Positions 1-64,000 of a stretch of DNA of 64,000 bases are shown piece by piece. The stretch spans positions 85,186 through 149,185 of the forward strand of contig JBAXKC010000002.1 of NCBI GenBank assembly GCA_037137535.1, in the 5' to 3' direction. Made by a program: the position numbers and the translations under genes. The DNA is from a bacterium (GTDB taxonomy: Bacteria; Cyanobacteriota; Vampirovibrionia; Gastranaerophilales; JBAXKC01). Positions within the stretch are counted from its first letter, which is position 1. The number at the start of each line of letters is the position of its first letter. A model generated the notes under the pieces. The model searched no databases. It saw only the letters and a list, made by a program, of their open reading frames with translations, and was not told the DNA's origin.

Positions 1-1148
1 GCTATATTTTCTAATTCCTTTATAGATTTTAAACCGCTTTGAGCTCCATAATTTTGAGTGATAGAGGCAGAATTAATAGAAGCCAATTTTAATGCTTTAT
101 CTATCTTCCACTCTTTCATTAAAGCCCCTATAAATGTACTTGCAAAAGCATCTCCTGCTCCTAATGTGCTAACAACTTCAGCAGGAAAACAAGGTGCGTA
201 ATATATTTGCTTCCCGTCAAAGGCTTGCGCTCCATTTGAACCATCTGTTATTACAACAATATCAGGACCCATTTCTTTTAAACATTTCAATTTATTAATT
301 GCAAAAAATCCCCATGGCTCAAGCAACAGCGAGCTTTGTGGGCATAATTCCATACATTTTGAGCAACCTTTAATGCATTTATCTATACTGCTATCTATAT
401 AGAGCTTACCTTCTTCTATGTTAAAAACTCTTTGAGGACAAGCTTTTAAACATTCATAACAAGATTTGCATTTTTCTTTATCAATTTTCAAAGTTTCATC
501 ATAAATTTTTGTTACTAATTCAGCTTCCGATTTATTCAAAACAAGAATTGATACTTTTGATAATATTTTTTTGAAATCATCAAAACCTCTTTTTAGCTGC
601 CTGGTACCAGGATTAAAACCTACCTTAATATTGTTCTTTTGTGCAAAATGAGTTATTTCATCAAGTATAATATTCGAATCGCCACTTAATGAAGAAATAT
701 AAAACCATTTTGTGTTTTTTAAAGCCTCTAACTTGATTTCATCTAATATTATCGAGCTATTTGCACCCCTATGAGTTAAGACAGTACGCTCACCCTCAAA
801 ACTGTTAAGAATAACACTAAAGCCGGTTTTAAAATCCTTGCATTTGATAATACTAGATTTATCAACATTTTGCTCTGTTAATCGGTTTAATATCGCTTTA
901 GCATTAAGGTCATTACCTATTTTTATAATGGTACTTGTATTAAAACCTAATATTGAAAAGTTTACTGCCGTATTAACTGCTCCCCCGCCAATATCAAAAG
1001 CTAAATTATCAATTTCAATTTTCGCTCCAAAATCAAAACATAACAATTTATTTACGTCTTCTAAAGTTTTTGTAGTTATTATTTTTGCAAATTCAGTTTG
1101 AATAAAAATATCTTGAGTAGCTCCACCAATAGTTATTACATCAAACAT
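1..1148 (-). CDS. PfkB/ribokinase-family carbohydrate kinase with inserted 2x[4Fe-4S] ferredoxin domain (3' end runs off the window)
   Basis: Hand translation from ATG at 1148 gives MFDVITIGGATQDIF...GGGAVNTAVN...FNPG...LNKSEAE...CKSCYECLKACP...CIKGCSKCMELCP...VVITDGSNGA...STLGAGDAF. Both PfkB signature regions are present and the frame is open to base 1. Absent from the ORF track because no stop lies in the window. Confidence 0.92.
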   Translation of the reverse strand, partial: MFDVITIGGATQDIFIQTEFAKIITTKTLEDVNKLLCFDFGAKIEIDNLAFDIGGGAVNTAVNFSILGFNTSTIIKIGNDLNAKAILNRLTEQNVDKSSIIKCKDFKTGFSVILNSFEGERTVLTHRGANSSIILDEIKLEALKNTKWFYISSLSGDSNIILDEITHFAQKNNIKVGFNPGTRQLKRGFDDFKKILSKVSILVLNKSEAELVTKIYDETLKIDKEKCKSCYECLKACPQRVFNIEEGKLYIDSSIDKCIKGCSKCMELCPQSSLLLEPWGFFAINKLKCLKEMGPDIVVITDGSNGAQAFDGKQIYYAPCFPAEVVSTLGAGDAFASTFIGALMKEWKIDKALKLASINSASITQNYGAQSGLKSIKELENI

Positions 1149-1197
1149 AAGCCCCCTTTATTTTCATAGTTTTTTGAAGTTTAATAATAAAAAGCTT

Positions 1198-1225
1198 TTG
1201 ACATAATAAAGTATTAAATTAGAGT
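1198..1225 (+). promoter_or_regulatory. Putative sigma70-type promoter for pgeF
   Basis: TTGACA (1198-1203), 16-nt spacer, TAGAGT (1220-1225), upstream of ATG 1249. Confidence 0.4.
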
Positions 1226-1248
1226 TTTGAATAAGACAGGCGTTTTAT

Positions 1249-2019
1249 ATGTTTCAAAAAGAGATTATAAACAGTATTAGTTATTACACCTCAAACATGC
1301 TTAAATCTGATAAATTCATTCATGCTTTTACTACAAGATTGTTTGAAGATGCAGCAAATTTTACATTAGGGACAGGTGGTAATCCTGAAAATAAATTGTT
1401 AGTTGATGTGAATAGAAAAAACATATGTGAAGCATTTAATTTAGATATTAATAAATTAATAATTCCCGATCAGAAACATACTGATAATATAAAAATTGTT
1501 ACATCAGTTGACGATAATGTCAGCGAAACTGATGCTTTGATAACTAATGTAAAAAACTTGCCGATATTATTGTTATTTGCTGATTGTACGCCAATAATAC
1601 TTTATTCGGAAATAGATAATGTAATAGCAGTAATTCATGCCGGCTGGAGAGGAACTGCAAAAAATATAGCCCGCAAGACGGTTGCCCAAATGGGTGATTT
1701 TTTAGGCATTAAGGCTGAAAACATTAAAGCTGCTATCGGACAGGCAATTGGAATGTGCTGTTACGAAGTATCACAAGAAGTTAAGGACTTTTTATTATCA
1801 ACATTAACTCATGATTATGATAATATTATTAAGTCTACCGAAAATGATAAATTCTTTGTAGATTTGAAAAAAATAAATGAATACCAGCTTTTAGAATCAG
1901 GAGTAAATAATATAGATGTATTTGATATCTGTACCTCCTGCGAAAGTAATCAGTTCTTTTCTTATAGGGCTGAGAATGGTAAAACCGGACGACATGGTGC
2001 AATAGCTTGTTTAAAGTGA
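1249..2019 (+). CDS. pgeF: YfiH/PgeF family (laccase-domain / purine nucleoside phosphorylase) protein
   Basis: Motifs QKHTD, DALIT, ADCTPI, HAGWRG, CCYEV, CTSC, FFSYR, GRH. Confidence 0.93.
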   Translation: MFQKEIINSISYYTSNMLKSDKFIHAFTTRLFEDAANFTLGTGGNPENKLLVDVNRKNICEAFNLDINKLIIPDQKHTDNIKIVTSVDDNVSETDALITNVKNLPILLLFADCTPIILYSEIDNVIAVIHAGWRGTAKNIARKTVAQMGDFLGIKAENIKAAIGQAIGMCCYEVSQEVKDFLLSTLTHDYDNIIKSTENDKFFVDLKKINEYQLLESGVNNIDVFDICTSCESNQFFSYRAENGKTGRHGAIACLK

Positions 2020-2028
2020 GGACTCAAA

Positions 2029-3336
2029 ATGGTTGCCATTGACAGACGTGAAACGGTTAGTCAAGTACTTAATAAACTTTTTGATTTTGTAAAATCTGAT
2101 CAGTTTATTGCTGAAGATGTAAAAAAATATGCAAATGCCTTTATAACAACAGAAGAACAGGCAAAAAACGTTGATATTGAAGGACTTTTGCTTGCTTATG
2201 TTTTTGAAAGAAAAATAGATGATAAATTTGTAATGGATTTATTCATTGAAAAACAGACAGATTTATCTGATGAAGAAAAAGAAATCATTGACGGTCTTAA
2301 AAAATCCATTTATTCTATCTTTGAAATCAAAAAAGTATTAAAAAATGGATTTGAACTTTATAATATAGTTAATGAAAAAACTTATCCGACTTCAACAATT
2401 ATTAAATCAAGTAACTTTAGAGGAGTAGGTTCTGGAGAATATATTTTAGGACGAATCTTCCCATGCAAAGAAACTAATTATCTTATTGTATTGAACAAAA
2501 TTTTCCCGTCAGCAGCTAAAACTGAAGTTTTCAGATATGCTGTAATGATGCAAATGGAAAAACCGGAAGCTGTTTATCAAGATAATGAAACTAAATTTCA
2601 AGAAATAGAAAAAATGACTAAAGAACTTGCAACTACGTTTCAAGAATATTTTAACTCTTTAGAAATTGTTACAACAACAGAAAATCTTGACGAAATTTTA
2701 GCAGGCTTTAATGACTTTGTTGAATCTGGTGAAAAAACAAATATAGACAAACTGCCTGAACTGATTAAACAACCTGATGAATACAAATATTTTGATATAA
2801 ATGAAGTATCAAAAACTCAAGAAGGTGACTTTATTGATCAAGCGACAAAAGGTTTTTCTTCGGCTCCTGCAAGTTATGATGTTGGACTGATGTATGATGC
2901 AGAAACAGGTCTATTAGTTGTTCCTTTTTACGCTACATTTAGAGAAATTTTCAAAAGAGAAGATTATAAATCAGTTGAAGGATACCAAGATTGCATTAAA
3001 GAAATTTTTAATAATGATAAAGTTCCTCCATCTGTAATTGAAAAAGTTTATAATGAATTTTCTTCTAATTTTATGAATATTGTCAAAGAAGTATTAGAAG
3101 AAACAGAACTTCAATCTCTTGATGAACTTCTTAAAAAATACAAAAAAGACTATTATACACACAGGAAATTCTCTGTTCCTACAATGTTATACTCTTCCGA
3201 AGCATTTAATGAACTTATGTACCTTCTTCAAGAAGAGCAGTTGATGTCTTATATGAATAAAACTACGGAAAAAGTAGGAAGAAATGATTCTTGCCCTTGT
3301 GGAAGCGGCAAAAAATATAAAAAATGTTGCATGTAA
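2029..3336 (+). CDS. SEC-C metal-binding domain protein
   Basis: C-terminal KVGRNDSCPCGSGKKYKKCC; GAGGA RBS; remainder unassigned and not SecA. Confidence 0.85.
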   Translation: MVAIDRRETVSQVLNKLFDFVKSDQFIAEDVKKYANAFITTEEQAKNVDIEGLLLAYVFERKIDDKFVMDLFIEKQTDLSDEEKEIIDGLKKSIYSIFEIKKVLKNGFELYNIVNEKTYPTSTIIKSSNFRGVGSGEYILGRIFPCKETNYLIVLNKIFPSAAKTEVFRYAVMMQMEKPEAVYQDNETKFQEIEKMTKELATTFQEYFNSLEIVTTTENLDEILAGFNDFVESGEKTNIDKLPELIKQPDEYKYFDINEVSKTQEGDFIDQATKGFSSAPASYDVGLMYDAETGLLVVPFYATFREIFKREDYKSVEGYQDCIKEIFNNDKVPPSVIEKVYNEFSSNFMNIVKEVLEETELQSLDELLKKYKKDYYTHRKFSVPTMLYSSEAFNELMYLLQEEQLMSYMNKTTEKVGRNDSCPCGSGKKYKKCCM

Positions 3337-3358
3337 GAAAAATCTTTAATAGTAAAAA

Positions 3359-3390
3359 AATAAGACATCATTTTATAATGGTGTCTTATT
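3359..3390 (+). terminator. Hairpin, probable intrinsic terminator
   Basis: AATAAGACATCATT-ttat-AATGGTGTCTTATT just after the SEC-C gene. Confidence 0.55.
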
Positions 3391-3438
3391 AATATGTAAC
3401 AAAATTAGTAAATTTTGGCAAAAAACAGCCTATTTCCC

Positions 3439-3466
3439 TTGAATTCAGCGTGCTGTTTGGTATAAC
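3439..3466 (+). promoter_or_regulatory. Putative sigma70 promoter with extended -10 for uppS
   Basis: TTGAAT, 16-nt spacer ending TGG, TATAAC. Confidence 0.4.
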
Positions 3467-3504
3467 CTGTATCCATGTATGAAATTTGAAAGAATAAACT
3501 TTAA

Positions 3505-4254
3505 ATGATAACCCCTAGTAAAAATCAAACTGAAGAAATAGCAAATTTAGTCCGTAAAACTGAATTAAAGCATATTGCAATTATTATGGACGGCAACAGA
3601 CGTTGGGCTAAAAAACGCTTTTTGCCAACGCCTGCGGGACATAATGAAGGTGTTAAAAGCTTAAAAAAAGTTGTAAAAGCTTGCGGTGAATTTGGGATTA
3701 AGTATTTAACGGTTTATGCATTTTCTACAGAAAATTGGGGAAGAAAGCAAGACGAAGTTGATTTTTTAATGAAACTTCTTGCAGAAACAATCAAAAAAGA
3801 AACTAAAGATTTACATGCTAACAATGTAAAAATAAAAATCATTGGCAATATTGCCGCATTATCAAAAGATTTACAGGCTATATTAAACGAATCGATGGAC
3901 TACACTTCTCAAAATACAGGTCTTAATTTACAGATAGCTATTAATTACGGCTCAAGAGATGAAATAATTTCAGCCGTTAAAAATATTGCAGAAGAAGTTA
4001 AACTTGGAAATATTGATACAGACTCAATTAACCAGGAACTTATATCAAGTTATCTTTATACATCAGAAATCCCCGATCCTGATCTTTTAATTAGAACTGG
4101 CGGCGATTTTAGAATAAGTAATTATTTATTATGGCAGGCAGCTTATGCTGAAATACTTGTTATTGATACATTATGGCCAGATTTTGATAAAGAAATACTA
4201 GCAGATGCAATTATAAATTTTTCTAATCGTGATAGAAGATTTGGAAAAGGTTAA
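3505..4254 (+). CDS. uppS: Undecaprenyl diphosphate synthase (cis-prenyltransferase)
   Basis: HIAIIMDGNRRWA, YAFSTENWGR, PDLLIRTGG, RISNYLLWQ, RRFG. Confidence 0.97.
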   Translation: MITPSKNQTEEIANLVRKTELKHIAIIMDGNRRWAKKRFLPTPAGHNEGVKSLKKVVKACGEFGIKYLTVYAFSTENWGRKQDEVDFLMKLLAETIKKETKDLHANNVKIKIIGNIAALSKDLQAILNESMDYTSQNTGLNLQIAINYGSRDEIISAVKNIAEEVKLGNIDTDSINQELISSYLYTSEIPDPDLLIRTGGDFRISNYLLWQAAYAEILVIDTLWPDFDKEILADAIINFSNRDRRFGKG

Positions 4255-4255
4255 C

Positions 4256-4834
4256 ATGAAAAAAATTGTACTTGCAACTTCAAATGCAAAAAAAATAATA
4301 GAAATGGAAAACATTTTAAAAAACTACTCTATAAATGTAGATAAAGTACCTGATACTTTTAATCCAGATGAAACAGGAACTACTTTTGAGGAAAATGCTT
4401 ACATAAAAGCATATGAAGCGGCAAAGTTGACGAATCTACCCTCGTTGGCGGATGATTCAGGATTAGTAGTTGATGCACTTGACGGTAAACCTGGTATTTA
4501 CTCTTCAAGATACGAATCAACCGATGAAAAAAGAATTAATCGTATATTAAACGAATTATCTGAATATAAAAATAATGAGAGAACGGCAAGATTTGTTTGT
4601 GCTATGGCTCTTGTAAAACCTGACGGCGAAACATTATTTTCTTGCAAAGGAATTTGTGAGGGAATTATAACAGCTACACGTTCAGGTAGTGGAGGATTTG
4701 GCTATGATCCTATTTTTCATGTTACAGATAAAAATAAAACAATGGCAGAACTTACATTAGAAGAAAAAAATCTTGTAAGCCATAGAGGCAAAGCATTAAA
4801 ACAAATGTTGGAATGGATGAAAAACAATTTTTAA
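4256..4834 (+). CDS. rdgB: dITP/XTP pyrophosphatase (Ham1 family)
   Basis: LATSNAKK, ETGTTFEENA, DDSGL, GFGYDPIF, SHRGKA; start moved to ATG 4256 just after the uppS stop. Confidence 0.95.
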   Translation: MKKIVLATSNAKKIIEMENILKNYSINVDKVPDTFNPDETGTTFEENAYIKAYEAAKLTNLPSLADDSGLVVDALDGKPGIYSSRYESTDEKRINRILNELSEYKNNERTARFVCAMALVKPDGETLFSCKGICEGIITATRSGSGGFGYDPIFHVTDKNKTMAELTLEEKNLVSHRGKALKQMLEWMKNNF

Positions 4835-4860
4835 ATGAAAGACAATAAAGGGGATGGTAG

Positions 4861-5913
4861 ATGATAAACAGGCTGTTAATAATTTTTATATTGTTAATTT
4901 TTGCTTTTTCAAAGCCTGCATATTCTGAAATAAGCGATAAAAAAATACAAAATATATTTAATACAGGCAGTGCGACGGGTGAGGCTTATTATAATCTCAT
5001 AACGATTTACCAAGGCTCAAGTGTAAATGAAGTTAAATACAATAAACTTAAATTTCAACATGCATTTCAATCTTTAAGTATTATTGATTTAATTTCGGAA
5101 GACTTACAGCTAAGTAATCAATCATTATGTTTATTGAAAAATATAAGATCAAATTTATATGAATCTCTAAATGAAGAAAAAATAAATTACGCGATGTTAG
5201 AGCAAACAATAAAACTGCTTAATCAGTTTTATAACTCTTTTAATCTTGATATAGCTAATTCTTATGGAACAGATTCAGATTGGTATTCAGATTTAGGTTT
5301 TTATTCCTCTTTTCAACTGGAATCAATAAATACAAATAAATCCTCTGCGCTTTTGTTGGACGGTTCACAAAAATTATATGAACAAGTACCTGCAAGCGTA
5401 CCTCAAACATCATCAGAAATGGTTAAAAGTTTAAAAAGTTTTGATAAACCAACACTTACTGTTGATGAAATTCAAGCATTAAAAAATGAGTTAAATTATT
5501 TAATAAGTTATTTTTCCAATTATCCGAATAAAGTTGCTGATAATGCTAATATAAAAGCTTTAAAAGGCTTTTGGCAAGGAATAATGATTAATCCATACGG
5601 ACAAAAATACAATATATCTTTAAACTTTAATGATGTAAACAATTCGAGTCTAACGATAGAAGGCATTGCCTCAAATATACCTCTTGAAAATATTGATTTA
5701 CTTGATAGTTATTTCAGTTTTACCTTTAAACCTGTTGGAACAGAAAAATTCAATGTAAGATTTAACGCTAAAATAAATAACGATATGTTTTCAGGAAATA
5801 TTACAAACTCTCTAAATGAGCAAGGTTATTGGGTTTTAACAAAAACAACAGATAATAAACCTTTATCTTCAGAAAAGATTAACCAGTTAAGCTCATATAT
5901 AAATAAAAATTAA
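4861..5913 (+). CDS. Hypothetical exported protein
   Basis: 350-aa ORF with signal-peptide-like N-terminus (…SKPAYS); beta-rich C-terminal part; no family recognised. Confidence 0.75.
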   Translation: MINRLLIIFILLIFAFSKPAYSEISDKKIQNIFNTGSATGEAYYNLITIYQGSSVNEVKYNKLKFQHAFQSLSIIDLISEDLQLSNQSLCLLKNIRSNLYESLNEEKINYAMLEQTIKLLNQFYNSFNLDIANSYGTDSDWYSDLGFYSSFQLESINTNKSSALLLDGSQKLYEQVPASVPQTSSEMVKSLKSFDKPTLTVDEIQALKNELNYLISYFSNYPNKVADNANIKALKGFWQGIMINPYGQKYNISLNFNDVNNSSLTIEGIASNIPLENIDLLDSYFSFTFKPVGTEKFNVRFNAKINNDMFSGNITNSLNEQGYWVLTKTTDNKPLSSEKINQLSSYINKN

Positions 5914-5918
5914 TAGGC

Positions 5919-6770
5919 TTAACCATTGAGAGTTTTATTAACTAAATCTCTCAATTCCTTAAAAAATATAAGTATTTTAGGAGTTGGTTTGTTGTCATTT
6001 CTTTTAGTTTTTTGATGCTGTACTGCAATTAAATCCGAATATTGTTTGTTTAACTTATTTACTTCATTAAAATAATCAGCTAAATTTCTTTGACTAGTCA
6101 AGGAACCAAAAGCTACTTTTTTATCCGAAATTCTATTAATTGAACCTGTTAAAAACAAGAACTTTCTGTTAATTTCTTTTAAATCATCACTTTTTTTAAC
6201 CATAGGAATACTTCTTCTGAAGTTTTTGCTTATTGGATTTTCGAATACTAAAGTTTTTGCATTATCAGCCCCATTTTTGGCTACACCATATAAATCATTA
6301 AATACATCTGAAATTGCATTAAATTTATCTAGCGTTCTGTATTGCTTTTTATAATGACTTAATTTATCAAGTATTTCAATTCTTCTATTTTCTAATTCAG
6401 TTAATTTTATTTTAGCCGATGACAAATTCATTAATTTTATACTTTGAATTTCACTATCAACTTCTTTGAGTTCTTTTTCAGCTTTTTCAATCATAAACTC
6501 AATCTTTAAACTCTCAGTAGGAAGATGTTGAGCTAGACTGTCATTAATCAAATTTGAATCATAATCATTAATTCTGTTTAAAGTAATGGGATTAGAATTA
6601 TTTTTAGTTTCAACTGAATTTTGATTATTCAAATCCAATAATTTATCTGATACTTCATCCTTTTCTGAAATCAACTCTTGCAAAGTTGGATTTAAGAAAA
6701 AGTTATTATCACTTAATTCATTATTAAATTGTTCAAAATCAGCGAAAAAATTCACCAAAGATCCCCTCAA
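5919..6770 (-). CDS. Hypothetical coiled-coil protein
   Basis: 283-aa ORF with heptad-like central region; true start probably TTG/GTG at 6758/6755 after a GAGGGG RBS. Confidence 0.7.
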   Translation of the reverse strand: MRGSLVNFFADFEQFNNELSDNNFFLNPTLQELISEKDEVSDKLLDLNNQNSVETKNNSNPITLNRINDYDSNLINDSLAQHLPTESLKIEFMIEKAEKELKEVDSEIQSIKLMNLSSAKIKLTELENRRIEILDKLSHYKKQYRTLDKFNAISDVFNDLYGVAKNGADNAKTLVFENPISKNFRRSIPMVKKSDDLKEINRKFLFLTGSINRISDKKVAFGSLTSQRNLADYFNEVNKLNKQYSDLIAVQHQKTKRNDNKPTPKILIFFKELRDLVNKTLNG

Positions 6771-6839
6771 CCTTAAATATATATTTATATTTTCTCAGAT
6801 TAACAGATATTTGTTATCATTCACTGAAATGATTTTATA

Positions 6840-7502
6840 TTATCTACTAAATTTTAAAGAACTTATAGCAGACTTAATATCGACTGCACAATACACATAA
6901 GAGCCTGCAACCAGAGCATTAGCACCCGCATCAACGCACAGTTTGCCCGTATGATTATTAATACCGCCATCAACTTCTATAATCAAATCATTTAAGTTTT
7001 GCTCAACAGCAAGTGATTTAATAAAACTAATTTTATCTAAACTATCATTAATAAAAGATTGTCCGCCAAATCCTGGTTCAACTGACATAATTAAAACTAA
7101 ATCTAATTCTTTAATTAATGTACCAATTTCTTCTATATTAGTTTTAGGTTTAACAGAAAGACCAACTTTAACATTAAAACTCTTAATTAATTGAATAACC
7201 TCAGCAATATTTTCTTTACAGGCTTCATAATGAACAGTGATATAGTCTGCCCCTGCTGAAGCAAAATCTTCAATATAATTTTGTGGATGTTCAATCATCA
7301 AATGAACATCTAATGTCATATCAGTGATTTTTCTTAATGCTTTTACTACAGGAGCGCCAATTGTTATATTGGGAACAAAATGTCCGTCCATAACATCAAC
7401 ATGTACCCAATCTGCTCCAGCTAATTTAATTATATTAATATCTCTTTCAAGGTTTGCAAAATCAGCAGAAAGAATTGATGGCGCAACAATAATATTACTC
7501 AT
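6840..7502 (-). CDS. rpe: Ribulose-phosphate 3-epimerase
   Basis: APSILSADF, HVDVMDGHFVPN, MSVEPGFGGQ, VDGGIN. Confidence 0.98.
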   Translation of the reverse strand: MSNIIVAPSILSADFANLERDINIIKLAGADWVHVDVMDGHFVPNITIGAPVVKALRKITDMTLDVHLMIEHPQNYIEDFASAGADYITVHYEACKENIAEVIQLIKSFNVKVGLSVKPKTNIEEIGTLIKELDLVLIMSVEPGFGGQSFINDSLDKISFIKSLAVEQNLNDLIIEVDGGINNHTGKLCVDAGANALVAGSYVYCAVDIKSAISSLKFSR

Positions 7503-8232
7503 TTTTTATTAGCTCTTCCGGCAATAGCCCTAAACTTATTACTCCCATTTTTGCAGCTTTTTGATGAGCCTCTTTTTTAGACTTACCTGTCCCAAATCCA
7601 CAAACTTCATCATTAATGACTACTTCAATTTCAAAAGTTCTGTTATGAGGTGGGCCCTCTTCTTTTACAACATTGTAAATTGGAAGATCAATAGCTTCAG
7701 CTTGTGTATACTCTTGAAGAATTGCTTTAAAGTTGTGCTTTGCAGCACTTTGATCGATTTCTGTAACTTCACTTTCAAGTAGATTTGTTAAACTTAGGTG
7801 TAATTCGTTGAACTTACCATCTACATACAAAGCTCCAAGTAATGCTTCAAAAGCACAGGCTAAAGTAGATGCTCTGGTTCTTCCGCCTAATTTTTCTTCA
7901 TGAAATCCAAGTCTGAGATATTTACCGAGATCAATACTATTTGCAATTTTTGTAAGTGTAACATCACTTATTAATATAGCTCTTATTTTTGTTAAATCGC
8001 CTTCCGTATAAGTCGGAAAGCGTTTTAACAAATAATCACTGGCAATAAGCTTTAGAACTGCATCACCTAAGAACTCAAGTCTTTCATTATTTATTAATGG
8101 ACATAACTTATTTTCAAAGGTGTATGAACTATGAGTCAGAGAATTTTCAATCAGTTCATAATTATCACTATGCATACCAATTTTGGTAAGCAATTCATTG
8201 ATTTTTTGGGTTTTATTGCGGTTATCATTCAT
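7495..8232 (-). CDS. rnc: Ribonuclease III
   Basis: NERLEFLGDAVL, FEALLGA, C-terminal dsRBD (GPPHNRTF, GKSKKEA); start set to ATG 8232 to avoid overlap with cdsA. Confidence 0.96.
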   Translation of the reverse strand: MNDNRNKTQKINELLTKIGMHSDNYELIENSLTHSSYTFENKLCPLINNERLEFLGDAVLKLIASDYLLKRFPTYTEGDLTKIRAILISDVTLTKIANSIDLGKYLRLGFHEEKLGGRTRASTLACAFEALLGALYVDGKFNELHLSLTNLLESEVTEIDQSAAKHNFKAILQEYTQAEAIDLPIYNVVKEEGPPHNRTFEIEVVINDEVCGFGTGKSKKEAHQKAAKMGVISLGLLPEELIKNE

Positions 8233-8248
8233 ATTATAAACCTGATTA

Positions 8249-9109
8249 TTAAAAAATGTTAATAATTGCTGTCTTGCCAAGAACTATCATAGAAAAGTAA
8301 TAAAAAGCTATAGCACCGGTTATTACATAACTATCTGCTCTATCTAAAACACCACCATGCCCTGGGAATAAATTGCCTGAATCTTTGACACCTGCATCTC
8401 TTTTTATCATAGATTCACATAAATCTCCAAGTTGAGCAGAGGCAGTTAACAAAAGACCTGCAAAAAATGAATGAATTATATTTAAATTTATTATTGAACC
8501 AATCAATAATGCGCCGATTATGCCAGCAATTGTAGCAGCAGCAGCTCCTTCAATCGTTTTGTTAGGACTTATTGTAGGACAAAGTTTATGTTTACCAAAG
8601 TTTGTTCCAATATAATAAGCCGCAATGTCAGAAACTGATATAACTACAAACAGAAGTAAAATATAGCCTAATCCATCTGAGAAGTGATGACCAAAAATAT
8701 CAAAACCTTTTTCATTCAGATTTCTGATAAATAATAGATGCAATGGCAACCATCCACCATAAAAGAAGCAAAGCATACTAACAGCCGAATCAGCAATTTT
8801 CCCATTTTGTCCTCTAAGCATAGTTAATACAAGAGATAAAATCCCAGACAAACTGAACAGTATAGGGATTAGGCTATATAATTTAAAGGATGCCGCTGCT
8901 AATAAAGCTAAATTAGATGTTAAGATTAATGGAGTGTTAAGATTAAAGCCTTTTAATCTGCAAAGCTTAATTAACTCTAATGTTCCTAAAACTATTAAAA
9001 CAGATAAAAACAAACTGAAAGCCAAACCACCATATGCAAACATAACAAGAGCAATAGCTAAAAATATTACGGCAACAGTTACTCTTATAAATTGAGCTGA
9101 AACTTTCAC
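8249..9109 (-). CDS. cdsA: Phosphatidate cytidylyltransferase
   Basis: Polytopic membrane protein with ISPNKTIEG and GDLCESMIKRDAGVKDSGNLFPGHGGVLDRADS. Confidence 0.97.
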   Translation of the reverse strand: MKVSAQFIRVTVAVIFLAIALVMFAYGGLAFSLFLSVLIVLGTLELIKLCRLKGFNLNTPLILTSNLALLAAASFKLYSLIPILFSLSGILSLVLTMLRGQNGKIADSAVSMLCFFYGGWLPLHLLFIRNLNEKGFDIFGHHFSDGLGYILLLFVVISVSDIAAYYIGTNFGKHKLCPTISPNKTIEGAAAATIAGIIGALLIGSIINLNIIHSFFAGLLLTASAQLGDLCESMIKRDAGVKDSGNLFPGHGGVLDRADSYVITGAIAFYYFSMIVLGKTAIINIF

Positions 9110-9669
9110 TAAACCGACATAACCTCTTTTTCTTTATCCATAACGATTGTATCAATTTCTTTTGTATATTTATCTGTGATTTTTTGAATTCTATCCTGTT
9201 CTTTTTTTACTTCATCTTCAGGAAGATTTTCGTCTTTTTCAGCTTTTTTTAGAGCATCTGACATTTCACGTCTGATATTTCTAACAGCAACTTTATTTTC
9301 TTCCCCAATTTTTTTAACTTGTTTAACAAGTTCTTTTCTTCTGTCTTCAGTTAAAGGCGGGAAAGTAATTCTAATATTTGCACCGTCATTATTAGGTGTT
9401 ACGCCCAAATCAGACTTTAAAATAGCTTTTTCAATATCTTTAATAATAGTTTTATCGTATGGCTGAATGAAAAGAGTTGTTCCATCCTGAACAGATACGT
9501 TAGCAGCCTGCCTGATAGGTGTAGCTGAACCATAATAGTCAATAGATAGTCTGTCTAATACAACCGGATTTGCTCTGCCTGTTCTTATTGACAGAAATTC
9601 TCTTTTTGTTTCTGCAATAGTTTTTTGCATTTTAGCATCGCCACTTTTGATAATTTCTTCTATTGGCAT
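9109..9669 (-). CDS. frr: Ribosome recycling factor
   Basis: [30 protein letters not shown]; follows pyrH. Confidence 0.98.
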
Positions 9670-10409
9670 TTTTCTGTTTCTCCTATTAAAGTACCAATCT
9701 TTTCACCTGTTACAATTTTCTCAATACTTTGTTCACTTTGTGAGTTAAACACAATAATTGGAATACTACTATTTTTACATAAAGAAATTGCTGATGTATC
9801 AATAATCTTCAGATCTTTTACAATGAAATCATCATAAGTAAGATGGTCAAATTTAACTGCATCATCAAATTTTCTTGGATCTTTTGAATAAACGCCATCA
9901 ACTTTATTTTTAGCCATAAGCATAACTTCTGCATTAATTTCAGCAGCTCTAAGTGCAGCAGCGGTATCAGTAGTAAAGAAAGGATTTCCTGTTCCTGCCG
10001 CAAATATAACAACTCTGCCTTTTTCTAAATGTCTGATTGCTTTAAATCTTGTATATGATTCTGTTATTTCATTCATTGAAATAGCTGTTTGTACCCTAGT
10101 AGAAACATTGTTTTTTCTAAGCATACTTTGTAGAACCATAGCATTCATTACGGTAGCAAGCATACCGACATAGTCAGCTGAAGCTTGTTCCATTCCAAGC
10201 TTAGCACTATTTTGGACGCCTCTGAAAATATTACCGCCACCCACAACGATAGCCACTTCAACGCCAAGGTCGTGCACTCTTTTAATTTCAAGAGCAACAT
10301 TATTTATAACCTCTGGGTCAATACCAAAACCCAGATTGCCCATTAGAGCTTCACCACTAACTTTTATTAAAACTCTTTTATAAGCTAATTTGGTTTTATC
10401 TTCGCTCAT
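9660..10409 (-). CDS. pyrH: UMP kinase
   Basis: [33 protein letters not shown]. Confidence 0.98.
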
Positions 10410-10614
10410 ATATACATTTTCCTATTAGCCGTATTTTTACAAAACTTGTTACTATTTTACCCGAAACATAATATTTTTTACCACTATAAAAAAATAACTG
10501 CAATATTATTATTTATGAGAGATAAGATATTATTATATAAATCTTATCATTTATTAGTTTTTTTAGTTGATTTTAAGACAATTAGATAAGATTTAATAAG
10601 TTTTTAAAAAATAG

Positions 10615-10643
10615 TTGCAAAATATTTATTAATTGATTAGAAT
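10615..10643 (+). promoter_or_regulatory. Sigma70-type promoter of the arg operon leader
   Basis: TTGCAA (10615-10620), 17-nt spacer, TAGAAT (10638-10643). Confidence 0.65.
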
Positions 10644-10670
10644 TTAAAGAAAAGAAAAATTCAGGATCAA

Positions 10671-10739
10671 ATGAAATATTTAATTAAAAATAACAATCGA
10701 CGCCAATTACGTAAAGACTCATCAGGAGGCTTATGTTAG
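10671..10739 (+). CDS. Putative arginine-sensing leader peptide (22 aa, MKYLIKNNNRRQLRKDSSGGLC)
   Basis: ATG 10671 preceded by AGGA; Arg codons CGA-CGC (10698-10703) and CGT (10710-10712); TAG 10737-10739; lies between the promoter and a terminator upstream of argC. Confidence 0.65.
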   Translation: MKYLIKNNNRRQLRKDSSGGLC

Positions 10740-10787
10740 GCTGTGTTTGTTATTTTGCCGATACATATATAAAGTTTTTAAACTTTT

Positions 10788-10817
10788 TACCTCCTGTATT
10801 TCAGGGGGTATTTTTTT
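10788..10817 (+). terminator. Attenuator terminator in the arg leader
   Basis: TACCTCCTG-tattt-CAGGGGGTA stem (9 bp, one G-U) followed by 7 T, 44 nt upstream of argC; the 5' arm is also complementary to CAGGAGG at 10723-10729. Confidence 0.8.
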
Positions 10818-10861
10818 GTGTCAATTAAGAATTTTTTATTAAAAATAGGAATAAATAAATT

Positions 10862-11902
10862 ATGTTAACAGTTGGAATAATCGGTGCGACAGGCTATGCA
10901 GGAAGTGAACTTGTAAGAATTTTAGTAAATCATAAAGAAGTAGATAAAATACATTTGGTCTCAAAATCCTATGAAGGTAAGTCATTTAGTGATATTTACG
11001 GAAGTTTTAATAAAATTGTAGATTTTAATTGCCAAAACAGCTCATTAAAAGAACTTTCAGAAATATGTGATGTTGTTTTTCTAGCAATGCCACATGGAAT
11101 TGCAGCCGAAATTATTACGGACGAAATTATCACAAACACAAAGATTATTGATTTAGGTGCTGATTTCAGAATTGATTGTATCGATACTTATGAAAAATGG
11201 TACGAAATTAAGCATAAAGCAGAAAACCTAATTAATAAAGCAATTTATGGTCTTTGTGAATTAAACGCTGCTAAAATAAAAGATTATTCATTAGTTGCAA
11301 ACCCTGGTTGTTACACGACTTGTAGTATTCTGTCATTAGCACCTGCCTTAAAATACAAACTGATAAACACTGAAAACATTATCATAGATGCAAAATCAGG
11401 AGTTTCAGGAGCAGGAAGAAGTTTGAATACAGGTACATTATATTGCGAATCTAATGAAAACCTAAAATCCTATAAAGTTGCTTCTCACAGACATACACCC
11501 GAAATTGAGCAAGAATTGTCAAAAATTAGCGGGGAAAACATATGTTTAACGTTTACTCCTCATTTAGTACCCATGCAACGAGGAATTTTAACAACCTCCT
11601 ACACAAAACTTAAAAATAATAATTCATATCAAGAAATTTATGATGCCTACAAAGAATTTTATCAAGATAACTATTTTATTCGAGTATTAGAAAATGGAAA
11701 AATACCGGAAACCCGATGGGTAAAGAACTCTAACTTTTGTGACATAGGACTAGTATTAGATAAAAGAACTCAAACATTAATCATAATTGGTGCAATTGAT
11801 AATTTAATCAAAGGAGCTTCTGGGCAAGCAGTTCAAAATATGAATATATTGTTTGGATTTGATGAAAAGACAGGATTAGATTTAGTCCCAAGCTTTATTT
11901 AA
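10862..11902 (+). CDS. argC: N-acetyl-gamma-glutamyl-phosphate reductase
   Basis: GATGYAG, ANPGCYTT, DAKSGVSGAGR, HRHTPEI, IDNLIKGASGQAVQNMN. Confidence 0.98.
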   Translation: MLTVGIIGATGYAGSELVRILVNHKEVDKIHLVSKSYEGKSFSDIYGSFNKIVDFNCQNSSLKELSEICDVVFLAMPHGIAAEIITDEIITNTKIIDLGADFRIDCIDTYEKWYEIKHKAENLINKAIYGLCELNAAKIKDYSLVANPGCYTTCSILSLAPALKYKLINTENIIIDAKSGVSGAGRSLNTGTLYCESNENLKSYKVASHRHTPEIEQELSKISGENICLTFTPHLVPMQRGILTTSYTKLKNNNSYQEIYDAYKEFYQDNYFIRVLENGKIPETRWVKNSNFCDIGLVLDKRTQTLIIIGAIDNLIKGASGQAVQNMNILFGFDEKTGLDLVPSFI

Positions 11903-11914
11903 TTGGAGATTATA

Positions 11915-13135
11915 ATGAAAATAATTAACGGCACTATAAATTCACCTAAAGGCTTTAAATCAGCAGGGAATTTTATAGGTATAAAAAAACAAAAAAAAGA
12001 TTTAGCTATAATTTATTCTGAAGTTGATGCAGTAACAGCAGGTGTTTTAACGCTAAATAAAGTAAAAGCCGCTTGCGTAGTCAGAAACCAAGAAATTTTA
12101 AACAGTATTGATAAAATCAGAGCAATTGTAATAAATAGCGGTAATGCTAATGCTTGCACAGGTGAAGAAGGCAAACAAAATAATGTGATAATGGCTCAAA
12201 CATTAGCCAAAAGTCTTGATATTGAAGCTGATAAAGTAATTACTGCTTCAACAGGTGTTATCGGGGTACAATTAGACACAAATATTATAGTGGAAGGAAT
12301 AAAACAATCTGCTAAATTACTTGATATTAACCAACAAGCAGGATTGGATGCCGCTGAAGCAATAATGACGACTGATACTTTTACTAAAAACATTTGCGTA
12401 CAAATAGAAATTGATAAAAAGTTAGTAACTTTAAGTGGTATAGCAAAAGGATCTGGAATGATACATCCAAATATGGCCACTATGCTTGGTTTTATAACAA
12501 CAGATGCTAAAGTTTCACAATCAACATTAAATAATTTATTAAAAGAAATTGTTGACGATACCTACAATATGATTTCAGTTGATGGCGATACCAGCACAAA
12601 TGATATGGTTATTGTTATGGCAAATGGAGCAAGTGAATGTTCTGAAATAACTGAAAATCATTCACAATTTAATAAATTTAAAGAAGCATTTTATTATGTA
12701 AATGAATTTTTAGCTAAACAGATAATTTCTGATGGCGAAGGTGCCACAAAATTTTTAGAAGTATCAATTAGTGGAGCTAATTCAAAAGATAATGCTAAAA
12801 AACTTGCTAAATCAATTATTTCTTCAAGTTTAGTAAAAGCGGCATTTTTCGGTTGTGATGCAAACTGGGGAAGAATACTCGCTGCAATGGGATATTCTGA
12901 AGCTGATTTCAACCCACAAAGCGTAAATATATCTTTTAAAAGTGAAGCAGGCTTAATTGATCTAATGAAAAACGGAGTACCGATAAGTTTTGATGAAGAA
13001 ATAGCTTTAAAAATTCTAAAGCCTAAACATATTAATATTTTAATTTCCTTATCAGATGGAAACCATAAAGCAAAAGCGTGGGGCTGTGACTTAAGCTATG
13101 AATACGTAAAAATCAATGGTGAATACAGATCATAA
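11915..13135 (+). CDS. argJ: Glutamate N-acetyltransferase / ornithine acetyltransferase
   Basis: NSGNANACTG, KGSGMIHPNMATML (autocleavage site), DGDTSTND, DGEGATK; ATG 11915 after GGAG. Confidence 0.98.
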   Translation: MKIINGTINSPKGFKSAGNFIGIKKQKKDLAIIYSEVDAVTAGVLTLNKVKAACVVRNQEILNSIDKIRAIVINSGNANACTGEEGKQNNVIMAQTLAKSLDIEADKVITASTGVIGVQLDTNIIVEGIKQSAKLLDINQQAGLDAAEAIMTTDTFTKNICVQIEIDKKLVTLSGIAKGSGMIHPNMATMLGFITTDAKVSQSTLNNLLKEIVDDTYNMISVDGDTSTNDMVIVMANGASECSEITENHSQFNKFKEAFYYVNEFLAKQIISDGEGATKFLEVSISGANSKDNAKKLAKSIISSSLVKAAFFGCDANWGRILAAMGYSEADFNPQSVNISFKSEAGLIDLMKNGVPISFDEEIALKILKPKHINILISLSDGNHKAKAWGCDLSYEYVKINGEYRS

Positions 13136-13149
13136 ATAAAGGCAGAAAA

Positions 13150-14010
13150 ATGCATAAATACATTGAAAAAGCTAAAATATTAATCGAATCATTGCCATAC
13201 ATAAAGAAATTCAATGGTAAAACAGTTGTAATTAAGTATGGCGGAAGTGCAATGCTTAATGAAAATCTTAAAAAAGCTGTTATGCAAGATATTGCACTGA
13301 TGAAACTGGTTGGAATAAGACCTGTAATTGTACATGGAGGTGGTCCTGAAATAAATTCACTCTTAGAGAAAATCGGTAAAAAAGCTGAATTCATAGATGG
13401 ATTAAGAGTAACAGACGACGAAACAATGGAATGCGTCGAAATGGTTTTAGCAGGAAAAGTCAATAAATCAATAGTAAATCACCTTTTAAATATCGGCGGA
13501 AATGCTGTAGGAATAAGCGGAAAAGATGCAAATATTATTGAAGCGGAAAAAAAATTAGTAAACGGAAAAGATGTGGGATTAGTTGGTGAAGTGAAAAATG
13601 TTAATCCACAACTGATAAACACGCTTATAGAAAGCGACTTTGTCCCTGTAATAGCTCCTGTCGGCAGAGATAAAATAGGCTTAACCTATAATATCAACGC
13701 TGATTATGCAGCTGAAGCCATAGCAGTTGCTCTAAATGCTGAGAAATTAGTATTTTTAACTGACGTAGAGGGAGTTTTAATGAATAAAAATGACTCTTCT
13801 TCTCTAATTTCTTCCTTAAAAGTAAATACCTCTGAAAAATTGATTGAGGCAAAAATTATTCAAGGCGGAATGATACCAAAAATTGAGTGTTGCAACAGAG
13901 CCGTTAAAAATGGTGTTAAAACAGTTCACATTCTTGACGGAAGAGTTGAACACAGTCTTTTACTGGAAATTTTTACGGAAGCAGGCATTGGGACAATGAT
14001 AGAGGAATAA
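13150..14010 (+). CDS. argB: Acetylglutamate kinase
   Basis: VIKYGGSAM, VHGGGPEI, GLRVTD, NINAD, GGMIPK. Confidence 0.98.
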   Translation: MHKYIEKAKILIESLPYIKKFNGKTVVIKYGGSAMLNENLKKAVMQDIALMKLVGIRPVIVHGGGPEINSLLEKIGKKAEFIDGLRVTDDETMECVEMVLAGKVNKSIVNHLLNIGGNAVGISGKDANIIEAEKKLVNGKDVGLVGEVKNVNPQLINTLIESDFVPVIAPVGRDKIGLTYNINADYAAEAIAVALNAEKLVFLTDVEGVLMNKNDSSSLISSLKVNTSEKLIEAKIIQGGMIPKIECCNRAVKNGVKTVHILDGRVEHSLLLEIFTEAGIGTMIEE

Positions 14011-14012
14011 TT

Positions 14013-15191
14013 ATGCAAAATCTTATTGAAAAAAGTAAAAAATATAAAATGAATACTTATGCCTCGTTTGATATTGTACTGGAAAGTGGTAATGGAAGTA
14101 CATTAAAAGACATTAACGGCAAAGAATACCTTGATTTTGTATCAGGGATAGCTGTTAATAGTCTGGGATACGGTCAGACAGACATATTAAAAGCATTAGT
14201 AGGACAAGCTTGCATGCTTACGCACTGCTCAAATCTATATTTAAACTTAAATGAAATTGAGCTTGCGGAAAAACTTGTTGAAAATTCTTGTTTTGACAAA
14301 GTCTTTTTCTGTAACAGCGGTACAGAATCTGTTGAAGCCGCTATAAAATTAGCAAAAAAATATGGTAAAACACAAAAAAATATAGATACACCTGAAATTA
14401 TAAGTATGAAACAATCTTTTCATGGAAGAACACTTGGTGCTCTAACTGCAACAGGGCAAGATAAATATCAATCAAGTTTTACTCCTTTGTTAAGTGGCTT
14501 TAATTATGCAGAATTTAATAATATTGAATCAGTTAAATCAATAATAAATGAAAAAACATGCGCTGTCATAATTGAAATTATTCAAGGTGAAGGCGGGATT
14601 TTACCAGCTACAACTGATTTTATTAAAGAACTAAGAGAAATTACGCAAGATAAACATATTTTATTAATAATAGACGAAGTTCAAACAGGAATTGGCAGAA
14701 CAGGCAAACTTTTTGCTCATCAGCATTACGGAATAGAACCGGATATTATGACTTTAGCTAAAGGCTTAGGTGGTGGAGTTCCAATAGGTGCAATGCTTGC
14801 GAAAGATTTTGTCGCTAATTCTTTTATAGCAGGCGATCATGCTTCAACATTCGGTGGAAATCCTCTTGCTTGTGGAGCAGCCATTGCTGTACTAGATAAA
14901 ATATTATCCGATTGTTTCTTCGATGAAGTTAAAGCAAAAGGTCATTATCTTAAAGAGCGATTATTAGAATTAAATATCGAAAATACGGAAGTTCGAGGAA
15001 TGGGACTAATGTTTGGAATGGAGTTTTCTTTTCCAGTCAAACCAATTATAGAAAAATGCATAGAAAACGGATTATTATTGATAGGAGCAGGTGCCAACGT
15101 TATAAGGTTTGTACCTCCTCTGATAATAGAGTTTGAAGAGATTGATAAAGCAGTAGATATACTGCAATCTGCACTTTTGGAGATTAAATAA
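14013..15191 (+). CDS. argD: Acetylornithine aminotransferase (class III PLP)
   Basis: FHGRTLG, DEVQTGIGRTG, TLAKGLGGG, STFGGNPLA; operon context. Confidence 0.95.
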   Translation: MQNLIEKSKKYKMNTYASFDIVLESGNGSTLKDINGKEYLDFVSGIAVNSLGYGQTDILKALVGQACMLTHCSNLYLNLNEIELAEKLVENSCFDKVFFCNSGTESVEAAIKLAKKYGKTQKNIDTPEIISMKQSFHGRTLGALTATGQDKYQSSFTPLLSGFNYAEFNNIESVKSIINEKTCAVIIEIIQGEGGILPATTDFIKELREITQDKHILLIIDEVQTGIGRTGKLFAHQHYGIEPDIMTLAKGLGGGVPIGAMLAKDFVANSFIAGDHASTFGGNPLACGAAIAVLDKILSDCFFDEVKAKGHYLKERLLELNIENTEVRGMGLMFGMEFSFPVKPIIEKCIENGLLLIGAGANVIRFVPPLIIEFEEIDKAVDILQSALLEIK

Positions 15192-16261
15192 TGAAAGCAA
15201 ATATATTACTAGAAGATGGAACAGTTCTTCAAGGTAAATTTTTTGGAAAAGTGGGAACAGCATTCGGAGAAATCGTTTTTAATACAGGAATGACGGGCTA
15301 TCAAGAAGTATTAACTGATCCTTCTTATGCTGGACAAATTGTTGTAATGACATATCCGTTAATTGGAAGTTATGGCACAAATAATAATGATATTGAATCA
15401 AAAAGTCCTAAAGTAAACGGTTTCATAGTAAAAGAATACGTAAATGACTGCTCTAACAGGAAATCAGATCAAAACTTATCAGATTATCTTGAACAAAATA
15501 ATATTGTAGCTGTATATGACCTAGACACAAGAATGTTAACCAAAAAAATCAGAAATCAAGGTGCGATGAAGTGCTTAATAACAAATGAAACCCTGAGTGA
15601 TTGGCACACAATCTCACTTCAAAATTATAGCTTTCCATCTGATGTAGTAAGTCAGGTTTCGCAAAAAGAAGTTACGAACATCAGCGGAACAGGCAAAAAA
15701 ATAGCTTTAATTGACCTTGGTATAAAGAATGGAATAATTGAAAACTTTAAAAGATTAAACTGCGATATAACAGTTTATCCACATGATGTTACTGCGGATA
15801 CTATTTTAAATAATGATTATGGTGCAGTATTCTTTTCAAATGGCCCTGGAGACCCAAAAGAAGCTAAAGAAGCGATAACAGCGGCAAAGCTCTTAATAGG
15901 AAAAATCCCTGTTTTTGCAATTTGTTTAGGTCAACAAATTTTGGCTTTAGCATTAGGTGCAGATACTTACAAGATGAAATTCGGACATAGAGGGGCTAAT
16001 CATCCAGTTATTGATGTAAGAACAAATAGAGTAATGATTACTTCTCAAAATCATGGTTATGCCGTTAAAGGTGAAACCTTACCAGATAACATAAAAATTA
16101 CTCACATAAATGTAAATGACGAAACAATTGAAGGTTTTTATTCGACCGAGTTGAATATTCATTCCGTTCAATTCCACCCTGAAGCTGGCCCTGGACCAGA
16201 TGATGCCTGTTATATATTTGACGATTGGATGAAATTACTGGAGATTGAACAAAATGCCTAA
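15191..16261 (+). CDS. carA: Carbamoyl-phosphate synthase small subunit
   Basis: [32 protein letters not shown]. Confidence 0.98.
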
Positions 16262-19200
16262 AAATAACGATATAAAAAAAGTTCTGGTAATTGGCTCAGG
16301 ACCAATAATAATTGGACAAGCTGCTGAATTTGATTACGCAGGTACTCAAGCCTGTAAATCTCTGAAAGAAGAAGGTATTAAAGTTATTCTTGTAAATAGC
16401 AACCCTGCAACAATAATGACCGATGATAACATTGCAGATAAGGTTTATATTCAGCCGATAAATGTACAGGCAATAGAATATATTATCAACAAAGAAAGAC
16501 CTGACGGACTTTTGCCGACTTTAGGCGGTCAAACAGGCTTAAATATGGCGGTTGAGCTTAATGAAGCAGGAATATTAGAGAAATACAACGTAAAACTTTT
16601 AGGAACGTCCTTAGATACAATTAAAAAAGCAGAAGACAGAGAAAGTTTTAAAGAATTAATGCAGGAAATAGGCGAGCCTATACCAAAAAGCAAAATTGTT
16701 GAAACTCTGGAAGATGGTTTAGCTTTTGCAACTGAAACAGGTTATCCTCTAATAGTAAGACCAGCTTATACTCTTGGCGGAACAGGAGGTGGTATAGCCT
16801 TTAATGAAGGAGAACTAAAAAAAGTTTTATATTCTGGATTAATGCACAGTAGAATAAATCAGGTTTTACTTGAGCAAAGCGTTGCAGGTTTCAAAGAAAT
16901 AGAATATGAAGTAATGAGAGATTCTAATGATACTTGCATTGTCATCTGTAACATGGAAAATCTTGATCCTGTCGGTATTCATACAGGTGATAGCATAGTT
17001 GTTGCACCATCACAAACGCTAAGAGATGAAGAATATCAAATGTTGAGAAGTTCTTCAATTAAAATAATCAAAGCCTTAAAAATCGAGGGAGGCTGTAATG
17101 TTCAATACGCATTAAATCCCGATTCACTTGAGTATTTCGTAATTGAAGTAAACCCGAGAGTCAGCAGATCATCTGCTTTAGCATCAAAAGCGGCAGGCTA
17201 TCCAATTGCTAAAATTGCTGCAAAAATAGCAATTGGTTTACATTTACACGAAATACCGAATTACGTTACAAAAAAAACTAAAGCCTCTTTCGAGCCTGTA
17301 TTAGATTATATAGTTACTAAAATTCCTAAGTTTCCTTTTGATAAATTTTCTTATGCTGATAAGACTCTTGGTACTCAAATGAAAGCTACTGGAGAAGTTA
17401 TGGCAATAGACAGGACTTTTGAAAGTTCTTTTCTTAAAGCTATGATTTCACTTGAAGGCGGAGAAACAGGTTTAAGAAGAACTTATTTATCAGAAATGAG
17501 CGATGAAGAAATTCTGGAAAGCCTTAAAGAAATAACTGAGTGCAGAATTTTAAACGTAGCAGAGGCTTTAAGAAGAGATATTTCGATAGAAACAATATAT
17601 TCTATTACGAAAATTGATAAATGGTTTTTAAATAAACTTAAAAACATTACAAATATGGAAAACAGGCTAAAAAGAGAACTTTTAACGGCTAATTTATTGA
17701 AAACGTGTGAAGCAATGGGCTTTACGGACAATGAAATATGCGAACTCTCAGACGAACCGCTCGAAGTATTAGACACTCTTAGAAGAGTTTACAACCTTTA
17801 TCCTGTCTATAAAATAGTTGATACTTGCGCAGGCGAATTTGAATCAGCAACACCATACTATTATTCAACCTATGAACAAGAAGACGAAAATATAATCAGC
17901 AATAGGGAAAAAGTTATAGTAATTGGTTCAGGACCTATAAGAATTGGACAGGGCATTGAGTTTGATTATTGTTCAGTACACGCAGCATGGGCTATTCAAG
18001 AAGCTGGACATGAGTCGATAATAATTAATAATAATCCAGAAACAGTTAGTACAGACTTTGATACAGCTGATAAATTATATTTCGAGCCTTTATATATAGA
18101 AGATGTATTTAACGCAATAAGAAAAGAAATGCCCAAAGGAGTAATTGTACAATTTGGCGGACAAACTGCTATTAATCTTGCTCCTAAACTTCTTAAAAGA
18201 GGCGTTCAGATACTTGGAACATCAGTTGATTCAATAGATGTAGCAGAGGATAGAAAAAGATTTGAAAGATTATTAAGAGAGCTTGGAATACCACAACCTA
18301 ACGGAACAGCAGTAACAAACCTTGAAGATGCCGTAACAGCCGCAGAAACTCTAGGTTATCCCGTATTAGTAAGACCTTCTTATGTAATAGGCGGAAGAGC
18401 AATGCAAGTTGTGCTCTCAAAAGAAGAGCTTATTTTATATGTTCTTGAAGCAGCTTCATTATCTGATGAACATCCGATTTTAATTGATAGCTATATAAAA
18501 GGTAAAGAAGTCGAAGTTGATGCAATATCAGATAGAGAAAATATCTTAATCCCAGGAATAATGGAGCATATAGAAAAAACAGGAGTTCATTCAGGGGACA
18601 GCATAACCGTTTATCCGACACAAACTCTTTCTAGAAATGTAATTGATAAAATGATTGGTTATACAGAAAAAATTGCAAAAGCACTTCAAGTAATAGGACT
18701 AATGAATATTCAATTTGTCGTAAAAGATGAAGATGTTTTTGTAATCGAAGTTAATCCTAGAGCCTCAAGAACGGTGCCAATTCTAAGTAAAGTAACTAAA
18801 GTTCCTATGGTTAATATTGCAGTAAGAACAATATTGGGCGAAAAGTTAAAAAATATGGAATACGGAGTCGGCTTAATGCCCACAAGCAATCTTGTAGCAG
18901 TAAAAATACCAGTCTTTTCCTTTCAAAAACTTCATGGTGTCGATGTAGCATTAACACCTGAAATGAAATCAACTGGAGAAGTATTAGGAGTTGCTGAAAA
19001 TTATGAAGAAGCCTTATTAAAAGGCTTTATGGGAGCTGATTATAAGTTTTTCAACGGCGGTAAGATTTTAGTTTCTATTTCAGATAATGATAAAGAAGAT
19101 TTAATAGTACCACTTAAAAAAATAATTAAAAAAGGTTTTAAGGTAGTAGCAACACAAAAAACTTACGAATATTTAAAATGCAATAATATTGACACAGAAG

Positions 19201-19460
19201 TGATTGATATAGAAAATATTGACGAAATAATAAATAAAATCAAATCGGGAGAAATAAATTTAGTTATCAACACACCTACATTAGGAAAAAATCCTAAAAG
19301 AGCAGGATTTAAAATAAGGCAGGCTGCTCAACAATATAAGATACCGACATTTACATGTATTGATACTTTTGATGCTTACATAAAAGCATTAACAGCTTAT
19401 CAAAATAAAGATAAATTAACATTTGAAACTATTGATTACTACATAAAAGGAGAAAAATAA
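16254..19460 (+). CDS. carB: Carbamoyl-phosphate synthase large subunit
   Basis: [17 protein letters not shown], duplicated ATP-grasp domains (EVNPRVSRS / EVNPRASRT), C-terminal MGS domain; ATG 16254. Confidence 0.98.
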
Positions 19461-20674
19461 TGAAAAAGAAGGTAGTTCTTGCATACTCAGGCGGACTTGA
19501 TACTACGGTAATTATTCCATGGTTAAAAGAAAATTATGATTATGATGTAATAGCCGTTTGCGTTGACTTAGGACAAGGAACTGAAACAGAAGGCTTGGAA
19601 GAAAAAGCTATATCAACAGGCGCAAGTAAATTCTTTTTAGTAGATGTTAAAGATGAATTCGTAACTGACTATATTTTCCCGACATTAAAAGCAGGGGCGA
19701 TATATGAAAATAGATATTTACTCGGAACTTCAATGGCAAGACCTTTAATTGCAAAAGTATTGGCGAAAATTGCAATTGAAGAAGGCGCAGAAGCGATTTG
19801 CCACGGTGCGACAGGCAAAGGTAACGATCAAGTTAGATTTGAACTTGGAATTAAAGCATTTGCTCCAAATATGAAAATAATTGCTCCTTGGAGAATGTGG
19901 GATTTAAAATCAAGAGAAGATTTAATAAATTATTTACAAAAGAAAGGTATAAATTTACCTTTCAGAGTAACTGAAAGTTACAGCAGAGATAAAAATTTAT
20001 GGCACTTAAGTCATGAAGGTTTAGAGCTTGAAGATCCATCAGTTGAACCTGATTACGAAAAGATTTTACAAATAGCAGTACCTCTTGAAAAAGCATCAGA
20101 TACACCTGAATATGTTGAACTTGAGTTTATAAAAGGTATTCCTGTAAAACTTAACGGTGAAGAAGTTTCACCCGTTGAATTAATTAAACAACTTAATATT
20201 ATTGGCGGAAGACACTCAGTTGGACTTACTGATTTAGTCGAAAACAGAGTTGTAGGAATAAAAGCCAGAGGAGTTTATGAAAATCCGGCTGGAGCTGTAT
20301 TATTCTTTGCTCATGAACAACTTGAACATATTTGCCTCGACAGACAAACCTACTCTTTCAAGCAAAATGTAGCTAACAGGTTTGCAGAGCTTACTTATGC
20401 AGGTGAATGGTTCACATTACTAAGAGAATCATTAAGTGCTTTTATTGATTACACTCAGCTTACAGTAACAGGTACTGTTAAACTTAAACTTTTCAAAGGA
20501 AATATAATTCCTGCTGGCACAACTTCACCGTATTCTTTATATGATGAAAGCCTTGCAAGCTTTACAACCGGCGATTTATACAGCCACAAAGACGCAGAAG
20601 GCTTTATTAATCTGTATGGTTTACCAATTAAAGTCAGAGCCTTAATGTCCGAAGCTAAAGGTTTATTGATTTAA
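19460..20674 (+). CDS. argG: Argininosuccinate synthase
   Basis: [39 protein letters not shown]. Confidence 0.98.
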
Positions 20675-20688
20675 TTATTCCATTCAAT

Positions 20689-20722
20689 AAAAAATGGGCT
20701 TATGTTAAAAGCCCATTTTTTT
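20689..20722. terminator. Bidirectional intrinsic terminator
   Basis: AAAAAATGGGCTT-atgttaa-AAGCCCATTTTTTT between convergent genes. Confidence 0.85.
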
Positions 20723-20750
20723 ATGTTGTTTAGAGTTATTTATCTAAACA

Positions 20751-21086
20751 CTAACCAATAGCACTAAAAGTAACAGTTTCTCTGTTTTTTTCTTGATTTA
20801 CACCATAAAGCAAACTTTTAATAGTTTCACGACTTGCCCCAGAGTTTAATAGCCCATCTTTTATAAAATCATAATCCGTTATAGACATTTGAGGATTATC
20901 GGTATTAATGCCAATAGAATCAGCGGAAGAGGAGATTATAATATCTTTGTATTTAGGATTATCACCATGTTCTTTAATATTTTTCAAACTATTATATACA
21001 GCCTTTTGATCAGCACAATTTTGACCACATGGTCGAAAATCAAGTTTGTAATTTCCTGTAAAAGCAATGTTATTGTTTAATTTCAC
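20751..21086 (-). CDS. Hypothetical protein (111 aa)
   Basis: GTG start about 9 nt after AGGAG; converges on the shared terminator. Confidence 0.6.
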   Translation of the reverse strand: MKLNNNIAFTGNYKLDFRPCGQNCADQKAVYNSLKNIKEHGDNPKYKDIIISSSADSIGINTDNPQMSITDYDFIKDGLLNSGASRETIKSLLYGVNQEKNRETVTFSAIG

Positions 21087-21449
21087 TTTGCATATCTCCT
21101 TATAAAATCATATAGCTTAAAAGTCAGGTAAAAATGTTATTACCAATTATATAATTTTACAAAAAACATATTAGTATTGAAATCTATAGAGATATAAAGA
21201 TTCGGTATATTTAAGATTATCTCAGTTTTCTTTTATTTTATTCAAACTTTTGAATACGACTTCTTGAATATCAGGAAATGTTGAGAAAATTGTTTTGATA
21301 AATTCAAAAAATCCAAATAAATATATTTTTGTAAAGTATAGTTTACTCAAAGAACAATTAAAATAGATATGTTGTTTTTATATATTCAAACATTATACTT
21401 ATTTTAATATATAACTAATGCATATTAATAATTGCAGGAAATAAATTTT

Positions 21450-22499
21450 ATGAAAAAAAAATTATTATTCATTCTATCTCTTTTTCTTTTAATATTTATT
21501 TATTCTGCAGGAATTTTAATTAAATTCAACTTTGGCACTTCTGCCACCGACTATTTTAATAAAGGAATGCATCAAATAGTTTTACATAACTATAAAAAAG
21601 CTATTGAGAATTTTAATAAAGCTATTTCAATTAATTTTAATTATTCAGAAGCATATTTTAATAGAGGCAATGCAAAAGAGTATTTAAACGATAAAAAAGG
21701 AGCGATAGAAGACTATAATAAGGCTATATTAAGGAATCCAAACCTTGATTATATGTATATAAACAGAGGAAACGCCAAAAGTAATTTAAAAGAAGCTATC
21801 AAAGACTATAATAAAGCTATTTCAATCAATCCTCATAATCTAGCTGCATATCATAATAGAGCAAATGCTAAAGAGCGCTTAGGCGATTATAAAGGTGCAA
21901 TTAACGATTACACAAAAGCAATCTCTATGACTCAAAAGCCTTTAAGCTACGAATCACGAGGACAAGCTAAACAACATTTAGGTGACTATGCCGGTGCACT
22001 TCAAGATTATAATAAAGCAATTTCTCTTTTTCCAAATTCAGATATGGGTTACATTTTTAGAGCAGGCATTAAATCCGAATTAGGCAATGACAAAGGAGCT
22101 GTTGACAATTATAATAAAGCACTTTCTCTCAATATTAATAAGGATATGGCTTATAACGCTCTAGGTTATTTATACATATTAAATAATGAAACCGATCTTG
22201 CTATTGAAAACTTAGAAAAAGCGCTTACTTTAAATATTAATTCTCCCTGTATATTATCAAATTTAGGTGAAGCTTATCAACAAAAAAATGATATAAATAA
22301 ATCTAAAAAATATTATCAAAGAGCAAAAAAAGTTTACCCAAGTTTTCCTAAATACTTATACAAAGAAGCAATAGAAACCCGACTGAAAAATATAAGAAAT
22401 TCAAAAAGTTGCATAAGACAAGCCTATGCGATGTCCCCAGATGATAAAGAAATTAAAAAACTTTATGACGAATTAATATTAAATTCAAAGAAGGATTGA
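21450..22499 (+). CDS. Tetratricopeptide-repeat protein with N-terminal signal/membrane anchor
   Basis: Repeated AYxNRGxAK…GAIxDYNKAI TPR motifs; hydrophobic N-terminus from ATG 21450. Confidence 0.9.
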   Translation: MKKKLLFILSLFLLIFIYSAGILIKFNFGTSATDYFNKGMHQIVLHNYKKAIENFNKAISINFNYSEAYFNRGNAKEYLNDKKGAIEDYNKAILRNPNLDYMYINRGNAKSNLKEAIKDYNKAISINPHNLAAYHNRANAKERLGDYKGAINDYTKAISMTQKPLSYESRGQAKQHLGDYAGALQDYNKAISLFPNSDMGYIFRAGIKSELGNDKGAVDNYNKALSLNINKDMAYNALGYLYILNNETDLAIENLEKALTLNINSPCILSNLGEAYQQKNDINKSKKYYQRAKKVYPSFPKYLYKEAIETRLKNIRNSKSCIRQAYAMSPDDKEIKKLYDELILNSKKD

Positions 22500-22501
22500 T
22501 T

Positions 22502-23872
22502 ATGACTTCAAATATTGATAAAAAATCAAAAAAGAATTCAATGACTAAAACTATAATATTAAACGTTTCAAAAAAAATTTTTAGTAAACTTCAGCCTCAT
22601 CTTATTTTTTTATTTTGTTTATTAACAACTTTCGCGCTTTATGTGAAACTTCTAAGTTTTTGTAATTATCAAACTCGTTTTTTAATATCGTTAAATATTG
22701 TAATTTATTCGATTAGTGCCATAATTGGTGTTCTTTTAGGGCATATTATTGATAAGTTCATTAAAAAGAGAAATGAAAAAAAACAAAAATTAAAATTAGA
22801 AGAACTAAAAAAGAGTACTAAAACTTTATTAAATCCCAATCCTGAATTGCTTTATAAAGAAATATATGTTGAACAAATTCAATTTGAAGTGGGATATAGT
22901 TTAATAAAAATTGCTGATCCCGAACAAGGAGGAAATGTTGTTCCTTTAATAGATGATCTTAGAGGCAAACTAATTGATAAATTAGGATATATAATTCCGC
23001 CCATAAGAATTTGTGATACTACAACTTTAGAAGAAAATGAATATCAGATTTTAATAAGAGAACAATTTGCCGTTAAAGGCAAAGTTTTTCCATTCCATAA
23101 AATGGCTACAAAAAGAGAATTAATAACAAACAATATTGAAATAAAAGCAGAATGGCAAGAAGAAACGCATCCGATAACAAAAGAAACTGTCTATTGGATA
23201 AAAAATGCAGAAAAAGAGTTTTTGGAAAAAGTTAATCTGATTAATCCAACTGATTTAATGATTGAACATTTAAAAACTGTCTGTATAAATTATTCAGATA
23301 ATCTATTTACTTTAGACAGCACAAAAAAGCTTTTAGAACATAGCAAAAACCTAGCACCAGTTTATTTTGATAATTTGGAGATTTCTTTGAGCCTTTTAAG
23401 AAAAATCCTTGTTAACCTTATAAGAGAAGAAGTTTCAATAAAAGATATTCAATTAATTCTTCAATCATTAATTGAATTAACTGATAAAAAAATTTATGAT
23501 GCTGATTATTTATCAGAACAATTAAGAAAAAAATTTATAAGACTCATTTCTACCAAATATGTTGATAAACAAAATATTTTAACCTGCATTAAAGTGCCTA
23601 CTGACTTTGAACATTTATTTATGCCTAATTCAGATAGTAACAATTTAATACTATCTTTAATAAAATCAATTGAAACTCAAATTAATGAAGCCTATTATAA
23701 AAATGGAACCTATCCAGTTATTTTATGCTCAAATAATATCAGATTAAATCTATTTAGAACATTCAAAGAAAACATTAAAAACCTTACTATAACGGTGTTG
23801 GCAGAAGATGAAATTGCTGAATTTGTTATAATTAATAATATTGCTAATTTTTCAGAACTAAAAGTATTCTAA
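22502..23872 (+). CDS. FlhA/SctV-like protein: cytoplasmic domain with only about 2 TM helices
   Basis: FEVGYSLIKIADPEQGG…LGYIIPPIRICD…LEENEYQI, NLIREEVSIKDIQLIL and PVILCS…IR…VLAEDEI match the FlhA C-terminal domain; the 8-TM/FHIPEP N-terminal half is missing. Confidence 0.85.
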   Translation: MTSNIDKKSKKNSMTKTIILNVSKKIFSKLQPHLIFLFCLLTTFALYVKLLSFCNYQTRFLISLNIVIYSISAIIGVLLGHIIDKFIKKRNEKKQKLKLEELKKSTKTLLNPNPELLYKEIYVEQIQFEVGYSLIKIADPEQGGNVVPLIDDLRGKLIDKLGYIIPPIRICDTTTLEENEYQILIREQFAVKGKVFPFHKMATKRELITNNIEIKAEWQEETHPITKETVYWIKNAEKEFLEKVNLINPTDLMIEHLKTVCINYSDNLFTLDSTKKLLEHSKNLAPVYFDNLEISLSLLRKILVNLIREEVSIKDIQLILQSLIELTDKKIYDADYLSEQLRKKFIRLISTKYVDKQNILTCIKVPTDFEHLFMPNSDSNNLILSLIKSIETQINEAYYKNGTYPVILCSNNIRLNLFRTFKENIKNLTITVLAEDEIAEFVIINNIANFSELKVF

Positions 23873-23891
23873 AATATGTATTTATAGGAAG

Positions 23892-24032
23892 GTGAAATCT
23901 ATTTTAAATACCTTTATATGCTTTATATGGGTAATTGCAGGTGCTAGTTTTTATTTTATCTTAAAACAGATTAAAAAATGGATGGTTAAGAGTATTGAAA
24001 AAAAATTAAATGAAATTAAATTAATAATGTAA
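23892..24032 (+). CDS. Possible 46-aa single-pass membrane protein
   Basis: GTG-started open frame MKSILNTFICFIWVIAGASFYFILKQIKKWMVKSIEKKLNEIKLIM; RBS spacing poor. Confidence 0.3.
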   Translation: MKSILNTFICFIWVIAGASFYFILKQIKKWMVKSIEKKLNEIKLIM

Positions 24033-24108
24033 AAAATAGAAGCGAGTGAAACTTCTGATAATTAAAATACACTCTAATTTTTTTATTAATACTGTTTAAT
24101 TTACCTTA

Positions 24109-24747
24109 TTAACTATAAGGATTTTCGCCTTCTAACATTAACGACAAAGAAATAAAACTTGCTGCCAAGTCTTGATTACAAATATGTATGCCTTCCGGCA
24201 CTTTCAAAGTGGCGGGGGCAAAATTCCATATTGCTTTTATACCCGCTTCTACAATAAAATCAGTAGTATTTTGAGCGTATTCCGTTGGTATAGTCAAAAT
24301 AGCCATTCTGACATTTTGTTTTTTTACAAAATCAGGAAGAGTCGAAATAGGAAAGATTTCTTTATTTGAGATTTTTAAACCGATTTTTTGTGGATCGTTA
24401 TCAAAAATACCCGCAATTTCTAAACCATATTTTTTAAATCCGTCATATTTAGCAAGAGCAATTCCAAGATTTCCTGCTCCTATTAAAAAAGCAGGTTTAA
24501 ATGTTTTAAAACCAAGATAGTTTTCAAGATGTTCTTTAAAATCTTTAATATCAAATCCAATTTTTGGCTTACCGACATAACCTGTTGCAGCAATGTCTTT
24601 TCTTACCTGAGTATCGTCAATAGCAAGAGCATTAGCAATTTTAGCGCTTGAAATGAATTTTTGACCATCGTTAAGCGCTTCACAGAGAATATTATAATAA
24701 TTTGGCAATCTTCTTAAAGTAGGAACTGGAATTGGCTTATTACTCAT
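24109..24747 (-). CDS. rex: Redox-sensing transcriptional repressor Rex
   Basis: PTLRRLPNYY, QVRKD, GAGNLGIAL, IWNFAP. Confidence 0.96.
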   Translation of the reverse strand: MSNKPIPVPTLRRLPNYYNILCEALNDGQKFISSAKIANALAIDDTQVRKDIAATGYVGKPKIGFDIKDFKEHLENYLGFKTFKPAFLIGAGNLGIALAKYDGFKKYGLEIAGIFDNDPQKIGLKISNKEIFPISTLPDFVKKQNVRMAILTIPTEYAQNTTDFIVEAGIKAIWNFAPATLKVPEGIHICNQDLAASFISLSLMLEGENPYS

Positions 24748-24847
24748 AATTTATCTCATTTTCTTTCCCTGGCGATTAACTCCCTAATTAATGGAATTAA
24801 TCGGCAAAGAGGGGAAAATTAATTCCCCTTACTCTGCTTACTTCTTA

Positions 24848-26872
24848 CTAAAGTTTTGGCTCAATTTCACTTTCAAAGATTTCTTTTGCTCTGTCAGAAG
24901 TAGCATTATAAATAAGTTGTCCGTTTACTGACATGTTAGGACCAACTCCGCATTTTTCAAAACAGAATCTGCCTTTAACAGCAACTTTATCTGAAACGTT
25001 TTTATCAGCTACAATTTCAATAAATTTTTGCATTGTGTCATAAGATCCGTTGTTATAGCAACATGTTCCTACACACACTTCAAGTTGTAATTTATCGGTA
25101 TCATCTTCTTTTGTGAAGCTAATGCCGCCTTCAATTCTCTTTTTGCTGTGATAATGAGTATGAAGAAACTCGTGTGCAAGTTCGCTGTTCGGATTTTTTA
25201 ACCATTCTTTGTAAAGTTTTTGAACATCAGTATTTTCATGTGATTTTCTGATTTTATGCTCTACATCAGACTGGTAAATACCTTTCATTCTGTCTTCTTT
25301 AATGGAAGGATCTTTACAGCTTTGCGGCTGACCGCCACCAGTAATACAACCTGCAGGACAAGCCATTACTTCAACCATATCATAATGAGCTTCTCCGCTA
25401 ATAATCTTTTTGCAAAGATCATCAGCTTCGTTTAATGTTGCACAGATAGCAATTTTAAGTTTTTTGCCTTCAAGGTCAACTGAGAACTCTTTAAATTTAT
25501 TAAATCCTCTAGCTTCCTCAACGACAATATTACCCATTGGCTTACCTGTAGCAACTTCATAAGCTGTTCTAAGAGCAGCTTCAAGAACTCCGCCTGTGTT
25601 AGCAAATATAACGCCTGCACCGGATAACATACCGAATGGAGCATCTGTTTCTTCAGGTTCAAGGTTTTTAATATCAATACCAGCTTCTTTAATCATTCTT
25701 GCAAGTTCTTGGGTTGTAAGAACGATATCAATATCAGCTTCGCCACCTTCAGCAAACTCAGGACGTTTTGCTTCAGCTTTTTTAGCAGTACAAGGCATAA
25801 TGGAAACAGTTACAACATCTTTTGATTCAATACCCATTTCTTGAGGTAAGAATTTTTTCATAACTGAACCGAACATTTGTTGTGGTGATCTGCAAGTTGA
25901 AAGATTGTTAAGTAATTGAGGATATTTCAATTCTGCAAATCTTACCCAAGCAGGACAACAACTTGTAAAAATAGGTAATTTTTCGCCTGTTTTAACTCTT
26001 GAAAGAAGTTCTGTTCCTTCTTCCATAATTGTTAAATCAGCGGAGAATGTTGTATCAAATACTTTATCGAAGCCCATTTTTCTAAGAGCCGCAACTATAA
26101 GACCAATTGAATTAGTACCTTTTGGAAGACCAAACGCTTCGCCTAGAGCAACTCTTACAGCAGGAGCAATTTGAGCAACAACTGTCTTTTTCGCATCTAG
26201 AAGAGCTTTCCAGGTTTGCTCTGTCTCAGATTTAATAGTTAAAGCTGCTGTTGGACAAACTTGAATACATTGACCGCAATAAACACAATCAACATCTTTC
26301 ATGTCTTTGCAGAATGCAGGAGTTACAACTGTTTTTGAGCCTCTGCCAGCAAATTCAAGAACTGATTGACCTTGAATTTCGCTACAAGCTCTAACGCAGT
26401 CACCACAAAGGATACATTTATTTGGATCTCTTACTACTGATGGGTTACTGTCATCAATAGCAGATTTTTCTTCTCTTTTACCGAATCTAACTTCTTTAAT
26501 GCCCATTTTTGTTGAAAGATCTTGAAGTTCGCACTCACCTGATTTTTCGCACATTGTGCATTCTCTGTTGTGGTTAGCAAGAAGAAGCTCTAAGGACATT
26601 TTTCTTACTCTTCTTGTTTTTTCGGTATTTACTTTAACTTTAATACCAGCTTCTGGAGGCATTGTACAACTTGATTGTACGCCTCTGCCTTCAACTTCAA
26701 CAACGCACATACGACAAGCACCATATATTGAAAGATCCGGTCTATAGCAGAATGTAGGTACATCTATTCCTGCTTTTCTTATAACTTCAAGAAGGTTTCT
26801 TTCATCGCTGAATTCTACTTCTTTACCGTCTACGAATAATATATTTTTTTTATCTGTTTTAACGTCAACCAT
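24848..26872 (-). CDS. hydA: [FeFe]-hydrogenase catalytic subunit (group A3, bifurcating type) with C-terminal thioredoxin-like [2Fe-2S] domain
   Basis: N-terminal Fe-S motifs; H-cluster motifs FTSCCPAW, MPCTAKKAE, EVMACPAGCITGGGQP; C-terminal CVGTCC…CFEKC. Confidence 0.95.
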   Translation of the reverse strand: MVDVKTDKKNILFVDGKEVEFSDERNLLEVIRKAGIDVPTFCYRPDLSIYGACRMCVVEVEGRGVQSSCTMPPEAGIKVKVNTEKTRRVRKMSLELLLANHNRECTMCEKSGECELQDLSTKMGIKEVRFGKREEKSAIDDSNPSVVRDPNKCILCGDCVRACSEIQGQSVLEFAGRGSKTVVTPAFCKDMKDVDCVYCGQCIQVCPTAALTIKSETEQTWKALLDAKKTVVAQIAPAVRVALGEAFGLPKGTNSIGLIVAALRKMGFDKVFDTTFSADLTIMEEGTELLSRVKTGEKLPIFTSCCPAWVRFAELKYPQLLNNLSTCRSPQQMFGSVMKKFLPQEMGIESKDVVTVSIMPCTAKKAEAKRPEFAEGGEADIDIVLTTQELARMIKEAGIDIKNLEPEETDAPFGMLSGAGVIFANTGGVLEAALRTAYEVATGKPMGNIVVEEARGFNKFKEFSVDLEGKKLKIAICATLNEADDLCKKIISGEAHYDMVEVMACPAGCITGGGQPQSCKDPSIKEDRMKGIYQSDVEHKIRKSHENTDVQKLYKEWLKNPNSELAHEFLHTHYHSKKRIEGGISFTKEDDTDKLQLEVCVGTCCYNNGSYDTMQKFIEIVADKNVSDKVAVKGRFCFEKCGVGPNMSVNGQLIYNATSDRAKEIFESEIEPKL

Positions 26873-26875
26873 TGT

Positions 26876-28738
26876 TTATGCGACCTCCTTGATTGCTTTG
26901 AATGGGCAGGATGATAAGCATGCTCCGCATTTAATGCAATTATCCTGATCAATTGTGTGTACTGCTTTTACTTTGCCTTCAATTGCATTTACAGGACAAA
27001 CTCTTGCACACTTTGTGCATCCTTTACAAAGTTCAGCTTCAATAACGATTTTCTTAAACGCAGTACATTGACCAGCAGGGCAACGACCTTCGTTAATATG
27101 AGCAAGATATTCGTCTTTAAAGTATTTAAGTGTTGAAAGAACAGGGTTTGGAGCTGTTTTACCAAGTCCGCAAAGTGATCCGTCTTTTACTGCAAGAGCT
27201 AACTCTTCAAGTAAATCTAAATCGCTAAGTGCTGCTTTTCCTTCTACGATTCTTTCAAGAATTTTCAACATGTTCTTTGTACCTTCTCTGCAAGGTACGC
27301 ATTTGCCGCATGATTCGTTCTGAGTAAAGCTCATAAAGAACCTAGCAACTTCAACGATACATGTATCTTCATTTAGAACAACAAGACCGCCTGATCCAAC
27401 CATAGCACCAACGCTAAGTAATGAATCATAATCAAGTGGAAGATCTAAATATTCTTCAGTTAAACAACCGCCTGATGGTCCACCGATTTGTACCGCTTTG
27501 AATTTTTTATTGTTTCTGATACCGCCACCGATATCAAAAATGATTGTTCTTAATGTTGTTCCCATTGGAACTTCAATAAGACCTGTATTATTAACTTCAC
27601 CTGTTAAAGCGAAAGTTTTTGTTCCTGCACCTTTTTCTGTACCAAACCCTTTGAACCATTGTGCGCCGTTTCCGATAATTAAAGGAACGTTAGCAAATGT
27701 TTCTACGTTGTTAATAAGGGTTGGCTTTCCAAAAAGACCTTTATTCGCTGGAAATGGCGGTTTTGGTCTAGGCATTCCTCTTTCGCCTTCAATTGAAGCG
27801 ATAAGAGCTGTTTCTTCACCACAAACGAACGCTCCAGCGCCTTCTTTTACATGAAGTGTAAAGTTGAAATCTGAACCAAGAATATTATTTCCTAAATATC
27901 CTCTTTCTTCAGCTTCAGCAATAGCAATTTTTAATCTCTTTACAGCTAAAGGATATTCAGCTCTAACATAAATGTAACCTTCATCAGCGCCTGTAGCATA
28001 AGCTGAAATAGCCATACCTTCAAGCATTTTATGAGGATCGCCTTCCATGATACTTCTGTCCATGAATGCTCCAGGATCCCCTTCGTCACCGTTACAGATA
28101 ACGTATTTTTTATCGCCGATAGCCATTCTTACGAATTGCCATTTTCTACCTGTTGGGAAGCCTCCGCCCCCTCTTCCTCTTAAGCCTGATTCTTCTACTT
28201 CTTTGCAGACTTCTTCAGGAGTCATTGTGGTTAAAATTTTATTTAATGAAGAATATCCGCCAATAGCTAATGTATCGTCAATTTTTTCAGGATCAACTTT
28301 ACCGCAATTACAAAGGGATGTTCTGCATTGTTTTGAATAGAAATTAATATCTTCATTTTTAGCGACAGGCTGATTTGTTTGTGGATCAACATAAAGAAGT
28401 CTTTCAACAATTTCGCCACCAAGTATATGTTTATTAACAATTTCTTCAACATCAGCAAGTTTAACTTTTACATAAGTTACATGTAAATCAGGAATAACTA
28501 CTAATACACCCTGTTCACAGAAACCATGGCAACCTGTTCTGATTGTTGTGAATTTTTTTTCATCTTGAATTGCTGTTACGTTTACGCCCATTTCTTCAAA
28601 TTTTTCGCAAACTTCAATTGAACCGTTAGCAACGCAACCTGTTCCTGCGCAAACAAGAACTCTTGTTCCCATTTGTTTTAGAACTTCTCTGGCACGCTCT
28701 TGTTCTTTGTTTATATCAACTTTAGAAGTTGTTGTCAT
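26876..28738 (-). CDS. hydB: NADH/FMN-binding NuoF-like hydrogenase subunit
   Basis: GLRGRGGGGFPTG, NGDEGDPGAFMDR, GAGAFVCGEETAL, ESCGKCVPCREG, C-terminal 2x[4Fe-4S]. Confidence 0.95.
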   Translation of the reverse strand: MTTTSKVDINKEQERAREVLKQMGTRVLVCAGTGCVANGSIEVCEKFEEMGVNVTAIQDEKKFTTIRTGCHGFCEQGVLVVIPDLHVTYVKVKLADVEEIVNKHILGGEIVERLLYVDPQTNQPVAKNEDINFYSKQCRTSLCNCGKVDPEKIDDTLAIGGYSSLNKILTTMTPEEVCKEVEESGLRGRGGGGFPTGRKWQFVRMAIGDKKYVICNGDEGDPGAFMDRSIMEGDPHKMLEGMAISAYATGADEGYIYVRAEYPLAVKRLKIAIAEAEERGYLGNNILGSDFNFTLHVKEGAGAFVCGEETALIASIEGERGMPRPKPPFPANKGLFGKPTLINNVETFANVPLIIGNGAQWFKGFGTEKGAGTKTFALTGEVNNTGLIEVPMGTTLRTIIFDIGGGIRNNKKFKAVQIGGPSGGCLTEEYLDLPLDYDSLLSVGAMVGSGGLVVLNEDTCIVEVARFFMSFTQNESCGKCVPCREGTKNMLKILERIVEGKAALSDLDLLEELALAVKDGSLCGLGKTAPNPVLSTLKYFKDEYLAHINEGRCPAGQCTAFKKIVIEAELCKGCTKCARVCPVNAIEGKVKAVHTIDQDNCIKCGACLSSCPFKAIKEVA

Positions 28739-28779
28739 TTTGTAAGTTCTCCTATTGTGTTAACTTCTTTATTTCTCAA

Positions 28780-29289
28780 CTATTCTTCTTCTTTTTTCAT
28801 TAACTCATCAATAATAATGCTTATAGCATCTGATGTCATTGCAGGATAAACTTTTTCGTTTATGACTACAACAGGAGCAAGTCCGCAAGCTCCAAGGCAA
28901 CTAACTGTTTCCACACTGAATTTTAAATCTTCAGTAGTTATATTACCGTCTTTAAGACCTACTTTGTTTATAATTGCATTATAAACAGGCATTGAACCTC
29001 TAACGTGGCAAGCAGTTCCATCGCATACTTTTACTTCATATTTGCCTTTAGGATTCAAACTGAATTGACTGTAAAATGTAGCTACTCCATATACACTTGC
29101 AGGTGAAATATCCATAGCTGAAGATACATAAGTAAGAATTTCTTCAGGTAAATATCTATACTGTTCTTGTATGCTTTGAAGAACTGCAATTAAATGCGTT
29201 CTTTTATAGTCATATTTCTTGAGTATTTCATTTACTATCTGAAACTTTTTCTGTCCTTCAAGCATTTCTGCTGTCAGCTTGTCTGTCAT
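28780..29289 (-). CDS. hydC: NuoE-like [2Fe-2S] hydrogenase subunit
   Basis: GVATFYSQF, VCDGTACHVRG, CLGACGLAPV. Confidence 0.95.
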   Translation of the reverse strand: MTDKLTAEMLEGQKKFQIVNEILKKYDYKRTHLIAVLQSIQEQYRYLPEEILTYVSSAMDISPASVYGVATFYSQFSLNPKGKYEVKVCDGTACHVRGSMPVYNAIINKVGLKDGNITTEDLKFSVETVSCLGACGLAPVVVINEKVYPAMTSDAISIIIDELMKKEEE

Positions 29290-29320
29290 TTGTGTCGCTC
29301 CTTTTTAATTGAATGTTCTC

Positions 29321-29932
29321 CTAGAAATATATTATTTCGACTTTTTTACCCATTTTTTCTAGCTTTGTCTTGAGTTGTTTAATTATGTCTATCTTATTAC
29401 CCGTTTTAATCGGCAAATTAAATTGTTGATGAGCAGAATTTTCAGCCTGCCCAACAATAAATCTAATATTTTTAGCACTTTTCATTTCACATGCCAGCTC
29501 TTCAGCAGGATTCTGCGGAACATAGATTGAATTTGAGCAAGCTTTTTCTGAAATAAGTAATTCTTTATTATTAAGTGAAGTGTATGTTATATACTTTTCA
29601 TCTGTTTTAATTTTTTTTGATAAAGGGATTTCACATAACATATCCTTATCAATAATTTCTGCGGTTTTTGATAAGATAATAATTCCTTCGGTAACTATGT
29701 CAATTCCGTCAATTCGCCCTTTAGGAGGAAAACCTGTATCTTTTCCAAGCAAAACTTCTAAATCTCTGTCAAGTTCTCTCGCCATAATCTTTGCAGTAGT
29801 TCCACCACACACAGCTTTTACACCTTGCGATTGTGAATAGAATCTTACCATTTCTGTATCTTTAGATTTATCTTTAGGAGGACCGAAAGCTAGTGTCAGA
29901 TATTCTTTCTCTCCAGTCTTTATTAAGACCAC
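29321..29932 (-). CDS. Stand-alone C-terminal domain resembling hydrogenase-associated SpoIIE-like Ser/Thr phosphatases
   Basis: GPPKDKSKD, VCGGTTAKIMAREL, PPKGRIDGIDIVTEGII, FIVGQAENSAHQ, LEKMGKKV; GTG start after GGAG; no PP2C catalytic domain visible. Confidence 0.7.
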   Translation of the reverse strand: MVLIKTGEKEYLTLAFGPPKDKSKDTEMVRFYSQSQGVKAVCGGTTAKIMARELDRDLEVLLGKDTGFPPKGRIDGIDIVTEGIIILSKTAEIIDKDMLCEIPLSKKIKTDEKYITYTSLNNKELLISEKACSNSIYVPQNPAEELACEMKSAKNIRFIVGQAENSAHQQFNLPIKTGNKIDIIKQLKTKLEKMGKKVEIIYF

Positions 29933-30037
29933 TCTTTTTCTCCAAATGTAGCTAGTTGCTTTATTAAAAACAAACGATTCTACAAAATTTACAATACAAC
30001 CAATATGACGTACAAATATTAAAAAGGTTTTACATAA

Positions 30038-30075
30038 TAGTGAAATTATTTACATTTTCGTGAAAAATTTCACTA
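30038..30075. promoter_or_regulatory. Two tandem Rex operator sites upstream of the hydrogenase-rex operon
   Basis: TAGTGAA-ATTA-TTTACAT (30038-30055) and TCGTGAA-AAAT-TTCACTA (30058-30075) versus the Rex consensus TTGTGAA-N4-TTCACAA. Confidence 0.75.
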
Positions 30076-30274
30076 TTCAATAATATATTAGCATTACAAA
30101 CTTAAATTTCAAGCATTTTTTTTAGCTTATTAATTTAACTTTAAGATACGCTTTAATATTGAATTTAATTCTTTATTAAATAAATATATAATCAGATGGC
30201 TAGACAGTTAGGGCATAAACAAAACTCACTAATTTTGATTAAATAAAATTGTAATTATAAAGGGCTTATTATTA

Positions 30275-31222
30275 ATGCAAACTCCTAAGGTTTCAGTAAT
30301 TATAACAACATATAACAGGGCAGAATTCATAGGAGATACAATTAAATCTGTTCTGACTCAGACCTATCAAGATTTTGAGTTAATAATAATTGATGATGGT
30401 TCTACTGATAATACCAAATCCATAATAGATAAATTTAACGATAAGAGAATTATCTATTATTATCAAGATAACAAAGGGCAAAATCCTGCCAGAAATAAAG
30501 GTATGGAGCTATCCAACGGAGATTATATTGCACATATAGATTCTGATGATACATGGAAAAATACAAAACTTGAAAAACAAGTTAAAATTTTAGATAAATT
30601 TAAAGAGATTGGTCTTGTTTATTGTGGAACAAAACTAATAGATTCAAAAGGACGATTTATTCGTAACCTAAAAATTTATGATTATAACGGTTTTGTTTTA
30701 GAACAACTTATAATGTTTAACTTCTTATATAACGGATCAAATACTTTATTTAGAAAATCATGTTTAGAAAAAATAGAATGCTTTGATGAATCTATTGATA
30801 GAATGACAGATTGGGAATTTTATCTTAAATTTTCTATTTTTTATAAGTTTTATTGTGTGCCTGATTATTTAGTTTTTTATAGAATTCATGATACCAATAT
30901 GAGTGTCAACTATAAAAAATACGAGAAAAATGGATTTAAAATTTTATATAAAGTGTTTAAAAGAGTTTCAGTGAAAAATTCTATTAAACACTTAAAGCCT
31001 TTAGCTTATGCAATGAGATACAGATTTTTAGCTCATAGATGTTTAGACCTTAACAGCAGTAAAGAAATCAGAAAATATGTTATAAAAGCCTTTAAAATTT
31101 GTCCATCAATTTTATATAAGAGCAATATTGCATTAATATTTATACTTTCATTTTGCTCAAAATGGGTTTTAAATGCTTTAAGAAAAAGCCGTAAATATAC
31201 CTATAATTTAAATTGCAAATAA
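30275..31222 (+). CDS. Glycosyltransferase family 2
   Basis: VSVIITTYN, IIDDGSTD, ARNKG, IDSDD, TDWEF. Confidence 0.93.
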   Translation: MQTPKVSVIITTYNRAEFIGDTIKSVLTQTYQDFELIIIDDGSTDNTKSIIDKFNDKRIIYYYQDNKGQNPARNKGMELSNGDYIAHIDSDDTWKNTKLEKQVKILDKFKEIGLVYCGTKLIDSKGRFIRNLKIYDYNGFVLEQLIMFNFLYNGSNTLFRKSCLEKIECFDESIDRMTDWEFYLKFSIFYKFYCVPDYLVFYRIHDTNMSVNYKKYEKNGFKILYKVFKRVSVKNSIKHLKPLAYAMRYRFLAHRCLDLNSSKEIRKYVIKAFKICPSILYKSNIALIFILSFCSKWVLNALRKSRKYTYNLNCK

Positions 31223-31237
31223 ATATATAATAATGAT

Positions 31238-31990
31238 TTACTTATAGCTTTTCCAGAACAATAAAGATTTTGTATCTATAGTTTTGCTTAATGAAATTAT
31301 ATAGCCAAGTTTAGCCTTATTTCCATTTGGAATAAGCACCCCACCTTTTAATGTTATTGTTTTTGTAGGCTTGATAATAAGACCTGTAGCTAACAGACCA
31401 TAAGGTTCATTCCGTGAGGTCCAATCTATTACAGCAATTACTTTATCTTTAATTATTGTTTGTTCATAACCCAATAAAACACCTGGGACATTTTGAATAA
31501 ATTTATTACGATTTCTTAAATACATACCTGCTGTTACTTTAGAATTAACATTAGGTATTTGTTGCGAAAAAAGATAATAACTCAAATTTGCGGGAATTTG
31601 ATTATGTTGCAAACTTGGAGTTATTTGTGCACCCAATGCAAATTTTGTATATTTTGTAATGTTAAAACCTGATTTCATTCCTACATTTAAGTCTACTCTT
31701 GAATTTATAGTTCCAAACGTTGTATCTCTTTGATTACCAACAGGCACACCCATATAAAATTCTGAATGATAACCTATTCCTTGAATCAAAGAGGGATTAC
31801 CATTAACAAATTCGGGATATGGAATCCTAAATCTAACGGGAAGTCTTATTGACGTTTTACCGGACTGAAGCACGTCAGTTGAAGGTATATTTAAAATGGC
31901 TTGCTGTGCCTCTACCCTTGTTACAAAGACAAATGAAGCAAGCATAATAAGAAATAAGGACCTGCTTAATATAATTTTTTTAATATTCAT
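31238..31990 (-). CDS. Hypothetical exported protein, possibly an outer-membrane beta-barrel
   Basis: Signal peptide (…VEA|QQ), then amphipathic beta-strand-like segments. Confidence 0.65.
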   Translation of the reverse strand: MNIKKIILSRSLFLIMLASFVFVTRVEAQQAILNIPSTDVLQSGKTSIRLPVRFRIPYPEFVNGNPSLIQGIGYHSEFYMGVPVGNQRDTTFGTINSRVDLNVGMKSGFNITKYTKFALGAQITPSLQHNQIPANLSYYLFSQQIPNVNSKVTAGMYLRNRNKFIQNVPGVLLGYEQTIIKDKVIAVIDWTSRNEPYGLLATGLIIKPTKTITLKGGVLIPNGNKAKLGYIISLSKTIDTKSLLFWKSYK

Positions 31991-32158
31991 TGCTAATACT
32001 CATAGTTATAATATTTTTTCAAATAATTAGAAACTCACCAATTAGCCAACTGGAGAGTTTTTGTTAAACTTTTATTCAACTATTTGGCTATTTGAATTGT
32101 ATTTTTTTGCTATTAATGATATAAAACTTTAAAGACTTATCGTTAAGAGGTATTAATC

Positions 32159-33001
32159 ATGAGAAAATTATTAGTTTTTATATTTATGTTAATGCTGTTT
32201 TCAAATACAGCTTCTGCTAAATCTCTCAAATTTGTTCAAGTAACTGATAACCATTTATCAATAAACAGCTCTGATTATGGAGGTAGAGAGATTTTAAAAT
32301 CTACGCAAATTTTAGAAAATACAGTAAATTCTATTAATCAATTAAAGGATATTGATTTTGTTATATTTTCTGGTGATAACATTGATGTTGCAAATGAAGA
32401 GAATTTAAGAAAATTTTGTGAAATAACACAAAATCTTAATAAACCATATTACATTGGAATAGGGAATCATGATGTTTTTAAAACCAATGGCTTAAGCAAA
32501 GAAAAATATTTTAATATTGTCAAAGAATATAATAAAAATCAAAATAACAAAAAGCCCTATTATTATTTTTGTCCTGACAATAATTTTATAGTAATAGTTA
32601 TGGATGGCGTACATGAAATAATACCAAGTAAACATGGAACATATACCGAAGAAAATTTAGATTGGTTAGATAAAGTGCTAAAAAAGTATAAAAACAAGAC
32701 AGCTGTTATAGTTCAACATTTTCCTATAGTTGAACCATCTGAAAACAAATCTCATAGAACCTTAGATCCTGAAGGTTATTTTAATTTACTTGATCATCAT
32801 AACAACGTAGCTACAATTGTTTCCGGTCATTATCATACAGCTAACGTTATTCAAAAAAATGGAATTTATCACATTAGTAGTCCTGCTTTAGCGGAAAAAC
32901 CACACCAATACAGAATTATAGAAATAAATAATGATAATCGTTCAGCTATTAGGATAGATACAGAGTTAATACCGGTTGAAGTCCCTGAAGATAATAATTA
33001 A
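32159..33001 (+). CDS. Exported calcineurin-like metallophosphoesterase
   Basis: Signal peptide; DxH (TDNH), GDNID, GNHD, GHYH. Confidence 0.92.
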   Translation: MRKLLVFIFMLMLFSNTASAKSLKFVQVTDNHLSINSSDYGGREILKSTQILENTVNSINQLKDIDFVIFSGDNIDVANEENLRKFCEITQNLNKPYYIGIGNHDVFKTNGLSKEKYFNIVKEYNKNQNNKKPYYYFCPDNNFIVIVMDGVHEIIPSKHGTYTEENLDWLDKVLKKYKNKTAVIVQHFPIVEPSENKSHRTLDPEGYFNLLDHHNNVATIVSGHYHTANVIQKNGIYHISSPALAEKPHQYRIIEINNDNRSAIRIDTELIPVEVPEDNN

Positions 33002-33017
33002 AGCTGCTTGTCTTAAT

Positions 33018-33722
33018 TTATGAGTACAGTATAATTTTATCCAAAAAATGAAATAAAAACTTATTCATGGTGCAAAAATCAGATAATTTTATAATTTTTG
33101 CTTCATCTTGAATGTACTTATCAGCAATTAATTCATGCCTGCAATTATTTATTATTTCCAATAAACTTTTTTGATTCATTTCCAAATGAAATTGAAGTCC
33201 AAAAATATTTTTATTACAAAGAAATGCTTGATGTTTACAAGCCTCAGAAGAAGCTAAAAGTTTCGCTACGACAGGCAAGTCAAAAGTATCTCCATGCCAG
33301 TGAATAACATTAATAACATTAATAACATTAGTTAGTTTATCGGCAAAAAACTCATTTTTTAGTGAATAATCACTTAGTGTAACAGGAAAAACGCCAATTT
33401 CTTTGTCTTTATTTTTATAAACATTAGCTTCAAGAACATCAGCAATTAACTGAGCCCCCAAACAAATACCTAATACTTTTTTATTCTGTTCTATTGCAGT
33501 TTTAATAAACTGTTTTTCTTTTTTTAACCATGGGTATAAATTCTCATCATATACCCCCATAGGACCTCCTAATATGATAAGAAAATCATAATCAGAATGT
33601 TCGGGTAAACTTTCATTTTTATAAAGCAATGTCCCCTTTATCTCATAACCGTTATCATCTGCATAATTTATAATGGAAGAAGGGGTTTCAAAGGGGACAT
33701 GTTGTAAATAATGTATTCTCAT
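33018..33722 (-). CDS. Class I glutamine amidotransferase-like protein
   Basis: LQHVPFE, GGPMGVYDE, GICLGAQL, HWHGDTF, QFHLE. Confidence 0.92.
   Translation of the reverse strand: MRIHYLQHVPFETPSSIINYADDNGYEIKGTLLYKNESLPEHSDYDFLIILGGPMGVYDENLYPWLKKEKQFIKTAIEQNKKVLGICLGAQLIADVLEANVYKNKDKEIGVFPVTLSDYSLKNEFFADKLTNVINVINVIHWHGDTFDLPVVAKLLASSEACKHQAFLCNKNIFGLQFHLEMNQKSLLEIINNCRHELIADKYIQDEAKIIKLSDFCTMNKFLFHFLDKIILYS
33304..33330. repeat. 3 x 9-bp tandem repeat inside the amidotransferase gene
   Basis: ATAACATTA x3, encoding NVI-NVI-NVI. Confidence 0.85.
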
Positions 33723-33731
33723 AAGTCCCTT

Positions 33732-34052
33732 TTATAATTTAATTAACATCATTTTAAATTTAGTTTTTGCAAGTAAAGCATGTGGTTCACCAGCTGGCAT
33801 TATTATAACATCACCTTCTTTCAGATCAAATTTTTCACCTGAAATTGTTATTTCAACTTCACCTTTAATGGCTTGAACAATTGCATCAACAGGCGCAGAG
33901 TGCCCTGCTATTTCTTCACCTTCATCAAAAGCAAACAGAGTAACAGAATTATTGCCTTTGCTTATAATAGTTTGGCTTACTATTGCATTTTGTTGATAAT
34001 CAATACTATTTTCAAGGCTAATGACTTGTTTTAAAAAATTACTTTTTTTCAT
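33732..34052 (-). CDS. Cupin-domain protein
   Basis: VTLFAFDEGEEIAGHSAP…IIMPAGEPHAL. Confidence 0.9.
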   Translation of the reverse strand: MKKSNFLKQVISLENSIDYQQNAIVSQTIISKGNNSVTLFAFDEGEEIAGHSAPVDAIVQAIKGEVEITISGEKFDLKEGDVIIMPAGEPHALLAKTKFKMMLIKL

Positions 34053-34083
34053 AATAAATTCTCCTATTTATGACAAAGTTATT

Positions 34084-34119
34084 AAAAAAACAGGTCTGCA
34101 GCAACTTGTACAGACCTGT
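34084..34119 (-). terminator. Intrinsic terminator after hcp
   Basis: Minus strand ACAGGTCTG…CAGACCTGT followed by a T run. Confidence 0.7.
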
Positions 34120-34125
34120 CATAAA

Positions 34126-35766
34126 TCATTTCAGAATTGTGTCTAAATCAGCTTCAGCTGTAGTCGTAGGCATTATATTAAAGTTTTCGACTAAAACCTT
34201 AAGAACCGCAGGAGTTACAAAAGCCGGTAATGTTGGTCCTAACCTAATATTTTTAATTCCTAAATATAAAAGACTAAGTAATATAGCAACAGCTTTTTGT
34301 TCATACCAAGAAAGAATCATTGACAATGGTAAGCTATTTACATCAGTTTTAAATGCATTTGCAAGTGCAACAGCAATTTGTACAGCTGAATACGCATCAT
34401 TACATTGACCAATATCTAATAATCTTGGAATACCTTCAATATCGCCAAATTCTAATTTATTAAATCTGAATTTGCCACAGGCAAGAGTCAAAATAACTGT
34501 ATCATCAGGAGCTTTTTGCGCAAAATCGGTATAGTAATTTCTACCTGATTTAGCTCCGTCACATCCGCCAACTAAGAAGAAATGCTTGATTTTACCTGTT
34601 TTGACTGCATCAATTACTTTATCTGCAACATTTAAAACAGCGTTTCTAGCAAAACCTATTGTTATAAATTTTTCTTCAGCATCCTCTTCAAAACCTTTAG
34701 CTTCAAAAGCCGAATCAATTACAGGCTGAAAGTTTTGGTTAGAAATATGCATAACACCAGGCCATTGAACCAAACCACTTGTAAAAATTCTACCTATATA
34801 TTTTTTGGGCTCTTGAATACAATTAGTGGTCATAAGAATCGCACCAGGAAATTCTGCAAATTCCTTCTGTTGATCCTGCCATGCTCCTCCGTAATTTCCT
34901 ACTAAATGTTTATATTTTTTCAACTCAGGATAGGCGCAACAAGGTAACATTTCACCGTGTGTATATATATTTATTCCTTTTCCTTCTGTTTGCTTTAAAA
35001 GAGCGTCCAAATCTTTAAGATCATGTCCTGACACAAGAATTGCCTTGCCTTTAATTGGAGTAATTCTTACTTTTGTCGGTTCAGGATGACCGTAAGTTTG
35101 AGTATTTGCTTTATCGAGTAATTCCATAGTTTTTAAATTAACTTCACCACATTTAAGATTTGTGGCTACTAATTTATTTATATCTGACTCTCCTTCAGCT
35201 AATAAATTTAAAGCACTTTCAAAAAACTCATAAATTTCAGGATTTTCATAACCTAAGACTCTTGCGTGGTCAGCGTAAGCAGCAGCACCTTTAATTCCAT
35301 AAGTTAAAAGTTCCTGTAATCCTGTAACATCTTCACCAAATTTTTCTTTTCTTTTTATTATTGAAGCCTCTTCAGCTTGAATAATCTGCTCTTCTAATGT
35401 TGATGCAGGTACAAAATTAACAACATCAGGCAAGTCAGCTTCTTCTTTTGAGTTAAAAGCTTCAAGATATAAGGCTTTGGCTATTTCTTTAATTTCAGCA
35501 GATTTTGTAATTATTTCAGATATATTTTGCGGATCAAAATTCACATTAGTAACAGTAGTAAACAACCCTTCAACAATAAATCTGTCAACTTCATTAGAAG
35601 TTAAGCCAGCTTTTCTCGCTCTTGAGCCATAAACTGAAATTACTTTTAAAGATTTGATTAATAAATCTTGTAACTTTGCAACTTCAGGTGTTTTGCCACA
35701 AACACCCTGTACAGAGCATCCTTGACCTTTAGCTGTTTGCTCACATTGATAACAGAACATACTCAT
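34126..35766 (-). CDS. hcp: Hybrid cluster protein (hydroxylamine/NO reductase)
   Basis: MFCYQCEQT…GC…GVCGK, SGHDL, THGEMLP, GGCDG, GQCNDAY, SWYEQKA. Confidence 0.98.
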   Translation of the reverse strand: MSMFCYQCEQTAKGQGCSVQGVCGKTPEVAKLQDLLIKSLKVISVYGSRARKAGLTSNEVDRFIVEGLFTTVTNVNFDPQNISEIITKSAEIKEIAKALYLEAFNSKEEADLPDVVNFVPASTLEEQIIQAEEASIIKRKEKFGEDVTGLQELLTYGIKGAAAYADHARVLGYENPEIYEFFESALNLLAEGESDINKLVATNLKCGEVNLKTMELLDKANTQTYGHPEPTKVRITPIKGKAILVSGHDLKDLDALLKQTEGKGINIYTHGEMLPCCAYPELKKYKHLVGNYGGAWQDQQKEFAEFPGAILMTTNCIQEPKKYIGRIFTSGLVQWPGVMHISNQNFQPVIDSAFEAKGFEEDAEEKFITIGFARNAVLNVADKVIDAVKTGKIKHFFLVGGCDGAKSGRNYYTDFAQKAPDDTVILTLACGKFRFNKLEFGDIEGIPRLLDIGQCNDAYSAVQIAVALANAFKTDVNSLPLSMILSWYEQKAVAILLSLLYLGIKNIRLGPTLPAFVTPAVLKVLVENFNIMPTTTAEADLDTILK

Positions 35767-35840
35767 ATTTGTTTCTCCTTTTCTTTCTTTTGAAAATATG
35801 TTAGTTAGTGTTAATTAACAATAATTTCAAAAAAATTTTA

Positions 35841-36245
35841 CTACTTTATATATATATCAAATGTTTTAGTCTTCATGTATTCCACCATATTTTTATTCAC
35901 ATCTTCCAATATGTGACCAAACATACATGTTCCCTCAACACATACCGGTTGGTCAAGTAGACATGAGTGGAAATCTATTTTACCGTCAAAGTACTCATAA
36001 ATTTCTAATAGTGTAATAGATGATGGAGGTTTACTTAATTTAAAACCGCCTTTAGCCCCTCTAATCGATGAAACCAGCCCCAATTTAACAAGTCTTTGAA
36101 GCACCTTTGCAAGGTGATTATCAGACACTTTCATTATATCGGCTAATTCTTTATTTGATAGTAATCTATCTTGATTTCTAGCCAATAAATATATAGTGTG
36201 AATAGCAATTGTAGCCGCTTCTGAAATTTTTATTATTGGAGCCAT
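35841..36245 (-). CDS. Rrf2-family transcriptional regulator (three C-terminal Cys)
   Basis: HLAKVLQRL, SIRGAKGGF, ITLLEIYE, C-x6-C-x4-C. Confidence 0.93.
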   Translation of the reverse strand: MAPIIKISEAATIAIHTIYLLARNQDRLLSNKELADIMKVSDNHLAKVLQRLVKLGLVSSIRGAKGGFKLSKPPSSITLLEIYEYFDGKIDFHSCLLDQPVCVEGTCMFGHILEDVNKNMVEYMKTKTFDIYIK

Positions 36246-36389
36246 AATTATTTAAACCTTAAATTTTATATTCTTATAATAGCATAATAATCTAGCAACA
36301 CAACACCACTATACCTATTTAATTTACAAAAGTTAGCAAAGACTAACATCATGAAAATGTTTCATACGTTAAGAAGTATAATAATAAAT

Positions 36390-37211
36390 TTATGAATTGC
36401 CTTGAAGAACATTTAATAACAATTCTTTAAGATCATCTTGTATTTTTGATTGAGAAACAGGCTTTGTTTTTGCTGTAATTTTAATATTTACGTCAGAATA
36501 TTCAATGTTTTCTATACTTGCTTCGCTCATAGGTTCAATTAAAATATCTTGATTTTTTTCTGAATAAAGATTAATTTCTTTGTTTAATAGATTAATCACT
36601 CTTTTATATTCACTTACAGGAATATTAATTGATATACTTGCATTTGACCAGTCTTTTGTTTTAACGGTAACCTGCTTAATTTCACCATTTGGAATTATAT
36701 GGACACTTCCATCGCCATCTCTAATAATTGTAGTTCTAATATTTATATCTTCAACCGTCCCGTTATAACTGCCAATATTAACAGTATCACCAATTCCATA
36801 CTGGTCTTCGTATAATATAAACACACCGTTCACAAGATCTTTTACTATATTTTGAACGCCTAAACCAACTGCTAAACCCATAATCCCAGCACCAGCTATT
36901 ATTGGGGCGATATTAATACCAATTTCACCTAATAATAAAGCAATAGTCATTAATGTTATTAAAAATATCAATACATTATTAGTTACATTTTTAATGGTAT
37001 TAATACGCAATTTAATACGCTCATTTTTAATAACCGTTTTTTTCTCTATAAGAGAAGAAATTTTCTCCGTAAAAAATGTGGTTAATTTAGAAATTAAAAC
37101 AGCTGTTAATAGAATAAATCCTATTTTTAAACTATTAGGGAGTATAGAAGCCACATGAACAGACTTAATAAAATGGAATGTTTTATTAATATATGTATGA
37201 GTATTTAACAT
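36390..37211 (-). CDS. MscS-family mechanosensitive channel
   Basis: AGAGIMGLAVGLGVQNIVKD, GDTV, GTVEDINIRTT, IPNG. Confidence 0.93.
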   Translation of the reverse strand: MLNTHTYINKTFHFIKSVHVASILPNSLKIGFILLTAVLISKLTTFFTEKISSLIEKKTVIKNERIKLRINTIKNVTNNVLIFLITLMTIALLLGEIGINIAPIIAGAGIMGLAVGLGVQNIVKDLVNGVFILYEDQYGIGDTVNIGSYNGTVEDINIRTTIIRDGDGSVHIIPNGEIKQVTVKTKDWSNASISINIPVSEYKRVINLLNKEINLYSEKNQDILIEPMSEASIENIEYSDVNIKITAKTKPVSQSKIQDDLKELLLNVLQGNS

Positions 37212-37304
37212 TTTCGTTACCTACATAATTTCTAAACAAAAGCTATTATAACTTTATTTTATTGTCATAATAGCTTATTGTATTTTACTTAATTAATTAT
37301 AAGT

Positions 37305-37817
37305 TTAATTGTTTTTAGCATTGAATTTTTTATGAGCAGGCTTAATAAAAACTCTTTCTAATTTTCTTAAAAGTTGTATGAATTTAGATTCATCATTTTT
37401 AATTAAAGGATCAACTAAAATCGTTGTCATACCAAGTTTTTGACCAACCCAAATATCAGTAAGAGGTCTATCACCAATCATAGCAGTTTCAGAAGGTAAC
37501 AATTCAAGTTCTTTTAAAAGTTTAATTGCCGTTTTACGTCTAGGCTTATCAGCTTTTGCATAACCCACACAATTTATTAATTTAACAGCTTCTTCTACAT
37601 ATTCCTCATGAGGATTATTACTTAAAACTGCAATTTTAAAATCTTCTCTAACTTCTTCAAGCCAGAGCTTTATATCTTCTCTTAATTTTCCGCTGTGAGG
37701 TTCCATTAATGTATTATCGAGATCAAAAATTAATCCCTTTATTCCCTCATCTTTTAAATCGTTAAGATCCATTTCGATTACATTATCAATAATATAAGTA
37801 GGTTTAAGCCTTAACAT
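37305..37817 (-). CDS. YqeG-family HAD-IIIA phosphatase
   Basis: FDLDNTL, SNN, KP, IGDRPLTDI. Confidence 0.92.
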   Translation of the reverse strand: MLRLKPTYIIDNVIEMDLNDLKDEGIKGLIFDLDNTLMEPHSGKLREDIKLWLEEVREDFKIAVLSNNPHEEYVEEAVKLINCVGYAKADKPRRKTAIKLLKELELLPSETAMIGDRPLTDIWVGQKLGMTTILVDPLIKNDESKFIQLLRKLERVFIKPAHKKFNAKNN

Positions 37818-39063
37818 TAACTTTTTCCTTACGTCTTAGTATCGTCCATTGCCAATTTTCTATAGGATTGCCTTCATACTCTAATATGGCTATATCATTT
37901 GTATCTGCAACATTACTGTCAACAATTGAGCCATCAGAAAGCATCTTTTTTATAGTTTTTATAGTTGCACTATATTCAGAATCAGGTGTAATCCAATCAA
38001 TTATTTCGCCTACTTTAAACTGATTTTTTGCAGTTATTTTATAGGTATTATCACTTAATTTTTCAGTAACTGTACCAACAAATGTTGATAATAGCTGACT
38101 AGCATTTGTATTATATGCATAATGTGAATGATCTGGTTTTTCCATTAAAAAGCCTGTGGTAAAACCTCTATTACCTACTTGCGAAAGATCATCCAATAAT
38201 TTATTTGTATCTATAGCCTTATTTTCATAATATGCATCTATCGCTTCTCTATAAGATTTAGCTACCATTGAAGCATAATACATACTTTTTGTTCTTCCTT
38301 CAACTTTAAGAGAATGAACTCCTGCATTTATAAGCTGAGGGATATATTCAACAAGCGCAAGGTCTTTAGGATTAAGTAAATATGTACCTTTACCTTCGTC
38401 TTCACCTATTTCAAAATATTGACCGGGGCGTCTTTCTTCAACAATATTATATTTCCAGCGGCATGACTGTGTGCAGTTGCCTTGATTGGATTTACGTTTA
38501 TTTTCTGTCATGTAATCACTAATTAAGCATCTGCCGGAATAAGCGACACAAAGAGAACCATGAATTAAGACTTCTAGCTCAATATCAGAAACTTTTTGTG
38601 CAATTTTTTCTATATCTTGTAAAGATAATTCTCTAGCTAAAATTACTCTTTCAGCGCCGAGATCTCTCCAAAAAGAAACAGCTTCATAGTTTAAAATATT
38701 AGCTTGAGTGCTTATGTGCATAGGAATATTTGGGCAATATTTTTTTATTAACGGATAGATTCCTGAATCGCCGAAAATTATGCCATCAGGTTTTACATCG
38801 GCTAATTCTTCAAGAAATTGCGGTAATTGCTCTATATCGTCATTATGTGCAAATATATTTGCAGTTACGTAGGCTTTTACGTTTTTATCATGAGCAATTT
38901 TTACAGCTTCCGCAATATTCTGACGAGTTATAAGATTCCCCGATTTTACAGTTCTTAAACTATAGTCGACAATTCCAAGATAGATAGCATCAGCTCCGTA
39001 GGAAATTGCATATTGCATTTTTTCAATATTGCCTGCGGGCATTAAAAGCTCTATGCGATCCAT
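37804..39063 (-). CDS. Peptidase U32 family Fe-S protein (TrhP/YegQ-like tRNA hydroxylation)
   Basis: ELLMPAG, HISTQAN, ILARELS, C-x6-C…C-x3-C (CVAYSGRC…CTQSCR), SLKVEGRTKS; ATG 39063 after GAGG. Confidence 0.9.
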   Translation of the reverse strand: MDRIELLMPAGNIEKMQYAISYGADAIYLGIVDYSLRTVKSGNLITRQNIAEAVKIAHDKNVKAYVTANIFAHNDDIEQLPQFLEELADVKPDGIIFGDSGIYPLIKKYCPNIPMHISTQANILNYEAVSFWRDLGAERVILARELSLQDIEKIAQKVSDIELEVLIHGSLCVAYSGRCLISDYMTENKRKSNQGNCTQSCRWKYNIVEERRPGQYFEIGEDEGKGTYLLNPKDLALVEYIPQLINAGVHSLKVEGRTKSMYYASMVAKSYREAIDAYYENKAIDTNKLLDDLSQVGNRGFTTGFLMEKPDHSHYAYNTNASQLLSTFVGTVTEKLSDNTYKITAKNQFKVGEIIDWITPDSEYSATIKTIKKMLSDGSIVDSNVADTNDIAILEYEGNPIENWQWTILRRKEKVNVKA

Positions 39064-39183
39064 TGATTCACCTCTCTGATTAATAAAAATGATAATCATT
39101 ACTTAATAATGATTTGTTTAAGTATAACAAAAAATTTATTTTATTCCTAAAAAGCAAGAACGCTTTTAACATAAACTTAACAC

Positions 39184-39217
39184 AAAAAATGAGAGACTTT
39201 TATAAGCCTCTCATTTT
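39184..39217 (-). terminator. Intrinsic terminator after the HEAT-repeat gene
   Basis: Minus strand AAAATGAGAGGCTT-ataa-AAGTCTCTCATTTTTT. Confidence 0.75.
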
Positions 39218-39234
39218 ATATTTGTTTATAAAGA

Positions 39235-40092
39235 TTATTTTGCTGAAGCAGCTAATTTTTTGTTGGTAGCTCCAGGCACATTTTGCCAGTTAGCAGCCAT
39301 AATCTTTTTAAATGCTTTTAAAGCGGTATCTTCAAGCTCACCAAGCTCTTCAGCATTCATAATTAATTCTCTTAGTGGAAGAAGTGCTCTTTGATCTCTA
39401 AGTACGCCAAGTGCAGCAGCAGCTCCAGCTCTTACAAGTTCATTTTCAGCTGTGTTTTTAAGAACATCGATTAAAGCAGGTACTGCTAATTGATCACCAA
39501 GTTTACCAAGTGATGTAACAGCATAAATTCTTACGTTTACCCATTCATCTGTAAGCATTTCAATAATTGGCTCAACAGCATTAATATCGCCTAATTCGCC
39601 TAATGCTCTGGTTGCATCGCATCTTACGTTAACTTTTTCATGTTTTAGAGAAGAAATTAGAGCATGAACAGCAATTGGTCCGATTTCGATTAGCGCATCG
39701 GTTGCAGTAATGCAAACTTGGCTATTTTCATCACTTAACGCTTCAACAAGTGGTTCAACTACTTCTTCGCCGCCTAGACGTCCAAGAGCTCTTGCTGCTC
39801 TTACTCTAACGTCTACGTTTCTATCTTCTCTTAAAGACTTGATAAGTGGCATTGTAGCTGCTATATCACCAAGCTCGCCAAGCGCTCTAGCTGCATATAA
39901 TCTTACTGAACCGTTTTTATCATTTTCAAGAACGTCAATAAGAGTATCTACAGCTCTGGAATCGCCCATTTCGCCCAGCATTCTTGCTGCGTTATAACGA
40001 ACTTTCTCAGAATTACTATTTCTTAGATCGTGGATTAATTCATCAAATGTTTTTTCAGTGCGTTTTTTTCTAGCATTAACTTTTATGCTCAT
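39235..40092 (-). CDS. HEAT-repeat (PBS lyase HEAT-like) protein
   Basis: About 7 repeats of VRxxAAxALGxLGDxxAVxxLI; GGAGG RBS. Confidence 0.9.
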   Translation of the reverse strand: MSIKVNARKKRTEKTFDELIHDLRNSNSEKVRYNAARMLGEMGDSRAVDTLIDVLENDKNGSVRLYAARALGELGDIAATMPLIKSLREDRNVDVRVRAARALGRLGGEEVVEPLVEALSDENSQVCITATDALIEIGPIAVHALISSLKHEKVNVRCDATRALGELGDINAVEPIIEMLTDEWVNVRIYAVTSLGKLGDQLAVPALIDVLKNTAENELVRAGAAAALGVLRDQRALLPLRELIMNAEELGELEDTALKAFKKIMAANWQNVPGATNKKLAASAK

Positions 40093-40453
40093 TTGTTTCC
40101 TCCAACGTTAACTTATTATCGATTCTTTTCGTTCTCTTAAATTTGTCTCTTACTTAATCAAAAACATTTGAGTTAAGAAGATTGCTAAATTCATCAGTAT
40201 TATAAATTTAGATTAAGAGTTTTGTATACTATATATATACGGAGTGTAGCTTCTTTGCAAATTTGTTTTTTTATCTTTATTAAATGTATGCTAAACACTT
40301 AAATATATTTATACATCATAACATATTTTCAAGGGCAGTGGTTAGTTTGTTTACATTATTTCACCAGCTTTTAGTTGTTTGTTTTATTAATATATAATCT
40401 GATTTCGATTTAACGAAAGAAAAGCCATGTGTTTAATTTTTAAGAAATTGTAA

Positions 40454-42076
40454 CTAAACCAGTGGAAGCACTAATACGAAAGTTGTACCTTCCCCGATTT
40501 GACTATTAACAATAATACGTCCATTATGCTTTTCTATAATCTGATAGCAGATAGATAAACCTAAACCTGTTCCTACTCCAATGCCCTTGGTTGTATACCC
40601 TGGGTCAAATACTTTTGCTAAATTCTCAGATTTAATACCTATTCCTGTATCTTTAAAAGATATTAAAACATTATTATCTTTTATTTCAGTTTTAATAGTT
40701 ATAGTTCCTTTATCTTTAATGCTTTGTATTGCATTAACAATTAAATTCATAAATACCTGATTGAGTAAATTCGGATAACATAATACTAGCGGTATCTCTG
40801 CAAATTCAAGCTCAATATTTATTTTATTGTGCAATTCATGCTTAATTAACAAAATTGTATTATTTATTCCTTCATGCAAATCAGCTTTTTTATGCTCTGA
40901 TTCATCAAGCCTTGCGAAGTTTTTCAATGATTTAACAATTTCCGTTATACGGGAGATAGCTTCTTCATTAATACTCAAAGTATCTTTGATAATTTTAAGA
41001 TACATTTCTGATTTCGAGTTTATTTCTTGACTTGCGCAAAACTTATCTATTGCTTTAGAAAATATCGAATTATTATTATTTATTGCACCTAAAGGAGTAT
41101 TTATTTCATGAGCAACACCTGCTACAAGTTGCCCCAATGAAGCCATTTTTTCAGACTGAATAAGTTTAACCTCAGTTTCTTTTAACTCCTTTAACGTAAT
41201 TGTTAATTCATTATTTTTTTGCTCAATCTTATTAAATAATTCCGCTTGAGATAAAGCTGAAGAAATTTGTGCTGAAATTGTTTCAACAAGTGTAATTTCT
41301 TCTTTCTGAAAGGTTTCTTTTTTAGCAAATAAAAAATAACCAAAAATATTTTTATTATTTTGAACAGGAATAATAATTTCATTAATGCCATTATTTATAT
41401 TAATAATTTTAGACTGATTATTAAGGCTTAATTGAGGTAAGCTGTTAAGTTTTAAATCTAATTCTATAAGTTTACTTACCGTTATTTTATTATCCTTATC
41501 AGATAGGATAAACGCCCCATAACCTGCTCCAAGTAAATTTGTTATACTATTTAATGCTTTTTCAAGAATTTCATCATTATTAAGACTGTCTTTTATTTCT
41601 ATTGCAATACTGTTAATTAAAGCATTTCTTAATGCTAAACTATGAGCCTTGAGTCTATACTTTTCATTTGCCTTTAATTCAGATTCAAGCTTAATAAGTT
41701 GCTCTTTTATAGTTTCTATATTTTCTTCACATTTTAAAGAAAATGAACAATAATTATTTTCTTTCCAGGAACTAAGAATGAATTTTTTAAATTTAGAAAT
41801 AGAAATCTGATATAAAACTTCCATTTTTATTGGTAAACTAGACTTAAGTGCTTGTTTTACAGGGTTAAACTCAAAATAACTATCATTATTTATAATACAG
41901 AAATCAAAATTAAATAAATGCTCAAGTTCAGATAGATTTTTGGGATTACCTAATAATAATTTAGCTTTATTATTCAGAAAGCAGATATCACCTTTATCAT
42001 CAGAAGTAAAGAACATATCTGATGAATTAAGAATAAAATTCTCTAAAGTTTTGTTTCCAAGCATTTTTAAACTCAT
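40454..42076 (-). CDS. Cytoplasmic sensor histidine kinase (PAS-like + GAF + HisKA + HATPase)
   Basis: EKMASLGQLVAGVAHEINTP, NQVFMNLIVNA, DTGIGI, GTGLGLSI; no TM segments. Confidence 0.93.
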   Translation of the reverse strand: MSLKMLGNKTLENFILNSSDMFFTSDDKGDICFLNNKAKLLLGNPKNLSELEHLFNFDFCIINNDSYFEFNPVKQALKSSLPIKMEVLYQISISKFKKFILSSWKENNYCSFSLKCEENIETIKEQLIKLESELKANEKYRLKAHSLALRNALINSIAIEIKDSLNNDEILEKALNSITNLLGAGYGAFILSDKDNKITVSKLIELDLKLNSLPQLSLNNQSKIININNGINEIIIPVQNNKNIFGYFLFAKKETFQKEEITLVETISAQISSALSQAELFNKIEQKNNELTITLKELKETEVKLIQSEKMASLGQLVAGVAHEINTPLGAINNNNSIFSKAIDKFCASQEINSKSEMYLKIIKDTLSINEEAISRITEIVKSLKNFARLDESEHKKADLHEGINNTILLIKHELHNKINIELEFAEIPLVLCYPNLLNQVFMNLIVNAIQSIKDKGTITIKTEIKDNNVLISFKDTGIGIKSENLAKVFDPGYTTKGIGVGTGLGLSICYQIIEKHNGRIIVNSQIGEGTTFVLVLPLV

Positions 42077-42212
42077 TTATTATTCATAATAATTTTAACT
42101 TTAAAGATGCTCTTTTTCAAACGTTGATTTATTCATAAATTTTTTTATACAAAAAAAGCCATCATAATGCTTTAACAAAAGATGGCTAATAGTTTTCTAT
42201 ATTGATTTTCAA

Positions 42213-42731
42213 TTAAGCTAAAACTTTTTTAACTGTGCCTACTATAGTTTCAATTGTAAAAGGTTTTACTATGAAATCAACTGCACCGTTATCATAAGCA
42301 TCTTGAATAAAGAATTTTTGCCCCATTGATGAGCAAATTACAACTTTAGCATCTTTATTTAACATTTTTATTTCTCTTAACGATTCAATACCACTTTTTT
42401 TAGGCATTGTAATATCAAGAATTACCATATCGGGAGAATGTTTTTGGTAAAGCTCTACAGCTGCCTCGCCGTCTGCTGCTTCTGCAACAACTAAATATCC
42501 GTTCTTTTTAAGAATAGTGGTTAAATATTGTCTCATAAATCTTGAATCATCAGCAATTAATACTCTTTTCATTGCAGATGGAGATTGTCCGCATGAAAAA
42601 TTAGTTTCTTCTTGCTCGTTAGACAAATTATGTGCTGTACAAATTTCATTCTCAGTAGTAACTAGAAGGTCTTTCTCTTTCTTCATATAGATTGAATCAT
42701 TGTCAAAGGAACTATTCTTCATAACGCTCAT
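42213..42731 (-). CDS. CheY-like single-domain response regulator with N-terminal extension
   Basis: LIADD, LDITMP, CSS, VKPF; about 50 extra N-terminal residues; start may be ATG 42722. Confidence 0.9.
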   Translation of the reverse strand: MSVMKNSSFDNDSIYMKKEKDLLVTTENEICTAHNLSNEQEETNFSCGQSPSAMKRVLIADDSRFMRQYLTTILKKNGYLVVAEAADGEAAVELYQKHSPDMVILDITMPKKSGIESLREIKMLNKDAKVVICSSMGQKFFIQDAYDNGAVDFIVKPFTIETIVGTVKKVLA

Positions 42732-43356
42732 CCTTCCTTAATATTCTATTTTTAGATTTACACTTAAACGATACAAACAACAGGTTAGTCAATTTACCCA
42801 GCTTTTCACTATTAAATGCTAAACTTGAAAGAAAATATTTATTATAATGTTAAAAAGTATTTACAAATTATAGAACATATTAGTGATTTTGTTAAGTCTT
42901 TTTTAAACTACTACCCAGTATATACTTTTTATATATATAATAAAACTTGTAAATAATGAAAATTGCCATTACATACCAAAATATTAAATAAAAGTTTACA
43001 ATTAAAATATCGGCGAATTTAGATTTAAAATCGTAGCCAAACCTTTTGTGCAGTTCTTAAAAGCTCTTTGATAGAATACCTACCTATTTTTTCTTTAAAA
43101 ATCAGGAGTTACGGAAAATTGTTTAAAAGCTAATTCTATTTGATTGTAGAGATGCCTGAACCCAAATAAATGCTATAACTAGTGTTTCGACAACGACTGC
43201 ATATATAAAGCCCTGGTTATTTATTCAAAAAACTGGAGTTTTATGCCAAATTTTCATAAAATTAGTGAAGCTGATTTTTTTTGAATCATACTTGGAATTT
43301 AAGGATATTTAAGTCAAAATTATGAAGTAGAAATCTAAATAACTTATTATAACAAT

Positions 43357-43393
43357 AAAAAAAGCAGGAACACTATAATAGGGTCCCTGCTTT
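43357..43393 (-). terminator. Intrinsic terminator after the 1421-aa RTX gene
   Basis: Minus strand AAAGCAGGGAC…GTTCCTGCTTTTTTT. Confidence 0.75.
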
Positions 43394-43408
43394 GGTTTTA
43401 GAATATAG

Positions 43409-46400
43409 TTAATTATGCCAACTCGATGAAATCATAGTCATAAGCTCGGGACTTCTTTGAACTTCATTTATATTAGTTATTTGAAAGTTATCCTTTACTG
43501 AATAGGCCGCCATTCCTTGAATTATATGATTTATATCATCATTTGTAACAAATTCACCTGTGCTTAATCCAATTTTTTCTATTTGATATTTAGGCTGTGA
43601 GAACCAGTTAACGATTTGCATTCCGTCATCGTTCCCATTAATGCCTAAAACAAGGGAATTACCGTCTTTCATTACTGAAAGATCATTTTTAGTAAGGCCC
43701 TGACCGAATTTAATTTCATCTGAACCATTATTATCAGTGATAGAGTCGAATCCATCACCTTTATTGAACAAATAAGTGTCATTTCCAAGATAGTCTTTTA
43801 CGATATCATAACCTTTTTTAAGATCATAAATATCGTCGCCGTTGCACCCGCTGAATTTATCATTTCCATCTGTACCGACTACTGTCTCGGTTATTGAAGG
43901 ATCATTTATTATATTATCTACATCTGTATTGGTTAATACACTTCCGTCCGCAAATTCAAAGCGTTCTATTTGAAAATTATTATAGCCATAGTCTTCTGAA
44001 AGATACCAACTATTAATAACTATACTATCATTAGAATTCTTTATATTTACCTTTATATCCTCTCCTTGCCTTGTGAACTCAACATCATTCTGAGTAATAG
44101 ACGGTCCAAATTTTAATATATCATTAAAACTACCACCACCCTCAGGAGTATCCGGGTCACTATCTGATATGTGATCATTACCGTCGCCTCTGTTGAATAT
44201 ATATGTATCATTACCGGATGCTCCTGATACATAATCATCGCCGGCACCGCCAATTAATGTATTATTTCCTTCATATCCCATAATAGTATCATTTCCTGCT
44301 CCACCGTCTAAATAGTCTGAGCCTCCTTCTTCAGGGTAGCCATGTGAAGTGTCAACACCGCCATCTAAATAATCATTACCTGCTAATCCATAAATAGTAT
44401 CATTCGACCAAGCTCCCGATAAATTATCGTTTCCTTCTGTTCCTATAACTGTAATTCCTTTTACTAATGAGTTAACGTCTGAACTTGATAAAGTGTCTCC
44501 ATTATCAAAAAGCAAGTTTTCTATTTTCCACCCATAATCCCAATTATTTATAGTTATTTTATTACTGGAATTTTTAATATTTATAACTAAATCAAGAGGT
44601 TCTTGAGCTATAAACTCAAGATCGTCTTTGTTAATACCGATTCCAAATTTTAATGTATCAGTACCGTCTTGATCCTGTATAAAATCTTGACCGTCTCCTT
44701 TATTAAACACATAAGTATCATTGCCGGATGAATCATAAATAAGGTCGTTGCCCTTAGCGCCTATTAAAGTGTCGTTTCCAGCATAACCATAAATATAATC
44801 AGCTATATCAGAACCGACAAGAAGATCATTACCATTAGTTCCTTTTATAATATTAACTACCAAATTTTCAATATCTTGACTGCTAAGGATGCTTCCGTCA
44901 ACAAATTCAAATTTTTCAATAGTAGTTTCATTAAACTCCGGTGAATAGAAATGATTTTTAACTATAATTTGGTCAGTAGAATTATTAAATTTAATAAGAA
45001 GAGAATTATCATGCCTAATAAAGGTTAAATCATTTGTTGTTATTCCGTCACCAAATTTTAAAGTATCATTACTTGGAAAATCATAATCATCAGCGTCATA
45101 AATCACATCCTGACCGTCGCCTTTGTTAAAGATATAAGTGTCGTTTCCGTCACCGCCGTAAAGGGTATCATTGCCTGTATTTCCTTCTATAGTGTCATTA
45201 TACGTTTCATGACCGTTAACGTCATCTCCGTAAATTATGTCGTCATCATCACCACCTGATAAGAAATCATTTCCTGAGTTGCCAACCAAGTAGTCATTGC
45301 CGCCTTTACCGTATATGACATTGTTTTTTTCATTTCCGATAATTGTATCAGCATTATCCGTACCGACAGCTATAGAAAGCATATCTATTTTAGTTCCGTC
45401 ATCAAATTCTAATACTTCTACCCCTGCTGCATATGATTCAGGTAAATTGTCAAATTGCGAAGATACGGTGATTTTATCGTTCGTATTTTTTATAGTTATT
45501 TCCAAATCCAGATTAGATACACCTTCTTTGCTCAGGTCAAGTTGATCAAGTGTAATACCGGGACCAAATTTTATTGTATCAACCCCACTTCGGGCAACAT
45601 CATCAATAATATCTTGTCCGTCACCTTGGTTGAAGATGTAAGTATCGCTTCCCTCACCGCCATAAATGGTGTCGTTGCCTTTTTTACCCTGAATAGTATT
45701 ATCAAACCAATTGGAATCTATAACATCGTTTCCGTCTGTTCCGACAAAAGTTTTTTGAACCATATTTTCTATATCTGTGTCTGTTAAAATTGTGCCGTCT
45801 GAAAATTGAAATGTTTCAATTTTATTATCGCCAAATTCACTGGGTGCCCAATCTTTCATAGTTATTTTATCATTAGTGTTTTTTATGCTGATAACCATGT
45901 CATTATCTGATGTAGTAGCCATAATATCATCGGGGAAAATGCCTTTAAACTTTATAGAGTCATTGTTGCCACCGGCTCCACCGATTCCGTCAATATAATC
46001 ATAAATCACATCCTGACCATCTCCCAAATCAAATTGATAAATGTCATCTCCGGTACCACCAAACAGAGTGTCATTACCTAATTGACCAATTAAGTAGTCA
46101 TCTCCATTTAAGCTAATGCTATCGTAAAAAGCATCACCATAAATAAGATCATCACCATCTCCACCACCTATTGTATCGTTACCGAGATTTCCAATAAGCG
46201 TATCATTGCCACCGAGTCCGTATATAATATCATTTCCTGCCAATCCGTCTATAGAATTAGCGTTATTGTCGTCGTATAGGACATCATCGCCGTTTGTCGG
46301 AGTATTATTATTAACAATATTGTCTATCTCACCACTTGTAATAGATGAACCATCCGCAAAAATAAATGTTTCTATTTTTGCATTAGCCACTTGAGGATCA

Positions 46401-47674
46401 TACCAATTTTTAATAGTAATTTTATCTGTACTGTTATTAAATGTAACTATTAAACCGCTACCGTCTTTAGTATATATAAGGCTGTCTTTAGTTATGTCTG
46501 CACCAAATTTCATTACATCTTGAGTGCTTGGGTTTGCATAGTAATTTGTGCTTAGAATTCCTGAATCCGAAATGGTATCTTGACCGTCGCCCCTATTAAA
46601 ATTATAAATATCGTTTCCCTGTATATCAAAGATAGTGTCGTTGCCTTTTCCGCCCGTTATGGTGTCATCTTTAAAAGAGCCTTCTAAATTATCATCGCCG
46701 TCTGTACCTACAACAGCTTTACCTTTAATAAGGCTGTCAATTTCTTCGCTGTTTAGAGAAGTTCCGTTTATAGTAAACTCCATTCGTTCAATATTATGAT
46801 GAGATTCATAATCGCCCCAATCTTCAACAAATATCTCGTCATAAGAATTTTTTAAGCCGATTTTAAGCGAGGTTAGTTCAGGTGTAAATATAAGGTCACC
46901 TGCTGTTACGGGGAAAAATCTCAAAGTATCAATATCATTAGGTCCACCCAAGCCGAAATCTAATATATAATCATTGCCGTCGCCTCTGGTATAAACGTAA
47001 GTGGTATTTCCCAAAGATCCAAATAATGAATCATTCCCTAAGCCGCCTATAAGAGTACCGTCATCAGTTCCGCCCGGAATTGCGGTTGAAGAAATAAGAG
47101 TATCATCTCCATCTCCACCATATAAAATATCAGCTCCTTGATCGCCATATAATTCATCATTTCCACCAAAGCCAAATATTATATCATTACCGCCTAGTCC
47201 GTGAATCGTATTCGGTGAATCATTACCGAATAGTAGATCATTACCTTCTGTATGTGGGTTTGTTATGTGTCTTAATACGTCATCAGGTGTTAATAACTGC
47301 CCATCAGATAAAACAATGTTTTCAATTTGATATTTAGGCAGCAACCAATTAACTAAAAGCATTCCATCTTCAGTTCCTTTTATTTTAATTGATAAGGAGC
47401 TGTCACAGACCGTTGTAAATTCAAGATTATCAAGTGTAATTCCTTGACCGAAAACTACTTTATCAAAACCGTTATTATCTGTAATTTCGTCGAATCCGTC
47501 ACCTAAGTTGTATAAATAGGTGTCATCACCGCAATAATCTTTTACAGAGTCATCACCACCTTTTAACTCATAAACATCGTTGCCGTTTTGACCGACTATA
47601 ACATCTCTTCCATTTGTCCCGATAATTGTATTAGTAGGTTCATTTACCTGATTTAAATCAATGTTGCTTGCCAT
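43409..47674 (-). CDS. RTX calcium-binding repeat protein, probable type I secretion substrate
   Basis: Many GGxGxD nonapeptides alternating with YxFxxGDGxDxI…IExFxFxDG haemolysin-type Ca-binding-related modules; C-terminal IIQGMAAY…SSSWHN tail. Confidence 0.92.
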   Translation of the reverse strand: MASNIDLNQVNEPTNTIIGTNGRDVIVGQNGNDVYELKGGDDSVKDYCGDDTYLYNLGDGFDEITDNNGFDKVVFGQGITLDNLEFTTVCDSSLSIKIKGTEDGMLLVNWLLPKYQIENIVLSDGQLLTPDDVLRHITNPHTEGNDLLFGNDSPNTIHGLGGNDIIFGFGGNDELYGDQGADILYGGDGDDTLISSTAIPGGTDDGTLIGGLGNDSLFGSLGNTTYVYTRGDGNDYILDFGLGGPNDIDTLRFFPVTAGDLIFTPELTSLKIGLKNSYDEIFVEDWGDYESHHNIERMEFTINGTSLNSEEIDSLIKGKAVVGTDGDDNLEGSFKDDTITGGKGNDTIFDIQGNDIYNFNRGDGQDTISDSGILSTNYYANPSTQDVMKFGADITKDSLIYTKDGSGLIVTFNNSTDKITIKNWYDPQVANAKIETFIFADGSSITSGEIDNIVNNNTPTNGDDVLYDDNNANSIDGLAGNDIIYGLGGNDTLIGNLGNDTIGGGDGDDLIYGDAFYDSISLNGDDYLIGQLGNDTLFGGTGDDIYQFDLGDGQDVIYDYIDGIGGAGGNNDSIKFKGIFPDDIMATTSDNDMVISIKNTNDKITMKDWAPSEFGDNKIETFQFSDGTILTDTDIENMVQKTFVGTDGNDVIDSNWFDNTIQGKKGNDTIYGGEGSDTYIFNQGDGQDIIDDVARSGVDTIKFGPGITLDQLDLSKEGVSNLDLEITIKNTNDKITVSSQFDNLPESYAAGVEVLEFDDGTKIDMLSIAVGTDNADTIIGNEKNNVIYGKGGNDYLVGNSGNDFLSGGDDDDIIYGDDVNGHETYNDTIEGNTGNDTLYGGDGNDTYIFNKGDGQDVIYDADDYDFPSNDTLKFGDGITTNDLTFIRHDNSLLIKFNNSTDQIIVKNHFYSPEFNETTIEKFEFVDGSILSSQDIENLVVNIIKGTNGNDLLVGSDIADYIYGYAGNDTLIGAKGNDLIYDSSGNDTYVFNKGDGQDFIQDQDGTDTLKFGIGINKDDLEFIAQEPLDLVINIKNSSNKITINNWDYGWKIENLLFDNGDTLSSSDVNSLVKGITVIGTEGNDNLSGAWSNDTIYGLAGNDYLDGGVDTSHGYPEEGGSDYLDGGAGNDTIMGYEGNNTLIGGAGDDYVSGASGNDTYIFNRGDGNDHISDSDPDTPEGGGSFNDILKFGPSITQNDVEFTRQGEDIKVNIKNSNDSIVINSWYLSEDYGYNNFQIERFEFADGSVLTNTDVDNIINDPSITETVVGTDGNDKFSGCNGDDIYDLKKGYDIVKDYLGNDTYLFNKGDGFDSITDNNGSDEIKFGQGLTKNDLSVMKDGNSLVLGINGNDDGMQIVNWFSQPKYQIEKIGLSTGEFVTNDDINHIIQGMAAYSVKDNFQITNINEVQRSPELMTMISSSWHN

Positions 47675-47773
47675 GAAAATACCCCTTCACAAAGTTAAAA
47701 CTTATAGTAATTGATTTGTCATAACTGAAAGAATATTTTATATTTAACTTAAGCAAATTAACTCCCCTAGTAG

Positions 47774-48207
47774 GCATTTAAAAAGTTATTTCAAGATATT
47801 GAAACAGGTGAGGTTGATATAGTTGTTGTTTACAAAGTTACCAGTAGAATTAAAAGGTGAAACAAAAGACCAAGTTATTATTACTAAAGAAATTAGACTA
47901 TCTTCAACCTCTAAAAACGGTAGTATATAGATAATCACATATTACGATAATTAAAGTTATAGCTAAAAGTTATTACTGGAATAAACTTCTGCTTTTAAAA
48001 GATATTCATAACAGTACAGGTATAAAGCAAATAGACATAGAATATGCTAAAAGCGATATCAAATATATTCTTAACCTAAGATTTCTTGCTCCGCATATTG
48101 TAGAATAAATCTTAAACAGAACTCAACCCAAAGATTTAACTGTTAAAAAGCATTTTTAGCTAGGAACTTTAGACTGAGAAAAACAAAGGAAAATACTTAG
48201 CTACTAA
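47774..48207 (+). pseudogene. Decayed large serine recombinase (internal deletion, frameshifts, stops)
   Basis: AFKKLFQDIETGEVDIVVVYKV (resolvase catalytic domain just before DRL), followed closely by IIKVIAKSYYWNKLL…ILNLRFLAPHIVE*ILNRTQPKDLTV…LD*EKQRKIL (C-terminal tail of such recombinases). Confidence 0.8.
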
Positions 48208-48627
48208 TTTTACAGTTATAATATTATTTAACTCAGCTTATTTAAACTAGCTGTGTTTTTTATTTTCTCCATTCGTGCGGCCACCCGAAAAAAAGCGAAA
48301 GGATAATTTTCTGCTATTTAAACGAAATTTTTTTTGTTTAGCTGGTTACTTATTCTCCAAAAGTAAAAATAGACCGCACTGTGGGCGATTAGCTTTATTT
48401 ATAGATACTTTTGTTTTTTTAAAGACTAAAAATAGGAGAATGAAGTCTTAACAGCATTATTCTCTTTATATATTTTTTAAAAATTCCCTATAAATTGGGA
48501 AATTATAGTTGTTTTTGTCAGTTTTATTCAACAATAATCTATATTTTAGCTAAAAATAGATGAAAATAACAGGGAATTGTATTTTATAAAGGTTGCTAAG
48601 GATTTGTAATTTTAAGATAGTATTAGT

Positions 48628-49008
48628 TTAATTATTACTCAAGTATTCTTCAGTAAAATTTATAAACTCTTAAGCATGTTCAATTTCTATTTTTGCTTCT
48701 TCATTTGAAATAGTTGTAACCGTATCATAATCAGCTATATTTCTGAGGTTTTGTCCATCTATTAAATAACGATGAAAAGGTATAGGAATTTTACCTGTTT
48801 TTATAAAATCACTTCAAAAAGCAGAAATCACAGCAGAATGCTTAGAATAATTAAAATCATTATTTAATAGAATAGATTCAGCGAGATAAAACATTGAATA
48901 ATAAGTTCTTGAAACGGCAAAAGCATATAATTCTGAATCGTATAAAGCTTTTGCACCTTTTAAACTGTCTTATGCTTTAATTAAAAGATGTAATTGTTCT
49001 TCCATCAT
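48628..49008 (-). pseudogene. HEPN-domain toxin pseudogene (127 codons, 3 in-frame stops)
   Basis: MMEEQLHLLIKA*DSLKGAKALYDSELYAFAVSRTYYSMFY…SKHSAVISAF*SDFIKTGKI…LRNIADY…EHA*EFI; stops at 48970-72, 48814-16, 48670-72; ATGA overlap with the MNT gene. Confidence 0.88.
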
Positions 49009-49328
49009 AAAATAACGCCTTCTTTTCTAATATTTAAAAGAAGTGGGCTTTTTTCGTTTAAATATCTTTTTTCAGAAACAAAAACACATGAAATCACTTC
49101 ATTAAATTCAAGTGATAATGAACTAATTAGATCATTAATTAGTCGAAGTTCTTTCACTACATTTAATTCTTCATCTTTTAAAACAATCAAAACATCAATA
49201 TCAGAACCTTGTACGGCTTCATTCCTTGCTTGAGAACCAAAAAGAACAAGATCAGATAATCTGTTCTGATATAAATCGTTTATTTGGTTTTTAAGTAAAG
49301 TAGTGATTTTTTTAATTTTACTATTCAT
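49005..49328 (-). CDS. Minimal nucleotidyltransferase (MNT) antitoxin
   Basis: LVLFGSQARNEAVQGSDIDVLIV…NIRKEGV; directly upstream of the HEPN remnant. Confidence 0.9.
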   Translation of the reverse strand: MNSKIKKITTLLKNQINDLYQNRLSDLVLFGSQARNEAVQGSDIDVLIVLKDEELNVVKELRLINDLISSLSLEFNEVISCVFVSEKRYLNEKSPLLLNIRKEGVIL

Positions 49329-49393
49329 AGCTTTTGAACTTTAACTTATTAAAATTGATTATTATAAAGTAAATTTAGCAATTATAAAATAGC

Positions 49394-49504
49394 GGAATCT
49401 TATTTATTTTAACTGCTGGCTTTTTTGGACTTGGGCTTATTATTGACTTCATAAATATAGTAGGCGGAAATTTTAAAGACAATTGCGGTTTACCGTTAAG
49501 ATAA
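49394..49504 (+). pseudogene. 3' remnant of a TM2-domain membrane protein gene
   Basis: GILFILTAGFFGLGLIIDFINIVGGNFKDNCGLPLR*; no start codon, in-frame TAA at 49385-87; followed by its own terminator. Confidence 0.6.
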
Positions 49505-49527
49505 ACTATAAATAAGTTAATTTATAT

Positions 49528-49561
49528 GACCTCAGAGTAAGTTTTATTCTGAGGTTTTTTT
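49528..49561 (+). terminator. Intrinsic terminator
   Basis: GACCTCAGAGTAA-gtt-TTATTCTGAGGTT followed by a T run. Confidence 0.75.
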
Positions 49562-50130
49562 ATGACTTTTGAATAATCAATATATTAAAAAGACAAAAAG
49601 ATTAACCCATACTTTAATCAAGATTATTATTGGTTGCTTTATTATATAGTATTGAAAAAATAGGATTAAGTACAGGCAGATTTATTACAAAAGCTAATAT
49701 AAATCATATAATTTAAGTGCTCTTTATAGTTATTAATCTTACGTCAGTCACAAAAAACTATTTATCTTCATTTAAATAGCTCAAACCCTACATATCCACA
49801 AGACAGAAAAAGATATCCTGTCAAGACATCAAAAAATATATTAATTTTCATTAAGTTAAATTTAATGCATTTAATGAATGCTTTAAAGTGCTTTTATTAC
49901 TACATTATAGGCAATCAATAAGCATTTAAGGATTTATTGAAATTAATACAGGAAATCGAATTTTTATTGTTATGACTTGGCTATTATTATAATTGTAATT
50001 AAATAATTATTTTGTAAATTTTTTTTACAGTGAATCAAGTGTTAAGGTCACTATGTTTTAATATAAATGAGTGAAGAAGAATAAAGTATCATTTTATATA
50101 AAACATAGACGTTTTATTGAAAGAGGAAAA

Positions 50131-50241
50131 ATGAGCAGTTCAGAAGAAAAAGATTATAAGTATTATTTAGAACAAGGACTTTTATTCCTACAAAATCAAG
50201 ATTATGATTTAATACTTATAAAGTTTGGAATGAAATTATGA
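50131..50241 (+). CDS. 36-aa ORF (TPR-like start or gene remnant) overlapping the next gene
   Basis: AGAGGA RBS; MSSSEEKDYKYYLEQGLLFLQNQDYDLILIKFGMKL*; TGA overlaps ATG 50238 (ATGA). Confidence 0.4.
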   Translation: MSSSEEKDYKYYLEQGLLFLQNQDYDLILIKFGMKL

Positions 50242-51608
50242 GGTTTAACGTGGATAAAGAAAAATCAAAAAATGATAATTCCTTTAAAAAAAGAATAACT
50301 ATATTTTTACTTGTATCAATTTCAGCTTGTATGCTTTTGCCAACTGTTCTGTTTAATATTTATTTTTTTTCAGCTAGATACAATTTAAATAATGAACATC
50401 AAGATGAAAGTTTTAAAATTGCTAAGAATATAATTTATTTAAATAAAAATTTCAACTTTTTAACAGGCCATCAATTAATTCAAACTTATAAACTTATTAT
50501 TGAGATAAAATCTTCGCCTACATTATGGCTAAATAGAATAACGGAACCTAATTCCATATATTACAAAATAAATAATTACTTAACAAATGAATTAACGGAA
50601 AATAGGATTAATAAAATTACGAAATACGAATCAGTTATTAACAAATTCTATTTCTATGTTGATTTGGCACATTATTATAGTTCAATAAACCACTATAAAA
50701 AAGCTATTAAATATTATAGACAAGCACTAACAATTTATGAACTAAATAAACCTGAATTTAATAAAAGTATTAATGAATCCTCTATATGCAATTTATATTC
50801 AGATATAGGAATATTAAATTTGCGATTTGGAAGGTATCAAGAGGCAAAATACTATTTACTAAGTTTTTTAAATTTAACGAAACAAAAACCAAAAGATATA
50901 TATGAAATATATCATTATTTAGGATTTATATATTTGCAAGAAAAAAATTATACAAAAGCAAAAGACTATTTAAAAAAAGCAAAGGAAACGGCTTCCCTTC
51001 ACTGGAGTAATACTTCAAAAAATGATATTTTCTATGATAAAAATCAAGCTAAGGATATTTTAAATTATTATAACAGGCAGATTGCTTTACTTTATATTCA
51101 AAAGAACGAAATTGAAAAAGCAAAAGCTATATTGAAAGCATTGAGCTCAAATAATTCAAGTTGTTCGTATAAAGGTTATACTCCTTTTTCAATAACGTCA
51201 TCTGATTGTGCATATGAAGAAAAAGGGCTTCTTTATGAACATATAAATAAATATGGAGAAGCTAAAAAATATTATAAAAAAGCCTTAAATAGTTTAAAAA
51301 AAGACACGAGTATGAAACCCTTTTATAGTGAAGAAGAAAGTAATCGTTTAGTTAATTTAGCTAGAGTTGAATATTATCAATATCAATATCAAATTTCATT
51401 AAAATATGCGAAAGAAGCTTATCTTTTAAATAAAAAGTTATTAGGATTAGAACATCCTGAAACAATATGTTCAGCTTATCAATTAAATAAAACATTGAAG
51501 CATATTGATAAAAAAGAAAATATTAATTTAAAAGAAATAAATAAAATTGTTAGTTTCTCTAGGAATATAGAGAACTTATGTTTGCCCATAAATAGGAGGT
51601 TTTATTAA
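50238..51608 (+). CDS. Membrane-anchored tetratricopeptide-repeat protein
   Basis: One N-terminal TM segment; TPR motifs (LAHYY…KAIKYYRQAL, LGFIY…AKDYLKKA, LLGLEHPET); stop overlaps the RTX start (TAATG). Confidence 0.85.
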   Translation: MRFNVDKEKSKNDNSFKKRITIFLLVSISACMLLPTVLFNIYFFSARYNLNNEHQDESFKIAKNIIYLNKNFNFLTGHQLIQTYKLIIEIKSSPTLWLNRITEPNSIYYKINNYLTNELTENRINKITKYESVINKFYFYVDLAHYYSSINHYKKAIKYYRQALTIYELNKPEFNKSINESSICNLYSDIGILNLRFGRYQEAKYYLLSFLNLTKQKPKDIYEIYHYLGFIYLQEKNYTKAKDYLKKAKETASLHWSNTSKNDIFYDKNQAKDILNYYNRQIALLYIQKNEIEKAKAILKALSSNNSSCSYKGYTPFSITSSDCAYEEKGLLYEHINKYGEAKKYYKKALNSLKKDTSMKPFYSEEESNRLVNLARVEYYQYQYQISLKYAKEAYLLNKKLLGLEHPETICSAYQLNKTLKHIDKKENINLKEINKIVSFSRNIENLCLPINRRFY

Positions 51609-54600
51609 TGGAGCATTGGATTTTTTTTAGGACGATGTATAAAAATGATGGCAGTTCCTATGATATATATAAACAGAAAGATTCATCTGGTCACACAACT
51701 GATTATGTTTATAAGTATTCAAGTGGAGTAATAGAAAGATGGCATGTTAATCCAATTGACGGTTCATTTGTCAATCATGAGCGTTTTAATAATATTGATG
51801 AATATAGTAATAAATATTCTACAAATACGAGTTCAACTGTAAATCAACCAAATTATAATACTATCTCTTTTGCAGACACTTTGGGATTTAATGCATCTGA
51901 AAAAGAAAAACGAATTAGAGGCAATAATGCAATTGTTGACGGAGGTGCTGGTATGATGATATTAGCAATAGCCTCCACCTCCGCTACAGGTGCTCGTATA
52001 GGAGCTTTACTAGGCTCAATACTTGGGGCTCCTACTGGGATTGGTGAAGTAGTAATAGTTCCTGTAGGGATAGTTATTGGTGGTGTAGTAGGAGGAGTAA
52101 TAGGATGGCTATCGCCTCCTGCAAAGTCAAGTGAGTTAGAAAAAGTACTTTTACCTAATCCAGACGGCGGGCCTCCTTTAGAATATATGCTGCCTAAACC
52201 TCCTATACCTAATGGAGATGGGGCTTCTAATAATCCCGCATTCTTAGGACCATTCCCAACCACAGGCGGAACAACTCCAGTATATAAAGTCGACCCATTA
52301 ATCATAGATCTTGACGGAAATGGATTTAACTTAAATAACCAAGCTACTGGAGCATATTTTGACCTTGATAAAAACGGATTTGCAGAGTCAACAGGCTGGG
52401 TAAGCGGTAATGATATAGTTCTTGCTATGGATAGAAACAATAACGGTCTTATTGACGATGGCGGAGAGTTATTCGGAGACCAGACAATCCTTAAAAACGG
52501 TCAAAAAGCTACCAGTGGGGTACAAGCTTTAGCAGAATTAGACACAAATGCAGATGGTAAAATTGATATAAATGATACCAACTTTGGGAAATTATACGGT
52601 ATAAAAGCAGACGGCAGCATTATTTCATTAAGCGACGCAGGTGTAAAATCCATTTCATTAACTTCTACGTCTACTAATGAAGTAATAAACAGTAATACCC
52701 TTGCAAGAACTGTTAACGTAACTAAAACTGACGGTACTATTGTTAAAGCAGGAGATTTCTTGCTTGATAGAAATGTAACAGATTCTATTGCTACCGATTG
52801 GGTTGAAATCTCTGACGATGTAGCAGCTTTACCTGAAGTTTCAAGCTATGGAAATGTTAGATGGCTTTCACAAGCTATGCAATTAGATACAACAGGCACA
52901 TTAAAAGCATTAGTAAAACAATTTACTCAATCAACTGATATGAAACAACGCCTTATATTATTAGATAATATTCTTGAAAAATGGACTGGTTCAGACAGTA
53001 TAGACCCTGCTTCAAGAGGTGGATACAATGCGAAAAAACTTGCTGTTGTTGAATCATTTGCAGGTAAATACTTTATGGATGATTCGCATAGTATCGTTCA
53101 AGTCGGTTCAACAGCGGCAGTGGCTTTTGACCAATCTTACACATTATTAAAAAATGAAGTATATGCTCAATTAATGAGTCAAAGCATACTAAAAGACCTA
53201 TATAGCAGTATATTCACATATAATGCTACGGATAATACTATTCTATTTAGCCTTGATGCTGCTAAAACTAAAATATTAGCAGATATTGCACAAACCCCTG
53301 AAGTAGGTAAACAAGAACTGTTTGAATTTGCAAGATCATTAAAAGAATTAAAACTTGCTGATAATGATGAATATAAATCCTTTTATAACAGTTTAGCCAC
53401 TGCCCCCCTATATAAATCATTGATTGATGCTAGTAGTTCTAATAATATTATTTTCTCAAAAGATAATGAAACTCAAACAGAAGGAACTGGCATATCAGAT
53501 GTTGTTTTTGGAACTGCAACCAACAATACAATATACTCAAGACAAGGAAATGATGTTATTTTTGCAGGAGCAGGCAATGATTATCTCGACTCTTGCCAAG
53601 GAGATGATGTTGTCTACGGAGAAGCTGGAGATGATACCATTTTGGGCGGTGATGGCAATGACATAATATCAGGCGGAGCAGGCAATGATATAATTAATGG
53701 CGGTAATGGTAATGATACCTATTTATTCGGCACTGGTGATGGTAACGACATAATTACAGATAACTTTGCATACTCTACAGATGCAGGTATTGATACCCTT
53801 AAATTCACAGGAACTCTTAAGCAAACAGATATTGCTGTAAGGGGAGAAAATAGTGATTTAGTTATAACCATAAAAGCAACTGGTGAAACTATTCGATTAA
53901 CTGACCAATTTACACCAAATTTCAGGATTGAAAACTTCGTATTCTCTGATGGAACAACTCTTAGTTATGATAATTTTATAAAATTACTTCAAACTCAAGG
54001 AACAGCTGGTAACGATACTATTACAGGATCAGCTTTCAATGAAGTAATTTATGGTAATGCGGGCAATGATACCATTGACTCCCCTTTTAGTAATGACACT
54101 ATTTATGGTGGAGATGGAAATGATATTATAACCTCTTCATATTTCTATAATGATTATTTTAAAGTTATATACGGAGAAGCAGGAAATGATACTATTATTT
54201 CTAGTGGTGGGAATGATACCATCTCAGGCGGAGCAGGTAATGATGTAATTAATGGCGGTAATGGAAATGATATTTATTTATTCGGCAATGGTGATGGTAA
54301 CGACATAATTACAGATAACATCTCATGGGCTACTGATGCAGGTAATGACACTCTGAAATTTATAGGAACTCTTAAGCAAACAGATATTGCTGTAAGAGGA
54401 GAAAATAGTGATTTAGTTATCACAATAAAAGCTACTGGTGAAACTATTCGATTAACTGACCAATTTACACCAAATTTCAGAATTGAAAATTTCTCATTCT
54501 CTGATGGAACAATAGTAAGTTTTGATAACCTATTAAAATCACTTCAAACTCAAGGAACAGCTGGTAACGATACTATTACAGGATCAGCTTTCAATGAAGT

Positions 54601-57600
54601 AATTTATGGTAATGCGGGCAATGATACCATTGACTCCCCTTTTAGTAATGACACTATTTATGGTGGAGATGGAAATGATATTATAACCTCTTCATATTTT
54701 TATAATGATTATTTTAAAGTTATATACGGTGAATCAGGAAATGATACTATTGCTTCTGGTGGTGGGAATGATACCATTTCTGGTGGAGCAGGTAATGATG
54801 TCATTAATGGCGGCAATGGAAATGACACCTATTTATTCGGCACTGGTGATGGAAATGATATCATTAAAGATGATAATGCAAACTCTACAGATTCAGGTAA
54901 TGATATCCTTAAATTCACAGGAACTCTTAAGCAAACAGATATTGCTGTAAGAGGAGAAAATAGTGATTTAGTTATAACCATAAAAGCAACTGGTGAAACT
55001 ATTCGATTAACTGACCAATTTACACCAAATTATAGAATTGAAAATTTCTCATTCTCTGATGGAACAATAGTAAGTTTTGACAACTTCTTGAAATCACTTC
55101 AAACGCAAGGAACAGCTAGTAATGATACTATTACAGGGTCATATTTTGATGAAGTAATTTATGGTAATGCGGGCAATGATACCATTGACTCCCCTTTTAG
55201 TAATGACACTATTTATGGTGGAGATGGAAATGATATTATAACCTCTTCATATTTTTATAATGATTATTTTAAAGTTATATACGGTGAATCAGGAAATGAT
55301 ACTATTGCTTCTGGTGGTGGGAATGATACCATTTCTGGTGGAGCAGGTAATGATGTAATTAATGGCGGCAATGGAAATGATACCTATTTATTCGGCACTG
55401 GTGATGGAAATGATATCATTAAAGATGATAATGCATACTCTACAGATTCAGGTAATGATACCCTTAAATTTACAGGAACTATTAAACAAACAGATATTGC
55501 TGTAAGGGGAGAAAATTGTGATTTAGTTATAACCATAAAAGCAACTGGTGAAACCGTTCGATTAGTTAACCAATTGACACCAAATTATAGAATTGAAAAT
55601 TTTGTATTCTCTGATGGCACCTCGTTAACTTATGATAATCTGTTAAAACTCATTCAAATTCAAGGAACAGCAGGTAATGACATAATTACAGGATCATATT
55701 TTTCTGAATCAATATATGGTAATGCTGGCAATGATATTATTAATTCATCTGATGGCGATGACTTTATTGATGGTGGCATAGGTGCTGACACAATGATTGG
55801 CGGTTCAGGTTGTGATACTTATATTGTTGATAATATAGGCGATGTGGTTACTGAAAACTTATATGAAGGTACTGATTCAGTATATTCAAGTATTAATTAC
55901 AGTTTAGTTACTAATGTTGAAAACCTAACATTAACCGGAACAACTGCAGTTAATGGTATGGGAAATACTTTAAATAATAGTATAACCGGTAATGCTGCTG
56001 ATAACTCTCTTGATGGAGGAGTTGGTTCTGATACAATGATAGGCGGCTTAGGTAATGACATCTACATTGTTGATAATATTGGCGATATAGTTACCGAAAA
56101 CTTAAATGAAGGTACTGATTTAGTAAAATCAAGTGTAAATTACAGCTTAGGTGCTAATATTGAAAATCTTACATTAACTTCAACAACTGCAATAAATGGA
56201 ATAGGAAATGATTTAAACAATAGCATTACTGGTTATACAGGCAATAACTATATTGACGGTGGAGCTGGTGATGACTACATTGATGGTGGTATTGGCGCTG
56301 ATACAATGATTGGTGGTTTAGGTAATGATACCTATATTGTTGATAATATTGGAGATATAGTTACTGAAACTTCAACTTTAGCTATTGAAATAGATTCTGT
56401 TAATTCCATCATAAATTATACATTAGGAGCTAATATTGAAAATCTTACTTTATCTGGGACCACAGCAATTAATGGAACTGGTAATGAGTTAGATAATTCT
56501 ATAGCTGGAAACTCAGCTGCAAATATATTAACTGGCGGAGCTGGTAATGACACTATTAATGGTGGAGCAGGTAATGACACAATGATAGGTGGTATTGGTA
56601 ACGATACTTATTATGTTGATGTTGCAACAGATGTAATTATAGAAAACTTAAATGAAGGTACAGATACTGTAAATTCAAGTATAAATTATTCATTAACTAC
56701 TAATATTGAAAACCTTACTTTAACAGGAAGCACAGCAATTAATGCAACAGGAAATACTCTTAATAATTATATAGTTGGAAATACATTGAATAATATTATT
56801 GATGGTGGTTTAGGTATTGACACTATGGTCGGTGGAACCGGAGATGATACTTATACTGTTGATGTTTCAACTGATGTTATTGTAGAAAATACTAATGAAG
56901 GTACTGATTCTATAAACTCAAGCACAAGCTATACATTAGGAGCAAATATAGAAAATCTTACTTTATCTGGAACCACAGCAATTAATGGAACTGGTAATGA
57001 ATTAGATAATTCTATAGCTGGAAACTCAGCTGCAAATATATTAACTGGCGGAGCTGGCAATGACACTATTAATGGTGGAGCAGGCAATGACACAATGATA
57101 GGTGGTATTGGAAATGATACTTATTATGTTGATGTCACAACTGATACAATTATAGAAAATACTAATGAAGGAATAGATACTATAAACTCAACCACAAGCT
57201 ACACATTAGGAGCAAATTTAGAAAATCTTACATTAACAGGAACCACAGTAATTAATGGAACTGGTAATGAGTTAGATAATTCTATAGCTGGAAACTCAGC
57301 TGCCAATATATTAACTGGCGGAGCTGGTAATGACACTATTAATGGCGGAGCAGGCAATGACACAATGATAGGTGGTATTGGTAACGATACTTATTATGTT
57401 GATGTTGCAACAGATGTTATTATCGAAAACTTAAATGAAGGTATAGATACTGTAAACTCAATTGCAAGTTACACATTAGCAGCTAATATTGAAAATCTTA
57501 CTTTAACCGGTAATACAGCCATTAATGCAACTGGAAATACTCTTAATAATAATATTGTTGGCAATGGATATAGCAATATTATTGATGCTGGAGCAGGAAA

Positions 57601-60600
57601 TGATACTATTGATGGTGGTTTAGGTATAGATACAATGATTGGCGGACTTGGTAATGACACCTATATTGTTGATAATATTGGCGATATAGTTACTGAAACT
57701 TCAACCTTAGCGACTGAAATTGATTCAGTATATTCAAGTGTTAATTACAGCTTAGTTACTAATGTTGAAAATCTAACATTAACCGGAACAACTGCAGTTA
57801 ATGGTATGGGAAATACTTTAAATAATAGTATAACCGGTAATGCTGCTGATAACTCTCTTGATGGAGGAGTTGGTTCTGATACAATGATAGGCGGCTTAGG
57901 TAATGACATCTACATTGTTGATAATATTGGCGATATAGTTACCGAAAACTTAAATGAAGGTACTGATTTAGTAAAATCAAGTGTAAATTACAGCTTAGGT
58001 GCTAATATTGAAAATCTTACATTAACTTCAACAACTGCAATAAATGGAATAGGAAATGATTTAAACAATAGCATTACTGGTTATACAGGCAATAACTATA
58101 TTGACGGTGGAGCTGGTGATGACTACATTGATGGTGGTATTGGCGCTGATACAATGATTGGTGGTTTAGGTAATGATACCTACATTGTTGATAATATTGG
58201 AGATATTATTACTGAAACTTCAACTTTAGCTACTGAAATAGATACTGTTAATTCAAGTATTACTTATTCATTAGCTACTAACGTAGAAAACCTAACCTTA
58301 ACAGGAAGTACAGCTATTAACGGAACAGGAAATGCTTTAAACAATATTATTACTGGAAATACTGGAAATAACACTCTTGATGGCGGAATAGGAATAGACA
58401 CAATGATAGGTGGCTTAGGTAATGATACCTATTATGTTGATAATTCAGGTGATGTAATAAGTGAAAACTTAAATGAAGGCATCGATGCTGTAAGCTCAAC
58501 TGCAAGTTATAGCTTAAGTACCAATATTGAAAATCTTACTTTAACTGGCACGGCTGCTATTAATGGAATCGGAAATGTTTTAAATAACAGTATATCTGGG
58601 AATGCAGCAAATAATACCTTGGACGGCGGTCTTGGTGCTGATGCAATGAGTGGAGGACTCGGTAATGACACCTATATTGTTGATAATATTGGCGATATAG
58701 TTACTGAAACTTCAACCTTAGCGACTGAAATTGATTCAGTATATTCAAGTGTTAATTACAGCTTAGTTACTAATGTTGAAAATCTAACATTAACCGGAAC
58801 AACTGCAGTTAATGGTATGGGAAATACTTTAAATAATAGTATAACCGGTAATGCTGCTGATAACTCTCTTGATGGAGGAGTTGGTTCTGATACAATGATA
58901 GGCGGCTTAGGTAATGACATCTACATTGTTGATAATATTGGCGATATAGTTACCGAAAACTTAAATGAAGGTACTGATTTAGTAAAATCAAGTGTAAATT
59001 ACAGCTTAGGTGCTAATATTGAAAATCTTACATTAACTTCAACAACTGCAATAAATGGAATAGGAAATGATTTAAACAATAGCATTACTGGTTATACAGG
59101 CAATAACTATATTGACGGTGGAGCTGGTGATGACTACATTGATGGTGGTATTGGCGCTGATACAATGATTGGTGGTTTAGGTAATGATACCTACATTGTT
59201 GATAATATTGGAGATATTATTACTGAAACTTCAACTTTAGCTACTGAAATAGATACTGTTAATTCAAGTATTACTTATTCATTAGCTACTAACGTAGAAA
59301 ACCTAACCTTAACAGGAAGTACAGCTATTAACGGAACAGGAAATGCTTTAAACAATATTATTACTGGAAATACTGGAAATAACACTCTTGATGGCGGAAT
59401 AGGAATAGACACAATGATAGGTGGCTTAGGTAATGATACCTATTATGTTGATAATTCAGGTGATGTAATAAGTGAAAACTTAAATGAAGGCATCGATGCT
59501 GTAAGCTCAACTGCAAGTTATAGCTTAAGTACCAATATTGAAAATCTTACTTTAACTGGCACGGCTGCTATTAATGGAATCGGAAATGTTTTAAATAACA
59601 GTATATCTGGGAATGCAGCAAATAATACCTTGGACGGCGGTCTTGGTGCTGATGCAATGAGTGGAGGACTCGGTAATGACACCTATATTGTTGATAATAT
59701 TGGCGATATAGTTACTGAAACTTCAACCTTAGCGACTGAAATTGATTCAGTATATTCAAGTGTTAATTACAGCTTAGTTACTAATGTTGAAAATCTAACA
59801 TTAACCGGAACAACTGCAGTTAATGGTATGGGAAATACTTTAAATAATAGTATAACCGGTAATGCTGCTGATAACTCTCTTGATGGAGGAGTTGGTTCTG
59901 ATACAATGATAGGCGGCTTAGGTAATGACATCTACATTGTTGATAATATTGGCGATATAGTTACCGAAAACTTAAATGAAGGTACTGATTTAGTAAAATC
60001 AAGTGTAAATTACAGCTTAGGTGCTAATATTGAAAATCTTACATTAACTTCAACAACTGCAATAAATGGCACAGGAAATGATTTAAACAATATCATTACT
60101 GGAAATGCTGGAAATAACACTCTTGATGGCGGAATAGGAATAGATACAATGATAGGTGGATTAGGTAATGATACCTACATTGTTGATAATATTGGAGATA
60201 TAGTTACTGAAAGCTTAAATGAAGGTACTGATTTAGTATATTCAAGTGTTAATTACAGCTTAAGTGCCAATCTTGAAAACCTTACTTTAACTGGCACGAC
60301 TGCTATTAATGGAACTGGAAATGTTTTAAATAATAGTATCTCTGGAAATGCAGGTAATAACACCTTAGACGGAGGTCTTGGTGCTGATACAATGACTGGC
60401 GGTTTAGGTAATGACACATACATTGTTGATAATATTGGAGATATAGTTACTGAAAGCTTAAATGAAGGTACTGATTTAGTATATTCAAGTGTTAATTACA
60501 GTTTAGTTACTAATGTTGAAAACCTAACATTAACCGGAACAACTGCAGTTAATGGTATGGGAAATACTTTAAATAATAGTATAACCGGTAATGCTGCTGA

Positions 60601-63600
60601 TAACTCTCTTGATGGAGGAGTTGGTTCTGATACAATGATAGGCGGCTTAGGTAATGACATCTACATTGTTGATAATATTGGCGATATAGTTACCGAAAAC
60701 TTAAATGAAGGTACTGATTTAGTAAAATCAAGTGTAAATTACAGCTTAGGTGCTAATATTGAAAATCTTACATTAACTTCAACAACAGCAATAAATGGAA
60801 TAGGAAATGATCTAAGTAATAGCCTTACTGGAAATGCAGGTAATAACTATATTGACGGTGGAGCCGGTGATGACTACATTGATGGTGGCATTGGCGCTGA
60901 TACAATGATTGGTGGTTTAGGTAATGATACTTATATTGTTGAAAATTCAAATGATATATGTATCGAAAATTCTGAAGAAGGTATTGATACAGTAAATTCA
61001 TCAACTACATACACATTATCTAATAACGTCGAAAATCTTACATTAACTGGTAGTACAGCTATTAATGGAACAGGTAATGAGCTGGATAATACTATAATTG
61101 GAAACTCGGTAGCTAATAAGTTAATGGGTGGAAACGGTAATGATGTACTTAACGGCGGAGCTTCTGCTGATACAATGATAGGTGGAACAGGAGATGATAC
61201 ATACTTTGTAGACAATATTGGCGATGTGATTATTGAATCTGAAGATGAAGGTGACGACACTATTAATTCATATGTTACTTATACATTATCTAGTAACGTG
61301 GAAAATCTTACGTTAGCTGGCAGTAGTGCTCTTAATGGAAAAGGCAACGATTTAGATAACGTGATTATAGGCAATTCAAATGCTAATACTCTTAATGGAG
61401 GTCTTGGTCAAGACTTAATAGCAGGCGGACTAGGTAACGACATATATATAGTAGACAATATTGGAGATGTTGTTATTGAAAATGTGAATGAAGGCACTGA
61501 TACTATCAATACATCAGTAAGTTACACTTTATCTGCTAACGTTGAAAATCTTACTTTAATAGAAACTGATAATATTGATGCAATAGGCAACGAACTTAAC
61601 AATATATTAATAGGAAATGCCTCTAATAATATTATTGATGGATGTTTTGGTGCTGATGTAATGTCAGGTGGTGCAGGTAATGATACATATATAATTGATA
61701 ATACAGGTGATATTGTTACAGAATCTACAAATTCAGGAGTTGATACGGCTTTATCAACCATTAACTACATTTTAGCCAATAATATTGAAAATTTAATATT
61801 AGCAGGTTCAGATGACATAAATGGAACTGGTAATACATTAAACAATATTATTACTGGAAATGATGGAAATAACATACTTAATGGCGGAGCAGGAATTGAT
61901 ACTTTAGTTGGCGGTTTTGGTAATGATACTTATATTGTTGATACAATAACAGACATTATTATAGAATGTGAAGATTATGCAGGAATAGATATTGTTCAAT
62001 CAAGTGTTTCTTACACATTAGGTGAATTTGTTGAAAACCTTACTCTAACAGGAACATTAGGATTAAATGGAACAGGTAACTCTTTAGATAATTCAATTAT
62101 AGGTAATAGTGGTAATAATACACTTGATGGTGCAGCAGGGAATAATACTTTAATCGGTGGTCTAGGTAATGATACATATATTATTGATGATTCCCCAAGT
62201 GCAAATACCATAGTTGAAAAAATCAATGAAGGTATCGATACAGTAATATCAAATTATTATTTAGGATATATATTAGGTTCTAATATTGAAAATCTTACTC
62301 TGATTGCAGATTCAGATTATTCTGAAGGTAAAGGAAATGAACTAAATAATATGATAATAGGCAGTAATTCCTCAAATATTATTGATGGAGGATTAGGCAC
62401 TGACACAATGATAGGCGGTAAAGGTAATGATACATACTTTATCGATAATATCGGCGATCTTATTATTGAATCTGCAAATGAAGGAATTGATACAGTAAAC
62501 TCGAGCATATCCTATAGTTTATTAACAACCATAGAAAATCTTCAATTAATAGGAACTGCTAATATTAATGGAACAGGTAATACATTAAACAATATTATTA
62601 CTGGAAATGATGGAAATAACACACTTAATGGCGGAGCAGGAATTGATACATTAGTTGGCGGTTTTGGTGATGATACTTATGTTGTTGATACCATAACAGA
62701 TATTATTATAGAATGTGATCCTCAATATGAGGGTTATGCGGGAGTAGATACTGTCCAATCAAGCGTTTCTTATACATTAGGTGAATTTGTTGAAAACTTG
62801 ACTCTAACAGGAACATTAGGATTAAATGGAACAGGTAACTCTTTAGATAATTCAATTACAGGTAATAGTGGTAATAATACACTTGACGGTGGATCAGGGA
62901 ATAATACTTTAATAGGTGGAGCTGGTAATGATACATATATTGATACCTATATTGATGATGCCCCTAGTACAAATACCATAGTTGAAAAACTCAATGAAGG
63001 AATTGATACAGTAATATCAAATTATTATTTTGGATATACATTAGGTTCTAATATTGAAAATCTTACTCTAATTACGAATTCAGATGATGCTGTCGGTGTT
63101 GGAAATGAACTAAATAATATAATAATAGGCAGTAATTCCTCTAATATTATTGATGGAGGTTTAGGCTCTGACACAATGATAGGCGGTAAAAGTAATGATA
63201 CATACTTTATCGATAATATCGGCGATCTTATTATTGAATCTGCAAATGAAGGAATTGATACAGTAAACTCGAGCATATCCTATAGTTTATTAACAACCAT
63301 AGAAAATCTTCAATTAATAGGAACTGCTAATATTAATGGAACAGGTAATACATTAAACAATATTATTACTGGAAATGATGGAAATAACACACTTAATGGC
63401 GGAGCAGGAATTGATACATTAGTTGGCGGTTTTGGTGATGATACTTATGTTGTTGATACCATAACAGATATTATTATAGAATGTGATCCTCAATATGAGG
63501 GTTATGCGGGAGTAGATACTGTCCAATCAAGCGTTTCTTATACATTAGGTGAATTTGTTGAAAACTTGACTCTAACAGGAACATTAGGATTAAATGGAAC

Positions 63601-64000: not shown

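Follow-up and report, generated by a model that had tools for sequence, protein, structure and literature searches.

A conserved ferredoxin module nested in a PfkB-family kinase of Melainabacteria, and its possible role as a sensor of iron-sulfur status

The DNA analysed here (a stretch of 64,000 nucleotides from an uncultured relative of gut bacteria, referred to as the window) begins with a minus-strand gene encoding a PfkB-family kinase that contains a nested ferredoxin module (window positions 1..1148; ORF 3..1148). The kinase ORF which a preliminary description had placed there is real, and it is clipped by the window edge: codons 1-382 lie inside the window, the final 18 codons and the stop (G000:C2:85134-85185) lie outside window position 1, and the whole gene, extending beyond the window start, encodes a protein of 400 aa (G000:C2:85134-86333, minus strand). 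A frameshift or assembly artefact is ruled out by the continuous ORF and by more than 100 homologs of the same architecture.

The Pfam architecture is that of a PfkB domain interrupted by Fer4 profiles, both above the curated cut-offs. The match to PF00294 (PfkB; 141.2 bits against a cut-off of 25.8, E 5.7e-41) is divided into two stretches flanking the insert, and both halves also exceeded the cut-off in a profile scan of the organism's own genome. The N-terminal portion of the protein (residues 1-214; 507..1148, minus strand) overlaps the Pfam PfkB stretch 41-218 and carries the lid strands, D13, K43, the GGGAVN motif (residues 54-59; 972-989, minus strand) and the NxxE motif (N205-E208, within LNKSEAE; 525-536, minus strand), the latter two read from the translation. 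Beyond the insert lie the nucleotide-binding hairpin T301-D-G-x-x-G-x-Q308 (225..248, minus strand), which begins within VVITDG (T301-D302-G303) and in which T301 and G303 show little or no variation, and the catalytic and anion-hole motif G330-A-G-D333 (150..161, minus strand), the start of GAGDAF (residues 330-335). All four kinase motifs listed in the preliminary description are thus intact. D13, K43, G54, G55, N59, N205, E208 and GAGD are invariant in 77 aligned sequences. According to PMC5931981, NxxE adjoins the donor site and binds Mg, while GXGD supplies the catalytic Asp and the anion hole.

A model of the kinase obtained with AF2 (pLDDT 93.8, pTM 0.92) has the ribokinase-like alpha/beta fold with a beta-lid, and a Foldseek search with this model retrieved ribokinases at E about 1e-25 (TMt 0.84-0.89), the E values for YdjH and for the human and E. 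coli ribokinases ranging from 3e-25 to 4e-23. The protein shares its fold and the GG, NxxE, TDG and GAGD motifs with the ribokinase/YdjH-type PfkB kinases (1rkd, 1rka, 3h49/3in1, 5c41). Of 56 sequence matches in the PDB, all with an empty insert site, the best were those to YdjH (3.8e-19) and to E. coli ribokinase (2.5e-15); both alignments fall into two pieces and pass over residues 219-287, and K43 of ribokinase is there paired with G56 of this protein. Ribokinase-type kinases form dimers through the lid, and the same lid dimer is predicted here, with an interface formed by residues 14-51, 80-85 and 107-127. The homodimer prediction scored 0.57 against 0.00 for the best control, a value that may reflect memory of solved ribokinase dimers; contact agreement between runs was at least 96% and partner pLDDT at least 85. 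In calibration, the mark used for this score was reached for 20 of 30 solved pairs of one chain and for 1 of 23 proteins whose solved form is a single chain. Since the insert is absent from the predicted interface, it would be exposed, at the periphery of the dimer.

We conclude with high confidence that the protein, a predicted homodimer, phosphorylates a small molecule with a nucleotide as donor and has the ribokinase/PfkB fold, within an unassigned subfamily. By the motif roles given in PMC5931981, the presence of LGAGD instead of RXGRGD indicates a nucleotide-type donor rather than PPi, and rules out a PPi-dependent kinase. The protein falls far short of the threshold of every NCBIfam equivalog, including those of ribokinase (TIGR02152; 111.3 against 299.65) and of two ribose-1-phosphate kinases (NF053626, 106.9 against 330; NF041134, 79.9 against 500). 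Its identification as a glycolytic phosphofructokinase is weakened by the presence in the genome of a PF00365 PFK and three further PfkB genes.

The nested module (residues 219-280; 309..494, minus strand) is supported by Fer4 profiles, by the match of its own profile to solved dicluster domains and by a model of the insert alone. It comprises about 60 residues in a surface loop flanked on one side by the NxxE helix, which binds Mg and the donor phosphate, and on the other by the helix that runs into the TDG hairpin; it begins 10 residues past E208. The original estimate of about 55 extra residues agrees with the length of the spacer between NxxE and GAGD, which is 118-121 aa in proteins with the insert and 55-79 aa in 164 of 248 relatives. 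The original placing of the insertion in the catalytic domain needs one correction, in that the insert site is a loop of very variable length in this subfamily and not part of the core of the fold. The two ends of the module are tied into the kinase by a TGIxxxxxxID sequence and by the highly conserved EPW junction motif (E277-P278-W279; 312..320, minus strand).

Nor is the nested architecture a product of chance. Five Pfam Fer4 cut-offs were passed over residues 220-272 (Fer4_6, 32.0 bits against 25; Fer4_9, 30.4 against 27; Fer4_2, 29.9 against 24.5; Fer4_10, 29.0 against 25.5; Fer4, 24.3 against 21.1), with Fer4_21 and Fer4_7 slightly under theirs. A profile of the insert matched solved dicluster ferredoxin domains over its full length (MvhB, 4.6e-48; HdrA, 3.6e-15). 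The (beta-alpha-beta)x2 ferredoxin fold is predicted both in the full AF2 model, where pLDDT in the insert region is 83-93, and in the model of the insert alone (pLDDT 77 for the best model and about 48-54 for the remaining four). When the latter was submitted to Foldseek, it matched the clostridial ferredoxins 1dur (TMt 0.80, rmsd 1.9) and 1fdn (TMt 0.77), as well as the ferredoxin domain of oxalate oxidoreductase (8e-5).

Direct reading of the translation locates two cysteine motifs, at 435-470 and 339-377, in agreement with the range of about 470-339 given originally for the Cys codons. The claim that both have the form CxxCxxCxxxCP holds for the first of them, C227-x2-C230-x2-C233-x3-C237-P238 (CKSCYECLKACP; 435..470, minus strand), which is canonical, and fails for the second, C258-x3-C262-x2-C265-x3-C269-P270 (CIKGCSKCMELCP; 339..377, minus strand), which reads CxxxCxxCxxxCP and is thus one residue longer. 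A radical SAM reading of its CX3CX2C pattern was rejected, as PF04055 was absent among the 17 Pfam families found at E <=0.1 and the motif lies inside a ferredoxin fold. The eight cysteines of the module are expected to hold two [4Fe-4S] clusters, and binding of clusters is very probable. The module resembles the clostridial-type 2x[4Fe-4S] ferredoxins and the corresponding domains of HdrA, MvhB, RnfB, FwdF/G and HydB in its two Cys motifs, predicted fold and full-domain profile match. It differs from them in being nested in a non-redox kinase, in the CxxxC spacing of motif 2 and in having both ends anchored in the host protein.

The kinase described here is not a singleton. The set assembled here comprises 103 homologs that carry this insert, bacterial and archaeal, from sources naming Thermoplasmata, Planctomycetota, Armatimonadota and Melainabacteria. 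All eight cysteines are present in 93 of these proteins, and in each of the other 10 a single one is missing, the second Cys of a motif, a change which in natural ferredoxins leads to [3Fe-4S] clusters. The cysteines are therefore conserved in homologous inserts: among 29 aligned insert forms, C227, C233 and C237 of motif 1 (together with P238) and C258, C265 and C269 of motif 2 occur in 29/29, C230 in 28/29 and C262 in 23/29. The junction is similarly constant, with P278 in 29/29 and W279 in 28/29 of the aligned forms, and xPW in 101 of the 103. In these 29 sequences, identity at non-Cys positions of the insert (30-34%, compared with 36-55% for the body of the protein) indicates that the insert is under selection. 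The nested-ferredoxin PfkB architecture is old and widespread.

The non-canonical spacing of motif 2 admits the reading that the module is vestigial in this particular protein, in which case CxxxC would keep the second cluster from assembling and the insert would be decaying. Decay does occur in the family, since P0342 and P0345 retain the length of the insert and have lost the Cys pattern, and in three close relatives CP has changed to CT. Against this, the CxxxC variant is found in 17 of the 103 inserts (the spacing is canonical in the other 86), all of them from Vampirovibrionia clades representing two orders of the class, and all with the four cysteines kept. Moreover, the insert is conserved to nearly the same degree as the protein as a whole between P0001 and P0002 (71% identity in the insert, 72% overall), and it is predicted with the good pLDDT values given above. 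We consider decay of the module in this kinase very improbable.

In the order to which the host belongs the kinase is, with high confidence, a core single-copy gene, near-universal in its distribution (199 of 201 genomes), and the insert is kept in only 2 of 10 families. The insert-less orthologs occupy the same locus, adjoining a PgeF-like gene, in the majority of the order's genomes, which implies that the kinase scaffold functions without the module and that the module is accessory. Some insert-less relatives retain a remnant of the EPW motif, and these flank remnants, together with the trees, point to a module that was ancestral and was then lost repeatedly. A single clade of insert forms was rejected (AU test, p 0.002). 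Recent insertion or transfer of the module finds no support in base composition (GC 0.33 in the insert, 0.29 and 0.34 in the flanks), in sequence identity, which in the insert tracks that of the body, or in the distribution of the CxxxC signature, which agrees with the tree of the kinase body.

In several Fe-S enzymes without a redox function the clusters have been suggested to be structural, and the module might likewise only stabilize or shape a long surface loop, with no part in signalling. As many as 58 of 341 family members carry unrelated, Cys-free fillings of 25-45 residues at the same loop, which suggests that the loop tolerates any bulky insert, and the repeated loss of the module without loss of the gene also fits this explanation. 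Against purely structural clusters speak the retention of the eight cysteines, the CP prolines and EPW in both bacteria and archaea, where body identity is 39-45%, a costly solution for mere padding, and the 7-Cys variants, which fit the pattern of functional diversification among ferredoxins. We regard this explanation as unlikely.

A role in electron transfer or docking has also to be considered, in which the clusters form a short wire to ferredoxin, a hydrogenase or a reductase of the substrate or product, or dock the kinase onto a redox complex. The solved domains closest to the insert (MvhB, HdrA, RnfB, FwdF/G, HydB) are all electron-wire domains, the insert appears exposed in the predicted dimer, and the genome encodes three homologs of the [FeFe]-hydrogenase large subunit. 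However, phosphoryl transfer by PfkB kinases requires no electrons, the orthologs manage without the module, and no redox partner gene was linked to the kinase at this locus or beside 9 insert-bearing metagenome loci; nor was any tie found between the kinase and the [FeFe]-hydrogenase genes of this genome, one of which lies within the window at about 24 kb from it. The only recurrent neighbours at the 9 metagenome loci encode NTP_transferase (3/9) and MnmE (2/9), while at the Gastranaerophilales loci, with or without the insert, only the PgeF-like gene and a gene for a SEC-C protein are syntenic. Such a wiring or docking function seems to us rather improbable.

We tentatively prefer a different interpretation, namely that the module is an accessory sensor of Fe-S status, whose clusters would gate the activity or the stability of the kinase. 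Under anoxic, iron-replete conditions both clusters would be present and reduced or intact, and the module would be folded and rigidly docked via the EPW junction, thereby keeping the neighbouring NxxE helix and TDG hairpin in their active geometry. Oxidation or loss of a cluster would loosen the module and lower kinase activity or stability, and phosphorylation of the sugar-like substrate would then track redox, oxygen or iron status. The redox or oxygen gating put forward in the preliminary description is plausible. In gut lineages with stable anoxia and reduced genomes the module may have been deleted, leaving the kinase ungated (the contrast in habitat is taken from record titles and genome sizes only).

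Several observations are consistent with gating by the clusters: the conservation of the eight cysteines, the near-invariant EPW, the start of the insert near NxxE, the precedent of Rpo3 and an association with Q308. Glutamine occupies position 308 in 99 of the 103 insert forms, compared with 14 short-loop relatives and 9 of 58 long-loop relatives, and it is absent from both decayed inserts. This association is confounded by phylogeny, and a test of independent pairs, which yielded 3 pairs only (sign test, p ~1), had no power. Chain topology and the Q308 association are the two grounds for placing the module close to the ATP site. Gating has also to be set against the fact that two-cluster domains of the clostridial type are classically electron wires and not sensors. 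The non-canonical CxxxC of motif 2, and the repeated losses, which show that the kinase can dispense with the module, likewise speak against a sensor.

The integrity or redox state of a cluster controls a non-redox activity in NreB, FNR (with its O2-labile [4Fe-4S] cluster), PurF of B. subtilis and ABCE1/Rli1. The folds and cluster ligations of these sensors differ from those of the kinase module; NreB, for example, is a one-cluster histidine kinase of the PAS type, and the dicluster ferredoxin domain of ABCE1 is joined to an NTPase at its N-terminus and not nested in it. We know of no PfkB or other small-molecule kinase among Fe-S-gated enzymes; the PfkB family is a textbook case of dependence on metal and nucleotide, and to our knowledge no member is an Fe-S protein. 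No PfkB kinase with an Fe-S domain was found in the literature searched (subscription journals and supplements were outside its scope). The closest parallel is the archaeal RNA polymerase subunit Rpo3/D, whose ferredoxin-like domain, as described in PMC5300874, is non-essential, carries two [4Fe-4S] clusters and modulates assembly of RNAP. Rpo3/D (2pa8_D) resembles the kinase in that a dicluster domain is nested in a non-redox protein in many lineages, although not in all, and differs in its host protein and readout, i.e. RNAP assembly as opposed to a small-molecule kinase. The insert profile matched the Rpo3/D domain at E 1.3e-9, and in the Foldseek search this domain ranked 50th.

It is a rather speculative proposition that the kinase is the first Fe-S-gated member of the ribokinase superfamily, with an ancient dicluster ferredoxin wired into the Mg/ATP site as a switch that responds to oxygen, to iron supply or to how reduced the ferredoxin pool is, and that gut lineages have discarded this switch. 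Given that no Fe-S member of the PfkB family is known and that the module by the Mg/ATP site is conserved, gating, if true, would represent an undescribed coupling of redox or oxygen status to phosphorylation in anaerobes, and a novel type of metabolic redox switch whose direct target is a small-molecule kinase. The family offers a natural experiment in this respect, with more than 100 insert-bearing sequences that span four bacterial groups and one archaeal class, 7-Cys variants, decayed inserts and clean deletions at the same locus, and this variety makes gating approachable by comparison and by domain swaps. Public annotation of these proteins ('carbohydrate kinase', 'ribokinase') conceals the Fe-S module.

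The kinase is encoded by a minus-strand open reading frame that occupies window positions 3 to 1148 (382 aa) and is open at the window edge; read from the surrounding contig, the complete gene (G000:C2:85134-86333, minus strand) specifies 400 aa. Its PfkB match (E 5.7e-41, Pfam) is split into two stretches flanking residues 219-287, and five Fer4-clan families exceed their curated cut-offs within residues 220-272, which bears out the proposal that a PfkB domain is here interrupted by a ferredoxin. The top PDB sequence matches (YdjH, 3.8e-19; E. coli ribokinase, 2.5e-15) are each in two pieces omitting the insert, which by itself matches ferredoxin domains. The motifs quoted in the preliminary description were all found in place, but its pairing of two CxxCxxCxxxCP motifs stands for the first (C227-P238) only: the second (C258-P270) reads C-IKG-C-SK-C-MEL-CP, i.e. 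CxxxCxxCxxxCP, a noncanonical spacing. The module starts 10 residues past E208 (NxxE motif) and closes with a near-invariant E-P-W (residues 277-279), followed by a helix and then the T301-D-G-x-x-G hairpin. Because the catalytic apparatus is intact in the sequence, the kinase is most likely active.

Structure prediction, the course suggested in the preliminary description, agrees with this architecture. The full-length AlphaFold2 model, built on an alignment of 77 sequences (pLDDT 93.8, pTM 0.92; insert pLDDT 83-93), is predicted to adopt a ribokinase fold, its structural matches being ribokinases (E about 1e-25, TMt 0.84-0.89). When the insert was modelled separately (19 sequences), the best model reached pLDDT 77 and the remaining four were poor (48-54); the best one matched oxalate oxidoreductase in its ferredoxin domain (8e-5), the dicluster ferredoxin domains of FwdG and HydB, and clostridial ferredoxin 1dur (TMt 0.80, rmsd 1.9 A). 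An insert profile (positions 7-62) likewise matched the solved dicluster domains of MvhB (4.6e-48), HdrA (3.6e-15) and RnfB, as well as the archaeal RNA polymerase Rpo3/D subunit (1.3e-9). A homodimer predicted with four clusters included scored 0.57 vs 0.00 for the best control, a result that may echo ribokinase dimers already solved; in calibration, 20 of 30 proteins with a structure of two identical chains came up to the score mark, as did one of 23 with a single-chain structure. Contacts agreed between runs to at least 96%, with partner pLDDT of at least 85. The chains are predicted to meet at the lid (residues 14-51, 80-85 and 107-127), with residues 219-280 outside the contact area, so that in this model the module would be peripheral and exposed.

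The insert is not confined to the host lineage. It is carried by 28 of the best 120 homologs listed in the first search, and a further 120 matches were listed with a profile built from divergent insert forms, 89 of them with precomputed Fer4 matches. The organisms named include a Thermoplasmata archaeon, Planctomycetota, Armatimonadota, Cyanobacteria bacterium UBA8530 and Melainabacteria. Conservation of the cysteines, lack of which the preliminary description had named as refuting, is high: among 103 insert-bearing proteins pooled over the searches, all eight are present in 93 (including P0004 and P0007, each with both motifs), and the other ten lack exactly one, always the second of a motif (three in motif 1, seven in motif 2). 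In 101 of the 103 the insert is followed by xPW. Fourteen of 80 metagenome loci also carry it, all with eight cysteines and EPW; one of these is identical to P0018, and two are mutually identical over the insert segment. The insert is rare across the subfamily at large: three of the best 150 cluster representatives have it (967 clusters, E up to 1e-30). Two relatives, P0342 and P0345, retain the insert at full length (117-aa spacer) but no longer its whole Cys pattern, and have the look of ferredoxin modules that decayed naturally. That the module is vestigial in the host kinase itself (P0001) we consider improbable.

In a clade of seven proteins (P0091, P0094, P0095, P0097, P0099, P0104 and P0283) the second cysteine of motif 2 is replaced by T, S or N, as would be expected for a ferredoxin with one [3Fe-4S] and one [4Fe-4S] cluster; about 30 extra residues extend the C terminus in some of these proteins. 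In another branch of the subfamily (e.g. P0164, P0168, P0173 and P0187) the same loop holds 25-45 Cys-free residues with a recurring 'LLQ...Y.N..F....FFKEV'. The site after the NxxE helix is an insertion hot spot.

The kinase is present in 199 of 201 host-order genomes, including all 185 of high quality, and the two genomes without a match are each 73% complete. Among the 150 matches listed in this order (60 weaker ones exist besides), only four span the insert, namely those of the host and of three genomes of family f4; the others end at query residues 211-236. Sampling 121 genomes at class level brought in family f11 alone (2/2 genomes, E up to 1e-88). The host genome contains no close paralog of the kinase (next-best match E 1.4e-6). 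At 13 related loci the kinase, with or without the insert, is divergent from a PgeF/YfiH-like gene (window 1249-2019, plus strand; Cu-oxidase_4, E 1.1e-61), and at ten it is syntenic with the gene that follows (window 2029-3336, plus strand), encoding a 435-aa protein whose sole Pfam match is a C-terminal SEC-C motif. Since they share this locus beside the PgeF-like gene, insert-bearing and insert-less genes are orthologs.

On trees built after removal of the insert columns, the insert state requires 6-7 changes, at least three of them forced by well-supported branches. A single group of all insert forms was rejected (AU test, p 0.002). In the drawn tree, which was rooted on one distant insert-less outgroup row and not on an inferred root, insert forms make up a basal grade with the insert-less Gastranaerophilales nested inside. 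The host/f4 clade shares the one-residue CxxxC signature with the f11 clade, which belongs to another order; several insert-less relatives have a deletion still bordered by TGIxE..ID and by EPW or DPW; insert GC is unremarkable; and identity of the insert follows that of the kinase body. As these features point the same way as the trees, the simplest reading is that the insert arose once, anciently, descended vertically with its kinase and was deleted repeatedly, gain being the less simple alternative. Insert-bearing genomes measure 2.9-3.3 Mb and 4.1-4.9 Mb vs 1.6-2.5 Mb in the main insert-less family, and the titles of many insert-less records name gut sources.

What the kinase phosphorylates is hinted at only faintly. 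All NCBIfam equivalogs scored far under cut-off, K43 of ribokinase pairs with G56 in the PDB sequence alignment, and the host genome also contains a distinct PFK gene and three further PfkB genes. In three of nine insert-bearing metagenome loci (L146:1176-2396, L149:971-1921 and L155:2573-3460, all minus strand) a sugar-phosphate nucleotidyltransferase (NTP_transferase) lies immediately upstream and divergent, a weak hint of a nucleotide-sugar route or salvage role. In the published account of these motifs (PMC5931981), NXXE binds Mg close to the phosphate-donor site, the Asp of GXGD is catalytic and RXGRGD marks PPi-dependent members. Because the kinase reads LGAGD and not RXGRGD, PPi is ruled out as donor as far as this signature goes, in favour of a nucleotide-type donor.

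From chain topology we infer that the clusters lie near the ATP site. This is supported by Q308 of the nucleotide hairpin, a glutamine in 99 of 103 insert forms, in only 14 short-loop and 9/58 long-loop relatives, and in neither of the decayed inserts, an association that is phylogenetically confounded (three independent pairs, on which a sign test is powerless). We tentatively favour the module as an accessory element conditioning kinase activity or stability according to Fe-S status, an influence that would be transmitted by its two neighbours, the NxxE helix and the nucleotide hairpin. NreB, FNR, PurF and ABCE1 are parallels. The closest published precedent is the ferredoxin-like domain of Rpo3 (PMC5300874), a nonessential two-cluster domain that modulates RNA polymerase assembly. 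An inert cluster of purely structural role is a less probable reading. A role in electron transfer or docking seems somewhat less probable still: the module resembles dicluster ferredoxins, but no redox gene was found as a conserved neighbour of the kinase in the related loci or the nine insert-bearing metagenome loci.

A full-text literature search turned up no report of an Fe-S domain in a PfkB kinase, and none of the solved PfkB structures includes such an insert (PDB sequence and structure matches). Insert-bearing sequences are already public under generic names only ('PfkB family carbohydrate kinase', 'ribokinase', 'sugar/nucleoside kinase' and 'hypothetical protein').

Downstream of the kinase, before window position 1, lie genes for a parvulin-type PPIase (L001:812-1327, minus strand; Rotamase, E 2.2e-22) and a CPBP/Rce1-like intramembrane protease (L001:1-453, plus strand), neither conserved beside the kinase in relatives (the PPIase was matched at one of 109 loci). 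The host has three [FeFe]-hydrogenase homologs, for none of which we found a link to the kinase. The one within the window has its large-subunit domain (PF02906, E 6.8e-98) at 25334-26188 (minus strand; G000:C2:110519-111373), where an open frame of 675 aa contains it some 24 kb away from the kinase; the other two PF02906-type matches lie elsewhere in the genome. In L140 and L149, MnmE is encoded downstream of the kinase.

Follow-up and report, generated by a model that had tools for sequence, protein, structure and literature searches.

A predicted ribosome-mediated transcription attenuator in front of the arginine operon of Gastranaerophilales

The arginine operon argCJBD-carAB-argG of a Gastranaerophilales genome is preceded by a leader which, on modelled folding, very probably acts as a classical ribosome-mediated transcription attenuator sensing charged tRNA-Arg(ICG). 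This reading is supported by the sequence elements of the leader, its folding geometry, its conservation among relatives, and searches for ArgR and T-boxes that found neither. As far as sequence can test, the leader has every structural feature of a trpL/hisL-type attenuator and lies outside all Rfam families; it is best read as a real and conserved element, an arginine-specific version of a known device. Arginine synthesis is a textbook repressor-controlled pathway, and it is generally described as one that does not use attenuation. Searches of the open literature found no arginine-biosynthesis attenuator. A first-pass annotation of the window (the whole 64,000-nucleotide stretch analysed) had proposed trp-style attenuation here, and conservation and geometry, with no ArgR or T-box found, favour that proposal, subject to the folding model.

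The window belongs to a genome of 31% GC and 100% completeness. The leader lies within the 452-nt gap that separates pyrH (minus strand) from argC (Table 1). Downstream the gene order is argC-argJ-argB-argD-carA-carB-argG, and all seven genes exceed their own NCBIfam cut-offs, in agreement with the operon first proposed. The genome carries carAB in single copy (15191..19460 being the sole pair found), and no pyrB was found in it, the sole pyrB-profile match being argF itself; arginine-only control of carAB is therefore coherent, with no competing pyrimidine demand. As the genome has no aspartate carbamoyltransferase match except argF, de novo pyrimidine synthesis may be missing, which would leave carAB to arginine. 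The genes argF and argH are located elsewhere in the genome, and no uORF-terminator leader stands in front of either. The AT-rich 200 nt between pyrH and the arg promoter (10410-10614) are the expected site of a divergent pyrH-frr-cdsA-rnc-rpe promoter; the promoter scan of this interval called none.

Table 1 Features of the argC leader and operon (positions in the window)
Feature	Position	Strand	Basis
Candidate sigma-70-type promoter, -35 TTGCAA	10615-10620	+	sequence
Candidate sigma-70-type promoter, -10 TAGAAT (17 nt after the -35)	10638-10643	+	sequence
Weak candidate Shine-Dalgarno CAGGA of the uORF, behind an A-rich stretch	10662-10666	+	sequence; inferred
Leader ORF (uORF), 22 codons, ATG 10671 to TAG 10737-10739	10671-10739	+	sequence
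Control codon Arg10, CGA	10698-10700	+	sequence
Control codon Arg11, CGC	10701-10703	+	sequence
Control codon Arg14, CGT	10710-10712	+	sequence
Protector (1:2) hairpin, -17.7 kcal/mol, encloses the antiterminator arm	10687-10756	+	predicted fold
Protector outer helix	10687-10696/10747-10756	+	predicted fold
Protector inner helices	10709-10714/10731-10736; 10718-10720/10726-10728	+	predicted fold
Segment 2, antiterminator 5' arm CAGGAGG	10723-10729	+	sequence and folding
Segment 3, terminator 5' arm and antiterminator 3' arm (CCTCCTG 10790-10796)	10788-10796	+	sequence and folding
Predicted intrinsic terminator, 9-bp stem 10788-10796/10802-10810, -13.3 kcal/mol, U7 10811-10817	10788-10817	+	prediction
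argC, first regulated gene	10862-11902	+	TIGR01850
argJ	11915-13135	+	NCBIfam profile
argB	13150-14010	+	NCBIfam profile
argD	14013-15191	+	NCBIfam profile
carA	15191-16261	+	NCBIfam profile
carB	16254-19460	+	NCBIfam profile
argG	19460-20674	+	NCBIfam profile
Probable terminator of the operon, stem near 20694-20716 followed by a T run	feature end 20722	+	judged by eye

The elements named in the first-pass annotation lie where it had placed them: the promoter, the 22-codon uORF with its clustered CGA-CGC-x-x-CGT, the CAGGAGG segment complementary to CCTCCTG, and the GC-rich terminator followed by seven T. The promoter, however, is not above chance when taken alone (3 promoter-like sites observed against 6.2 expected); a similar promoter-like match lies 7-40 nt ahead of the uORF in 21 of the 28 uORF-bearing leaders of the order. 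Transcription probably starts near 10650. The Shine-Dalgarno candidate of the uORF is short and closely spaced to the ATG. A second ORF starting after CAGGAGG was dropped, as it is not conserved. No Rfam family matched at gathering score over the whole window, including any riboswitch or T-box that might have explained the leader otherwise. A relaxed search of the leader returned eight weak matches, all far under threshold; the best, Phe_leader (20.2 bits against 55), covered the terminator part only. The leader stays under the covariance-model gathering thresholds of the His, Trp, Thr, Leu and Phe leader families and of known riboswitches.

Shuffling served as a chance control. Dinucleotide shuffles of the leader contained an ORF of 12-36 codons with adjacent CGN codons in 235 of 20,000 cases, and the duplex of CAGGAGG with the terminator 5' arm (-12.4 kcal/mol) was equalled by 0 of 200 shuffles. 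Genome-wide, 1,132 leaders are at least 130 nt long and 75 of them have a terminator near the gene; among these 75, a Shine-Dalgarno-led uORF occurs in three and a tandem-CGN uORF in a single one, that before argC.

The CGN codons of the uORF had been contrasted with the prevalence of AGA nearby, and genome-wide counts bear this out. In the long ORFs of the genome AGA accounts for 15,569 of 21,895 Arg codons (71%) and CGN for 19.3%. The 80 Arg codons of the arg operon comprise 75 AGR, 5 CGA and no CGT or CGC, and it is the only one of 234 blocks with no CGT/CGC (median 12%). Isoacceptor-charging theory expects biosynthetic enzymes to avoid a starvation-sensitive tRNA, and an arg operon without CGT/CGC is what this would produce. 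The avoidance is not general, being absent from several leader-bearing relatives. The tRNA-Arg genes of the genome comprise a single ACG, beside CCG and TCT; a deaminase-family match in the genome may be TadA.

To model the switch, the leader was folded as nascent RNA ending in the terminator loop, with the ribosome represented as an unpaired block of two alternative footprint lengths. When codon 10, 11 or 14 occupied the A site, the modelled probability of the antiterminator pairing, P(2:3), was 0.90-0.99 at either footprint length. It was 0.00 without a ribosome and with the ribosome at codon 6, at codon 18 or at the stop, and it depended on the footprint at codon 8 (0.00/0.58) and codon 16 (0.36/0.00). 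The antiterminator was thus predicted only with a ribosome near the Arg codons, and, as P(2:3) is high at both footprints only at codons 10, 11 and 14, the permissive window matches these codons. In this leader, the modelled 2:3 pairing is exclusive with the terminator, segment 2 being exposed while a ribosome occupies the control codons and masked once it reaches the stop.

Two points of the original proposal need amendment. It held that a stalled ribosome leaves CAGGAGG free; the modelled pairing agrees, but the segment is not free by default, since it is held in a protector hairpin that the proposal had overlooked. In the model of the leader without translation the protector is present and no 2:3 pairing arises, so a stalled ribosome must open the hairpin, and an untranslated leader should terminate. 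The proposal also held that a ribosome at the stop covers CAGGAGG and the terminator forms. The covering agrees with the model; the complete terminator, however, wins at equilibrium in every ribosome state (3:4 P=1.00), and on this model the switch would therefore have to be kinetic.

We propose the following mechanism, in which translation of the uORF, pausing, coupling, kinetics and the arginine response are inferred. RNA polymerase would start near the position given above and a ribosome would load on the uORF. When Arg-tRNA is scarce, the ribosome would wait with CGA, CGC or CGT in its A site, covering the 5' arms of the protector and leaving segment 2 uncovered. CAGGAGG could then pair with the emerging CCTCCTG, the terminator could not nucleate, and argCJBD-carAB-argG would be transcribed. 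When arginine is ample, the ribosome would pass codon 16-18 to the stop and cover segment 2, and the protector would re-form after release. Segment 3 would then be free, and the 3:4 terminator would halt transcription near 10811-10817. An untranslated leader would be terminated too.

To evaluate conservation of the leader, relatives were compared. Within the order argC was found in 44 of 401 genomes, and the leader of the first arg gene was examined in 42 of these, leaving out G215 (leader cut by the contig end) and G229 (a fragment). A uORF with CGN codons plus a terminator was found in 28 of the 42 leaders and in six of seven families: f1 (1/1), f4 (3/3), f6 (1/3), f10 (2/2), f9 (2/2) and f3 (19/19), with none in f5 (0/12). 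An automatic rule found 23 of the 28 and made 2 false picks; 5 uORFs were picked by hand, and two leaders have weak terminators (-6.5). The leader precedes argC in 14 genomes and argF in 14, that is, whichever gene begins the operon. In all 28 uORFs the first CGN codon lies at position 10-15. CGA, CGC and CGT, the codons that the one tRNA-Arg(ACG) of the window's genome reads, make up 79 of the 81 CGN codons in these uORFs. The encoded peptides are 15-35 residues long and unconserved outside the Arg codons, with L or I before the first Arg in 20 of 28.

Several particulars of these leaders and loci were noted. TTG, behind a Shine-Dalgarno-like or A-rich stretch, is the start codon of eight of the 28 leader ORFs (L044/L045, L025, L027-L031, L035-L037), a feature that may tune ribosome loading. 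In three (L033, L034 and L041, from G167, G129 and G140) the Arg uORF begins 7 nt after the -10 box, probably a case of leaderless translation. In one locus (L011, G003) some 210 nt of additional DNA, which may be an inserted repeat, separate the terminator from argC. The argG leaders were searched in f5 (0/12) and in G005 and G020, and no attenuator was found. In the f5 genomes (L008, L012-L014, L016-L023, L177-L197) the arg genes are scattered, argJ follows argC in most, and neither ArgR nor an argC/argG attenuator was seen.

The leader extends beyond the order. In f12, which belongs to another order, it occurs in 5 of 13 genomes, one operon start being cut off; in these five, segment 2 begins 20-24 nt past the first CGN codon and the duplex p-values are 0.005-0.045 (5/5). 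Altogether 33 genomes of two orders have a leader with CGN codons at a fixed position, the remaining sequence having diverged. No convincing leader was found outside the class among argC-first leaders (109 loci scanned, 63 with a leader of at least 100 nt). The rule fired in ten: two repeat G020 and G003, three are f12 leaders, and five (L082, L100, L108, L118, L156) were set aside because the geometry was lacking.

In several families the RNA pairing is apparently retained while its letters change. Segment 2 starts 20-26 nt past the first CGN codon in f1, f4, f6, f9, f10 and f12. In f1, f4, f6 and f10 its AGG(A/T)GG arm falls in three different reading frames, suggesting that selection acts on the RNA. 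Unrelated letters take its place in other families, and they keep the ability to pair with the terminator arm of their own leader (TGGTGTG in f9; CTCGGGG or GCCCGGC in f12). Judged by eye, the protector outer helix recurs with other letters in the leaders of G016, G018 and G020; the automatic DNA alignment left G016/G023 one base out of register. Conserved pairing with changed letters is clear in f1, f4, f6, f9, f10 and f12 and weak in f3.

The strength of the modelled switch varied among leaders. With a ribosome at Arg, the pairing of segment 3 was above the mean of the shuffles in all 28 leaders (p<=0.05 in 12/28). P(Arg) minus P(stop) was at least 0.3 in 26 of 28, and the full three-state switch appeared in 14. 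The plain 2:3 duplex reached p<=0.05 in 9 of 28; many f3 leaders, from the gut, have a weak antiterminator. When terminator arms were paired with their own and with other leaders, the own leader was best in 2 of 15 groups (mean -9.0 for own against -6.6 kcal/mol for other). As the relatives are not independent, owing to kinship, all p-values here are descriptive.

These data bear on the idea that the terminator is real but answers to a protein or to some unknown riboswitch, or else is leaky and constitutive, the uORF and the complementarity being by-products of a segment 2 that is Shine-Dalgarno-like and repeats segment 4. AGGAGG is indeed a Shine-Dalgarno-like word, and cross-pairing between leaders often equals own pairing. 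However, a CGN uORF has been kept at a fixed position in both orders while the other sequence diverged, segment 2 does not resemble a Shine-Dalgarno in f9, in f12 or in most leaders of f3, it is not followed by a conserved ORF, and Rfam offers no match. We regard this explanation as extremely unlikely.

The unconserved peptides likewise argue against a nascent chain that responds to free arginine, ornithine or citrulline inside the exit tunnel, in the manner of SpeFL, TnaC or the fungal arginine attenuator peptide, with the stall position setting the RNA fold. Their lengths vary and the downstream RNA motif lies in differing frames. The choice of CGA, CGC and CGT over the dominant AGA points to the tRNA and not to the peptide, and an arginine-induced stall at these codons would switch synthesis on when arginine is plentiful. 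Such an arrest is very unlikely, even though tandem Arg at about codons 11-12 resembles Arg12-Arg13 of Salmonella orf34 (PMC6386406) and the residue before the first Arg is so often L or I.

A third alternative is that slow decoding of CGA-CGN sets a fixed read-through, or that the leader responds to translation stress at large, antibiotic stalling at Arg/Lys motifs included, instead of to arginine supply. CGA-containing Arg-Arg pairs de-attenuate the Salmonella his leader in rich medium, according to PMC4046918; 16 of the 28 leaders in our set have CGA as their first control codon, and CGN is the minority Arg codon class in the window's genome. Set against this, 9 of the 28 leaders begin with CGC, a fast codon in the same source, Arg is never replaced by another slow codon type, and the uORF before argC contains no R/K-x-R/K motif. 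The element is, moreover, specific to arginine genes, tracks whichever gene, argC or argF, opens the operon, and alternates with ArgR in f12. This alternative is unlikely, and the tRNA-sensing attenuator remains our reading.

Searches for the usual arginine regulators returned nothing in the window's genome; the first-pass annotation had likewise seen no T-box or convincing ARG box in the leader. ArgR domains (PF01316, PF02863) were not found in it, the controls being positive in 9 and 8 of 14, and none of the 44 argC-bearing genomes of the order has an ArgR over cut-off. A genome search with the T-box model RF00230 found none (control positive in 5/14), and the promoter has no site within two mismatches of an ARG-box consensus. 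Within f12, ArgR was present in 0 of 5 leader-bearing genomes against 6 of 8 others, with three genera on each side. In two genomes argR lies directly ahead of argG-argH-argF-argC (G496, L173:3829-4329; G502, L170), possibly as an acquired operon; Arg-rich frames before argG in these two were rejected as off-frame readings of argR (profile-checked in G496).

Two other leader-like regions were seen in the window's genome. A metK-like leader uORF (contig C9, minus strand, upstream of 82587) was rejected because, judged by eye, it sits in a SAM-I-like riboswitch with a terminator. On contig C4 (minus strand, about 6760-6920), a promoter-like site, a good Shine-Dalgarno, a uORF of 28 codons that includes a run of codons for Met and Cys, and a strong terminator lie upstream of a 676-codon ORF (4707-6737) encoding an unannotated protein with an FKG motif at its N-terminus, a candidate Met/Cys or metal-sensing attenuator.

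The fungal arginine attenuator peptide (arg-2/CPA1) is a case of uORF control that includes the arginine-pathway carbamoyl-phosphate synthase, a likeness to the argC leader. It differs in being eukaryotic, translational, dependent on peptide sequence, and stalled by excess arginine. ArgR/AhrC and Arg T-boxes would share target genes and logic with the leader (on when arginine is short); neither was found in this genome.

Among bacterial leader peptides, the mechanism of a 1:2 protector, 2:3 antiterminator and 3:4 terminator is described in PMC2659441. The argC leader resembles trpL, hisL, leuL, thrL, pheL, ilvL and the cysS leader uORFC-8-2 (PMC8632094) in its short uORF with cognate codons, its predicted 1:2/2:3/3:4 folds and the biosynthetic operon behind. 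Unlike these classical attenuators it would sense arginine, has no sequence or Rfam relation to them, carries only 2-5 control codons, has segments 2 and 3 about 60 nt apart, and resides in a non-photosynthetic relative of cyanobacteria. No arg entry was found in passages of PMC8632094 or in one of its supplements.

Arginine-sensing leader peptides have been described in other settings. The speF leader orf34 of Salmonella and E. coli (SpeFL, DUF2618) controls speF through an Arg12-Arg13 uORF, Rho and RNase G; as proposed for the argC leader, two consecutive Arg codons (12-13) sense arginine by ribosome pausing and switch RNA structure (PMC6386406). In that account, however, orf34 controls ornithine decarboxylase, and so polyamines, via Rho, occlusion of the RBS and RNase G, and the core of its peptide is conserved, whereas the argC leader has a predicted intrinsic terminator before arginine synthesis and an unconserved peptide. 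Compared by eye with the DUF2618 core given there, our peptides are unconserved beyond Arg and lie upstream of argC or argF, not speF. In Staphylococcus aureus rbfL, leader-peptide Arg codons report arginine limitation through tRNA charging, as proposed for the argC leader; by contrast rbfL has AGA/AGG codons, works at the level of translation initiation, is repressive when arginine is limiting and has a biofilm regulator as its target (PMC13009471). Of two further papers, PMC1262725 reports that no RNA element was found ahead of actinobacterial arginine operons and refers to T-boxes for arginine, and PMC10325894 models a CGG effect inside argA.

A joint reading, which we offer tentatively and rate somewhat below an even chance, is that arginine attenuation in Vampirovibrionia is old, class-wide and ArgR-free. 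Codons of tRNA-Arg(ICG) would serve as the starvation sensor of the leader, the enzymes would be written in AGA so that they are still made under starvation, and lineages acquiring argR would have lost the leader or never had it. A conserved Arg-tRNA attenuator would extend to arginine the list of amino acids that leader peptides monitor. The leader provides a motif for annotating genomes of uncultured bacteria from gut and freshwater and, as a 200-nt part, may be usable as an arginine sensor in a laboratory strain. For the organisms themselves, such an attenuator would explain how the arg operon is regulated in Melainabacteria that lack ArgR.
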